51,040 bases of DNA. Origin: an uncultured Deferribacteres bacterium. GTDB taxonomy: Bacteria > Zhuqueibacterota > Zhuqueibacteria > Zhuqueibacterales > Geothermadaptataceae. The notes under the pieces are model-generated. The model was given only the letters and a program-made list of their open reading frames with translations, was not told the DNA's origin and made no database searches. The stretch lies in the NCBI GenBank assembly GCA_964014485.1, contig CAXHAT010000030.1, positions 1 to 51,040 of the forward strand, read 5' to 3'. Both the position numbers and the translations under genes were made by a program. Shown piece by piece: positions 1 to 51,040 of this stretch. Within the stretch, counting starts at the first letter, position 1. Every line of letters starts with the position of its first letter.

Positions 1-62
1 TATTCCAGTATTCCAGTATTCCAGTATTCCAGTATTCCAGTATTCCAGTATTCCAGTATTCC
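1..62. repeat. Tandem octamer repeat (TATTCCAG) x7.75, truncated by the window start
   Basis: Perfect 8-bp period read directly: seven full units at 1-56 plus TATTCC. Confidence 0.97.
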
Positions 63-116
63 AAACAAAATTGAGGTGGAATTTAGGAAATAATCGAGAT
101 TTCAAAAGACGCTTTT

Positions 117-644
117 TTAGATCGGCGGCAGAATTTCAACGACTTCCGCCAAAATATTCTGCTCCGGCGACCTCAGCTTGTTGACCCTGCCGAAGAGCCG
201 GAATGCTCCGTTCAAGCGTAATGCTTTGTTGATCAACGCGTCGGACTCGACGGCGAAAAAACGACTTGGTCTACTTAAAAAAGACACCTTCCGTTCGCTC
301 AGGATGGCGCCAAGCGGCGTGTATCCGGCCTCAATTTCCGCCCGAGCTTCCTCAGGGAAGTGAGTCAGGTCGATTCGAATCGCGCCAAATTCAACCGGCG
401 ATTCATCTTCTTTGACGAGCGTAACTTCGCGATAAATCTCCCCTTTTTCCTTGAAAAGCGAGAGAAGTTGCAAATGCAATTTGCTCTGGTGAAAGCGCTG
501 CAAAGTTCCCGTCATGTCCTGCTCATGCACCAATAAATCTCGGTAGGGTTCGGGCACTTCCGCGCCGGAAATAAAGTGGTGTTCCGGCAATTTCAGCTCG
601 GCTCGGCGATAAAAAAAGTCCAGAGGAAAAAGCTTCGAGACCAT
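117..644 (-). CDS. Chorismate lyase/UTRA-fold-like protein
   Basis: Start taken at ATG 644 (MVSKLFPL); the longer ORF overlaps the upstream gene. Motifs LLVHEQDMTGTL, REVTL, VEFGAIRI, TPLGAIL and FGRVNKL...LAEVVEILPP resemble chorismate-lyase-like proteins. Confidence 0.65.
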   Translation of the reverse strand: MVSKLFPLDFFYRRAELKLPEHHFISGAEVPEPYRDLLVHEQDMTGTLQRFHQSKLHLQLLSLFKEKGEIYREVTLVKEDESPVEFGAIRIDLTHFPEEARAEIEAGYTPLGAILSERKVSFLSRPSRFFAVESDALINKALRLNGAFRLFGRVNKLRSPEQNILAEVVEILPPI

Positions 645-711
645 GTTTTGAGCGTTGGCAAATGTACGTGTTGAAAAATTGTTCCAATGGACGACGGCGG
701 GCGTGAAGCGT

Positions 712-1404
712 TTACTCGGATTCCACCGCTGCAAGCGCGCCGTTTTGCAGCCCGAGACGCCGATCAAATTTGGCTGCCAGCGCCGGGCTGTGAGTGACGA
801 CAATTAAAATATTGTTCTCTTCCTTGTGCAGCTCAAAAAGCAAGGAAGCAACAGAATCGGCGGTGTTTTGATCGAGATTTCCGGTCGGTTCGTCGCAGAG
901 CAAAAGCGCCGGACGGTTGATGAGCGCCCTGGCTATGGCGACGCGTTGGCGTTCTCCGCCGGAAAGCTCCGCGGGACGGTGCGAAAGACGATGGGACAGG
1001 CCGACGCGTTCCAGTAGATTGCGCGCCCGGTCGTCGTGGTTGCGGCTGTCGCGGTTAAACGCCAAAACCGGGATGAGAACGTTTTCCAAGACGGTGTATT
1101 GCGGCATAAGGTGATGGTCTTGAAAAACAAAGCCGACGACTTCGTTGCGGAATTTTGCCAGCTCGGGCTCGGATTTTTGAAACGGATCGCCGCCGTTAAT
1201 CTCAACTTTGCCGGAAGTCGGCGCATCCAACGTCCCGATGATGTGCAGCAATGTGCTTTTGCCGCAGCCGGACGGGCCGAGGATTGCCAGCGATTCGCCG
1301 CCGTGCGCGGAAAATGTCGCATCGCGCAAAACTTCAACTTCGTTGTATTCCGAAGCGTAAATTTTTCCAACTTCTTCAAGTACGAGTTTTATGTGATCGC
1401 TCAT
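712..1404 (-). CDS. ABC transporter ATP-binding protein (LolD/MacB-like)
   Basis: Walker A GPSGCGKST, signature LSGGERQRVAIARAL, Walker B LLLCDEPTGNLD, H-loop VVTH. Confidence 0.95.
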   Translation of the reverse strand: MSDHIKLVLEEVGKIYASEYNEVEVLRDATFSAHGGESLAILGPSGCGKSTLLHIIGTLDAPTSGKVEINGGDPFQKSEPELAKFRNEVVGFVFQDHHLMPQYTVLENVLIPVLAFNRDSRNHDDRARNLLERVGLSHRLSHRPAELSGGERQRVAIARALINRPALLLCDEPTGNLDQNTADSVASLLFELHKEENNILIVVTHSPALAAKFDRRLGLQNGALAAVESE

Positions 1405-1626
1405 CTTCGATTCTTTTGAATGCAGTTAAACGTAAGAGCGTATTGCAACACGCTCCTACTTTTTAGAAAATTATCGTTTTTGATAAGCATTTTTGTCGAA
1501 AGTTCCACCGAATATCAAACCAGTCCAACAGGCTCAAAACCCGCGCAGACGAAAACGTTTGTAACTGCCGGGCGGCTTTGTATTTTGTTGTTTTGCAGCC
1601 GATTTTCGATAACGAAGGAGACCCCG

Positions 1627-2643
1627 ATGAACGCGACGCGATATTACGGCGAAATCACCGGCTGGGGTAAGTACGCGCCAAAACAGCGCATCACGAATCA
1701 TGATTTAGAAAAACGAATCGACACCAGCCACGAATGGATTGTGCAACGTACAGGCATTCATGAGCGCCGCGTTGCGGAAGAGGGAGAAACGACGGCGACT
1801 CTGGCAGTAAACGCCAGCCGTCAAGCGCTCGAAAAATCCGGCGTCGCGCCGGACAAACTGGATTTGATCATCGTGGCGACTTCCAGCCCGGATTATTTGA
1901 CGCCGCCGGTTTCGAGCCAGGTGCAGCACATGCTCGGCGCAACCGGCGTTCCCGCCTTCGTTCTGGAAACCGGCTGCACTGGCTTTGTTTACGCGCTGAC
2001 GACGGCTTATCAATTTATTGCAACCGGCGCTTACGACAATATTTTGGTGATCGGCGTTGAGTTGATCACGCGCTGGCTGGACTGGGAAGACCGCGCTACG
2101 TGCGTGCTTTTCGGGGACGCCGCCGGAGCCGTCGTCGTGCAAAAAACCGAGGGAAAATGCGGCTTGTTTGGGTTTGATCTTGGCTCAGACGGCAGTCAGA
2201 GCGAAAGCATCATTGTTCCCGCCGGCGGAACCGCTAATCCGCCGACGCAAAAAACGCTGGACGACGGCGGTCATTTTGTGCGCATGAACGGGCAAGACGT
2301 TTTCAAATTTGCCACGCGCGTCATCGGCAAGTCTTGTCGTCGTGCGTTGGCCAATGCAAACAAAACGATGCGCGACGTAGACTGGATCATTCCGCATCAA
2401 GCGAATTTGCGCATTATCGAAACCGCCTCGCGCTTTATGGAAACGCCGATGGATCGTTTTATCGTCAACGTTCACAAATACGCCAACACTTCGGCGGCGT
2501 CGATTCCGGTTGCGCTGACTGAAGCGCTCGACGAAGGTATAGTCTCGCCGGAAGACACGCTGCTCATGGTTTCTTTTGGCGCAGGGTTGACCTGGGCTTC
2601 GGCGGTTTTGCAAATGACGCCGTCGAGATCGAACAGCAATTAG
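1627..2643 (+). CDS. fabH: 3-oxoacyl-ACP synthase III
   Basis: RBS AAGGAG before ATG 1627. Motifs WIVQRTGIHERR, catalytic GCTGF, PHQAN, YANTSAAS and FGAGLTW. Confidence 0.92.
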   Translation: MNATRYYGEITGWGKYAPKQRITNHDLEKRIDTSHEWIVQRTGIHERRVAEEGETTATLAVNASRQALEKSGVAPDKLDLIIVATSSPDYLTPPVSSQVQHMLGATGVPAFVLETGCTGFVYALTTAYQFIATGAYDNILVIGVELITRWLDWEDRATCVLFGDAAGAVVVQKTEGKCGLFGFDLGSDGSQSESIIVPAGGTANPPTQKTLDDGGHFVRMNGQDVFKFATRVIGKSCRRALANANKTMRDVDWIIPHQANLRIIETASRFMETPMDRFIVNVHKYANTSAASIPVALTEALDEGIVSPEDTLLMVSFGAGLTWASAVLQMTPSRSNSN

Positions 2644-2814
2644 GTGAAATTTATTTATTGGGGCGGAAAGATGGTTGGCGGAAAAATTAATAGCTGATGT
2701 TACGCACTCTTGAAAATTCCTCAAGCAGCACCAGAGAAACGTCGCTTTTACGTCATTCCCGCGCAGGCGGGGAACCAGTCAATCGTGCACAGCCCCTGGA
2801 TTCCCGCCTGCGCG

Positions 2815-3093
2815 CACGCGCGATAAAAAGAATGTGGATAACTTGTACATTGTCCTGGAGGGACATTCGAAAATAGCCAGCCAATTCATTGGCTGGATTA
2901 GAGTTATGTCTGATTTCCATGAAGTCCCGTCAGGGACGATTGAAGCTCGGCGTTGTGTAAAAATATCAGTCGTCCCTGCCGGGACTTAACTCAAAGAGCG
3001 GCTTATTTTTCCCCCGCCAGTCAACTGGCGGGCTATTCTCGACCGTCCCTCCGGGACAGATTTGAGTTATCCACATTGTTTTTATCGCGCGTG
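2815..3093. mobile_element. Inner MITE family B (29-bp TIR containing a DnaA box; 10-bp TSD CGCCTGCGCG)
   Basis: CACGCGCGATAAAAAGAATGTGGATAACT (2815-2843) matches the reverse complement of 3065-3093 at 28/29. CGCCTGCGCG is duplicated on both flanks. Confidence 0.85.
2851..3058. repeat. REP/REPIN-like multi-hairpin element (GTCCC...GGGAC family)
   Basis: Nested palindromes: GTCCTGGAGGGAC, CCAGCCAATTCATTGGCTGG, AAGTCCCGTCAGGGACGA / TCGTCCCTGCCGGGACTT, CCCGCCAGTCAACTGGCGGG, GTCCCTCCGGGAC. Confidence 0.75.
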
Positions 3094-3214
3094 CGCCTGC
3101 GCGGGAATGACATTAACAGGAGTTTCTTTGGCTTCATAGCTGGCGCGTAACATCAGTTAATAGAAGAATTTTTCTGCAAATCATCTTTGTGTCAAGGACA
3201 AACGGGAAGAAATA

Positions 3215-4795
3215 ATGAAAAATCGCCGCGCTAGAATTTCCGTAATTATTCTGATTTTGGGGTTCTGCGAATATGCCGTTTCTTCGATTAAGACGACGCA
3301 ACAGACGCAGCCCAACATCATTTTTATCATGACTGACGATCATGCGGTACAGGCTGTCAGCAGCTATGGCAGCAAGCTTATTCAAACGCCGAACATTGAC
3401 CGCATTGGCGATGAAGGCGTTCGCTTCAATAATTGCTTTGTGACAAATTCAATCTGCGCGCCAAGTCGCGCCGTTATGTTGACTGGAAAATACTCTCATC
3501 TCAACGGCCTGCGCGACAACCGCGACCGCTTTGACGGCGAGCAAACAACGTTTCCGAAGTTGCTGCAAAAGGCCGGCTACCAAACCGCGATTGTCGGCAA
3601 ATGGCATCTCAAGACCGCGCCGACGGGATTTGATTATTGGAACGTCCTCATCGGTCAGGGCGCGTATTATAATCCAACAATGATCGAGAACGGCGACACG
3701 CTGAATTACACCGGCTACACGACGGACGTCATTACCGATTTGGCGCTGGAAACTATGGAAAAGCGCAATAAAGAAAAACCGTTCGCACTGCTCTACCACC
3801 ACAAAGCGCCGCATCGCAACTGGATGCCGAGCCCCAAGCACTTTGAAATGTTTAAAGACGACCTTCCCGTGCCCGAAACGTTTTTTGATGATTATGCCAC
3901 GCGCACTTCCGCCGCGCGCGAGCAGGACATGCGCATCGACGACATGTATCTTTCGATGGACATGAAATTGATGCCTGAGGATTTTGAAAAAGAAACCGGT
4001 ACGGGCGGCCAGAAGAGCTTCAATCCCGTTAACTCGTGGCTGGCGAACTATAACCGAATGACCCCGGAACAGAAAGCCGCCTGGGACGCGCATTACGAGC
4101 CGATTCGCAAGGATTATCGCGAGAACAAACGCAGCGGCAAGGAACTGGCGATTTGGAAATACCAGCGATATATCAAGGATTATTTGCGCTGCATCGCTTC
4201 GGTAGATGAAAACATTGGTCGGGTTTTGGACTATCTTGACGAAAACGGGCTGACGGAAAATACGCTGGTCGTTTACACTTCAGATCAAGGCTTTTATCTC
4301 GGCGAACATGGTTGGTACGACAAGCGATTTATGTACGAAGAATCACTGCGAACGCCTTTGGTGATGCGCTATCCCGCTAAAATCAAAGCGGGGACGGTCG
4401 CGAACGCAATGGCGCTGAATCTCGATTTTGCTTCAACTTTCCTAGAATTGGCGGGGGCGGAAATTCCAAACGACATGCAGGGGCGCTCGCTGGCGGCTTT
4501 GTTTAACGGCCGACAACCAAAGGACTGGCGAAAATCGATGTACTACGAATACTACGAATATCCGCACGGCTGGCACGATGTAAAAAAACATTACGGCGTT
4601 CGCACGATGCGGTACAAGTTGATCCATTTCTATGAAGATGACGAGTGGGAGTTTTACGATTTGAAAAAAGACCCGCACGAAGTGAGCAACATCTATGGCA
4701 GCCACAAATCCAGGAAAAAAGTTGAGAATTTAAAAAAAGAGCTCGTTCGGCTGCGCAAACAATTTAAGGTTCCGGAAGCACAAGCGGGGCATTGA
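3215..4795 (+). CDS. Formylglycine-dependent (S1) sulfatase, exported
   Basis: N-terminal signal-like segment; motifs PNIIFIMTDDH, CAPSRAVMLTGKY (CxPxR), GKWHL and YTSDQGFYLGEHG. Confidence 0.95.
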   Translation: MKNRRARISVIILILGFCEYAVSSIKTTQQTQPNIIFIMTDDHAVQAVSSYGSKLIQTPNIDRIGDEGVRFNNCFVTNSICAPSRAVMLTGKYSHLNGLRDNRDRFDGEQTTFPKLLQKAGYQTAIVGKWHLKTAPTGFDYWNVLIGQGAYYNPTMIENGDTLNYTGYTTDVITDLALETMEKRNKEKPFALLYHHKAPHRNWMPSPKHFEMFKDDLPVPETFFDDYATRTSAAREQDMRIDDMYLSMDMKLMPEDFEKETGTGGQKSFNPVNSWLANYNRMTPEQKAAWDAHYEPIRKDYRENKRSGKELAIWKYQRYIKDYLRCIASVDENIGRVLDYLDENGLTENTLVVYTSDQGFYLGEHGWYDKRFMYEESLRTPLVMRYPAKIKAGTVANAMALNLDFASTFLELAGAEIPNDMQGRSLAALFNGRQPKDWRKSMYYEYYEYPHGWHDVKKHYGVRTMRYKLIHFYEDDEWEFYDLKKDPHEVSNIYGSHKSRKKVENLKKELVRLRKQFKVPEAQAGH

Positions 4796-5184
4796 AGCGA
4801 CTTGCATCAGAAAATTAATAATCGTATCAACAATTGTTAAATATTGTTTTTTCTACAAATAGAAACAAAAGAGGGTACTTTTTCATATTGTCCAAATGAA
4901 AATTGCTTGCAAGCATAGCGAGCAAGGTTTATTCTTGACTTCCCCATTGTCAAGGGATGACTCGGGGCGATCCTTCGAAAGATGAAACAGGTCAACGACC
5001 AATCTGTAAAATCTTTCACCTTCTTTCAAACATTCAGAGAAAAATTAAGTCGAAAAGACGGCGCCGCCAGCGTTCATTTTTGTAGCTAATTCACCCTTTT
5101 TAACCTTTCCGCCAAAGGGGCGGCTCAGGTTTCATCGGGTCGACAATTTGTTATGGGCAGGTTCCCGGTCAAAAGAGGTTTACC

Positions 5185-8100
5185 ATGAAGTGCACCCGTT
5201 TCTTATTCATTTCAGCGTTGAACATGCGAAACGTCTTGGCGCTCATTTATTTGGTGTGTTTGCCTGCAGTTCTTCTTGGGCAAAACGACTGTCGTGACGC
5301 CGTTCACGATCCTGCGAACTTAAAATGCGTGCTGGACGTCAACCCGACGACCTTTCTGCCAATGACGGACGGAACGGCCTATATTTCCGTGACCGACGCT
5401 ACGCAAACGCCTTACAGCACTTTTCTCTACCCTTCCAATTCGAATGACATGCCCGCCCTCCACCGATCAAAGGGCCAATCGATCGCCGCCGGGATTGTAC
5501 CGTTAGACGTGAACGGAAATCCGGATGTCGTCAACGGCAAAATCAAAATTATTGCGGAGGGGCCGTCTAATCAACGCGATGAAATGGACAAGTTTTTTGA
5601 GCTGCACATTGACGGCAACGCCGCGTTACATCCAAATTTGGAATTTGAGAATCTAGCCGTCGGCTCATGTGACCTGGTTTGCTGGGCGGACGGCGGGCCC
5701 GGCGCTGTCGACCCGCAGGTGCAAATCGCTTTTGTGAAGCACACAAATAATCGCAAACAAAATCAGGATGGTTCGCCGCTTCAGGCAAACGGTTATTTCA
5801 ACACAGCGGCGGATAAATCGTTTCCCAACCATGCACAGACGACTAAGTCGATGCTGAAAACGCGCATTCTCGATCTCAAAATAAAATACCCTAACCTCAA
5901 AATCGTCTATTTGACCAGCCGCTCCTTCGGCGGATGGTCTTGCGATCCGTCAAACGACCAATACCGCGAGCCGGTGGGTTACGAAGAAGGTTTTTCCGTC
6001 AAGTGGCTCGTCGAAGATCAGACGCTTGGCAATGATCCAGACCTCGCTTTTGAGGGCGCCAATCCGCAAGCGCCGTGGATCGCCTGGGGGCCTTATCTTT
6101 GGGATCCGGCCACGCCGCAAGATCACATGAAAGACGACGGCGTACACCCTTGCGAAACCGGCCAGACCGTGATTGCCGATAAATGGTATGATTTCCTGAC
6201 CAATGATAACACCGCCGCGCCCTGGTTTCTGGACGCCAATATCGACGCGCCTTCCGGCTTGACGGCGATGCTCAACGGCGCAACCACGATTGATTTGAGT
6301 TGGACGGACAATTCGAACAACGAAGACGGATTTACGATTGAGCGCAAGGAAGGGAACGGCGCTTTTGTCGCGATTGCTTCCGTAGGCGCGGGCGTGCAGA
6401 CTTACATCGATTCCGGCCTGCAGGAAAGCACGTCTTACACTTATCGCGTGCGTGCTTTTAATGCTCAGGAAACCTCTTCTTTCAGCAACGAAGCGGCCGC
6501 CGCCACGCCTGGCGTACCGACGGCGCCGGAGAACCTGATCGCTCTGGCAGCGGCAAACGACCAAATCGATCTTTCCTGGACGGACAATGTCGGTAATGAA
6601 GATAATTTCAAAATCGAACGGCATTCAGGCGACGGCAATTTTGTCGAGATCGCGACGACGGCGGCGAATGTTTCGAGCTACAACGATGCAGGCCTGACGC
6701 CGGGCGCGACTTACACTTATCGCGTTTTTGCCATGAACGCCCAGGGGAACTCCGGTTTTACCAACGAAGCTTCCGCGACTACGCCGACGCAAACCGCCTG
6801 CGTGCCAAACGGCAATAATCTCGCGCTTAATCAAGCGACGACGGCTTCTTCCGTTGATCCGCCGGACAATCCCGAAGACGCGACCGACGGCAACAGCGGC
6901 ACGCTCTGGCGCAGTGACGATGTTAACGAAGGAACGCCGGAATGGCTCAAGGTCGATTTCGGCGCGACGGTGCAGGTGGACAGCGTTTTTATCGGCTGGG
7001 AAAGCAAAGATTACGCGGAAGTTTATGAAGTCCAGCTTTCAGACGACGACCTCAACTGGACGACGGCGGTGAGTGCAACCAAGAGCGACGAGGGCGACGA
7101 AATCCATACTTTCGCCCTGACCAGCGCGCGCTACATGCGTATTTGGATGACGCAAAATCGCAAATCGACTTACAAAGTTTATGAATTGGAAGCCTACGGT
7201 TGCAGCGGCGACGTCATCAACGCTCCGGCGGCGCCGAGCGCACTCACGGCGACGAAAAATGCAACAACGCCGGATTCGCGTATCGATCTCGTCTGGACGG
7301 ATAATGCGGACAATGAAAACGGCTTTAAAATTGAGCGGCACAACGGCGATGGCAATTTTGTCTTGATCGCCAGCGTCGCGGCGGGCGTGACGACGTTTTC
7401 CGATTTTGGTTTGGACGACGGCACGACCTATACTTACCGCTTGAGCGCTTACAACGGCGCTGGAGATTCCGGTCTTTCCAACGAAGCGTCTGCGAGCACT
7501 GATCTGCTGCCGCCGGACGCGCCGAGCGATTTTACCGCAATTGCAAACGGAGTGAGCCAGATCAATCTAAGCTGGACGGATAACGCAGACAGTGAAGACG
7601 GCTTTAAAATTGAGCGTCACGGCGGCGACGGCAATTTTGTTGAGATCGCCGCAGTCGGCCCGGATGTGACGACTTACAACGACACGGGGTTGAGCGCGAG
7701 CACAACTTTTACTTACCGCATTGCCGCCTACAACGCCGCTGGAAATTCCGTTTACGCCGGGCCGGTTTCCGCCACAACAAATGACCCGCCCAATCCGCCC
7801 GCCGCGCCCTCCACCCTAACAGCGACGGCTATCAGCGATACGCAAATTGATTTGACCTGGACGGATAACGCCAACAATGAAAACGGTTTCAAAGTCGAGC
7901 GCCACGCTGGGGACGGCAATTTCGTGCTCATTGCGACGCTTGCGGCGAACGTTACGTCTTACAGCAACACCGGTTTGAGCGCTTCCACAACCTACACCTA
8001 CCGCATTTTCGCCTTCAACGACGACGGCGATTCCGGCTTTTCGAATGAAGCTGCAGCAACGACGGCTCCTCCCCCGCCGCCGCCAGCCGCGCCTTCGGGA

Positions 8101-11100
8101 TTGACGGCGATTGCGGCGAGCAGCAGCCAAATTGACTTGAGTTGGACGGACAATTCGGGCGATGAGACCGGTTTTAAAATTGAGCGTCACGCCGGAGACG
8201 GCAATTTCGCGGAGATCGCGACCGTCGGCGCGGACGTGACTGCCTTCAACGACACAGGCTTAAATCCAAGCGCGACTTACACTTATCGTGTGCGCGCCTA
8301 TAACGGCGGCGGCGACTCAGGTTACTCGAACTCAGCGAATGCGACGACTTTTCCGCCGCCGCCCGCCGCACCGTCAGGACTAACGGCAGTGGCAGTAAGC
8401 AGCAGCCAAATCGATCTCAGTTGGACGGACAATTCCGGCGACGAAGACGGCTTCAAAATCGAGCGCCACGCGGGGGACGGCAATTTTGTCGAAATCGCGA
8501 CTGTCGGCGCGGACGTGGTTTCTTTCAACGATTCCGGCTTGAATCCGGCGACGACCTACACCTACCAAATTCGCGCCCACAACGCCAGCGGCAATTCCGC
8601 CTATGCAGGCCCGGCCGCCGCGACGACGCAGCCTCTGCCCCCCGCCGATCCGGCCAATCTCGCGGCGACGGCAAACGGCGCTTCACAAATCGATCTTTCC
8701 TGGGATGATAATTCGGCCAACGAAGACGGTTTTAAGATCGAGCGCCATGCCGGGGACGGCAATTTCGCGGAGATTGCGACCGTTGGCGCGGGCGTGACTT
8801 CGTACAACGACACGGGTCTGAGCGCGAGCACGAGCTACACTTATCGCGTGCGCGCTCACAACACCGGCGGCAACTCAGGCTACAGCAACGAAGCTTCCGC
8901 GACCACCGCCACGCCGCCGCCCGCCGCGCCGAGCAATCTTGCGGCGACCGCAAACGGCACGAGCCAAATCGATCTCACATGGACGGACAATTCGAATGAT
9001 GAAGACGGCTTTAAAATTGAGCGTCACGCCGGGGACGGCAATTTTGTTGAAATCGCCAATCTCGGCGCGGACGTCACCTCGTTCAACGATTCCGGTCTGA
9101 ATCCGGGAACGACCTACACCTACCAAATTCGCGCCTTTAACAGCGGCGGCAATTCAACTTACGACGGCCCGGTTTCGGAAACGACGACGCCATTGCCGCC
9201 CGCCGATCCGGACAATTTAACCGCAACGGCCAACGGCGGTTTCCAGGTGGATTTGACCTGGAACGACAACGCAAATAACGAAGACGGTTTCAGCATCGAG
9301 CGTCATGACGGCGACGGCAGTTTTGCGGAAATCGCCGTCGTCGGCGCGAACGTGACTTCCTACAACGACACGGGCTTAAACTCAAACGCAACTTACACTT
9401 ACCGCGTGCGCGCCTTCAACAACGGCGGCGAATCGAATTACGCCGGGCCCGCTTCCGCGACCACAACCGCCTCGCCGCCGGACGCGCCGACGGCTTTGAC
9501 GGCCACGACCATCGGCAGCCAGCAAATTGATTTGGCCTGGACGGATAACGCCGACAACGAGGACGGTTTTAAAATCGAAAGTCACGACGGCGACGGCAAT
9601 TTCACCGAGATCGCCGTGGTCGGCGCCAACGTCACGATGTACAACGACATCGGCCTGACGGAAACCACAACCTACACCTACCGCGTGCGCGCCTTCAACA
9701 ACGACGGCGATTCGAATTTCAGCAACGAAGCTTCGGCGACCACGGATCAGGGCGGCTGCGTTCCCAGCGACGACAATATTGCGCTGAACCAGACGACGAC
9801 GGTCTCGTCGGTCGATCCGCCGGACAACGCCGAAAACGCCACCGACGGCGACGACAATTCGCTCTGGCGCAGCGACGACGTCCGGGCCGGAACGCCGGAA
9901 TGGTTGAAAGTCGATTTTGGCCAAACCGCGACCTTCGACAGCGTGATGATTGGTTTTGAAGACAAGGATTACGCCGAAGTTTTTGAAATTCAAACCTCGG
10001 ACGACGACGCCAACTGGACGACCGTTGTGAGCGCCACGAAGAGCGACGAGGGCGACGAACATTTCGGCTTTGCGCCGGTCTCCGCGCAATTCGTCCGCAT
10101 TCACATGACCCAGAATCGCAAATCGACTTACAAGATTTATGAATTTGAAGTGTTCGGCTGTTTTGGCGGCGGCGCTTCGCAAAACCCGCCGAGCGCGCCC
10201 AGCGGCTTGAACGCAACGGCGAACGGCGTTTCCCAAATCGATCTCGCCTGGTTCGACAATGCCGGCGACGAGAGCGGCTTCAAAATCGAGCGCCACGACG
10301 GCGACGGCAATTTTGCGGAAGTTGCCGTGGTTGGAACAAATTCAACTTCGTTCAACGATACTGGCTTAAATCCAGCCACAACCTACACTTATCGCGTGCG
10401 CGCCTACAACATGGGCGGCAACTCCGGCTACACCAACCAATCTTCCGCGACCACCGCCACGCCCGCGCCGGACGCGCCTTCAGGAGCAGCGGCAGTTGCA
10501 GTCGGCAGTGATCGAATCGATTTGACTTGGGTGGATAATTCGGACAACGAAGACGGCTTCAAAATCGAGCGGCACGACGGCGACGGTAATTTTGTCGAAA
10601 TCGCCGGCGTTGGGGCGAATGTCTCGGCGTACAACGATCTTGGCCTGAACAGCGGCGCGACTTACACCTACCGCGTGCGTGCGCACAACGTCGGCGGCAA
10701 TTCGAATTACTCGAACCAGGCTGCTGCGACGACGGACGAGGTGCCGCCCGCCGCGCCGAGCGCTCTTTCCGCGACCGCCAACGGCACGTCGCAGATCGAT
10801 TTGAGTTGGGCGGATAATGCAAACAACGAAGACGGCTTCAAAATCGAGCGGCACGCCGGAGACGGCAATTTCGTTGAAATCGCGACGGTTGGCGCGAATG
10901 TGAGTTCGTTCAACAATTCCGGACTGAGCGCCAGCACAACTTACACTTATCGCGTGCGCGCCCACAACGCTGCCGGCAATTCAAACTATTCCAACGAAGC
11001 CGCCGCGACAACGGAAGATCCGCCCACGCCGCCCGCCGCACCGACAAGTTTGACGGCAACGGCCAACGGCGCTTCGCAAATCGATTTGAGCTGGACGGAC

Positions 11101-13170
11101 AACGCGAGCGATGAAGACGGCTTTAAAATCGAGCGGCATGCCGGCGACGGCAATTTCACCGAGATCGCCAGCGTTGGCGCGAACGTGACCGCGTTTAGCA
11201 GCACGGGGTTGAACGCGAGTACGACCTACACATTTCGCGTGCGTGCGCACAATGCCGGGGGAAATTCAGGTTACAGCAACGAAGTTTCGGCAACCACAGC
11301 CACGCCGCCCCCCTCCGCGCCGAGCAGTCTCAATGCAACGGCGAACGGCACAACGCAAATTGATTTGACCTGGACGGATAACTCGAACAACGAAGACGGT
11401 TTCAAAATCGAACGGCATTCCGGCGACGGCAATTTCGCCGAGATCGCCAGCGTCGGTGCGAACGTCGCGTCTTTTTCGGATACGGGATTGAATCCGAGCA
11501 CGACCTACACCTACCGCGTCCGTTCGTTCAACGCCAGCGGCAATTCCGGCTTTTCAAATGAAGCTTCGGCGACGACGGGAACGCCCGCTCCCGCCGCCCC
11601 GACGAGCCTGACCGCGACAGCAAACGGCGCGGAGCAGATCGATTTGAGCTGGACGGACAACGCGAACATTGAGGCAGGCTTCAAAATCGAGCGTCATGCC
11701 GGAGACGGCAATTTTGTTGAAATCGCGACGGTCGGTGCGAACGTGACCGCGTTTAGCAGCACGGGGTTGAGCGCGAGCACGACCTATACTTTCCGCGTGC
11801 GTGCGCACAACGCCGGCGGCAATTCAGGCTACAGCAACGAAGCTTCCGCGACAACCGCCGCGCCGCCGCCCGCCGCGCCGAGCAGTTTGGCGGCAACGGC
11901 GAACGGAACGAGCCAAATTGATCTCACCTGGACGGATAATTCGAACAACGAAGACGGCTTTAAAATCGAGCGGCATGCCGGCGACGGCAATTTCGCCGAG
12001 ATCGCCAGCGTCGGCGCGAACGTTGCGTCTTTTTCGGACGCCGGGTTGAATTCGAGCACGACTTACACCTACCGCGTCCGCTCGTTCAACGCCAGCGGCA
12101 ACTCCGGCTTTTCAAATGAAGCTTCGGCAACGACGGGAACGCCGATTCCCGCCGCGCCGACAAGTTTGACGGCAACGGCAAACGGCGCGGATCAAATCGA
12201 TTTGAGTTGGACGGACAACGCGAACAATGAAGACGGCTTCAAAATCGAGCGCCACGACGGGGACGGCAATTTCGTAGAAATCGCAAGCGTGAGCGCGGAC
12301 GTCGCTTCATACAACGACGCGGGATTGAGCGCCAACACAACTTACACCTACCGCGTTTTCGCGCACAACGCCGGCGGCAATTCCGGATTCAGCAACGAAG
12401 CTTCCGCGACGACGGAAGGCGATCCCGTCGATCCAAACATCAATCTTGGCTTGAACAAACCGATCACCGCGTCGAGCACGCACGCTTCATTTGTGGCGGC
12501 AAACGGCAACGACGGCAGCACCGGTTCGGCCTGGGGCACGCAAACCGGCGGCGGCGATGAATGGCTGCGCATCGATCTGGAAACGACGCAGACGGTTGGC
12601 CGCGCCATCGTGCGCTGGAGTTCGACCCGTTTCGCGACAAATTACCAATTCCAAATTTCCGACGACGACGTGAATTGGACGACGGTTCACACCACCAGCG
12701 CCGGGGCGTCCGGCTTTCAGGAGTTCCTGTTCACGGCAACAACGGCGCGCTACGTTCGCCTGCTGATGACGGCGTTTAATCAGAACCAGCTCGCGGTCGA
12801 AGAATTTGAAGTTTACGCTGGTGCGTCTGAGTCAGTTGGTAAACCGTTAACTGTAAACGGTGAGCTGAATCGATCTTCAGTTTACAGCTCACAGTTTACA
12901 GTTCACAGCTACGCGCTGCATCAAAATTATCCGAATCCGTTCAATCCGTCGACGACGATTGCGTTTGATTTGCCGGAAGATATCCAGGTGACGCTGGCGC
13001 TCTATGATTATTCCGGGCGGGAGGTTGTATCGCTTGTGCGAGGAGAGAATTTCCGCGCCGGACGGCACGAAATCCGTTTCAACGCCGGTGATTTGCATAG
13101 CGGCGTTTACATCATGGTTTTGCGCGCAGGGTCTTTTCAGCAAAGTCGCAAGCTCATTCTGATGAAGTAG
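5185..13170 (+). CDS. Giant secreted protein: putative SGNH-like N-domain, 19 FN3 repeats, 3 F5/8 type C (CBM32-like) domains, T9SS/FlgD-type C-terminal sorting domain
   Basis: Signal peptide; GPSN and DGVHP motifs; 19 IDLxWxDN...YTYRVRAxN repeats arranged 2+9+8; three N[LI][AG]LN...WLx[VI]D...A[RQ][YF]xR domains; terminal LHQNYPNPFNPSTTI...SGVYIMVL...KLILMK. Confidence 0.9.
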   Translation: MKCTRFLFISALNMRNVLALIYLVCLPAVLLGQNDCRDAVHDPANLKCVLDVNPTTFLPMTDGTAYISVTDATQTPYSTFLYPSNSNDMPALHRSKGQSIAAGIVPLDVNGNPDVVNGKIKIIAEGPSNQRDEMDKFFELHIDGNAALHPNLEFENLAVGSCDLVCWADGGPGAVDPQVQIAFVKHTNNRKQNQDGSPLQANGYFNTAADKSFPNHAQTTKSMLKTRILDLKIKYPNLKIVYLTSRSFGGWSCDPSNDQYREPVGYEEGFSVKWLVEDQTLGNDPDLAFEGANPQAPWIAWGPYLWDPATPQDHMKDDGVHPCETGQTVIADKWYDFLTNDNTAAPWFLDANIDAPSGLTAMLNGATTIDLSWTDNSNNEDGFTIERKEGNGAFVAIASVGAGVQTYIDSGLQESTSYTYRVRAFNAQETSSFSNEAAAATPGVPTAPENLIALAAANDQIDLSWTDNVGNEDNFKIERHSGDGNFVEIATTAANVSSYNDAGLTPGATYTYRVFAMNAQGNSGFTNEASATTPTQTACVPNGNNLALNQATTASSVDPPDNPEDATDGNSGTLWRSDDVNEGTPEWLKVDFGATVQVDSVFIGWESKDYAEVYEVQLSDDDLNWTTAVSATKSDEGDEIHTFALTSARYMRIWMTQNRKSTYKVYELEAYGCSGDVINAPAAPSALTATKNATTPDSRIDLVWTDNADNENGFKIERHNGDGNFVLIASVAAGVTTFSDFGLDDGTTYTYRLSAYNGAGDSGLSNEASASTDLLPPDAPSDFTAIANGVSQINLSWTDNADSEDGFKIERHGGDGNFVEIAAVGPDVTTYNDTGLSASTTFTYRIAAYNAAGNSVYAGPVSATTNDPPNPPAAPSTLTATAISDTQIDLTWTDNANNENGFKVERHAGDGNFVLIATLAANVTSYSNTGLSASTTYTYRIFAFNDDGDSGFSNEAAATTAPPPPPPAAPSGLTAIAASSSQIDLSWTDNSGDETGFKIERHAGDGNFAEIATVGADVTAFNDTGLNPSATYTYRVRAYNGGGDSGYSNSANATTFPPPPAAPSGLTAVAVSSSQIDLSWTDNSGDEDGFKIERHAGDGNFVEIATVGADVVSFNDSGLNPATTYTYQIRAHNASGNSAYAGPAAATTQPLPPADPANLAATANGASQIDLSWDDNSANEDGFKIERHAGDGNFAEIATVGAGVTSYNDTGLSASTSYTYRVRAHNTGGNSGYSNEASATTATPPPAAPSNLAATANGTSQIDLTWTDNSNDEDGFKIERHAGDGNFVEIANLGADVTSFNDSGLNPGTTYTYQIRAFNSGGNSTYDGPVSETTTPLPPADPDNLTATANGGFQVDLTWNDNANNEDGFSIERHDGDGSFAEIAVVGANVTSYNDTGLNSNATYTYRVRAFNNGGESNYAGPASATTTASPPDAPTALTATTIGSQQIDLAWTDNADNEDGFKIESHDGDGNFTEIAVVGANVTMYNDIGLTETTTYTYRVRAFNNDGDSNFSNEASATTDQGGCVPSDDNIALNQTTTVSSVDPPDNAENATDGDDNSLWRSDDVRAGTPEWLKVDFGQTATFDSVMIGFEDKDYAEVFEIQTSDDDANWTTVVSATKSDEGDEHFGFAPVSAQFVRIHMTQNRKSTYKIYEFEVFGCFGGGASQNPPSAPSGLNATANGVSQIDLAWFDNAGDESGFKIERHDGDGNFAEVAVVGTNSTSFNDTGLNPATTYTYRVRAYNMGGNSGYTNQSSATTATPAPDAPSGAAAVAVGSDRIDLTWVDNSDNEDGFKIERHDGDGNFVEIAGVGANVSAYNDLGLNSGATYTYRVRAHNVGGNSNYSNQAAATTDEVPPAAPSALSATANGTSQIDLSWADNANNEDGFKIERHAGDGNFVEIATVGANVSSFNNSGLSASTTYTYRVRAHNAAGNSNYSNEAAATTEDPPTPPAAPTSLTATANGASQIDLSWTDNASDEDGFKIERHAGDGNFTEIASVGANVTAFSSTGLNASTTYTFRVRAHNAGGNSGYSNEVSATTATPPPSAPSSLNATANGTTQIDLTWTDNSNNEDGFKIERHSGDGNFAEIASVGANVASFSDTGLNPSTTYTYRVRSFNASGNSGFSNEASATTGTPAPAAPTSLTATANGAEQIDLSWTDNANIEAGFKIERHAGDGNFVEIATVGANVTAFSSTGLSASTTYTFRVRAHNAGGNSGYSNEASATTAAPPPAAPSSLAATANGTSQIDLTWTDNSNNEDGFKIERHAGDGNFAEIASVGANVASFSDAGLNSSTTYTYRVRSFNASGNSGFSNEASATTGTPIPAAPTSLTATANGADQIDLSWTDNANNEDGFKIERHDGDGNFVEIASVSADVASYNDAGLSANTTYTYRVFAHNAGGNSGFSNEASATTEGDPVDPNINLGLNKPITASSTHASFVAANGNDGSTGSAWGTQTGGGDEWLRIDLETTQTVGRAIVRWSSTRFATNYQFQISDDDVNWTTVHTTSAGASGFQEFLFTATTARYVRLLMTAFNQNQLAVEEFEVYAGASESVGKPLTVNGELNRSSVYSSQFTVHSYALHQNYPNPFNPSTTIAFDLPEDIQVTLALYDYSGREVVSLVRGENFRAGRHEIRFNAGDLHSGVYIMVLRAGSFQQSRKLILMK
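12837..12908. repeat. Inverted heptamer array (CTGTAAA-like x4 / TTTACAG-like x4) inside the CDS
   Basis: TGGTAAA CCGTTAA CTGTAAA CGGTGAG CTGAA ... TTCAG TTTACAG CTCACAG TTTACAG TTCACAG. Confidence 0.75.
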
Positions 13171-13469
13171 GTGCGAAAGTTTTTGATGCGCTTGGCGTTT
13201 TGAGAATGTCAGGCGCGTTTTCAAATGAAAAATTTCGCTCGCTTCATATTTCTCGCTGGACATTTTGCTTTCAATTTTTATCTTTCACCGGACGTTAGGA
13301 CGCGTCCGACGACTTGGAAGAAACGCTTTTCAAACGGAGCAGCTTCTCTTTTCAGGATTGATGCGGGAGTCGGAAACACACCATACGAAATCCCATCTTT
13401 CGTTTATAAAAGATTTTGAAGATTGCTCGTGAATGAATCGATGATGTTGTCTGCCTCAAGGATGAGCTG

Positions 13470-15479
13470 ATGAGAGATGAGATTAAACCGCAAGAACGAC
13501 TTCTTGGGGAGCTAGAAAAATTCAAGCTGCGCGTTAAGGAACTTGAAGCTGCTGAAACTGAGCGAAAAAAATCGGAGGCCGCGCTCAGAAAAAGCGAATC
13601 CCGCCTGCGCGATATTATCCATGATCAAACAGAGCTTATTTGCCGCTTTCATCCGGATCGTACGATCTCTTTTGCGAATGACGCTTACTGCGAATATTTC
13701 GGTAAAAAGTCGGGAGACGTCATCGGCAGTCGCTTTGCGCAAAACATACCGGAGGAAGACGGCGCACGGTTGGAAGCGCATCTGAACGCACTTTCTCCCA
13801 AGAGCAATGTCACCACGCTTGAACACCGCGTACTCACGCCGAACGGTGATGCGCGGTGGCAGAAATGGAGCTACCGCGCAAAATTCAAAAACGGCGAATT
13901 CCTGGGCGTTCAAGCCGTCGGGCATGATATTTCCAAGCGGAAGGATTCGGAAATCGCATTGCAGGAGAGCGAAGAACGTTACCGCGGCTTGTTTGAAGAC
14001 GCACCGATTTCGCTCTGGGAAGAAGATTTTTCCGAGATAAAAACCTATCTCACAGAGTTGAAAAATTCAGGCGTGAATGATTTTCGCGCTTATTTCGAGA
14101 GTCGCCCGCAAGAGGTGCGCGAGTGCGCAGAAAAAATTCGCATCCTCGACGTCAACAAAGCGACCTTGAAAATGCTAAAAGCGGAGAGCAAGGAGCAACT
14201 CCTCGGCAATTTGAAAGGCATTTTTCGCGAAGAGTCTTACGAAATGTTGCGAGAGGAATTGATCTCTCTCGCGGAGGGGCACGACGTTTTCGAGCGCGAG
14301 GCGTTGAATCAAACGCTTTTAGGCAATACGATCAATACAAAAATCAAGCTTTCAATCGCGCCGAATTATGAGAAAACCTGGTCAAAAGTTTTTGTTTCGT
14401 TTGAGGATATTACTGACCAGAAAGTGGCCGAAAAGGCGCTGCGTGAAAGCGAGGAGCGTTATCGCGGATTGATCGAATCTTCCCCGGAAGCCGTTTTCGT
14501 GCATCAGGACGGCAAGCTGGTGTTCATGAATCTGGTCGGTCTGCGAATGCTGGGTTATGATTCCGTCGAAGTGATCAATCATCTTGGTTTCAACTCGCTT
14601 TTTGAGCGTAAGGATGATAATGACGTTGCAAAATTTATAGCCGAAGGATCGGAAAACGAAGTTTCGCCCTTGCTCGAATGTCGGCTAATTCGTAAAGATC
14701 ACTCTATCGTTGACGTCGAAATCAAGCTTATTTTCTGCAGTTACGAAGGCCGTTCGGCAGTGCAAGGCGTTGCACGAGACATTACTGAAACCAAGAATCT
14801 CAGGCGCTTGGCGGCAAGAATGGAACGTTTGGCCGCGCTTGGAGAAATTGCCGCGACGATTTCACACGAAATCCGAAATCCGCTGGGTTCAATCGGCTTG
14901 TATTTCAATTCGCTCAAAAGCCGCTTGATCCATGATGAAAAATATACAAAAGCGTTCAAAAACATCGAGCACGGCATTTCGCGAATCCAAAATATTATCA
15001 AAGGCGTTCTTGACTTCGCCCGCCCCAACCCGCCGGCTTTGAAGCAGCGCACCGTTCACAAGGTTCTCGACAGCAGCTTACGCTCCGTACAACATGACCT
15101 GGAGGCCGCGAACGTAAAATTGATAAAAAGCTATGCGGAAGATTTACCTGACGTTCTGATCGACGCCAACCAGATCGTTCAAGTTTTCGTCAATCTGTTT
15201 TTGAACGCAAAGGACGCCATGAATGGCGGAGGCGCGCTGACAGTCACCACGACGCGGACTTTTGACGCCGTCAAAATAACGATTGAGGATACCGGAAAGG
15301 GAATTGAGCCGGAGAATCTCGAAAAAATCTTCAATCCGTTTTTTACCACAAAGACCGAGGGAACCGGGCTTGGAATGGCCGTTGTCTCACGAATTTTGGA
15401 GCAGCACGAAGCCCAGATTTACGTAGAAAACAAGGCTGGAGGCGGCGCCAAATTTGCAATTTTGTTTCCAATCGTTTAA
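13470..15479 (+). CDS. Cytoplasmic multi-PAS sensor histidine kinase (NtrB-like)
   Basis: Three PAS/PAC segments; H-box ISHEIRNPL, N-box QVFVNLFLNAKDAM, DTGKGI, FNPFFTTK, GTGLGM. No transmembrane helix evident. Confidence 0.95.
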   Translation: MRDEIKPQERLLGELEKFKLRVKELEAAETERKKSEAALRKSESRLRDIIHDQTELICRFHPDRTISFANDAYCEYFGKKSGDVIGSRFAQNIPEEDGARLEAHLNALSPKSNVTTLEHRVLTPNGDARWQKWSYRAKFKNGEFLGVQAVGHDISKRKDSEIALQESEERYRGLFEDAPISLWEEDFSEIKTYLTELKNSGVNDFRAYFESRPQEVRECAEKIRILDVNKATLKMLKAESKEQLLGNLKGIFREESYEMLREELISLAEGHDVFEREALNQTLLGNTINTKIKLSIAPNYEKTWSKVFVSFEDITDQKVAEKALRESEERYRGLIESSPEAVFVHQDGKLVFMNLVGLRMLGYDSVEVINHLGFNSLFERKDDNDVAKFIAEGSENEVSPLLECRLIRKDHSIVDVEIKLIFCSYEGRSAVQGVARDITETKNLRRLAARMERLAALGEIAATISHEIRNPLGSIGLYFNSLKSRLIHDEKYTKAFKNIEHGISRIQNIIKGVLDFARPNPPALKQRTVHKVLDSSLRSVQHDLEAANVKLIKSYAEDLPDVLIDANQIVQVFVNLFLNAKDAMNGGGALTVTTTRTFDAVKITIEDTGKGIEPENLEKIFNPFFTTKTEGTGLGMAVVSRILEQHEAQIYVENKAGGGAKFAILFPIV

Positions 15480-15513
15480 GTGTATTTCTTTTTTTAAACA
15501 ACAGTGATTTGAT

Positions 15514-16884
15514 ATGAAAAAACAACACAGGAAAACCATCCTTCTCGTTGAGGATGACGAGCTGCATCAGGAAGCCATAAAGGATTTTTTGGGCGAACAT
15601 TACGACATTCAGCCTGCGGGCTCCGCTGAAGAAGCGCAGCGCTTGCTGAACGAAATTTTGCCGGACCTCATTTTGATGGACATCAATCTTCCCGGCATTG
15701 ACGGCGTTGACATGCTCAAAAAAACCAAGAAAAGGCTGCCGAACGTGCCGGTGGTGATGATGACGGCGGTCGATCATATTCCAACAGTCGTTGAGTGCAT
15801 GAGAATCGGCGCTTTCGATTATTTGGCGAAGCCTATCAATGCAGAAGAATTGATGGTGACCGTGCCGCGCGCTTTCGAATCCGCGGACATGAAACGCGAG
15901 CTAGACCAGCGCCGCCGCATTCAGCTCGATAAAAACAAAGAGCATCAATTTATCGGCAAAAGCCGCGCGCTGAACAAGATTCGGAAAGAAATCCAGGCGA
16001 TTGGGCGCACGGCTGTGAATGTGTTGATCGAAGGCGAGTCGGGCACGGGCAAAGAACTTGTCGCGCGCGAAATCCATGCTAGCAGTCCGCGTGCAAACAA
16101 GCCGTTTGTCGCATTGAATTGCGGCGCGATCTCGAAGGAATTGATCGAGTCGGAGCTTTTCGGGCACAAAAAAGGCGCATTCACCAGCGCGCACAAAGAC
16201 CAAATCGGAAAATTTGAACTGGCGAATCATGGCACGCTCGTTTTGGACGAAGTCAGCGAATTGCCGCTGGAAGCGCAGATTAAATTGTTGCGCGTTTTGG
16301 AAGAGCATGAATTTTACCCGGTCGGCAGCTCACAGCTTAAACGCGTTGACGTACATATCGTGGCTTGCAGCAACAGGGATTTGGCGGCGATGGTGCAGGA
16401 AAATTCATTTCGCGAGGATTTGTATTTTCGCCTGAACGTCGTTTCTATTCTCATTCCGCCGCTGCGCGAACGCCCTGAAGATATTGTCACGATTGCCGAA
16501 CATTTTATTCAGCAGTACAACCAGCGCTTCGGCAAGAATTTCAAGGGCCTCAGCCCCGAAGCCAGAAGCATCATGCAAAAACACCCCTGGAAGGGAAACG
16601 GCCGGGAATTGCGAAATACAATAGAACGAATCACGATTTTCGAAGACGATGAGTTCATCCAGCCTGAACATCTGCATTTTATTCAAAATCACCGGTTGGT
16701 CGCGAAAGCGTCTTCAGACCCGTTCCAATTGACCGAAGACGGCATCGACTTGGAAGAAGTGGAAAAATCCCTGCTAAAACAAGCGCTTGAGCTTTCCAAA
16801 TTCAATAAAACCAAAGCCGCAAAGCTGCTAAATCTGTCCCCGCCGACTCTGTATTATCGTTTGGAAAAATATGGTATGAAGTGA
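15514..16884 (+). CDS. Sigma54-dependent response regulator (NtrC family)
   Basis: Receiver domain (LLVEDD, LMDINLP, K), AAA+ GESGTGKE, ESELFGHKKGAFTSA, FREDLYFRLNV, WKGNGREL, C-terminal Fis-type HTH. Confidence 0.96.
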   Translation: MKKQHRKTILLVEDDELHQEAIKDFLGEHYDIQPAGSAEEAQRLLNEILPDLILMDINLPGIDGVDMLKKTKKRLPNVPVVMMTAVDHIPTVVECMRIGAFDYLAKPINAEELMVTVPRAFESADMKRELDQRRRIQLDKNKEHQFIGKSRALNKIRKEIQAIGRTAVNVLIEGESGTGKELVAREIHASSPRANKPFVALNCGAISKELIESELFGHKKGAFTSAHKDQIGKFELANHGTLVLDEVSELPLEAQIKLLRVLEEHEFYPVGSSQLKRVDVHIVACSNRDLAAMVQENSFREDLYFRLNVVSILIPPLRERPEDIVTIAEHFIQQYNQRFGKNFKGLSPEARSIMQKHPWKGNGRELRNTIERITIFEDDEFIQPEHLHFIQNHRLVAKASSDPFQLTEDGIDLEEVEKSLLKQALELSKFNKTKAAKLLNLSPPTLYYRLEKYGMK

Positions 16885-16916
16885 CCACATTCCTTGCCTT
16901 CATGAGTGAAAAGCAG

Positions 16917-16989
16917 ATGCTGAATCAGTGATTGCCAACTTCATGATTTGACAAGTTATCTTGTCATGATATCATGAACTTCTCAGCAT
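16917..16989. promoter_or_regulatory. Nested inverted repeat; candidate enhancer-binding site or terminator
   Basis: ATGCTGA...TTCATGAT-TGACAAG-ttat-CTTGTCA-ATCATGAA...TCAGCAT, about 120-190 bp upstream of a sigma54-like box. Confidence 0.4.
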
Positions 16990-17105
16990 ATCATCAGACT
17001 TTTTCCCGCCTTCTTCGCTCCCGCGAGAAGAGAGTTGTCTCAAAGAACGTTAGAATTTAGTCTAAAGCCCGAGCATTCAGGCAAAATGTCTCGCTGATTT
17101 TTGCG

Positions 17106-17120
17106 TGGCACATGAATTGA
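17106..17120 (+). promoter_or_regulatory. Putative sigma54 (-24/-12) promoter
   Basis: TGGCACATGAATTGA matches TGGCAC-N5-TTGC spacing with C>A at -12, and lies just downstream of an NtrC-family gene. Confidence 0.5.
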
Positions 17121-17240
17121 GACGTGAGACTCTAATCAGCGCGATGCTCTCACACCTCGCCTAAAGTCCCCACCTTTTCCTGACGGAAACGCCTGCTGAT
17201 CATTCTAATACTGTTGCTTGACTTATTGGAGTCGTAAAAA

Positions 17241-17543
17241 ATGAGACACGGTATTATTAATGGGGTTCTCGGCGTATGGCTCATGTTGTCCGGCATGGAA
17301 GCAAGCCTGCATACCAAAGCAAATTATATCATTCCCGGCGTCATAATTATTTGTCTCGCCCTTTTCGTTCACAAGGCGTGGCAAAAAACCTTCATGCTTG
17401 TCATTGGCCTATGGCTTGTCGCCGCCGTTTTGAACCCAACGCTGATGAATCCGGACAATTTGCTCGCGGTCGGCGCTATTGCCGCTTTATTTGGAGTTTC
17501 AACTGAATTTGAAGCTCCGCGCCGAAAACAATTAAGATTCTAA
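17241..17543 (+). CDS. Small four-TM membrane protein (SPW-repeat-like)
   Basis: RBS GGAG; duplicated GxWL helices (LGVWLMLS / IGLWLVAA), each followed by N...G. Confidence 0.7.
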   Translation: MRHGIINGVLGVWLMLSGMEASLHTKANYIIPGVIIICLALFVHKAWQKTFMLVIGLWLVAAVLNPTLMNPDNLLAVGAIAALFGVSTEFEAPRRKQLRF

Positions 17544-17574
17544 CGATTATTGCAAACCCAAAGGAGGTCTATAC

Positions 17575-17931
17575 ATGGTTATCCCGCTCACCATGAAAGG
17601 TCAAGCGGAAGCTTTTGATGAATTGGCGAATATTCTCCACATCCGGCGAGAAAACATCACCTCGCTCATGGCGGAGAAAAAACATCCGTTGCCTTTGCCG
17701 CCGACTGAGAATAGAACAGAGACGTTCGTTTTTGATTCGCAATACCTGGAAAAACTCTGCCAGTGGGCGCATGTGGAAAAAGAAAAGCCGACGCTTAAAC
17801 GCGCTTTCAAGCCCGACTTCGCCACAATTGAAACTGAGATCAGACGCTTTCTCAAACAAGAAAATCAGCAAACGGAATGGCACGTGGAAGAAGCCATTGG
17901 GAACGCGCCGCCAGGTTATTTTCTCGGATAG
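17575..17931 (+). CDS. Hypothetical protein
   Basis: Strong RBS AAGGAGG, 118-aa ORF, co-oriented with neighbours. Confidence 0.6.
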   Translation: MVIPLTMKGQAEAFDELANILHIRRENITSLMAEKKHPLPLPPTENRTETFVFDSQYLEKLCQWAHVEKEKPTLKRAFKPDFATIETEIRRFLKQENQQTEWHVEEAIGNAPPGYFLG

Positions 17932-18081
17932 GGAGGTCAAGAATAGTGTGCAAACTTGAAAGCACGAAGTCGTGGTTTCAAGCAAGCCCATTTTCTGAAG
18001 CGCCGTTAACCAGGCAATTGTTCGCTGACAAAGTTTTGGTTCAGGAAGAATTCAGAAACTTCAAGAAACGGAAAGGAGAGA

Positions 18082-18468
18082 ATGGCACGAATCCTATTTA
18101 TCGGAGACGACAAGGAAAACGAGGCGACTCAGTTTGAATGGCTAAAAGAAGACGGACACCAGATTGTTTTGGCCCAGGACGGCGAACAAGCGTTGCAGCT
18201 TCTGACAATTGTTCCCGTCGATCTTGTCGTGACCAATTCTGAGCAGCACGTCGGTCCCATGCCGGATTATTTGCAGGAAATGCTGGTCAGGCATCGTCAT
18301 CTGAAAGTAATTTTGCTGACGGGAGACCGTCGCCGACAAGAGAATACGGAGGCTTGGTGCGAAGGTCGCCTGTGGAACCGAACGACCGATGAGCTCAATT
18401 TCGCACTCTCGGTATTTACGCTATTAAGCGCGTCACAAACATTGCGTTACGCGGAAGTTCACCGTTGA
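18082..18468 (+). CDS. Stand-alone degenerate receiver-domain protein
   Basis: RBS AGGAG. The CheY-like pattern MARILFIGDD...AQDGEQAL...VDLVVTN has Asn at the phosphoacceptor Asp position. Confidence 0.75.
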   Translation: MARILFIGDDKENEATQFEWLKEDGHQIVLAQDGEQALQLLTIVPVDLVVTNSEQHVGPMPDYLQEMLVRHRHLKVILLTGDRRRQENTEAWCEGRLWNRTTDELNFALSVFTLLSASQTLRYAEVHR

Positions 18469-18864
18469 TCACAAACAAAAAATTCCTTCCTCTCATAATT
18501 CATCTCTCGCATCTCTGAACCATGGATGGTTGACAACATCTTTGTGCAGGCAGGGCTTACATGGACGTTAGGCTGTCTGCAATCCTTTTTCTGCATTCAT
18601 TCCTCCCGCTAAAAGAACACATTTCTCAAACCGCAGATCGCTCCAAATATCATAGCGATTCTCAAAAGTCTTGTCCGGCAATTTTTCTTTCCAGTTCTTT
18701 TTCAATTTCAAAACTATTCGCTGTTTGCCGTTAGCATTTGGCCAAAAGCCTCTCGAAACCGAGCGCACTTTTGTCGAAGAACTGAACTCTCTCATAGAAC
18801 ATGGCTTTTGAAAATCAAATTGAGCGACAATTTTTTGAATTATTTTTTCGAGTCTAGGTTAGGC

Positions 18865-18904
18865 AAAAAAAGAGACCGATCCAGCACCCTTTGGATCGGT
18901 CTCT
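18865..18904 (-). terminator. Rho-independent terminator downstream of the HAD gene
   Basis: 13-bp perfect stem AGAGACCGATCCA/TGGATCGGTCTCT followed by a T-tract on the minus strand. Confidence 0.85.
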
Positions 18905-19018
18905 AGGGGGTGATGACAGGAATTTGCCAGGAGGAAAAAGCTGTGAAAGCTTTGACGATTACAACTCGCTCAAATCTTCTTTTATTCCGAAATAATAGCG
19001 TTGTTTTGAGAAGGGACG

Positions 19019-19855
19019 TCAGGCGGCAACAAAATGCTCTTCGGCGGGCTCAAAAAACTTGATCAGGCTTTGAAGTGAAGGAGCGATGAAATCCGGCTTG
19101 ATCTGTGAACGACCGAGTTGTTCTATGCTCGTATCGCCCGTCAGGAGCAGGACGTTGAGCAGATTGTGTGCATTGCCAAAAGCAATGTCGGTTCTCAGGC
19201 CGTCGCCAATGACGGCGATATCCTGCGCGCCGACGCCTGCGCGGCGCAGCAAGCCCTCCAACATCGGTGAAAAGGGCTTTCCCATAGCGATAGGTTTCAC
19301 CCCAGTCGCGGCGGTCAACGCAGCCGCGAGAGCGCCGCAATCCGGCATGTGTTGACCGTGCTCAATCGGGAAAGTCGGGTCAATGTGCGTCGCATAAAAA
19401 GGAACGCCGCGCTTCAAAAGGCGAACGCCGTGCGTCAGTCGGCTATAGTCAAAATCAAAATCGGAGCCGAGCACCAAAGCATCAGGCTTGTCGGGTTCAA
19501 TAATAAAGCCGTTCTCTTCAAAAAAACGAATGAGAGAATCCGTACCCAGCACGCATAAACGATGTCCGGGGCCGTAGTTGAGCAAGTATTCCACCGTTGC
19601 GTCAGCGGAAGTGTAGAGTGCGTCGCTTTCAACATCGAGACCGAAAAACGATAATTTTTGTAGATGATCGGAAGGAGAAAAAGATGAATTGTTGGTGTAA
19701 AGAATGTAGCTGCGCCCGGAAGTTTTGATATTCTCAAGAAGATCGGAAGCGTTTTGAAAAAGCGTGTTCCCCAAGTAAATAGTGCCGTCCAAGTCCAGTA
19801 CAATACACTCAATTGAGTCGAGTTTTTCTCTGAACTCCGTCTCGTTCAAGCTCAA
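19019..19855 (-). CDS. HAD-superfamily IIA hydrolase (NagD-like)
   Basis: Motifs DLDGTIY, TNNSS, MGKP and IGDGLRTDIAFG; TTG start with an AGGAGG RBS. Confidence 0.92.
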   Translation of the reverse strand: MSLNETEFREKLDSIECIVLDLDGTIYLGNTLFQNASDLLENIKTSGRSYILYTNNSSFSPSDHLQKLSFFGLDVESDALYTSADATVEYLLNYGPGHRLCVLGTDSLIRFFEENGFIIEPDKPDALVLGSDFDFDYSRLTHGVRLLKRGVPFYATHIDPTFPIEHGQHMPDCGALAAALTAATGVKPIAMGKPFSPMLEGLLRRAGVGAQDIAVIGDGLRTDIAFGNAHNLLNVLLLTGDTSIEQLGRSQIKPDFIAPSLQSLIKFFEPAEEHFVAA

Positions 19856-19973
19856 GACCCTCCTTGTAAATGATCAAAATCGATTGTTCATCGAACGCGG
19901 ACGAATATATCAGAACTGTCACTTATAAGCAAATCATTCTTTCGCAGCGCGCGACCAAGTGCTCGTTTATTAA

Positions 19974-19986
19974 CTGATGTTACGCG
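19974..19986. repeat. Solo MITE family A terminal repeat overlapping the folB stop codon
   Basis: CTGATGTTACGCG is identical to the family A TIR; no partner end was found nearby. Confidence 0.5.
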
Positions 19987-20354
19987 GCGTCTTTCCGGGA
20001 TCTTTTAATACGAACCGAAGCGTATTCCGCTCTCCCGGCCAAGGCGCGCGGCTTCTTGATTTTGATTTCCGCCTCTTCGATGACAGCGTGCTCAGAAAAA
20101 AGAAAGTCCGAAATTTCCACTGCCGCGGTTTCCAGAAGCAAATACTTTTTGGCCTGTATAAAGTCGATAATCTGGTTAGTTAAATGATCGTAATCAACGC
20201 TTTGGCCCAGATCGCCGGTTTTCACGACATCTGAAAAATCAAGTCCGAGAGCGACGTCGATGAACAGAGGCTGCTCATATTTGCGTTCCTCGGGCAAAAT
20301 GCCGACGATACAATCGATGCGTAAGTTTTTGATAAAAATTTCGTCCATTTTCAC
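19980..20354 (-). CDS. folB: Dihydroneopterin aldolase
   Basis: Motifs IFIKNL, VGILPEERKYEQPL, SVDYD, LLETAA and IKKPRAL. Confidence 0.92.
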   Translation of the reverse strand: MKMDEIFIKNLRIDCIVGILPEERKYEQPLFIDVALGLDFSDVVKTGDLGQSVDYDHLTNQIIDFIQAKKYLLLETAAVEISDFLFSEHAVIEEAEIKIKKPRALAGRAEYASVRIKRSRKDAA

Positions 20355-20740
20355 TCCCGTGACAAAAGTTTCGCCAGCTCAGACGCCGGGATTGCATAAA
20401 GATAACTTTTCGCGCTTCGCTTCAAATAGAAGCGCCTGCCGGACGGCGTTTTTTCCAGAAAATAGCATTCCCAACGCTCATCGCCGAAGGAGTTGAGCAA
20501 TTCGGTCAATTCATCGGGATCGTTGATCTCACTATCCACGATCTGGTATTCCCATGTCCCGATTTTCGAAAAGTCGCTCCTGACCCACTCCATAATATCC
20601 CCCGGGACATTCTCGCCCGCTTCTTTCGCTTCTTCGTACAGTTTTGTTGCTTTCTCCCAATATTCATCGCTCACGCTTTCGCCCTTGCAGGCGCAAAGCA
20701 ACAGCAAACTTGCCGTTAAGAAAATTGCATTTTTTTTCAT
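20351..20740 (-). CDS. Putative lipoprotein with DUF4177-like C-terminus
   Basis: ATG 20740, MKKNAIFLTASLLLLCAC (lipobox); WEYQIV...LNSFGDERWE...YLKR. Overlaps the folB start. Confidence 0.7.
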   Translation of the reverse strand: MKKNAIFLTASLLLLCACKGESVSDEYWEKATKLYEEAKEAGENVPGDIMEWVRSDFSKIGTWEYQIVDSEINDPDELTELLNSFGDERWECYFLEKTPSGRRFYLKRSAKSYLYAIPASELAKLLSRE

Positions 20741-20911
20741 GACGTCACCAATTTGAATTCGAGTAATTTTTAGGGATGAAACCGCCGCTAAAACCGGTTT
20801 GAAGAATTTGATCTGTTCGTTATCCTTTTGTGATGAATCATTTGTTGTCAGTCTATATTTAACCAAATATCATCAAAAACCGCCGGTTCGCCGGGCTTAC
20901 GGAGTCACCTC

Positions 20912-22471
20912 ATGAAAAGTCGCCGAATTCTATTTTTACTCACATCAACGCTTCTGGCGTTCAGCCTGGGCTCGCTAAAATCTCAGGAACAGAATTTCTT
21001 CTCTGAGTCAGATCAATTCTTCAAACAATACATTCGCAACGGACGCGTGGACTATAGCGCAATTTCGAAGCACCCCGCAGCTTTAAATGCGCTCGTGAGC
21101 CGCGTAGAAAATTTCGATCTTTCCGCGGCGCCTGACGCCAGCGCCCGCAAGGCCTTTTGGATTAACGCGTACAATATCCTCGTCATCAAAGGCATTGTGA
21201 ACGATTATCCAACCAAATCGCCGATGGATACGGGCGGCTTTTTTGACCGCAAAAAATACAACGCCGGCGGCGGGAAGCTAACGCTGAACGACATTGAAAA
21301 TAAAAAAATCCGTGCTGTTTATAAAGACGCGCGCATTCATTTCGTGCTTGTCTGTGCCGCGATAGGCTGCCCATCAATCATTCCCGGCGCTTATTTTCCG
21401 GAAACACTGGATAAACAACTTCAGGAGCGTACGGAAATTTCTCTCAACCAAAACCTGCATGTCCGGTTGGACAAGGCAAGCAAAAAAGTATTCGTTTCAG
21501 AAATTTTCAAATGGTATCGAGAAGATTTTGTCACGGGCGGAAGCACCGTCATCGAATACATCAACCGGTTCCGCGAAGATAAAATCCCGGCAAATTTCAG
21601 CGTGGATTACACGCCTTACGATTGGCGTCTAAATGAGGCGAAAAACGGCTCCAACGGCGCGCAATCAAACGATTTTAGCGGCGATTTGAATTTGCAGTCT
21701 TACACGCCGTCAACACTTCTGGCGCAGGGCGAGATTGAGGTCAAAATTTTCAACAACCTGTATACGCAGACCGCATTTTTTGACGACGGCCGTAACAAAA
21801 CGGACGCGGGCGGGCGCTCGTCTTTTTTCACCGGCATCGGCGCTGTTTTGTACGGGATCAATCGAACCGTGAACATCGGTGCGGACGTTTATTTTAAATC
21901 CGTCGCAAATGAACCCGCGGATTCATCACCGTTTTCCGTTCTGAGTTTTTCCGGCGGCGAAAATGCGCGCACAACCATTGGCTCCATCGCGCCCAAAGTA
22001 AAAATCTCGCCCTTCAAAAAACTGAGAAATCTGGCTATCCAAACTACCGTGGTGATTCCCGTTGCGTCCGATCTCGAAGGCCTCAGCAACGGCGGGCCGT
22101 TCGTCGATTTTGATGACGTTCAGTGGTGGACGCAGGCTTTTTTTGACCACAGTTTCAATCGCAAGTTTTTGGCCTATTTTGAAGGCGGAACGTTCGTGCG
22201 CTTCGATGAGGAAAGCACGTCTTTTCAAACGCCGGTAAAAGCGTTTTTGAATTACTACCCTTCGAAAAAAACAACCGCCTATTTCCAGGCGGAATTTGGC
22301 CCGTCGTGGAGCGGACTTTCGATCTCCAGTTTTTATTCTCAGACAGGATTTGGGGCAAAATATCAGCTCACGCCCGGGTTTGAAATCGAGGGGCTTTACA
22401 CGATTTTCCCGGCGGGTAAAAATGCTGGCGCCGGAAGAACTTTTAATCTGGGATTTCGCGTTATTCGATAG
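20912..22471 (+). CDS. DUF547 domain fused to a putative outer-membrane beta-barrel
   Basis: Signal peptide; GRVDY, AFWINAYN, DARIHFVLVCAAIGCP, SEIFKWYREDF and YDWRLN (DUF547). The C-terminal half has alternating beta strands and ends FNLGFRVIR. Confidence 0.85.
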   Translation: MKSRRILFLLTSTLLAFSLGSLKSQEQNFFSESDQFFKQYIRNGRVDYSAISKHPAALNALVSRVENFDLSAAPDASARKAFWINAYNILVIKGIVNDYPTKSPMDTGGFFDRKKYNAGGGKLTLNDIENKKIRAVYKDARIHFVLVCAAIGCPSIIPGAYFPETLDKQLQERTEISLNQNLHVRLDKASKKVFVSEIFKWYREDFVTGGSTVIEYINRFREDKIPANFSVDYTPYDWRLNEAKNGSNGAQSNDFSGDLNLQSYTPSTLLAQGEIEVKIFNNLYTQTAFFDDGRNKTDAGGRSSFFTGIGAVLYGINRTVNIGADVYFKSVANEPADSSPFSVLSFSGGENARTTIGSIAPKVKISPFKKLRNLAIQTTVVIPVASDLEGLSNGGPFVDFDDVQWWTQAFFDHSFNRKFLAYFEGGTFVRFDEESTSFQTPVKAFLNYYPSKKTTAYFQAEFGPSWSGLSISSFYSQTGFGAKYQLTPGFEIEGLYTIFPAGKNAGAGRTFNLGFRVIR

Positions 22472-22552
22472 GTTTTGGTTGTCAGCGAAATGCAATTTTG
22501 TATTATCGTGAACCGAAGACCGGCTTTTTGAAAACGACAGGTTCACGAAAAG

Positions 22553-23746
22553 ATGCAACTGACAACCCCCTTCCATTCCCGCACTTCCGCCCTCTGCAAA
22601 AGCTATGAATGGCGGCACTGGTCGCACTATGTTAGCCCCGCAATGTATGAGCACTCGCACGAACGCGAGTATTACGCCATTCGCAATTCCGCGGCTTTGA
22701 TCGACGTCTCCCCGCTTTTTAAATATGAAATTTCCGGCCCGGATGCGACGCGTCTGGTCAATCGCATCATCCCCCGCAATGCTGAAAAATGCGCCGTTGG
22801 CCAAATTTTTTACACGCCCTGGTGTGATGACGCCGGGAAAATTCTGGATGACGGCACGGTATCGCGATTAGGCGAGAATCATTGGCGCATCACTTCCGCC
22901 GATCCAAACTTGCGTTGGTTTCAAGACTGCGGGTATCAGATGAATGTCCAGATCGAAGACGTCACGATGATGCTGGCTGCACTTTCCTTGCAAGGCCCGC
23001 TGTCACGCGCCGTTTTGCAAGAACTCACGCCGAAAGACGCAGAAATCGAGAAATTGAAATTCTTTCGACTCATTGAAACACAGATTGAAAAAACACCCGT
23101 CACGATCTCAAGAACCGGCTACACGGGAGATTTGGGCTACGAAATCTGGACAAAGGCGGAGGACGCGGAAAATCTGTGGGACGCCATTTTCAAATGCGGG
23201 CGGAAATACGGATTACTACCTACCGGATTGGTTGCGATGGACATTGCGCGCATCGAGGCCGGATTGCTCCTAATCGACGTTGATTATATTCCGGCCAGAA
23301 AAGCGTTGATCGAATCACAAAAATCATCGCCTTTCGAAGCGGGGCTGGGATGGACGGTGAAACTGGACAAAGGGGACTTTGTCGGCAAGCGCGCTTTGGT
23401 GAAAGAAAAAGATGAAGGTTCGTTTTGGGCTTTTGTCGGCTTGGAAGCGAACTGGGAGCAACTGGAAAGCTTGCACGATGAGTTTGATCTTCCGCCTTCG
23501 GTCGCCGGGCGCGCTTCGCGGCTGGCTGTTCCCGTTTATTCGGGGCAAAAACAGGTTGGCCAGGCGACAAGCAGCGCCTTCTCCCCGATTCTTAAAAAGT
23601 TTATCGCTCTCGCAACGATAGAATCAAAATACGCCAAGCCGGGAGTCAAATTGGAGCTGGAATTTACAGTGAATTACATGCGAAAACGCGTTAGCATGGC
23701 TCTGGCGAAAACGCCGTTTTTTGATCCGCCGCGTAAAAGAAAATAG
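22553..23746 (+). CDS. GcvT-family aminomethyltransferase-like protein
   Basis: Motifs TPFH, EYYAIRNSAALIDVSPL, SLQGP, SRTGYTGDLGYEI, RIEAG and PFFDPPRKR. Confidence 0.92.
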   Translation: MQLTTPFHSRTSALCKSYEWRHWSHYVSPAMYEHSHEREYYAIRNSAALIDVSPLFKYEISGPDATRLVNRIIPRNAEKCAVGQIFYTPWCDDAGKILDDGTVSRLGENHWRITSADPNLRWFQDCGYQMNVQIEDVTMMLAALSLQGPLSRAVLQELTPKDAEIEKLKFFRLIETQIEKTPVTISRTGYTGDLGYEIWTKAEDAENLWDAIFKCGRKYGLLPTGLVAMDIARIEAGLLLIDVDYIPARKALIESQKSSPFEAGLGWTVKLDKGDFVGKRALVKEKDEGSFWAFVGLEANWEQLESLHDEFDLPPSVAGRASRLAVPVYSGQKQVGQATSSAFSPILKKFIALATIESKYAKPGVKLELEFTVNYMRKRVSMALAKTPFFDPPRKRK

Positions 23747-23836
23747 TGCCTGCGAATCACCGGCATTCCTTGCTTTTTACCCTCCGCCCCGCTATCTTGG
23801 CGCCCTTATTTTCAGAAAACAATTCGAAGCGGTTAT

Positions 23837-25036
23837 ATGGACCACAAAACGTTTTTTAGGAAGCTCGACTTTGTTCTGACTCAAATCAGCAGCAACAAGT
23901 CGGAGCATGATCTTTTGTATACGATCGTCAAGGAATTGGAACAGGTCTTCGGCGACGATTTACATTTGAAGAACGGGAGAATTTACGAGGAAGACGCCGG
24001 CGGTTATCACTTAGTAAATCCGCCGGAATCAACGGACGGAACGGCCGCCCCATGGCTGCCGATGACTTCAAAAGCCGTCACTAACGTGCTAAAAAACGGC
24101 GTTTACATTTTTGACGACCCGCAGTTCTCAATCGATACGGGAATCAGCAGACAATTGGAGTACGCCATTCCCGCAGCAATTGAAGTGCATAGCCCGGAAG
24201 AAAAATGGATTTTCGTTTTTGAGCTCAAAAGCGGCTGGGCGCGAGAGCAAGTGGAATTGACCTTGAACGCGGTCCGAACCATGCTCAATTATCGGCTGGC
24301 TTCAGATGCGATTGAAGGCGAAATCCAGCGTGCGGCTATGATCCAGGCCAGTTTGCTCCCGGCGTATCCTCCAAAAGTAGAAGGCTATGACATCGCAGGA
24401 AAATCAGTGCCCGCAGAGATCGTCGGCGGTGATTTGATCGACTACTTCGTTTTTGACGATGATATTTTCGGCGTAACGCTGGGCGACGCCAGCGGCCACG
24501 GCTTGCCTGCCGCGCTTCTGGTTCGAGACGTCGTCACCGGCTTGCGCATGGGGCTTGAAAAAGAAATGAAGATGGCCTACACGATCAAAAAGTTGAACAG
24601 CGTCATCCACAGGAGTACCTTCTCAAGCGGTTTTATCTCCTTATTCTACGGGGAGCTCGAAAAAAGCGGTAATATGATTTACATCAATGCCGGACACCCG
24701 CCGCCGTTTCTAGTCAGCGGCGAAAAGACCGTGGAATTGAAAGCGACCGGAATGATTTTGGGCGCGCTGCCGGAATTAAGCATCCACCGCGAACTCATTC
24801 ACATGCCCGCTGAATCCGTCCTGGTAATCTTTAGCGACGGCGTTTTTGAACGCGAAGATTCAGACGGGGAGTTGTTTGGGCTGGAGCGGTTAAAAGCCTG
24901 CGTTATCGAAAATCAGCATAAAACCGCCGCCGAAATCCTGGAGTTGATTTTTTCGGCGGCGAAAGACTTTGGGGATTCGCCCAAATGGCAAGATGATGCG
25001 ACAGTTGTTGTCGTTAAAAGACAAAACTGCGAATAA
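23837..25036 (+). CDS. PP2C/SpoIIE-family serine phosphatase (RsbU-like)
   Basis: Motifs IQASLLP, VGGDLID, GDASGHGLPAAL, NAGHPPP, FSDGVFE and DDATVVV. Confidence 0.92.
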   Translation: MDHKTFFRKLDFVLTQISSNKSEHDLLYTIVKELEQVFGDDLHLKNGRIYEEDAGGYHLVNPPESTDGTAAPWLPMTSKAVTNVLKNGVYIFDDPQFSIDTGISRQLEYAIPAAIEVHSPEEKWIFVFELKSGWAREQVELTLNAVRTMLNYRLASDAIEGEIQRAAMIQASLLPAYPPKVEGYDIAGKSVPAEIVGGDLIDYFVFDDDIFGVTLGDASGHGLPAALLVRDVVTGLRMGLEKEMKMAYTIKKLNSVIHRSTFSSGFISLFYGELEKSGNMIYINAGHPPPFLVSGEKTVELKATGMILGALPELSIHRELIHMPAESVLVIFSDGVFEREDSDGELFGLERLKACVIENQHKTAAEILELIFSAAKDFGDSPKWQDDATVVVVKRQNCE

Positions 25037-25124
25037 ACCGTCTGCTATTCACTGAGAGGTTGCGTATATAACTTCTGAAAAGAGTTAACTCGCATTTTTT
25101 TTCAAAGGATTGAAGCATCGCACC

Positions 25125-26543
25125 ATGAAATTCAGCAAAATCCTTTTTGGGGGCGTCTCCCTCATTTTAGCCAGCCTTCCTTTCAAAATCGGACATGCGC
25201 AAGTCACCTTTAACGGCGGCGGTGATTTGGTTTATGTCCAACCGGCTTACACTTTGCCTGCGGGCCGCTGGACGATCATGCCGCATTCGCGTGTTTATTT
25301 TGCGCGTCAAAACAACATTAATTTCTTTGATATCACTGGTTTGTTGAGCGCGAATTACGCGCCCAAAGATCGCGTCGAGTTCTTTACAAACGTGATTTAT
25401 TATCAAGATATCAATCAAGCTTCGCCGGTGACGAACACCCCTGATAAACTTTTCCTGGGTTTTAAGCTCGGCTCAATTTCACCGAAAGGCAGCCCCTTCA
25501 TTTTTGGCTTACAAGTCGCGGGGCGCATTCCGCTTTCAAACAACCAAAACATCCCTTTCCAGCCCTATAGTTTCAAACGCGTCGCCTTGGGCGCCAATGC
25601 GCTTTTTACTTATGCAGTGAATCGTTTTTTCCCGCAGGACGCAGCCGCGTTCAACTTAAATTTCGGCTATTGGAATCACAACGATAAGGGCGTGATTGGC
25701 AGCTTTGAGCAAGGACTGCCCGTTTTTTTGAACAGCCCCTCGCAGGAACTTGTTTATGGCGCGGGCTTTACTTTTAGAAGGCGCGTTGCTGATTTTTCGT
25801 TGGAAGTTACTGGCAACAAATTTATTTCTTCACCGCCAACTTTTGCTCACAGCCGAGAATCTTACCTGTATCTTTCGCCTGCCGTTCACGTTAAATTGGG
25901 TTCGCGATTCGTCTTGACCGGCGGCGTAGACGTCAAACTTACGGAACAAGCCGACGGAACCGACTATACGCTGACGCCAAGCACATTTTTGAGCGGTCAG
26001 GATAACTATTCAGACTTTCGGATAAACATCGGGGTAAAAGTTTCTAATTTCCAGGTAACGAAAAATCGGCTGATGAAAGAAGCTTACACGTTGCGCGATC
26101 CTCGATATTACCTGCTCCGCTTCAACAGCTTGTACGAAAAGCTGAGAGAAAAGGAAGGCGTTCCGGCGGGGCAAAACGGCGAGTCGGATAGAAGACGTCA
26201 ATTCATGCTCTGGCAATTTCGCCTGGAAGGAAACCCGCATTACTATATCATTCACGAAGGCTCCAAAAGCTACATGCACGTGAGCTGGCTGCGTGAAGAC
26301 ACGACAGCCGCGTGTGAACGGCTGACCTGGAAGCTTTCTTACAAGGGCACGCAAATTGGAACCGGCGAAACCGAACTTGACGATAGCGAGATTGCGACGT
26401 TCCAGGTGCCGCTGCAAAAAAGCTATCGGCCGGGCGTGTATGACCTGAGCGCCGTCTGCGTTCACGATGACGGAGAAAACGAAAAATTTACCGCATCCTT
26501 TCATTTGAAAGAACTCAGCCAGCGCACAATTGGCAAGCGTTAG
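25125..26543 (+). CDS. Hypothetical exported protein, probable outer-membrane beta-barrel with C-terminal extension
   Basis: Signal peptide ending GHA-Q; aromatic-rich amphipathic strands up to FRINIGVKV, then a soluble C-terminal region. Confidence 0.6.
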   Translation: MKFSKILFGGVSLILASLPFKIGHAQVTFNGGGDLVYVQPAYTLPAGRWTIMPHSRVYFARQNNINFFDITGLLSANYAPKDRVEFFTNVIYYQDINQASPVTNTPDKLFLGFKLGSISPKGSPFIFGLQVAGRIPLSNNQNIPFQPYSFKRVALGANALFTYAVNRFFPQDAAAFNLNFGYWNHNDKGVIGSFEQGLPVFLNSPSQELVYGAGFTFRRRVADFSLEVTGNKFISSPPTFAHSRESYLYLSPAVHVKLGSRFVLTGGVDVKLTEQADGTDYTLTPSTFLSGQDNYSDFRINIGVKVSNFQVTKNRLMKEAYTLRDPRYYLLRFNSLYEKLREKEGVPAGQNGESDRRRQFMLWQFRLEGNPHYYIIHEGSKSYMHVSWLREDTTAACERLTWKLSYKGTQIGTGETELDDSEIATFQVPLQKSYRPGVYDLSAVCVHDDGENEKFTASFHLKELSQRTIGKR

Positions 26544-26872
26544 CACAGATTTTATAGTCTTCGAAAGTGGCCAATTATTTACCGGTCGCGTTGATTTGCA
26601 CGTTTTTCAACTATATCATGAGTTTTTGCGAAAATCGTCGATATTCGCAACACAAAGTTGGTTTATTGTTTTTTAAAGCTTTGGAGCACATTTCTGACAA
26701 GCAGACCCAAACGCCGCTTCGTGGATTGGTTTTTGCTTAACTCCTGTGAAAATTACTTCTACTCGCACTCGCAAAGGCCAAGAAACAGCGTTCAGATCAC
26801 CCGGAATAGATATTGAGCGCGATAAAAAGAGCGTAATGTGTAATTATTACGCTAGTATGCGGGAGGAAAATC

Positions 26873-27418
26873 ATGCGCAGTTGGAAAAGAAAAACGGTTT
26901 ATTTTTGCACAACGACTATTCTTCTGGCGCTCTTTCTAACATTCAGCCAGAGCTTCGCGGCAGAGCGTAACACCTCTGCGCAGGCGTTAAGCCTCAAAGA
27001 TTTTATAAAGTCGGGACTCTCAAAACAAATCGGGCAAACAAAAGAACAGATTTTCGCCGAGCTTGGCGCGCCGCAAAGCCTGACCTCGAGAGCGATCAGA
27101 AACATCCATTACCCAAAAAGCTCGGATCAAATTCACACGCTGACTTATGACGGACTGCAAATTATTCTTTACGAATCATCCGTCTCAAAACAACAATTTG
27201 TTGTTTCCATAGCCATTGAAAACCCAGCCATCAACACCAAACTTGGCCCTAAAGTAGGTTCCCAAAAAGATGTGGTGCTTGCCATGCTTGGAACCCCGAA
27301 AAGGATGACCTCCCGCCAACTTGTCTATTACGATCACGAAAACGGTTCAAGCAGCGTTTCTTTTGCCTTAGCCGATAACAAGGTTAGAGAAATTCGCTGG
27401 GACTACCATTTCGAATAA
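26873..27418 (+). CDS. Hypothetical exported protein
   Basis: RBS GGAGG; signal peptide; internal duplication IGQTKEQIFAELGAP / VGSQKDVVLAMLGTP. Confidence 0.7.
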   Translation: MRSWKRKTVYFCTTTILLALFLTFSQSFAAERNTSAQALSLKDFIKSGLSKQIGQTKEQIFAELGAPQSLTSRAIRNIHYPKSSDQIHTLTYDGLQIILYESSVSKQQFVVSIAIENPAINTKLGPKVGSQKDVVLAMLGTPKRMTSRQLVYYDHENGSSSVSFALADNKVREIRWDYHFE

Positions 27419-27469
27419 TGCCAGGATGGGGGTCTTAGGAAGAGACTGCAATAACAAGTTCATTTGATC

Positions 27470-27501
27470 AAAAGCCCCGAGCAGGAAGTCGGGGCTTTTT
27501 T
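27470..27501. terminator. Rho-independent terminator, probably bidirectional
   Basis: AAAAGCCCCGA-gcaggaag-TCGGGGCTTTTTT. Confidence 0.85.
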
Positions 27502-27638
27502 ATTGCCGTCCCCAACAGAAAAAGTTATCATTCGTAACCAAAGCGGTTCTCATGCGTAGACAGCGTCTCGTCGCGGCAATAGTTCCGCGCACGCCGTTTT
27601 TCAGCACGATGATTTAAACCCATTTGGAGGTTTCGCAT

Positions 27639-27866
27639 TTGAACGAACGATCGGTCGCAATCGCATATATTCTCTGGTTCTTTTTTGGCGTATTAGGCAT
27701 CCATCGCTTCTATGCCGGAAAAACCGTAACCGGCGTGATCTGGCTCATCACTGGCGGTCTGTTCCTGGTAGGCTGGTTGATTGACCTTTTTCTCATCCCC
27801 GGCATGGTTGAAACTTACAATCTTAGCCTTCGCGTCTCAAAATTGGAAACCCGTCCCGCTCAATGA
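27639..27866 (+). CDS. TM2-domain membrane protein
   Basis: AYILWFFFGVLGIHRFYAGK...GWLIDLFLIP. TTG 27639 is preferred as start because GGAGG lies 8 nt upstream. Confidence 0.9.
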   Translation: MNERSVAIAYILWFFFGVLGIHRFYAGKTVTGVIWLITGGLFLVGWLIDLFLIPGMVETYNLSLRVSKLETRPAQ

Positions 27867-29524
27867 TCACGCGTCGCAGATTCCTAAAATCCACTGCTTC
27901 CGGCGGCGCATCCTTCGCGCTCTTTGCAATCGGCTGCTCGAAATCTTCTGACTTTGATCTCATTTTGCGCCAGGGTCTCGTCTGCGACGGAAAGGGAAAT
28001 GAGATCATCCAAAGCGATGTCGGCGTATCGGGGGGCAGAATTACCGCAATCGGCGATCTTTCTTCAAAAAAGGCCCGCCAAACCATTTCCGCAAAAAACA
28101 GAATCATATCTCCCGGATTTATAGATATTCACTCGCACAGCGACGTCCGGCTTTTGGTTGACGGCAACGCACAATCAAAAATCCGCCAAGGCGTAACTAC
28201 CGAAATCGTCGGGCAGGACGGCGGATCCGTTGCGCCGCTTAACGCCGAAATGCGCGCTTCACAACGTGAGTCGCTTCTGAAAAGCTACGGCATCGACGGC
28301 GATTGGGAAAATTTCTCACAATATTTTAAGCAGATCAGAGCGCAAGGCGTTTCCGTCAACCTTGCGACGATGGTTGGAGCCGGCACACTGCGTAAATATG
28401 TCATTGGCTATGAAAATCGCCCGGCGACGCCTGAAGAGTTGCAAGAAATGCAGAAGCTTCTGCAGCTCAGCCTGGAACAGGGCGCGCGCCATATCTCAAC
28501 TGGATTAGAATACACTCCCGGGAGCTTCGCATCACAAGATGAATTGACGCAGCTCTGCAGAATCCTGCCGAATGATCAAGTCTACGCCAGCCATATGCGC
28601 AACGAAGATGACGCCCTGGAAGAAGCTGTCGAAGAAGCAATCCAAATCGCGAAGAATGGCGGCGTTCGATTGAACATCAGCCATTTGAAAGCGCAGGGGC
28701 AAAGAAATTGGCACAGACTGGACTCAGTACTCGAACGAATGGAAAAGGCGCGTCAAGCCGGAATGCAAGTGACTTGCGACCGTTATCCTTACGTGGCTTA
28801 CAGCACGGGATTGTCCAATTTATTTCCACTCTGGGCGCGCGAAAACGGCGGCGACGCTTTTGTGGAGCGTTTGAATAATCCAGAATTTGATTCACAAATT
28901 CGCCAGTACGTCGATTCGAAAATCACTTCATTGGGTTCATGGAATTCCGTGCTTATTTCAAGCCTTAGCGGCGCTGAAAATAAAGCGTTTGAAGGGAAAC
29001 GATTGGGTGAGGTGGCGGCGGAATTGAACCAGGGACCTTACAACTTCCTAAAAAAGTTGGTCATATCTCAAAACGGCGGCGGAGGCATGGTCGGCTTTGG
29101 AATGAGCGAAGAAAACACGTCTCGATTGTTAGCCCATCCGTTTACAATCGTCGCTTCGGACGGTTCGGCGCGCGCCGTCGAAGGGCCCTTGGCGAAAGGA
29201 AGCCCTCATCCGCGAAATTTTGGTACGTTTCCGCGCGTTTTGGGACGGTACGTTCGCGAACAAAAAATCATGTCTCTCGAAGAAGCCGTTCGAAAAATGA
29301 CGTCTCTCCCGGCGCAAGTCATGGGCATTAAAAATCGCGGCGTCATTGAAGTCGGCGCATGGGCGGACCTGGTCGTTTTCGATCCCGACACAGTCATTGA
29401 TAAAGCAACTTTTAACGAGCCAAAACAATATCCTGAGGGGATTGATTCAGTCATTGTAAACGGGGTTCCTGTATTTCATGATGGACAACACTCAGGCAAC
29501 AAGCCGGGCAAGATACTCATCTGA
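27863..29524 (+). CDS. N-acyl-D-amino-acid deacylase family amidohydrolase, Tat lipoprotein
   Basis: TRRRFLK Tat motif plus AIGC lipobox; PGFIDIHSHSD, SHMRNE, HPRNFGTFPRVLG and ADLVVFD. Confidence 0.93.
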   Translation: MITRRRFLKSTASGGASFALFAIGCSKSSDFDLILRQGLVCDGKGNEIIQSDVGVSGGRITAIGDLSSKKARQTISAKNRIISPGFIDIHSHSDVRLLVDGNAQSKIRQGVTTEIVGQDGGSVAPLNAEMRASQRESLLKSYGIDGDWENFSQYFKQIRAQGVSVNLATMVGAGTLRKYVIGYENRPATPEELQEMQKLLQLSLEQGARHISTGLEYTPGSFASQDELTQLCRILPNDQVYASHMRNEDDALEEAVEEAIQIAKNGGVRLNISHLKAQGQRNWHRLDSVLERMEKARQAGMQVTCDRYPYVAYSTGLSNLFPLWARENGGDAFVERLNNPEFDSQIRQYVDSKITSLGSWNSVLISSLSGAENKAFEGKRLGEVAAELNQGPYNFLKKLVISQNGGGGMVGFGMSEENTSRLLAHPFTIVASDGSARAVEGPLAKGSPHPRNFGTFPRVLGRYVREQKIMSLEEAVRKMTSLPAQVMGIKNRGVIEVGAWADLVVFDPDTVIDKATFNEPKQYPEGIDSVIVNGVPVFHDGQHSGNKPGKILI

Positions 29525-29563
29525 TAATTTCGCAATCACCAACCAACTTCTATTTTTCCTAAA

Positions 29564-30844
29564 ATGTCGCACCAGAATCTGTCTCGAATTTACGACCGAA
29601 TCAAAGTCTCGCCAGAACATCGCTTTCAACTTCGCCATGCAAAACTGTTGGATTTCTTATGCTCATTCCAGAAGCATCACCCCGAACATTTCCACCTTGA
29701 AAAAATTGGGGAGTCCGTAGAAAAGCGGGATATATTTTTGGTTCGAATCGGGTCGGGGAAACGCAGAATATTCATGTGGTCACAAATGCACGGCGACGAA
29801 TGGACGGCCACAAACGCGCTCGTGGATGTTTTTGCGTTTTTGCTCGAAAACCCTGAAGGTCAGCTTGGCAACAGCATTCTAAACAATGTAACGATTTATG
29901 CGATTCCGATGCTAAATCCTGACGGCGCGGAAAAGAACCGCCGTCGCAATGCGCAAGGTCTCGATATCAATCGCGACGTCAAATTGTTGGCGACCCCTGA
30001 AGCAAGAATCTTAACATCCACGCAAGAAAAATTAAAGCCGGAGTTTGCGCTCAACCTGCACGACCAAAACCCGCGCCGCACCTCTGCGCGAACTAACAAA
30101 ATCGTCTCAATAGCTCTGCTTGTTCCACCCCTTGATCCCGACCATACTGAAACGGCAAACATTCTTGAAGCCAAGAAACTTGCGAGCGTCATGGCGGACG
30201 CTCTGAATCCGCACATTGCCAAACATTTGGCGCGTTATAATGCTGAATACATGCCAACCGCTTTCGGCGAATTCTTTCAAAAAGCGGGAACGAAAACAAT
30301 TCTGTTAGAAACCGGCGGATGGAAACTTGACGAAGAGTCCTTTCTGGTCAAAATGAACTTTGTCGCGATTTTGTCGGCGTGTTCAGCAATCGCCGACAAC
30401 TCATATCAACAGTTTGATGCGTCTATCTACGAATCTCTCCCGCTCAACAACAACGATAAGGACGTTTTCGATATTTTGATTCGCCGCGCTCTCATTTTAA
30501 ACGGCGTTCAACAAGAGCCTTTTCTAGGAGACGTTGGCGTAGACGTTCAAGCAACATTCGAAAACGGCTCCTCACGGTTAGAACTCGTCGTCACCGATTT
30601 AGGCGATCTTTCGCAATATGAGGGAAAAAGCGTATTTGACGCGGAAGGATTTCTCGTCGTGCCTGGAATCATGCCCAAAGCGCCTTCGAATCAAATCCGG
30701 AAATTGGACGTCCAGGGGCAATTAAATCTGGAGGGGCCAGGGGAGATGAGTTTTTTTCGTTTGAAAGCCCCAGCCGCCATCGAAACAGAACCGCACGCAC
30801 TGCTCAAAAACGGCCTCGTCTCTGTGACGAACGAGGTGAAATGA
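29564..30844 (+). CDS. M14-family zinc carboxypeptidase
   Basis: Motifs IGESVEKR, MHGDE, PMLNPDG, RRNAQGLDINRD and NLHDQ. Confidence 0.9.
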   Translation: MSHQNLSRIYDRIKVSPEHRFQLRHAKLLDFLCSFQKHHPEHFHLEKIGESVEKRDIFLVRIGSGKRRIFMWSQMHGDEWTATNALVDVFAFLLENPEGQLGNSILNNVTIYAIPMLNPDGAEKNRRRNAQGLDINRDVKLLATPEARILTSTQEKLKPEFALNLHDQNPRRTSARTNKIVSIALLVPPLDPDHTETANILEAKKLASVMADALNPHIAKHLARYNAEYMPTAFGEFFQKAGTKTILLETGGWKLDEESFLVKMNFVAILSACSAIADNSYQQFDASIYESLPLNNNDKDVFDILIRRALILNGVQQEPFLGDVGVDVQATFENGSSRLELVVTDLGDLSQYEGKSVFDAEGFLVVPGIMPKAPSNQIRKLDVQGQLNLEGPGEMSFFRLKAPAAIETEPHALLKNGLVSVTNEVK

Positions 30845-31063
30845 GTTGCATTTAAATTGATGCAGGCATAGTCTAATTCCACTTGACGTGTTGGGGCTTC
30901 TTTGAAGCGATGCGCGATTCTGTTGCATCAAAGGCTTCAACTCATTGGCAATCTTGTAAAATATTGTGGGAAAAAATTTCGCTTTCTGGAATCATAGGGA
31001 AGAAAGATTCGAACATTCTGCATCTTTGCCGAAGTTTCTTCGAGAACATGGGAGTGATTACCG

Positions 31064-31189
31064 ATGAAAAAAGATGAATTTTTAAAAATTTGCAAGGAAA
31101 CGCATCATGATGGAAGAATCGTGTTGGATTTTTTCGTTTTTGCGGGCTTCTTGTTATTAATCGTTCTAACGACGATCAATTCATTATAA
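31064..31189 (+). CDS. Small single-TM protein, 41 aa (below the ORF-track cut-off)
   Basis: GGAG RBS; my translation is MKKDEFLKICKETHHDGRIVLDFFVFAGFLLLIVLTTINSL*, directly upstream of the SPOR array. Confidence 0.45.
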   Translation: MKKDEFLKICKETHHDGRIVLDFFVFAGFLLLIVLTTINSL

Positions 31190-31231
31190 CAATTTTTATA
31201 AGAAACTCGCGCAACGCCGAAAAGCCGTTTT

Positions 31232-31642
31232 ATGACAAGAGCCGTTATTCGCTTTATATACGTCTCGGGCATATTCGTTTTTGTCTATTTTGCCTATCGC
31301 GTGGGGATGCTTCATGGCCAAGGCTTAAGCTTGATGGAGCGGCTGAGGCTCATCCCCGTTCCCAAAATTAGCTGCGCACCCATAGATAGAGCCCCGCGCC
31401 CACAGACTTGCTTTTTCGTCGCTCCTTATTGCACGATTGTATTTGAGGGATGTTTTCCTGTTCGCGATCAAGCCAAAGCGCTGAAGAATCAACTCGTCAA
31501 ACAAAGAATTCGTGGCGAAATTGTCTCTCAAAACGGAGCTTACTTTGTCACGGTCGGGCGGCTCAGGGCGGGGGAAGATCGAAACGCACTGCTAAGAAGC
31601 ATTTCCCGGAAGGGATTTAGGGCTCGAATTGCCTGCCCTTAA
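31232..31642 (+). CDS. Membrane-anchored SPOR-like protein 1 (divergent)
   Basis: N-terminal TM helix; YCTIVFEGCF...AKALKNQL...NGAYFVTVGRL...KGFRARI. Confidence 0.7.
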   Translation: MTRAVIRFIYVSGIFVFVYFAYRVGMLHGQGLSLMERLRLIPVPKISCAPIDRAPRPQTCFFVAPYCTIVFEGCFPVRDQAKALKNQLVKQRIRGEIVSQNGAYFVTVGRLRAGEDRNALLRSISRKGFRARIACP

Positions 31643-31680
31643 CATTCGAAAATTACACTGGTCAAACTGTATGAGGGGGT

Positions 31681-32010
31681 ATGATGATACACAGAACAAA
31701 ACGCATCGTCATTGTTTTGTCAATCTCATTTTACGCTTTTAATTCTTCATCTTGCGTACCGCCTCCCCCCCCGCCCCAACTCCAACTGCCATATTTCACA
31801 ATCCTTGTTGATGCATTCGATAACCCGACGGACGCGAAGCTTCTTTTCTGTGAACTCAGGCGCAAGCGGATAAACAACAAAGTGATCCCTCAAAACGGAT
31901 ATTTCTACGTAACGGTCGGAAAATTCAAAGTGCGTTGCGCACTTGAAGACGATCTTGTAAAAATCCGCAAAAAGGGATTTGATGCGGAGATCATTCCAGA
32001 TGAATTATAG
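31681..32010 (+). CDS. SPOR-like protein 2, putative lipoprotein
   Basis: SSSC followed by a poly-Pro linker; YFTILVDAF...NGYFYVTVGKF...KGFDAEI. Confidence 0.75.
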   Translation: MMIHRTKRIVIVLSISFYAFNSSSCVPPPPPPQLQLPYFTILVDAFDNPTDAKLLFCELRRKRINNKVIPQNGYFYVTVGKFKVRCALEDDLVKIRKKGFDAEIIPDEL

Positions 32011-32220
32011 CTGCAATTTATCCCGCCTTTTCTTCATTTCCACGAAAATGAAGATATACTCCATGTGATCAACTCACCACACAAAAGACTTGCATCTTTT
32101 ACCGTGTTTTAATAGAATTTTTCCCTTTGTCCCCAAAACAAGGGGGCGCCTCAGACTCCGCCTGTATCGACAGTACACCTTTGGGAAAAACAGGACGTTT
32201 TTACAGCAGCAGGTGCCAGG

Positions 32221-32670
32221 ATGAATTTTGAAAGAATCTTGAGCGTAACAATTGGCGAGCTTCTGCGTTGGGCCTTTGGCGGCGGACTCGTCATGTTTGT
32301 TTTATGGATGACTTACAGCCTCGGTTACTCGGACGGAAACGGCGGCCCGCCGTATCAAAATGAGTATCAAAATCAAACCGGGCCTTTGGATCGTATTTCT
32401 AGCATTTTTTCAAGCGACGACCGTTACGGCGAAGGCTTGCATCTCAATTACTACACGATCCTGATTGGCAGTTATGAGCAACGCAGCTACGCTTATAGCT
32501 TAAAAAATCGTCTTGCAACGCTGCGCATCAAAAGCCGCGTGATACAACAAGGACGCTATTATTACGTTATCGTTGGGAAATATCGATCCCTGCAAATGGC
32601 GCAAAGGACTCAATCGAACGTCGCTCGCAAAGGCTATGAATATACCACCATTGTCCCGCCTCGTCTTTAG
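32221..32670 (+). CDS. Membrane-anchored SPOR-like protein 3
   Basis: TM helix; YYTILIGSY...AYSLKNRL...YYVIVGKY...KGY. Confidence 0.8.
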   Translation: MNFERILSVTIGELLRWAFGGGLVMFVLWMTYSLGYSDGNGGPPYQNEYQNQTGPLDRISSIFSSDDRYGEGLHLNYYTILIGSYEQRSYAYSLKNRLATLRIKSRVIQQGRYYYVIVGKYRSLQMAQRTQSNVARKGYEYTTIVPPRL

Positions 32671-32732
32671 ACTGGTCTGTCGCCGAGTCGGCGCGTAATT
32701 CAAACCAAAATGAGGAAAAGGAGGGAAATCAG

Positions 32733-33227
32733 GTGTGGCAAAAAATCGCGGTTTACACGGTGATGATCATCAAATTGGCGCTCATTCCCGCGTTGCTTTT
32801 CTTGGCCTATAAGTTTGGCAGAATGGTAGAGAGTGAGGGCATTGCGCCTGTTGAAGCGCTGAAAAGTTTGCCGGCGCGCGTGGTCGGCTCATCAAGCGAC
32901 TCGCCTCAATCGACTACGACGACAACCTCTGCTCCAGCCAGTTCCAATTCCACCAACGGCGCAAGTACCGAAGTTTATTCTTACAGCGGTTCGAACGGAG
33001 CCTCAAATTCGCATTATACCGTATCGGTCGGCAGTTTCAATAATCGAGAGGAAGCTCGGAACCTTCGGCAGCAGCTCATGAGCCACCGCATCAACAATTC
33101 AGTGCTCGAATTGAACAACAAATACCACGTTGTTGTGGGCAAGTTCTCCAGCTCCGGCAAGGCTGGCAAGACATTGAACAAAGTTCACCAAAAAGGATTT
33201 TCAGAAGCGAAAATTATCGCACACTAA
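32733..33227 (+). CDS. Membrane-anchored SPOR-like protein 4
   Basis: TM helix and Ser/Thr linker; YTVSVGSFNNREEARNLRQQL...YHVVVGKF...KGFSEAKII. Confidence 0.85.
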   Translation: MWQKIAVYTVMIIKLALIPALLFLAYKFGRMVESEGIAPVEALKSLPARVVGSSSDSPQSTTTTTSAPASSNSTNGASTEVYSYSGSNGASNSHYTVSVGSFNNREEARNLRQQLMSHRINNSVLELNNKYHVVVGKFSSSGKAGKTLNKVHQKGFSEAKIIAH

Positions 33228-33316
33228 CTACAGACTTTGAATTGTCTGGCTTAAAATCAGGATGATTGGCGCTTTTACGACAAGCTTGAATTTCATCAAC
33301 GGAAGGATACAAAGCT

Positions 33317-33784
33317 ATGCCAGAACTCAAACCCGGTACGCAAAAAGCCTACATGTATTTCGGAATGGTCTCTTGGACCATCATCCGGTGGGGCTTTTTT
33401 GCGGTCACGTATTTTCTCGTTTTTTCTTTGGGCACCATGGAAGGCAGCTTTTGGCAGCGCGTTCAGCAGCTCAAACTTCCCAAAGTCCAAATCAACATGC
33501 CGTTCAAAAAACAGCAACGCGGAGTAGCCGCCTCACGCGAACTGGTCGTTAGCTATTACACGATTCTGGTCGGCTCACATTTCGATCAGGCTTCGGCTTC
33601 CACGCAGCACAATTCGCTGACGCAACGGCGCGTGAACAGCCATACATTTATGCAAAACGGCAAATATTTTGTATGCGTAGGCAAATTCAACTCAAGCCGG
33701 GAAGCCAATTCCCAGTTGCAGCGCTTGCGGTCAAAAGGATTTGAAAACGCCATAGTCGTTGGGCCGTCAGGCCAAACCCTGTAA
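33317..33784 (+). CDS. Membrane-anchored SPOR-like protein 5
   Basis: TM helix; YYTILVGSH...NGKYFVCVGKFNSSREANSQLQRLRSKGFENAIVV. Confidence 0.85.
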   Translation: MPELKPGTQKAYMYFGMVSWTIIRWGFFAVTYFLVFSLGTMEGSFWQRVQQLKLPKVQINMPFKKQQRGVAASRELVVSYYTILVGSHFDQASASTQHNSLTQRRVNSHTFMQNGKYFVCVGKFNSSREANSQLQRLRSKGFENAIVVGPSGQTL

Positions 33785-33805
33785 TTCACACATTTGGAGA
33801 AAAGA

Positions 33806-34081
33806 ATGTCGCGCACAGTTTTTTGTGTAAAATTAGGACAAGATTTGGAAGGTTTGAATGAGCCGCCTCAGCCCGGGGAGCTTGGCGAACGCATTTTTGA
33901 AAATGTCTCACAGCAAGCATGGAAAATGTGGCTCGGGCATCAAATCATGCTAATCAATGAATACCGTTTGAGTCCAGTCGACCCCAAAGCCAACGCATTT
34001 TTAGACCAGGAAATGGAAAAATATTTCTTCGGCGAAGGCAGTGAGGCGCCGCCGGATTTTCAACCCCAAGCTTCGAAATAA
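33806..34081 (+). CDS. yggX: Fe(II)-trafficking/oxidative-damage protection protein
   Basis: [10 protein letters not shown]...[40 protein letters not shown] before ATG 33806. Confidence 0.93.
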
Positions 34082-34096
34082 CGCTCGCCTGAGTCT

Positions 34097-35374
34097 GTGA
34101 TTCCCCGCCCGCAAATACTTCTCGTTGCGCCCAACGCCAGCTATCGCATTAGCGATTTTCTGGCCGCCGCCGAACGTTTGAAAATCGATGCGATTGTCGC
34201 TTCCGACCGTTGTCGCAAATTGTCTGAAAAATGGCCTTCTGAAAAGCAAATTTCCATAGATTTTTCAAGCATCGAGGAGAGCGCTAAAAACATCCTGGAA
34301 CATTGCAGAAGCAAAAGCATCAGCGCGGCCATAGGCGTGGATGACGTCTCGGTGGAACTGGCTGCGATTCTGAATCAACGTTTAGGTCTCCCCGGTAACT
34401 CGCTTCGGGCGGCGCAAATTTCTCGCAACAAATATTTTTTCAGAAAAAAGTTGGCTGAAAATCGGCGCTTACGTTCTCCTGAATTTTGTTTGGTCAAAGC
34501 AACGGATGAGATCGAAGGAATTGCGGACGAAATTTCGTTTCCTTGCGTACTCAAACCGCTTTTTCTTTCCGGCAGTCGCGGCGTTATTCGAGCAAATAAT
34601 TTGCGCGAGTTCAAATTCGCTTTGAACCGAATCAGAAAAATTCTCAACGAAGCCGAGTTTGCTAAACATGACGTTGAATTGCGCGAAAGCATCCTTGTCG
34701 AAGACTACATTCCGGGCAAAGAGATCGCGATTGAAGGGCTCTTGACGCAGGACAAGCTGGACATTTTAGCCGTTTTCGATAAGCCTGATCCGCTCACCGG
34801 CCCGTATTTTGAAGAAACTTTGTACATCACGCCGTCACGACTTTCTCATCAGACCCAGAATCATATCTTCAAACAACTCGCTCTCGCTTGCGAAACGCTT
34901 GGCCTTCGTCACGGTCCAATTCACGCAGAAGCGCGACTCAACAAAAAGGGCGTGTTTTTTCTGGAAATTGCTGCGCGCACAATCGGCGGATTATGCAGTC
35001 GTACGCTGAGTTTTGCTTCAGGGACATCTTTAGAAGAACTTGTGTTAAAGCACGCTGTTGGCGAAACGACCACACCAAAACCGCATCCAAACATTCAAGC
35101 CAGCGGCGTTATGATGATTCCAATCCCAAAAGGCGGGAAACTGGAAAGCTTTTCTGGCGTTGATGAAGCAAGCCGCGTCAACGGCGTGCAAGGTGTTCAC
35201 ATTTCTGCGAGCCCAGGCAGCCTTCTCGTTCCATTGCCGGAAGGTTCGAGTTACCTTGGGTTTATTTTCGCAAAAGGCGGCTCGCCGGAATTCGTAGAAA
35301 ACAGCCTGAGAAAAGCGCACGCTTGTTTAGGCTTTGACATTCGAACAACGTTTCGCCCGATGATGGCGGCGTGA
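34097..35374 (+). CDS. ATP-grasp domain protein
   Basis: Motifs RNKYFFR, FPCVLKPLFLSGSRGVIRA, VEDYIPGKE, HAEAR and EIAARTIGG. Confidence 0.9.
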   Translation: MIPRPQILLVAPNASYRISDFLAAAERLKIDAIVASDRCRKLSEKWPSEKQISIDFSSIEESAKNILEHCRSKSISAAIGVDDVSVELAAILNQRLGLPGNSLRAAQISRNKYFFRKKLAENRRLRSPEFCLVKATDEIEGIADEISFPCVLKPLFLSGSRGVIRANNLREFKFALNRIRKILNEAEFAKHDVELRESILVEDYIPGKEIAIEGLLTQDKLDILAVFDKPDPLTGPYFEETLYITPSRLSHQTQNHIFKQLALACETLGLRHGPIHAEARLNKKGVFFLEIAARTIGGLCSRTLSFASGTSLEELVLKHAVGETTTPKPHPNIQASGVMMIPIPKGGKLESFSGVDEASRVNGVQGVHISASPGSLLVPLPEGSSYLGFIFAKGGSPEFVENSLRKAHACLGFDIRTTFRPMMAA

Positions 35375-35549
35375 AGCTGCCGGGGGTAATTGTAAATGTC
35401 AGATGATTCGAGGCCTTTTAATCTGGAATGACACGATGCTAAAAAACATCACCGGCTTTACCCGTGCAAAATCATGCGGAACCCATCGGTTCTGATTGCA
35501 TTTTTTGCTGGTCTTAGCGCGTATTAACTGAAAAACGGATTCTTCAATT

Positions 35550-37208
35550 TTGCTTTCCCGACTAAACAGTAATTTGCGACTCTGGCTATATGTTCTTGCT
35601 TTCGGCGCGCTCATGAGCTTGGGCTGGCCCCCGACGTCTTTTGCGATTCTCTTGTTTCTGGGATTCACCCCCCTCCTGCTGCTCGAAAGTGAAATTTCAA
35701 AACGCAGCAACAGCGCTTCGAAACTTGTTTTATTAAAACACATCTATCCGGCGTTTCTTCTCTGGAATATTCTCACAACCTGGTGGATCTACAAAGCATC
35801 CATCGCCGGCGCCATCATGGCCAACTTCGCCAACGCCTTGCTCATGACGATCCCGTTCTTGCTGTTTCACCAAACGAAGAAAACTTTTGGCGACCGCCTC
35901 GGCTATTTTTCACTCATTGTCTTTTGGCTGACTTTTGAACACTTGCATCTTCGCTGGGAATTGACCTGGCCCTGGCTGACTTTGGGCAATGGTCTGGCAA
36001 AGTTTCCGGAGTTTGTGCAATGGTATGAGTTTACCGGAACGTCAGGCGGGTCGCTGTGGATTCTGACGACCAATCTTATCGCATTTTTTGCTTTAAGAAA
36101 GATCGCCGAGTCGGACGCCAAGAGTGATCGTGCGAAGAATTTTGCGCATAATATGAACGTATATTTCGTCCGTTTTGCGGTGCAATTTCTCTTGGCAATC
36201 GCCATCCCGGTTCTGATTTCTTTATTGATGTACCGCAGCTATCAGGAGCGCGGGAAGAAAGTTGAGGCCGTCGCCGTGCAGCCGAACATCGATCCATACA
36301 ACGAGAAATACGGTAACCTAACCTCGGAAGAACAGCGAGAAATACTCAAAGACCTGACCGCCAAAACCGCGACGGCAAAGACTGCGTTTATTGCCTGGCC
36401 TGAGACGGCGATTCTTGGCAGCCTTTGGCTCCACCGGCTCAAAAGCAATAAGGTCATGAATGAATTGCGCGTTTTCGGCAAGAATTTCCCCGACGCTACT
36501 TTTATTATCGGCGCCTTCACTTACAAAAATTTTGGGCCGGGCGACAAACTCTCGCCGAGCGCACGTCCTTTCGAGCGAACCGGGAAATGCTGCTACGACG
36601 CTTTCAACAGCGCCGTCCAGTTTGACAACAAAACTGACAACCTCGCGGTGTACCACAAATCGAAGCTTGTGCCGGGCGTTGAGCGAATGCCCTATCCCGG
36701 CGCGTTCAAGTTTTTAGGCAACCTTGCAATTGATTTGGGCGGGATCAGCGGCAGTTTGGGCATGCAGGATGAACGGGAAGTTTTTTTCTCCCCAGATGGC
36801 GTTGGAACCGCACCGGTTATTTGCTATGAATCAGTTTTTGGGGATTACGTCGCGGATTACATTCGGAAAGGCGCGCAAGCGATCATCATCATCACAAACG
36901 ACGGGTGGTGGGGAAACACGCCGGGCCATCGGCAGCATTTACACTACGCTTCGTTACGGGCCATTGAAACGAGACGCAGTATCGTGCGTTCGGCGAATAC
37001 GGGAATTTCCTGTTTCATCAACCAACGCGGCGATATTTTGCAGGCGACTGAGTACAATGAACGCATTGCCGTCAAGGGCGAGGTTCAGCTCAACGACGAA
37101 ATCACGTTTTACGTTCGATTCGGCGACTATCTTGGCTGGCTGGCGGTCTTTGCAAGCATGGCCACCGTAATCGCTCACTTCTGCTTTTTCGTAAAAAATA
37201 CTCGGTGA
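35550..37208 (+). CDS. lnt: Apolipoprotein N-acyltransferase
   Basis: Multiple TM helices; VQPNID, WPETA, YHKSKLVP, ICYESVF, TNDGWW, RAIETRR and RSANTGIS. Confidence 0.95.
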   Translation: MLSRLNSNLRLWLYVLAFGALMSLGWPPTSFAILLFLGFTPLLLLESEISKRSNSASKLVLLKHIYPAFLLWNILTTWWIYKASIAGAIMANFANALLMTIPFLLFHQTKKTFGDRLGYFSLIVFWLTFEHLHLRWELTWPWLTLGNGLAKFPEFVQWYEFTGTSGGSLWILTTNLIAFFALRKIAESDAKSDRAKNFAHNMNVYFVRFAVQFLLAIAIPVLISLLMYRSYQERGKKVEAVAVQPNIDPYNEKYGNLTSEEQREILKDLTAKTATAKTAFIAWPETAILGSLWLHRLKSNKVMNELRVFGKNFPDATFIIGAFTYKNFGPGDKLSPSARPFERTGKCCYDAFNSAVQFDNKTDNLAVYHKSKLVPGVERMPYPGAFKFLGNLAIDLGGISGSLGMQDEREVFFSPDGVGTAPVICYESVFGDYVADYIRKGAQAIIIITNDGWWGNTPGHRQHLHYASLRAIETRRSIVRSANTGISCFINQRGDILQATEYNERIAVKGEVQLNDEITFYVRFGDYLGWLAVFASMATVIAHFCFFVKNTR

Positions 37209-37260
37209 AAAGGTCGCGTATTTGAACTGTGTCACACACTTTCAAAGGCTCAATCTAAAA

Positions 37261-38295
37261 TTACCACACGACTGGAATAACCGAGGCGCTGAATCCTGCG
37301 GCGCCGCCGATGAGCAGAACTTTGTCGCCGCGCTCAAGATAGCCTTGTTCGTTCGCGATACTCAGCGCAATTGGCACGCTGGCCGCTGCCGTGTTGCCAA
37401 CATTTGTGAGCGTAACCATCGTTTTTTCAAATGGAAACTTGATCGCCTTGCAGAGAAGCTGGATGACGTGCTTGGAAACCTGGTGCGGTACAGCCAATTT
37501 CACGTCCTTTTGCAAACTCCAGCCAAGCCCGGAAATCGCCTTGTCAATCACGCGCGGCAAGTGAGAAACGGCCAGTTTTTGCAATTTCCGGCTGTCGCAT
37601 TCAAAATACATTCTGGAAAAATCTCTCGCCATAATAGTGCCTCCCGCCAGGATCGTGGAAAGCTCCCAATGATCGCCGTCAGAATAAAACGTTCCCGGAA
37701 AAAGTCCTCGATCCGGGTCGTCCGAAGCTTCAACAACGCATGCCGCGCCGCCATCGCCAAGCGTTAGCGCAGCCATTTTGTAGGTGCATTCTTTCATGCT
37801 GCCGATACGCCAATCGATAAACGGCGACAGCACCTCGCCCGCCGCAACCAAAATCCGTTCGGCGCGCCCGGCTTGAATCATCAAAAGCGCGAAATCCAAG
37901 GCGTTCAGAAAACTATTGCAAGCGTTTTTGACGTCGACAACGTGAGCGTTTTTACAGCCGGTTTTGGCCTGCACCAAATTTGCCGTCGCGGGCTCGGCCA
38001 CGTCATGAGAAGCGGCTGCGAAAATAAGCGCGTCAATATTTTCGGGTTTCAGCCCGGCTTTTTCAATGGCTTTTTTTGCGGCTTGAGACGCGAGATCAGA
38101 CGACGAATCGCCGTTGGTGACGTGGTGACGATTCTCTACGCCGCTCATGCGCGCAAGCATGCTGTTGGGGAGTTTGAATCCGTTCGCGTTTGAATTCACT
38201 TTATCTTCCACCTGTCTTGAAGAAAGGACTTGCTCCGGAAGATGGTGAGCTACTGCCGAAATAACGGCGGATTTGTGGGAGGTCTGCATAGTCAA
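37261..38295 (-). CDS. KAS III/thiolase-fold condensing enzyme (OleA/FabH-like)
   Basis: Motifs AEPATA, DVKNACNSF (catalytic Cys), LTLGDGGAA, PHQVS and GNTAAASVP. Confidence 0.85.
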   Translation of the reverse strand: MTMQTSHKSAVISAVAHHLPEQVLSSRQVEDKVNSNANGFKLPNSMLARMSGVENRHHVTNGDSSSDLASQAAKKAIEKAGLKPENIDALIFAAASHDVAEPATANLVQAKTGCKNAHVVDVKNACNSFLNALDFALLMIQAGRAERILVAAGEVLSPFIDWRIGSMKECTYKMAALTLGDGGAACVVEASDDPDRGLFPGTFYSDGDHWELSTILAGGTIMARDFSRMYFECDSRKLQKLAVSHLPRVIDKAISGLGWSLQKDVKLAVPHQVSKHVIQLLCKAIKFPFEKTMVTLTNVGNTAAASVPIALSIANEQGYLERGDKVLLIGGAAGFSASVIPVVW

Positions 38296-38401
38296 ATACG
38301 GTTTTATAAAATGTTACATTCTGGCGTCAATTCGAAAAAGCGGGCAATATGCGGCGCAGTTAGATGCAAAGTCAAGGTAAATTTATTAAAAATCCCGTCC
38401 G

Positions 38402-39241
38402 CTAAACGCCTTCCACTTTTTCCCGCGTTCGCGCGCCCTGCAAAAGCATGTCACTAACGCCGGCAAACTTACAAATAACTCTCGGCAGCCCGGGAAATAT
38501 TTCACACAATGTTGTGACAATTCGAATCGGCCCGCGATTAATCAAAATTTCAGGTTTGTCCTTCTTGATCGCTTTAACGACGGCGCGTGCAACCCCTTCG
38601 GCTGAAGAGGTGCCCATTAACTTTGTCGGCTGTAAACTGGCTTCGTCCTTTTGGCGATGAAACATGCCTGCATCGCCGACAAACCCGGGACAAATGACCG
38701 AAGCGCTAACGCCCTGATGACGAAACTCCGCCCTGAGAGACGATGTGAAGCCAATCAATCCCGCCTTGCTCGAAGTATATGGCTGCGTGTGGGGCGGCCT
38801 GAATTTCCCGGCAAGCGAAGCCATGTTCACAATATGTCCGCTCTTTTGTTTGAGCATAACGGGCAAAACAAGGCGGGAGATCACCAGAGCCGAAGTCAAA
38901 TTGACTTCAATGATCCGCTGAATGTCTTTTGGCGCAAGTTTGTGAAATTCAAAAACGCGCTCGATCCCTGCATTGTTAATCAGAATATCTACTGTGCCAA
39001 ACTCATCGACGGTGCGATCTACCAGGTTTTGCGCTTGATCAACGTCCGTCACGTCAGTTGGAACGATGATGGCTTTGTTGTTCTCAAGTTCCAGTTGTTT
39101 CGCCGTCGCGAGAAGCTCATCCTCCGATCTTGCCGCTAAAGCGAGGTTCAGACCTTGTCGAGCCAATTCTTGTGCGACAACCGCTCCGATACCGCGGGAA
39201 CCGCCGGTAATGATCGCTGTGCGACCATGTATATTCTGCAT
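38402..39241 (-). CDS. Short-chain dehydrogenase/reductase
   Basis: Motifs TGGSRGIG, LINNAG, NMASLAG and YTSSK. Confidence 0.95.
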   Translation of the reverse strand: MQNIHGRTAIITGGSRGIGAVVAQELARQGLNLALAARSEDELLATAKQLELENNKAIIVPTDVTDVDQAQNLVDRTVDEFGTVDILINNAGIERVFEFHKLAPKDIQRIIEVNLTSALVISRLVLPVMLKQKSGHIVNMASLAGKFRPPHTQPYTSSKAGLIGFTSSLRAEFRHQGVSASVICPGFVGDAGMFHRQKDEASLQPTKLMGTSSAEGVARAVVKAIKKDKPEILINRGPIRIVTTLCEIFPGLPRVICKFAGVSDMLLQGARTREKVEGV

Positions 39242-39300
39242 TTAGCCTCCGAAAAAGAATGCAAAAATTTGTTTTCATGAATGAAAATATGCCTGATTAA

Positions 39301-39547
39301 TTGATGTTACGCGCCCACGGTTTGAGAAGTATTGCGTTCAAAGCTCGTGCGCAACTTTTGATTCTCATTAGCTCCGTTCTTTAGAGCGGAGTTTATTCAA
39401 GGTTGTTCTCTTTCTTTCCTCCGCTGCGCCTGCGCGGCGGAGGAGAGAATAAGGGGCATTTCCTTAGTCGCCGGGCTGAAGCCCGGCGCTAATAAGACGA
39501 TGTTTGCCCCTAAGCACCAGGAAATGCATTGGCGCGCGTAACATCAG
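39301..39547. mobile_element. MITE family A, copy 2 (7-bp TSD TGATTAA) carrying a GGGCTGAAGCCC-type REP cargo
   Basis: Ends are TTGATGTTACGCGC and GCGCGTAACATCAG. TGATTAA occurs at 39294-39300 and 39548-39554. Internal hairpins at 39367-39391, 39416-39444 and 39469-39493. Confidence 0.85.
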
Positions 39548-39762
39548 TGATTAAGGCGGAATTATGCAAAACTGCATTGCGCCATACAACTTTAATGTAA
39601 CAAAAAACTCACTTCCGAAATCGCCCAATCCGGCTGTTTTGAATAGTGTTGCTGGTTTTTCAAATCAATTCCCTCTCCGGCCATTGTTTGGCGTGAAAAG
39701 CTTTTATTTCGCAGACAAGCTCCATAGATTTCGCCTGACTTTATTAAAACGAGGACAAGGCC

Positions 39763-40053
39763 GTGACTCTCTGCCGCGTAATCGGCAACGTTGTTTCAAC
39801 GATCAAGAATGCCGAGCTAACGGGAAATAAATTGCTCATCGTCCAGCCAGTGGATTTGGACGGGCGCACTGCATTGGGCCGTCAAATGATCGCCGTTGAC
39901 AATGCGCAAGCCGGCGAAGACGACCTGGTGCTGGTCAATCGCGAGGGCGGTTCAGCGCGGCAAGTTTTGAAAAGCCCCAAAACCCCGGCGCAAGCGGTCA
40001 TCGTCGCCGTAGTGGATGACCTGGACGTCCCGGAGCAAAAAAATGAACCTTGA
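39763..40053 (+). CDS. Bacterial microcompartment vertex protein (EutN/CcmL, BMC-P)
   Basis: [11 protein letters not shown]...[11 protein letters not shown]...[15 protein letters not shown]...EGGSARQ...AVIVAVVD. Confidence 0.92.
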
Positions 40054-40876
40054 CGAACGACTCGATCGAATTATCAAAGCAGAATTGCAACCGTCCGGGC
40101 CGACGTGCAATTGGTGCTGGCTGTGCTCGGATTGTCAAACGACTTTCGTTGAAGGGTTGGTCGAAGAAGGCGCGGCGCGCATTGGCGCCAGCGGTGTGCA
40201 AAATATCGGCGCGGAGCTTGGAAAGTTCATAGATCACACTTTGCTCAAAGCCGACGCCGCCCGCGAACAAATAGAAAAGCTTTGCCAGGAGGCCCGACAA
40301 TACCGTTTTGCTTCAGTTTGTATCAATCCCACTTGGGTCTCGCTATGCTCGGATTTGTTGCGCGGCTCCGGCGTTGTTGTTTGCACAGTTGTCGGTTTTC
40401 CATTGGGTGCAACAGTGCCTGAAGGCAAAGCCGCTGAAACGCGCGCATCCGTAGCTGCAGGCGCCGAAGAAATCGACATGGTGATTAACATCGGCCGCCT
40501 GAAATCCGGCGAATACGACGCGGTTTGTGATGACATTGCCGGAGTCGTCCAAGCCGCCGGATCGGCCAAAGTAAAAGTTATCATCGAAACCTGCTATCTG
40601 ACTGATGAAGAAAAAGTCCGCGCCTGCGTTCTGTCGATGGAAGCGGGCGCGGCATTCGTAAAAACCAGCACTGGCTTTGGACCGGCCGGAGCAACTTTGG
40701 CCGACGTTGCATTGATGCGGCGCGTTGTCGGGCCGACGCTTGGCGTAAAAGCGGCCGGTGGGGTCAAAAACGCCAAAGACGCCGAGCAAATGATCACTGC
40801 GGGAGCAACGCGCCTTGGCGCCAGCGCAGGCATTGCCATTGTCAGCGGCGAAAGTGCAACAACCAGCGGATATTAA
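40043..40876 (+). CDS. deoC: Deoxyribose-phosphate aldolase with N-terminal extension
   Basis: Motifs [46 protein letters not shown] and RLGAS; about 55 extra N-terminal residues; ATG overlaps the BMC-P gene. Confidence 0.95.
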
Positions 40877-40942
40877 TGTCTAAAGATAGCGCCCCGATAA
40901 TTCGTTACGGCGGAATGCCGATGCGCGACTCTGGCCTTAGAA

Positions 40943-41010
40943 TGGAATAGTGGATTGTTGGATTATTGGCCTTGTATTTCCATTCATCCAAAAATCCACG
41001 ACTCCAATTC
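40943..41010. repeat. Degenerate inverted octamer array (TGGAnnnn x3 / nnnnTCCA x3)
   Basis: TGGAATAG TGGATTGT TGGATTAT TGG ... CCA TTCATCCA AAAATCCA CGACTCCA; same TCCA 8-bp period as the repeat at 1-62. Confidence 0.65.
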
Positions 41011-41053
41011 ATTGTCGGCAAATCTGTAATCCCGTCAAAAAAAAGCAAATAAC

Positions 41054-42391
41054 TTGACCGCAATCGAAATCATCACTCGCAAACGCGACGGCCAGGTCTT
41101 GAGCGACGAAGAACTCGCTTTCATCATCACCGGCTACACGCGCGGCGACATTCCCGACTATCAGATTTCCGCCTTCCTCATGGCCGTTTATTTCCAGGGC
41201 ATGACCCCGGACGAGACAGTTGTTTTTACGCGGCTTATGCGCGATTCCGGCATGACGCTGAATTTGCAGAACATTCCCGGCCCCAAAGTTGACAAGCACA
41301 GCACCGGCGGCGTCGGCGACAAGGTTTCGCTGGTTCTCGCGCCTTTGGTCGCGGCGTGCGGCGTCGTCAATCCAATGATTTCCGGACGCAGCTTGGCGCA
41401 TACCGGCGGCACGCTCGACAAGCTCGAAGCCATCCCCGGCTTCAACACTCAGCTTGATTTGGGTGAATTTTCCAGAATTCTCAAAAATCTCGGAACCTGC
41501 CTGATCGGCCAAACACCGGAAATTTGCCCGGCGGATAAAAAACTCTACGCCCTGCGCGACGCCACCGCCACCGTTCCCAGCATCCCGCTCATTTGCGGCA
41601 GCATTCTTTCCAAAAAACTGGCTGAAAACCTCGACGCCCTTGTGCTCGACGTTAAATGCGGCTCCGGAGCCATTTTCCCCGATCCCGAATATTCAGAAAA
41701 ACTGGCTTGTGCGTTAGTTGAAACCGCCTCAAAACTTGGCTTAAAAACCGTCGCCTTCTTGACCCAAATGGAGCAACCGCTGGGACATGCGATTGGCGTG
41801 TGGCTGGAAACGCGCGAAGCCATTGAAATGCTGCAAGGCAAGGCGGACGATGATTTTTACCAAGTAACGGTCATTTTGAGCGCCTACATGGTTTGGTTAG
41901 GCGGCAAAGCGGAGTCGTTTGAGCAGGCGCGCGCTTTGGTTGAGAAAAAATTGCAATCCGGCGAGGCCTATAATATTTTCTCCGCCCTTGTCAAAGCGCA
42001 AGGCGGAGAGACGCGTTATTTAGAAAAACCGCAGGAGTACCCCGAAGCCAAATTCAGCGAAGATATTCGCGCGCAGCGTGACGGATTTGTGACTTTGGCG
42101 CATGCGCGAACATTGGGCGAAATCTCGATGCTGCTCGGCGCCGGCCGGGAGAAAAAGGAAGACGAGATCGACTTTGCGGCGGGCATAATTTTACACAAAA
42201 AAGTCGGCGACGCGGTTCAAAAGGATGAACGTCTCGCCACGCTTTATGCGACCAAAAAACCAATTTCATCAAATCTGATCGAACGTGCGCGATCGGCGTT
42301 CGATATTCATTCAACGGCTGTTGCAAAACTACCGTCGATCTTAGGAATCATTGACGAAAACGGCAAACACGCCTGGAACTATTCATTTTGA
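41054..42391 (+). CDS. pdp: Pyrimidine-nucleoside/thymidine phosphorylase
   Basis: Motifs RKRDG, DYQISAFLMA, DKHSTGGVGDK, SGRSLAHTGGTLDKLE and SKKLAE...LVLDVKCGSGA. Confidence 0.95.
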   Translation: MTAIEIITRKRDGQVLSDEELAFIITGYTRGDIPDYQISAFLMAVYFQGMTPDETVVFTRLMRDSGMTLNLQNIPGPKVDKHSTGGVGDKVSLVLAPLVAACGVVNPMISGRSLAHTGGTLDKLEAIPGFNTQLDLGEFSRILKNLGTCLIGQTPEICPADKKLYALRDATATVPSIPLICGSILSKKLAENLDALVLDVKCGSGAIFPDPEYSEKLACALVETASKLGLKTVAFLTQMEQPLGHAIGVWLETREAIEMLQGKADDDFYQVTVILSAYMVWLGGKAESFEQARALVEKKLQSGEAYNIFSALVKAQGGETRYLEKPQEYPEAKFSEDIRAQRDGFVTLAHARTLGEISMLLGAGREKKEDEIDFAAGIILHKKVGDAVQKDERLATLYATKKPISSNLIERARSAFDIHSTAVAKLPSILGIIDENGKHAWNYSF

Positions 42392-42402
42392 AGAGGTATG
42401 AG

Positions 42403-42876
42403 ATGTATTTTTCCCTAAAAAGCACAATGCGTCTGGTTGCGTTGTTCCTTCCCTTAACGCTGGCAATGCTCGCCGGTTGCGCCCAGGAAGAACAAGCGGC
42501 GGAAGAAGCGCAAGTGGCTGACGCCAAGGAGCCGCGCGTCTTTTTCATTGAACCGCAAGACGGCGCTACGGTCAAAAGCCCGGTGCTATTCAAATTCGGC
42601 GCCGAGAATTTCACCATTGAACCGATCACCGATCCAATGACCGTCAAGGAAGGCTCCGGCCATTTTCACATCGCGGTGGACGGCAAATGCCTTGACCCCG
42701 GCGTCATCATCCCGACCGCTGATCCGTGGATTCATTTCGGCGACGGCTCCAGTGAAGTTGAGGTCATTCTCACGCCCGGCGAACACACCATTTGCCTGCA
42801 AGTCGGCGACGGCGAGCACAGAACAGTTGAAGGCGACGGCCTCAAAACCGAAATCACCATCACCGTCGAAGAGTAG
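42403..42876 (+). CDS. DUF4399-family lipoprotein
   Basis: LAGC lipobox; VFFIEPQDGATV, GHFHIAVD, HFGDG and LTPGEHTICLQVGDGEH. Start is 42403 or 42427. Confidence 0.85.
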   Translation: MYFSLKSTMRLVALFLPLTLAMLAGCAQEEQAAEEAQVADAKEPRVFFIEPQDGATVKSPVLFKFGAENFTIEPITDPMTVKEGSGHFHIAVDGKCLDPGVIIPTADPWIHFGDGSSEVEVILTPGEHTICLQVGDGEHRTVEGDGLKTEITITVEE

Positions 42877-42885
42877 AAAAACATC

Positions 42886-43003
42886 GGGCTGTCCAAAAGC
42901 TTGGTCTCAAAATGAAATGCATACCACATGTAGGGGTTCAAAATCTTGAACCCCTGCGACATGTTGTATAACGCTTTAAAAATATTATGTTTTTGGACAG
43001 CCC
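42886..43003. mobile_element. MITE family C (13-bp TIR GGGCTGTCCAAAA) enclosing a GTAG-type REP hairpin
   Basis: GGGCTGTCCAAAA at 42886-42898 and TTTTGGACAGCCC at 42991-43003; internal GTAGGGGTTCAA-aatc-TTGAACCCCTGC at 42930-42957. Confidence 0.7.
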
Positions 43004-43228
43004 CGACAGGGGGATGTTTCTTCCCGATCTGGATATCCAAAACACCCACAAACATCATCCCTCTGCCAAATGTCATTCTGGAAGAATCTATTTTGACCAC
43101 GAGACAATGCGGCGTCCTAACCAACGAATGTAAAAACGAGGAAATAGAACCGCAAACAGTAGCCCGTTGCCGATGCTAACTACATCGCCTTAACATCTGA
43201 AAAACTGACCAGATGAACGAATAAACCC

Positions 43229-45097
43229 ATGCCGCCCGACTCAACCCATTTTCTCCAAACCTTCATCGACCCGGCGCCATACACGCCCACGACAATTATC
43301 GCATTTCTCAGCCTGATTGTCGCCATTATTGCGGCCTACTACGCCTCAGCGCCCTACCGCAAACGCCGCCGCGAAGAGCGCGTGATTGAAAAAAACTTCG
43401 GCGTCGAGCTTTACAGCCTCGACGACGTGGAAAAAATTAAAAGCGACGCGCGCTACTACGTGCCGCCGGACTGCTCCAGCGTTGATCCGGCGCAAGAAGC
43501 TGAAATCCGGCAAGTGCTCGCCACCAAGCAAAAGCTGTTTGAAACCATCGACGAATATCTCGACAAGCCAGGGCCGCATCGCCACTTGCTCGTGCTCGCC
43601 GATTCCGGCATGGGCAAATCTTCCTTTGTGCTAAACTACTACATCCGCAACCAACTGCGCTCGAAAAAGCAGCGACGGCGCTTGGCCGTTGTGCCGCTGG
43701 GCGTGCCCGACGCCGACGAGCACATTGCCAAAATAGAAAACAAGCGCGAGACCATTCTCTTTCTCGACGCTTTTGATGAAGACACAAAGGCGATCCAGGA
43801 TCACCGCCAACGCTTGCTCGATTTGATGCAAAAATGCCGTAAGTTCAACCGCGTTTTGCTCACTTGCCGCACACAATTCTTTCCGCGCGACGAGGAAATT
43901 CCCAAAGAGACCGGCATTGCCCGCGTTGGACCGCGCAAGGCGGGGGAAGGTAAATCCTATGAATTTTGGAAGCTTTATCTTTCGCCCCTAAGCGACGCGC
44001 AAGTGGAAACTTTTCTCCTTCAACGTTATGGCTGGCGCAAAACTGAGCGCGAAAAAGCCCAGGAACTCATTGCCAAAATCCCCCTGCTCAGCGTGCGCCC
44101 CATGCTCATGGCCTACGTCCCTGATTTGCTTGAAAGCGAGGCTAAAATCGAATATGCCTTCCAACTTTATGACGTGCTGGTGCAAAAATGGTATGAGCGC
44201 GAAGCTGGATTTGTAGAGCAAGAAAAACTGCAAAAATTCACTGAATTGCTCGCCGTCGATCTATACGCCAAACGCAAGCAGCGCGGCTCCGAACGCATCT
44301 CCCGCGATGAGCTCAAGCCGCAGGCGGAAGCCTGGAATATCGATCTCAAGGAATGGCAGCTCAGCGGCCGTTCTCTGCTCAACCGCGACGCCGAGGGCAA
44401 CCACAAATTCGCCCATCGCTCGATCATGGAATTCCTGTTTATCAAACAATTCATCGCCGGGAATGAGAACTGCCGAAATATGGCCTGGACAGATCAGATG
44501 AAAAAATTCATGCGGGAATGGATTGATTTCGAAATAAAAGAAAAAGGCAAGATCGAGACCGATTTAGTCGGCGCAAGTTTGGGGGATCGAACATTTAGAA
44601 CCGACGGCAAAACGCTTGGGCAAGACGAAGTGAAAAAAATGCTGAGCGAGTTCGATATTTTTGATTCAGATTGGAACAAAAACGGCAAGGGCGTTCCGCA
44701 TCTTTATTGTTCTGTGGAAATTGGTGATGAGAAAATTGTGTATGACGCCGAAACCGGCCTTTACTGGCAGCAAGGCGGTTCATCTGATGCGATGATTTAC
44801 CAAGACGCCGGAAAGTATATCGAAAAACTCAACCGCGAGAAATTCGCCGGATTTGAAGATTGGCGCATGCCGACGCTGGAAGAAGCAATGTTACTGATGG
44901 AGCGAGAGAAGAAGAACGACGCTCTGTACATTGATCCGGCGTTCGACAAAACGCAGCGGTGGATTTGGACGGCGGACAAGCTGGATGCGTCGGACGTCTG
45001 GGTTGTCGATTTCGTCTACGGTCTTTGCAGCGGCGATCGTGTCGGCTACGACTACTACGTCCGCGCTGTTCGTTCCGGACAATCATTGGCTATTTGA
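43229..45097 (+). CDS. Membrane-anchored NACHT/STAND-like NTPase with C-terminal DUF1566 (C-type lectin fold) domain; candidate DGR target
   Basis: TM helix followed by RKRRREER; Walker A LADSGMGKS; Walker B ILFLDAFDE; LTCRTQFF; FAHRSIMEF; DUF1566 motifs YDAETGLYWQ, GFEDWRMPTLEE, WIWTAD and WVVDF...YVRAVR. Confidence 0.9.
   Translation: MPPDSTHFLQTFIDPAPYTPTTIIAFLSLIVAIIAAYYASAPYRKRRREERVIEKNFGVELYSLDDVEKIKSDARYYVPPDCSSVDPAQEAEIRQVLATKQKLFETIDEYLDKPGPHRHLLVLADSGMGKSSFVLNYYIRNQLRSKKQRRRLAVVPLGVPDADEHIAKIENKRETILFLDAFDEDTKAIQDHRQRLLDLMQKCRKFNRVLLTCRTQFFPRDEEIPKETGIARVGPRKAGEGKSYEFWKLYLSPLSDAQVETFLLQRYGWRKTEREKAQELIAKIPLLSVRPMLMAYVPDLLESEAKIEYAFQLYDVLVQKWYEREAGFVEQEKLQKFTELLAVDLYAKRKQRGSERISRDELKPQAEAWNIDLKEWQLSGRSLLNRDAEGNHKFAHRSIMEFLFIKQFIAGNENCRNMAWTDQMKKFMREWIDFEIKEKGKIETDLVGASLGDRTFRTDGKTLGQDEVKKMLSEFDIFDSDWNKNGKGVPHLYCSVEIGDEKIVYDAETGLYWQQGGSSDAMIYQDAGKYIEKLNREKFAGFEDWRMPTLEEAMLLMEREKKNDALYIDPAFDKTQRWIWTADKLDASDVWVVDFVYGLCSGDRVGYDYYVRAVRSGQSLAI
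44975..45082 (+). other. Putative DGR variable region (VR)
   Basis: 25 consecutive codons (45002-45076) end in C or T, at the C-terminus of a DUF1566 domain. Confidence 0.7.
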
Positions 45098-45135
45098 TCA
45101 TTTGAGTCATTTGGTTATTTTTCCCGCGCAGCGGG
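45083..45135 (+). promoter_or_regulatory. Post-VR TCATTTG-like repeats and GC hairpin (candidate IMH/cruciform)
   Basis: TCATTGGC TATTTGA TCATTTGA GTCATTTG GTTATTT, then the hairpin CCCGC-GCA-GCGGG at 45123-45135. Confidence 0.55.
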
Positions 45136-45209
45136 TTTGAGAATTTCAAAAAACGATGCAAAGCGGGCGCTAAGAAATTTTTTCAGGGCTTTCACGTTTT
45201 CTATTATAA

Positions 45210-45330
45210 GGAGCGCAAGGCTTGCCTTGCAACGCCGCCGCAGGCTTTTTATCGCCCGCTCATTTTCTGGGGAGTTTTGCTGCGCCGGAATTTGTGAACC
45301 GAATGAAAGGCAAAGCAAGCTTTGCACTCC
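45210..45330. repeat. REP-like inverted doublet, family D copy 1
   Basis: GGAGCGCAAGGCTTGCCTTGC ... GCAAAGCAAGCTTTGCACTCC; a second copy lies at 47751-47824. Confidence 0.8.
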
Positions 45331-45340
45331 GTTTTTGGGG

Positions 45341-46066
45341 TCAACGCTCACGCTTTTCCATGCCGGAATTAACAAGTTCCATAAAAATCAAAATCTGGTC
45401 TATCGTTGCTTCGGGGCGACATTGCAACATCAAATGTGGGGAATCAATGGAAGCGTGTTTCATATTTTCCATTGGTTCATGAATAACCTTGGCGAGTAGC
45501 TTGTCCTGTGACGCCGAGAGCCAGAGAACCGGGAGTTTGAGCGAATGAAATTCGGCGCTCACGTCCGTTTCCAACGCCAGCTTCGCACGAGCGTGCAGTA
45601 TTTCAGGAGATACTTTTGAAATCTGCGTTTTGAATGTGTGCAGCAAATGCGCGGGCGGGTTTTGCCCCAAGAGATAATGCTTCAGCACCCAATCCGGCGG
45701 CCGGCGCTTAAAAAGCGCTTTCCCGAATAGTCGAAAAATGTTGCTCTCAAAACGCCTAACGGGGTGGCGGAGAAAAGTGGCGCACAGAATCAAGGCTTTC
45801 AGATTCGCTGGATTTTCAGCGGCAAGTTTTATCGCAATCAGCCCGGAGAACGACTCCGCCAGCAACAAGTAAGGCTCATTTTGCAGAACGCTGTTTTTAA
45901 CGAACGCGACATATTCTCCAAATCTGAACATTCGGTCGTTGGGATAAGAAATAACTTCAATATGCTTCGTCTCGGGCAGCGTCTCCAAAAACGGCTGAAA
46001 AAGCTCGCCGCCGCCGTGCAAGCCAGGCAGCAAAATCCATTTCATAATCTTGGGAATTTCCTGCAT
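45341..46066 (-). CDS. Alpha/beta-fold hydrolase
   Basis: LLPGLHGGG, nucleophile elbow AESFSG, QDKL and SPHL; the start may be 46045. Confidence 0.85.
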   Translation of the reverse strand: MQEIPKIMKWILLPGLHGGGELFQPFLETLPETKHIEVISYPNDRMFRFGEYVAFVKNSVLQNEPYLLLAESFSGLIAIKLAAENPANLKALILCATFLRHPVRRFESNIFRLFGKALFKRRPPDWVLKHYLLGQNPPAHLLHTFKTQISKVSPEILHARAKLALETDVSAEFHSLKLPVLWLSASQDKLLAKVIHEPMENMKHASIDSPHLMLQCRPEATIDQILIFMELVNSGMEKRER

Positions 46067-46211
46067 GATTTATTACGACTTCAATGTTACCGTGAAATTC
46101 TTTTGCGATCAGCAAAAATAAACGCTTATTGTTTACGAAAACCCCTTGCGATTCAAACTCATCGGATGTAGGTTTGAATCAACATGTAGTTCAAAAGCAA
46201 AGGTTGGACGA

Positions 46212-46478
46212 ATGGCCAAATTAATACTCTCGGATTTTTCTCAAAAAGGCGAAAAGATTTATCGAGAGCAAATTCTTCCAAACATCTCTGAAAACATGCT
46301 CAAGGGAAAATTTGTCGCTATTGAGGTCGAGAGCGGAAGATACTTCATCAACGATCTCGATATCGAGGCTCTCTTTGATGCTCGGCGTGAATTTCCTGAA
46401 AAACAATTTTATTTAAAAAAAATTGGTTACGCGGCTGCGCATTCGCACAAAGGCGTCGTTAAAAAAGCCGTTCTATGA
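46212..46478 (+). CDS. Small DUF5678-like protein, partner of the aspartic protease
   Basis: KGEKIYREQI...GKFVAIEVESGRYFI...ARREFPEKQFYLKKIGY; ATGA overlap with the next gene. Confidence 0.7.
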   Translation: MAKLILSDFSQKGEKIYREQILPNISENMLKGKFVAIEVESGRYFINDLDIEALFDARREFPEKQFYLKKIGYAAAHSHKGVVKKAVL

Positions 46479-46843
46479 TCACAGGGAGAATTACAGTAAA
46501 TCTTGAGCCGCTGTTAGACGATGTTTTTGTGAAGAATAAAAAAGGCGCTCTTTTGCCGGTACAGATAATTTTAGATACTGGTTTTAATGGGGCGATTTTT
46601 CTCCCCAAAAATGTTCTAAAACAGATGGAAGTCACGCCGATTGCGAAAGAAGTTTTCGAGCTCGCGGACGGCAGCCGCGTGGAAGAGCAAACATATCTTG
46701 GCGAAATCATCATCGCGAACGAGATACAAACTGTTCTTCTCAGCGGTATGGAATCGAAAGTTGCTCTCTTGGGAATGCGTATGCTGTTAGAAAAGGCTGC
46801 AGTTTTTGATTTGAAGAATATGACGATTCGAGTCATTGAATAA
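46475..46843 (+). CDS. Clan AA (retropepsin-like) aspartic protease, AF_0612-like
   Basis: Motifs ILDTGFNG, FELADGS and ALLGMRML. Confidence 0.88.
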   Translation: MITGRITVNLEPLLDDVFVKNKKGALLPVQIILDTGFNGAIFLPKNVLKQMEVTPIAKEVFELADGSRVEEQTYLGEIIIANEIQTVLLSGMESKVALLGMRMLLEKAAVFDLKNMTIRVIE

Positions 46844-46879
46844 AGAGTTTTTTTTTCTCGAACACCTGCATCTCTCCTC

Positions 46880-47746
46880 ATGTCCATAAAAACTATCTCA
46901 CCACACGTTTCCGAACCTACGCTTGACACGACCGCCTGGCAACAAACGGCGCGGGAGTTTTTGCGGTTTTATCAGATCGCTCCGTCGGCGGGCGGGCCGC
47001 TGGATTTGATTTATAGCGTCTTGCAGGCGTTTTCGAATTTGCCGTATGAAAATCTCAGCAAAATCATCAAGAGCCGGGATTTTCATGATGACGTTGCGCG
47101 ACTGCGAATGCCGGACGAGGTGTGGGAGGATTTTCGCCGCCATCACTTGGGCGGCACCTGCTTTTCGCTCACTTTTCTGCTCAAAGCCATCCTCGATCAC
47201 TTGAAATTTCAAACTTACCCGGTCATGGCCAGAATGCGCTCCGGCGACAATCGCCATTGCGCGCTGGTCGTCGAGTTAGGCGGCAAACACTACTTGCTCG
47301 ACCCGGGTTACGTGCTGGAGTTGCCCCTGGAAATCGACCCGAGCCGTGCCACGTCCCTGCGCAGCGCGCATGGCGGCGTGGAACTTGTCCCCAATGAAAG
47401 ACCGTTGCATTTTGAGCTGTACACGTTCAAAAACAACACCCGTCAATGGCGCTACGAATTCGCCGACGCGCCTGTCACTGCGGCGGAATTTTTCATGCAC
47501 TGGATCGGCTCGTTTCAGTGGAACGGCATGAACGCCATTTGTCTCTCGCAAGCGACGCGGGACTCCTTGCTCTATTTTCGACAGGATTATTTTCGCCAGA
47601 CCAACGCCGCGACCAAGCGCAGTTGGAAAATCAAGCAGGATCGCGAGAAGATCATCCAGCAAAATTTCGGCGTTGCGCCGGAAATCGTAGAAGCGGCGCA
47701 GGCGGTGATTGATGAAAGAAGACAAGATGGGAGCAGGGACGGTTAG
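46880..47746 (+). CDS. Arylamine N-acetyltransferase family protein
   Basis: PYENLS, GGTCF (Cys), RHCAL (His) and LLDPGY (Asp) form the catalytic triad. Confidence 0.88.
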   Translation: MSIKTISPHVSEPTLDTTAWQQTAREFLRFYQIAPSAGGPLDLIYSVLQAFSNLPYENLSKIIKSRDFHDDVARLRMPDEVWEDFRRHHLGGTCFSLTFLLKAILDHLKFQTYPVMARMRSGDNRHCALVVELGGKHYLLDPGYVLELPLEIDPSRATSLRSAHGGVELVPNERPLHFELYTFKNNTRQWRYEFADAPVTAAEFFMHWIGSFQWNGMNAICLSQATRDSLLYFRQDYFRQTNAATKRSWKIKQDREKIIQQNFGVAPEIVEAAQAVIDERRQDGSRDG

Positions 47747-47750
47747 CGTC

Positions 47751-47824
47751 AGGAGTGCAAGGCTTGCCTTGCGATTTAGCCGTTGTTTTTAAGATGAAAA
47801 AAGTAAAGCAAGCTTTGCACTCCT
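47751..47824. repeat. REP-like inverted doublet, family D copy 2
   Basis: AGGAGTGCAAGGCTTGCCTTGC ... GTAAAGCAAGCTTTGCACTCCT. Confidence 0.8.
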
Positions 47825-47927
47825 CAATTGAGTAATTCCGTCGTTTGGGAAAAGTTGCGAACCCGTGGCGGAAACCTTACCATCACACAAATTTTAAAAA
47901 TTCACTCAACCAACCTTAGCCTTCCCT

Positions 47928-49484
47928 TTGAAACATTCCCAACAGCAAACTTCCGCTATTGAGCTGGAATTATTCACGAATCGTTTCAGCGCCATTGCTG
48001 AAGAAATGGGCGAAATGCTGCGCCGAACGGCGGTTTCGACCAACGTTAAAGAACGCCTCGATTTTTCATGTGCTCTGCTCGACGCCGACGGCGAATTGGT
48101 CGTCAATGCGCCGCACATTCCGGTGCATCTCGGCGCGCTTGGTTTATGCGTGCGCAGCGTACGCAAAATCATCGATATGCGCGAGGGCGACGTCGTTGTG
48201 ACAAACCATCCGGGCTATGGCGGCGCGCATTTGCCGGACATCAGTCTGATCACGCCTGTCTTTTTTGATGGACGCTTACTCGGCTATGCCGCGAATCGCG
48301 CCCACCACGCGGAAATTGGCGGTTCCCGGCCCGGCTCCATGCCGCCCAACGCCACGACGCTTGCCGAAGAGGGAACGGTCATCAAGCCGACCTATCTGGT
48401 TCAAAACAATCAGCCTCGCTGGGATGAAATCGAGCGCATTTTCACAAACGGGCCATATCCAACGCGCGCGCTGCAGGAAAATCTCGCCGACTTGAACGCC
48501 GGGGTCGCTTCAAATTATCGCGGCGTCGTTGCGCTTCAAAAGCTGGCCGAAAATTACGGCGCTGAGCAGGTCGCTTTTCACATGCGTGAACTGAAAAACC
48601 ACGCTCGGCGGCACATTGAAAATGAATTTGCAAAGCTCGACGGCGAAATATACTCAGCGGAAGAGCTTCTCGATGACGGCTCGCGTTTAAGCGTAAAAAT
48701 TTCGATCAAATCGCAAAAAGCCGTTTTCGATTTCTCCGGCACGTCGCCGACGCATCCCGGTAATCTGAACGCAACGCCAGCCATCGTTCGCAGCGCAGTG
48801 ATGTACGTTTTGCGCTTACTAGTCAAGGAGGCATTGCCGCTCAACGAGGGCTTGATGCAGGCCGTTGAAATCAAATTGCCGACCTGCCTGCTCAACCCGG
48901 ATTTTCCAGGCGATCCGGCCAAAGCTCCGGCGGTTGTCGGCGGCAACGTGGAGACGAGCCAGCGTCTGGTTGACACGCTGGTTAAGGCGTTTGGTCTTTT
49001 AGCGTGCGGGCAAGGAACGATGAATAACACTTTGTTTGGCAACGACAATTTTGGCTACTACGAAACAATCTGCGGCGGCTCAGGCGCAGGGCCGGGATTT
49101 AACGGCGCTTCGGCGGTGCACACGCACATGACCAACACGCGCATCACCGATCCGGAAATCATCGAGCATCGTTACCCCGTGCGACTTGATCAATTCGCGA
49201 TTCGCAGAGGCTCCGGCGGCGCAGGTGAATTTCGCGGCGGCAACGGAGCAGTACGCGAAATCACATTTTTAGAGCCGGTCGCGCTTTCGATGGTGACGCA
49301 GCATAGGGTGCAAAAACCGTTTGGCGTGAACGGCGGCGAGCCGGGAAACACCGGTCGGCAAAAGGTTGTCCGAAAGTCCGGCGAAATCGTTGAGCTTCGT
49401 TCCGTAGACGGCTGCGACATTGAGGCGGGCGATAAGTTGATCATCGAAACGCCGGGCGGCGGCGGGTATGGGAAAATAGATTAA
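47928..49484 (+). CDS. Hydantoinase B/5-oxoprolinase domain protein (B half only)
   Basis: Motifs AEEMG, STNVKERLDFSCAL, NAPHIPVHLG, GNVETSQR, HTHMTNTRITDPE and ETPGGGGYG; start uncertain (TTG, no clear RBS). Confidence 0.9.
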   Translation: MKHSQQQTSAIELELFTNRFSAIAEEMGEMLRRTAVSTNVKERLDFSCALLDADGELVVNAPHIPVHLGALGLCVRSVRKIIDMREGDVVVTNHPGYGGAHLPDISLITPVFFDGRLLGYAANRAHHAEIGGSRPGSMPPNATTLAEEGTVIKPTYLVQNNQPRWDEIERIFTNGPYPTRALQENLADLNAGVASNYRGVVALQKLAENYGAEQVAFHMRELKNHARRHIENEFAKLDGEIYSAEELLDDGSRLSVKISIKSQKAVFDFSGTSPTHPGNLNATPAIVRSAVMYVLRLLVKEALPLNEGLMQAVEIKLPTCLLNPDFPGDPAKAPAVVGGNVETSQRLVDTLVKAFGLLACGQGTMNNTLFGNDNFGYYETICGGSGAGPGFNGASAVHTHMTNTRITDPEIIEHRYPVRLDQFAIRRGSGGAGEFRGGNGAVREITFLEPVALSMVTQHRVQKPFGVNGGEPGNTGRQKVVRKSGEIVELRSVDGCDIEAGDKLIIETPGGGGYGKID

Positions 49485-49517
49485 AACGAGCTGTTTCTCC
49501 TGATTGCTATTTATTTT

Positions 49518-49799
49518 CTGATGTTACGCGCAGTTAAGCATTTCCGAGACTCAACCGAAAACAGCACCTCATTACGGCTCGTTCCCAAACTCCGGTTTGG
49601 GAATGAAAATGGGCGCGAAACTCCAGTTTCGAACCAAAGAACTCAGTCGAAACTGGAGTTTCGAGTGCAATTGCGTTCCCAATCCCGAGATTGGGAACGA
49701 GAATTTTGGGCGTCCCGAAATTAGGTTGGCGGTAGGGCGGCGCCGCCGAATGACTTTGATAAAAAGTTGCTGTATTATGAAGCTGGCGCGTAACATCAG
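49518..49799. mobile_element. MITE family A, copy 3 (TSD TTATTTT/TTATTAT) carrying a CTCGTTCCCAAAC-type REP cargo
   Basis: CTGATGTTACGCGC at 49518 and GCGCGTAACATCAG ending at 49799; flanks match 6/7; internal multi-hairpin at 49578-49701. Confidence 0.82.
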
Positions 49800-49810
49800 T
49801 TATTATTTGT

Positions 49811-49874
49811 TGTCATTCTGAAAGAATCCTTGTTATCGCGTGCATACGATAACAAAGATTCTTTCAGAATGACA
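49811..49874. repeat. Long REP-like hairpin TGTCATTCTGAAAGAATC...GATTCTTTCAGAATGACA
   Basis: 28-bp arms with 1 mismatch and an 8-nt loop; a lone half copy (TGTCATTCTGGAAGAATC) lies at 43071-43088. Confidence 0.8.
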
Positions 49875-49934
49875 GGCGGGATATGATGGGAATATCAAGG
49901 AAACGTGCATTAGACAAACCTGGAGGAAGGGAGA

Positions 49935-51040
49935 ATGAAAAGAGTCGGCTTTGTTTTATTGACCGTTGTGCTCGCGTTTTGGGCGTTGTCCTGCGCTTCA
50001 AACGAATATGACGTTGTTATCAGCAACGGGATGATTTACGACGGCGGGGGCGGTGCGCCGTTCGCCGGAGACGTGGCGATTCGCGGCGACCGTGTGGTTG
50101 AAATCGGCAATCCAGGATCGTTGAACGGAAAAACGCAAATCGACGCCAACGGCATGGCTGTCGCGCCGGGGTTCATAAACATGCTGAGTTGGGCGACGAA
50201 CTCGCTCATTATCGACGGACGTTCGCAAAGCGACATTCGGCAAGGCGTGACACTCGAAATTTTCGGCGAGGGCATTTCCATGGGGCCGATGAACGAAAAA
50301 ATGAAAAAGCAGGCGGAGGAAAACCAGGGCGACTTTAAATTTGAAATACCCTGGACGACGTTAGGCGAATATCTTGAATTTTTGGAAGAAAAGGGCGTTT
50401 CGTCGAACGTAGCCTCGTTTATCGGCGCGACGACTTTGCGTATCCACGAAATCGGCTATGACGACCGACCGCCGACCGCGGAAGAGTTGGAACGCATGAA
50501 GGCGTTGGTGCGGCAAGGCATGGAAGAAGGCGCGCTGGGAATCGGCAGTTCTCTGATTTACGCGCCTGCATTTTACGCCAAAACCGATGAATTGATTGAA
50601 TTGTGCAAGGTCGCGTCGGAATATGGCGGGATGTACATTTCGCACATGCGCAGCGAAGGCAATCGGCTTTTGGAATCGGTGGATGAATTGATTACGATTG
50701 CTCGTGAAGCGAATATTCCGGCGGAGATTTACCACCTGAAAGCGGCGGGGCAAAATAACTGGGACAAACTGCAGCAAGTCATCGACAAAGTCGAACAGGC
50801 GCAAAAAGACGGGCTAAAAATAACCGCTGACATGTACAATTATACTGCAGGCGCGACAGGACTGGTTGCGACGATGCCCCCCTGGGTTCAAGAAGGCGGA
50901 TTCGACGCCTGGCGCGCACGTTTGCAAGACCCGGAAATTCGCAAAAAAGTCATCCAGGAGATGCGCACGCCGACGGACGAGTGGGAAAATTTCTTCGTCG
51001 CCGCCAAGCCTGAAGGCATTTTGTTGGCGGGATTCAAATC
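49935..51040 (+). CDS. N-acyl-D-amino-acid deacylase family lipoprotein (partial, runs off the window)
   Basis: Not in the ORF track because there is no stop. GGAG RBS; my translation begins MKRVGFVLLTVVLAFWALSCASNEYDVVISNG...APGFINMLSWA...SDIRQGVTLE...SHMRSEG. Confidence 0.9.
   Translation, partial: MKRVGFVLLTVVLAFWALSCASNEYDVVISNGMIYDGGGGAPFAGDVAIRGDRVVEIGNPGSLNGKTQIDANGMAVAPGFINMLSWATNSLIIDGRSQSDIRQGVTLEIFGEGISMGPMNEKMKKQAEENQGDFKFEIPWTTLGEYLEFLEEKGVSSNVASFIGATTLRIHEIGYDDRPPTAEELERMKALVRQGMEEGALGIGSSLIYAPAFYAKTDELIELCKVASEYGGMYISHMRSEGNRLLESVDELITIAREANIPAEIYHLKAAGQNNWDKLQQVIDKVEQAQKDGLKITADMYNYTAGATGLVATMPPWVQEGGFDAWRARLQDPEIRKKVIQEMRTPTDEWENFFVAAKPEGILLAGFK

Follow-up and report, generated by a model that had tools for sequence, protein, structure and literature searches.

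The gene at 43229-45097 of the DNA analysed here (the window, a stretch of 51,040 nt that makes up contig C30 of an uncultured genome of the KSB1 phylum) is very probably a non-adjacent (trans) target of a complete DGR in the same genome, as judged from the pattern of differences between its variable repeat (VR) and a template repeat (TR) on another contig. From fold and motifs, its product is predicted to be a single-pass N-out/C-in membrane protein in which a NACHT-like NTPase is followed by a lectin tip that bears the VR. STAND-CLec DGR sensors and remote DGR targets have already been published (Doré et al., 2024, PMC10907252; Wu et al., 2018, PMC5758913), and this gene is a further example. 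The features of the locus are as follows.

43229..45097, plus strand: ORF of the remote DGR target, 622 aa, stop TGA at 45095-45097 (ORF list)
43295..43351, plus strand: single N-terminal TM helix, ~residues 23-41
43355-43381, plus strand: basic stretch YRKRRREER, directly after the TM helix
43379..44602, plus strand: NACHT-like STAND NTPase module, residues 51-458, recognised by fold and conserved motifs
43598-43621, plus strand: Walker A, ADSGMGKS
43754-43783, plus strand: Walker B, ILFLDAFDED
44735..45073, plus strand: Lcl_C/DUF1566 domain (PF07603), residues 503-615
44988..45084, plus strand: 97-nt VR whose homologous TR lies at 31619..31523 of contig C74 (genome G000), minus strand
45002..45076, plus strand: run of 25 NNY codons, codons 592-616
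45059..45084, plus strand: IMH-like invariant 3' end of the VR, GTCCGCGCTGTTCGTTCCGGACAATC
45089..45122, plus strand: three tandem YATTTGR units and a T-run, candidate VR-side recognition element
45123..45135, plus strand: CCCGC-GCA-GCGGG inverted repeat, 5-bp stem, 3-nt loop, 38 nt past the TR homology

A variable repeat and its template on another contig

The sequence-only reading had picked out a run of 25 codons that all end in a pyrimidine and had placed the RT and TR outside the 51 kb; both claims hold. The run occupies exactly 45002-45076. It is the longest run of C- or T-ending codons in the ORF, the next longest comprising 9, and at a pyrimidine fraction of 0.56 at third positions the chance of such a run is ~3e-4 (0.56^25 over ~600 start positions), so that we do not attribute it to chance. 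The window itself contains neither an RT nor another copy of the VR, and whole-genome tblastn and blastn searches gave matches on other contigs only. BLASTN of 44900-45140 against the whole genome recovered three paralogous VRs and, beside an RT as had been predicted, a TR, located in a bAvd-TR-RT cassette on C74.

A NACHT-CLec target (NNH1, NACHT and Lcl_C domains), bAvd, the 97-nt TR, an RT that carries a fused MutS_I-like domain, and a second CLec target, a polytopic membrane protein, all lie on one strand of C74. The TR is non-coding and AAC-rich, contains 27 adenines among its 97 nt, and, like the VR, ends each of the 25 codons in C or T (AAC/AAT-rich). bAvd is a 143-aa ORF between the first target and the TR (PF22296, E 3.9e-13, 50.3 bits against a cut-off of 40), and the RT begins 27 nt after the TR. 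The RT (RVT_1, E 1.6e-14) carries the MutS_I-like domain at its C-terminus (MutS_I, E 6.7e-9) and contains IGNLTSQ and YVDD without stop codons; the (I/L)GxxxSQ motif is a mark of DGR RTs.

This TR has four matching VRs. The cassette accounts for two of them; the others are in a TIR-CLec gene (TIR_2 and Lcl_C domains) on contig C135 and in the window. The window VR differs from the TR at 16 positions, 15 of them at the 27 TR adenines and one at the 70 other positions (Fisher p 1.6e-9). That sixteenth mismatch is a T>C marker common to all four VRs; in the other three, 17/18, 17/18 and 11/12 mismatches fall at TR adenines, and the remaining one is the same T>C. VR-to-VR differences among the four all lie at TR-adenine positions, and the non-adenine positions are identical in the four target genes (70/70). 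At 45080, where the four VRs share a C, the TR has T; this marker is the putative IMH/IMH* discriminator: the IMH end is GGACAATC in 4/4 VRs versus GGATAATC in the TR, and in relatives the discriminator position is C in the VR and G or T in the TR. The variable codons, 14 in number, span residues 589-610 and allow 1.5e14 protein variants with no stop codon reachable. Of the TR-adenine positions, 24 are mutable, and they fall within 44994-45058.

The 90 nt before the window VR match those of the three paralogs at 74/90, 61/90 and 68/90 positions (68-82% identity). Diverged DNA upstream of fully shared non-adenine VR positions argues that homing into the window postdates the divergence of the paralogs; as read from the two contigs, this homing would have come from at least 9.8 kb away.

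Homologs of the target protein number 1187 at E<=1e-3 among 8000 scored, and those that are named belong to candidate division KSB1. Their N-terminal NTPase module recurs with swapped C-termini (Lcl_C, FGE-sulfatase, pentapeptide repeats). In G015, G027 and G019, a full-length homolog adjoins Avd-TR-RT, and its VR differs from the adjoining TR at 13/16 (G015), 13/14 (G027) and 13/14 (G019) adenine positions; judged by these pairs, the orthologous protein in related KSB1 genomes is a cis DGR target. A search for related loci with the C74 RT returned one locus, in a KSB1 MAG.

Architecture of the target protein

The order previously read from the DNA, in which a TM helix and a basic stop-transfer stretch lead into a NACHT-like NTPase and a DUF1566 domain, matches the domain order of ORF 43229-45097. 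The most hydrophobic 19-residue window of the protein begins at residue 23 (hydropathy maximum 2.3), and in the AF2 model a helix spans residues 20-56. Residues 1-21 contain no K or R and residues 43-62 contain seven, from which the positive-inside rule predicts an N-out/C-in topology that would place both the NTPase and the diversified lectin tip on the cytoplasmic side, in agreement with the face first suggested. N-terminal of the NTPase, neither a Pfam domain nor a recognisable effector domain was found, and only the TM helix and a conserved ~60-residue linker are present there.

The description of the NTPase as NLR-like stands by fold but not by Pfam. In the full-length AF2 model (pLDDT 82.8), the module aligns with NLRC4 8fvu_B at Z 16.4 over 335 residues (range 51-458; VIA, AF2 model), and the best Foldseek matches of the model are NLRP3, NOD2 and NLRC4 (E 1.5e-8 and weaker). 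As modelled, the module has the NBD, helical and winged-helix fold found in NLRs. All Pfam STAND models remained below gathering thresholds on this protein (nSTAND1 23.0 vs 27.1, nSTAND3 22.6 vs 27.2, NACHT 13.6 vs 26.7 bits); precomputed PF20720 nSTAND3 matches are present in some of its homologs. In addition to Walker A and Walker B, the module contains TCRTQ, a sensor-1-like motif that includes R214. Residues K130, D180, D183, E184, D185 and R214 are invariant among 46 aligned homologs, and we take them, by consensus, to belong to Walker A, Walker B and the sensor-1 arginine.

The Lcl_C/DUF1566 domain is matched at E 2.9e-20, with 73.2 bits against a cut-off of 34.9. Its fold matches come from the full-length model, a domain-only AF2 model (20-sequence alignment) having pLDDT 41.9: the best is the Legionella Lcl C-terminal domain (8q4e_A, Z 12.1, rmsd 3.5, 123 aligned), and Treponema TvpA also matches (2y3c_A, Z 9.3, rmsd 2.9, 122 aligned). 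A profile of the lectin domain has a sole match among solved structures, again the Lcl C-terminal domain (E 0.004). The model thus places the VR on a C-terminal C-type-lectin fold. Like TvpA of Treponema denticola, the tip would represent a CLec fold that tolerates massive variation; TvpA is a surface lipoprotein without an NTPase.

Repeats and a hairpin downstream of the variable repeat

The TCATTTG-like repeats and the CCCGC-GCA-GCGGG hairpin that had been reported after the stop codon are found at 45089-45122 and 45123-45135, respectively. The YATTTGR units are spaced by 8-9 nt, with ATTTG cores at 45092, 45100 and 45109, and the repeat region lies mostly downstream of the stop codon. Genome-wide, the motif occurs 41 times on both strands; six of these occurrences are just 3' of the six TR-matched VRs, and the same genome scan found it at 0/7 CLec genes without a matching TR. 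Relatives also have repeats 3' of the VR, and other KSB1 DGR clades have CTCTGR- or CCTGA-type units.

The inverted repeat is the minimum-energy DNA hairpin of the window flank. Its z relative to shuffled sequence is -2.2 in the window and -0.7 and 0.0 at the two C74 copies; by energy alone it would not stand out, and it was not called in a terminator scan. Looking for the same hairpin at other genes, as had been suggested, showed the identical 13-mer after the VRs of both cassette targets (C74a and C74b) and after a VR of another DGR clade in G006. Every TR-matched VR has the conserved repeat-plus-hairpin flank, which the decayed paralogs lack.

Such 8-9-nt tandem repeats with a GC hairpin 3' of every TR-matched VR may be new; a full-text literature search, not exhaustive, found no description of tandem repeats 3' of VRs among the papers listed.

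We tentatively raise the possibility, which we think has a minority chance of being right, that the post-IMH tandem repeats and GC hairpin form a portable "address label" marking lectin genes anywhere as homing sites. If so, one TR would feed the same paratope library to TIR, NNH1-NACHT, TM plus NACHT-like and polytopic chassis; target recognition by cellular DGRs would need a repeat-binding component, perhaps the RT-fused MutS_I-like domain; and homing could be re-aimed by moving ~50 nt. The flank offers a concrete, deletable candidate for the unexplained recognition of trans target sites in DGRs.

Discussion

Following the established DGR mechanism, we propose that RT-Avd copies the TR transcript into cDNA and places random nucleotides opposite adenines. 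The resulting cDNA would replace 44988-45084 of the window, guided by the GGACAATC IMH end and probably helped by the repeats and hairpin that follow the IMH, and this replacement would rewrite 14 codons to any of ~1.5e14 possible proteins, never to a stop codon. A ligand, most plausibly an invader protein, would then bind the variable surface and bring about NTP-dependent oligomerisation at the membrane, and the output could be delivered by the clustered TM helices or by a partner protein. That the target protein acts as an NLR-like sensor in this manner we judge to be about an even proposition.

It is also conceivable, although we regard it as less likely, that the diversified receptor does not serve defence and instead senses variable self, kin or environmental ligands or tunes regulation, with the NTPase as a switch. 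No defence-system model matches the window protein: PADLOC gave nothing above noise, only PRTase_III-A at E 0.0065, and among NCBIfam antiphage models EruA reached 20.3 bits against a cut-off of 1000. PADLOC likewise returned nothing for the NACHT target or the polytopic target of C74. The gene neighbours are housekeeping (deoC, pyrimidine nucleoside phosphorylase, DUF4399), the target protein is without a recognisable effector domain, and the immune role of STAND-CLec DGR targets is a proposal, untested, in Doré et al. (2024, PMC10907252). However, the same TR also diversifies TIR-CLec and NNH1-NACHT-CLec proteins, and TIR and NACHT are hallmark modules of conflict systems; the TIR-CLec protein matches bSEFIR and ThsB-type models in PADLOC; and the NTPase module is found with exchanged C-terminal sensor domains, which is also the case for antiviral STAND proteins.

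A second question is whether the window VR is still being rewritten. It could be a frozen former target, written by the C74 DGR in the past and now of fixed specificity, which would fit with the absence of demonstrable allelic variation in assembled (Logan) contigs from 3 runs of 1 study: in a comparison at 80% likeness, with paralogs and TR placed on the VR, all VR variants listed are explained by the three paralogs or the TR. The Logan contigs break within the VR where 31-mers are shared with C74b, and a 38-nt anchor from just upstream of the VR had 0 exact matches in JGI metagenome contigs. The 90% protein cluster likewise consists of one sequence, on 3 contigs, and decayed-looking CLec paralogs (C45, C5) coexist in the genome. 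We nevertheless consider a frozen target unlikely. The window VR equals the TR at 69/70 non-adenine positions, the lone difference being the shared IMH marker, while the coding DNA next to it has diverged by 18-32% from the paralogs; its IMH, repeats and hairpin are undamaged and match exactly those of C74b, a target in the cassette; and the RT and Avd of the cassette are intact.

The distance between target and template also deserves consideration. In the assembly, which comprises 465 contigs, C30 and C74 are not joined, and their assignment to one cell rests on binning and on the exact TR/VR match. If C30 abutted C74, the gene would sit at the margin of a single extended DGR locus, ~10 kb away from the TR, and would not be truly remote: joining the 3' end of C30 (51040) to the C74 end (35511) makes the genes co-oriented with a VR-to-TR distance of ~9.8 kb, and target distances are described as a continuum with no clear cut-off (Wu et al., 2018, PMC5758913). 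We find this arrangement improbable, as no other contig end overlaps the final 300 nt of C30, the 6 kb from the gene to the end of the contig carry genes for unrelated proteins (hydrolase, N-acetyltransferase, hydantoinase B), and the TIR-CLec target on C135 shows that the C74 TR serves dispersed sites. Even with abutting contigs, the target would stay non-adjacent. Finally, although the genome holds paralogs with ~80% identical 3' ends, the idea that the NNY run reflects ordinary codon bias, or gene conversion between DUF1566 paralogs with no retroelement involved, is refuted by the non-coding AAC-rich template immediately upstream of the RT, by differences confined to its adenines, and by a run of 25 codons where the next longest is 9.

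A trans-diversified, NTPase-linked lectin has close precedents. In Thiohalocapsa PB-PSB1, DGRs 3 and 6 (RT clade 5D) have STAND NTPase-CLec targets (Doré et al., 2024, PMC10907252). The present system resembles them in its central NACHT/nSTAND NTPase and C-terminal CLec bearing the VR, in having at least two targets per TR, some with TM segments or TIR domains, and in the trans diversification of loci without their own RT/TR; an antigen-sensor role was proposed there for the STAND NTPase-CLec targets. The lectin type is DUF1566/Lcl_C here and FGE-sulfatase in PB-PSB1 DGR 6, and the genome here belongs to an uncultured member of the KSB1 phylum, whereas the hosts of Doré et al. are multicellular bacteria. 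Unlike in PB-PSB1, the RT has a fused MutS_I-like domain and one TR serves four chassis (NNH1-NACHT, polytopic membrane, TIR, and TM plus NACHT-like).

Target category 'd' of Wu et al. (2018, PMC5758913) is CLec2, comprising DUF1566 and DUF823 as well as Fib_succ_major; the same work reports remote DGR targets in non-phage lineages and a Treponema denticola DGR that serves seven non-adjacent targets, a DGR that, like the present one, has more than one such target. As in the Legionella pneumophila DGR with LdtA (PMC5758913), the VR here lies in a DUF1566-type C-terminal domain and is accompanied by Avd and a MutS-like (MSL) accessory function. MSL is in that account a separate small protein of 112-283 aa, whereas here MutS_I is fused to the RT C-terminus, and LdtA is a surface lipoprotein, whereas the tip here is predicted to be cytoplasmic, behind an NLR-like NTPase. 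TR-to-VR adenine mutagenesis, a VR-end IMH slightly unlike the TR IMH*, and a GC-rich inverted repeat downstream, beyond the TR homology, are shared with Bordetella phage BPP-1 (Mtd, Brt, Avd; Guo et al., 2011, PMC3240598). Hairpins of the BPP-1 type combine a stem of 7-10 bp with a 4-nt GRNA loop and lie 4-34 bp from the VR (PMC3240598), but the hairpin here has a 5-bp stem and a 3-nt GCA loop and lies 38 nt away, the gap being filled by YATTTGR repeats. The BPP-1 target is a phage tail fibre, and the target here is cellular, predicted to be cytoplasmic, and served in trans.

With Avs and bacterial NACHT proteins the target shares a P-loop NTPase of NBD-helical-winged-helix fold (structural matches of the model include the AVAST5 filament 9nc9_D, Z 11.1, and EfAvs5 9jap_A, Z 10.1), and as in Avs the C-terminal sensor domains vary among homologs. 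Unlike Avs, it has a TM helix and no recognisable enzymatic N-terminal effector and matched no PADLOC or NCBIfam defence model, and its sensor would be somatically diversified, whereas that of Avs is germline-fixed.

These data illustrate that a DGR signature visible in bare sequence, the NNY run of a lectin tip, can be traced to a template elsewhere in a fragmented metagenome genome, and they would extend the design of a hypermutating NLR-like sensor to the uncultured KSB1 phylum. One 97-nt template with four output modules provides a compact natural case in which to study how a shared variable binding site is coupled to different responses.

The genome contains further lectin genes and a further retroelement. 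A second DGR lies on C135; the two VRs beside it are the only partners of its TR, which does not pair with the window, and this DGR was rejected as the source of the window VR. CLec genes also occur on C5, C34 (two genes), C45, C322, C130 and C128, and no TR was found for them. Some CLec paralogs look decayed by comparison with the C74 TR: the C45 copy has 15 mismatches over 64 nt, 8 of them at adenines, and is without the 3' element, and the C5 copy has 22 non-adenine mismatches. Many contig ends in the assembly are short interspersed or tandem repeats.

A membrane-anchored NTPase with a C-terminal lectin domain

The source genome comprises 8.4 Mb in 465 contigs, one of which, C30, is the entire window. 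The target gene encodes a protein in which hydropathy marks a single strongly hydrophobic segment starting at residue 23, with no lysine or arginine before it and seven within the next 20 residues, including YRKRRREER. A P-loop NTPase (ADSGMGKS, ILFLDAFDED) follows, and Pfam places Lcl_C/DUF1566 on residues 503–615 (E 2.9e-20). This bears out the order of transmembrane (TM) segment, basic stretch, NACHT-like NTPase and DUF1566 proposed in the sequence-only reading, whose 25-codon pyrimidine-ending run proved exact in its coordinates and whose TCATTTG-like repeats and hairpin were found 3' of the stop codon.

Features of the target gene in the window
43229-45097, + strand: target reading frame, 622 aa (ORF list)
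45092, 45100 and 45109, + strand: ATTTG cores, 3' of the stop codon
45123-45135, + strand: inverted repeat CCCGC-GCA-GCGGG, 3' of the stop codon

Codons 592–616 (45002-45076) end in C or T in 25 of 25 cases; because the second-longest such run in the reading frame is nine codons and 56% of its codons overall end in a pyrimidine, the run is not a product of chance. In agreement with the sequence-only reading, the window contains neither a reverse transcriptase (RT) nor a second copy of the variable repeat (VR).

The template repeat lies in a cassette on another contig

The RT and template repeat (TR) predicted to be encoded elsewhere in the genome were found, together with bAvd, on contig C74. 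BLASTN of 44900-45140 against the genome returned the 3' ends of three paralogs (two genes on C74 and, on C135, the gene for a 312-aa TIR_2-Lcl_C protein), as well as a non-coding copy adjoining the RT that differs from the window VR nearly solely at TR adenines. This TR is rich in AAC/AAT, and the RT start codon lies 27 nt downstream.

The C74 cassette, in order, all elements co-oriented
NNH1-NACHT-(LRR)-Lcl_C protein, 1027 aa
bAvd, 143 aa (PF22296, E 3.9e-13)
G000:C74:31619..31523, - strand: TR, non-coding, 97 nt (BLASTN with 44900-45140)
RT with C-terminal MutS_I (RVT_1 E 1.6e-14; IGNLTSQ, YVDD; MutS_I E 6.7e-9)
Polytopic protein, 483 aa, C-terminal Lcl_C

The MutS domain I-like module (PF01624) occupies L001:10037-10400 of the cassette locus. 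Thirteen RTs in KSB1 genomes match the C74 RT over its full length, this module included, and the RT family is present in 44 of 167 KSB1 genomes (E ≤ 1e-40). In Wu et al., 2018 (PMC5758913) a small gene of its own encodes the MutS-like accessory, whereas here MutS_I is fused to the RT; we found no published description of such a fusion.

Adenine-specific variation and homing

Of the 16 mismatches between the window VR (44988-45084) and the TR, 15 lie among the 27 TR adenines and one among the 70 other bases (Fisher p 1.6e-9). In the other three VRs, 17/18, 17/18 and 11/12 mismatches fall at adenines, and all differences between VRs lie on TR-adenine positions. The sole non-adenine mismatch in the window, T>C at 45080, is common to all four VRs; here the VRs read GGACAATC and the TR reads GGATAATC, the expected distinction between the 3'-end markers IMH and IMH*. 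The NNY signature arises because each of the 25 codons already has C or T in third position in the TR. With 14 mutable codons, the window VR could by computation encode ~1.5e14 proteins, and stop codons are impossible.

In the 90 nt 5' of the VR, the window gene is identical to its three paralogs at only 74/90, 61/90 and 68/90 positions, whereas the 70 non-adenine VR positions are completely identical among all four. This contrast shows that the VR was overwritten from a single TR after the genes diverged, and it provides the strongest available evidence that the window contains a trans target still in use, or in use until recently. With C30 and C74 joined at their nearest ends, VR and TR would be ~9.8 kb apart; comparing the C30 end with the other contigs of the genome, we found no overlap joining the two. 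The earlier observation is confirmed, and its interpretation as a trans target of a DGR is supported.

The VR region is present as assembled contigs in three runs, all from one study, and the variants aligning to it there are the paralogs and the TR. A 38-nt anchor had no match in JGI metagenome contigs, and the protein's 90% cluster holds one sequence, on three contigs.

The reading frame of every C74 DGR target (four in all) continues through the IMH to ..VRSGQS(LAI); many family members, both in relatives and among paralogs of the source genome (loci L019, L020, L004, L005), have a stop codon within it (..VRAVR*, CGC TGA GGA CAA TC).

Tandem repeats and a hairpin follow the VR

At all six TR-matched VRs of the genome (four belonging to the C74 DGR, two to a second one on C135), GGACAATC leads into three YATTTGR units. 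The strict motif occurs at 0/7 unmatched C-type lectin (CLec) genes, with degenerate versions at three, and is absent from the TR's own 3' flank on C74; its genome-wide count over both strands is 41, with six at TR-matched VRs. Over the 60 nt 3' of VRs in KSB1 genomes, self-similarity at a lag of 7-10 nt exceeded the background 95th percentile in 13/17 flanks of the MutS_I-fused RT clade (12/16 without the unpublished G016) and in 9/13 flanks of other RT clades, where units are CTCTGR- or CCTGA-like; the loci are related, so these counts overstate independence. A limited literature search found no published description of tandem repeats 3' of the IMH.

A GC inverted repeat usually comes next. 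The 13-mer found in the window is repeated at each of the two C74 VRs and at one different-clade VR in a relative (G006). Its folding energy is unremarkable, and the BPP-1-type hairpins described in Guo et al., 2011 (PMC3240598) are longer and nearer the VR.

Fold and possible function

The best matches of the AF2 model (pLDDT 82.8, pTM 0.76) are NLRs: Foldseek ranks NLRP3, NOD2 and NLRC4 highest (E ~1e-8), and VIA-align of residues 51–458 gives NLRC4 at Z 16.4, as well as plant resistosomes and Avs5 filaments. The proposed NLR-like STAND NTPase is supported by fold and by motifs invariant in a 46-sequence alignment (K130, D180, D183-E184-D185, R214), but every Pfam STAND model scores below cut-off. 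For the lectin tip, VIA-align gives Z 12.1 against the C-terminal domain of Legionella Lcl and Z 9.3 against TvpA, a DGR variable protein. No PADLOC model matched the protein.

The TM-plus-NTPase module is common, with 1187 matches (E ≤ 1e-3) among 8000 scored candidates; those with a name belong to candidate division KSB1. Its C-terminal partner is Lcl_C, pentapeptide repeats or FGE-sulfatase, or is missing altogether. Such swapping is typical of the modularity of STAND sensors. The protein may act as an immune sensor.

DGR targets joining NACHT or nSTAND1 to CLec, some with TM or TIR, are described in Doré et al., 2024 (PMC10907252), as are trans-diversified loci and the proposal that such targets sense antigens. 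A connection between the lectin domains of DGRs and NTP-dependent conflict systems is drawn in Kaur et al., 2020 (PMC7159879), and Wu et al. define the DUF1566 target class and remote targets. That the window target is a new instance of this known design is well supported.

Relatives and decayed targets

Matches to the window protein (E ≤ 0.001) occur in 23/41 genomes searched, the source genome counted, and in 16/19 of one sister family, tallies that include the unpublished G016 and G023; full-length homologs are only part of the 23/41, many matches covering the lectin domain alone. In G015, G027 and G019 a homolog adjoins Avd-TR-RT (RT ~60% identical), with its VR and the neighboring TR differing at 13/16, 13/14 and 13/14 adenine positions. 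The family is therefore regularly targeted in cis, and in the source genome one copy has dispersed.

Seven further Lcl_C genes in the source genome have no matching TR, among them:
C5:5634-6782
C34:23112-26202
C45:3779-5644
C130:20457-22340

The C45 and C130 genes encode paralogs that span the entire window protein and resemble decayed targets. The C45 paralog, with 7/15 mismatches at non-adenines and no 3' element, looks like a fossil state. The C5 gene and two C34 genes have a degenerate repeat flank and a common long inverted repeat (GGGGGTGGAAT ... ATTCCACCCCC), also found 3' of the TIR target on C135. In a relative's locus (L018, G010:C3), VRs 6638-6741 and 2955-3058 are identical, adenine positions included, with a 2-nt insertion against the TR; this could reflect recent VR-to-VR conversion or assembly collapse.

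Other DGR-like and repeat features

The second complete DGR (C135:5250-9320, L004) has an RT at 8093-6651 that shares 57% identity with the C74 RT and has the MutS_I part as well; the TR of this DGR pairs solely with the two neighboring Lcl_C genes, at 20 and 19 mismatches. A third TR/VR-like pair (C343:705-1444; 86% identity over 155 nt, AAC-rich in one copy) lies on a 5.4-kb contig where an RT query found no RT, and C94 carries a 30%-identical RT (27160-27906); together these may represent a third DGR, whose target would be of another type.

The window opens with TATTCCAG in eight tandem copies (1-64), and similar octamer arrays (CAATCCAA-type) at many other contig ends probably account for the fragmented assembly. 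Just 3' of the target gene, 45188-45335 holds two short palindromic repeats (~45208-45230 and ~45306-45330) with summed metagenome-contig depths of 80 and 218 against ~6-20 nearby, and the 75 nt between them are replaced by other sequence in many metagenome contigs; the region resembles a REP/MITE-like interspersed element of high abundance. One kilobase downstream of the gene, two small ORFs (46146-46843; 110 and 122 aa, neither with a Pfam match) overlap by 4 nt, a layout that resembles a toxin-antitoxin pair.
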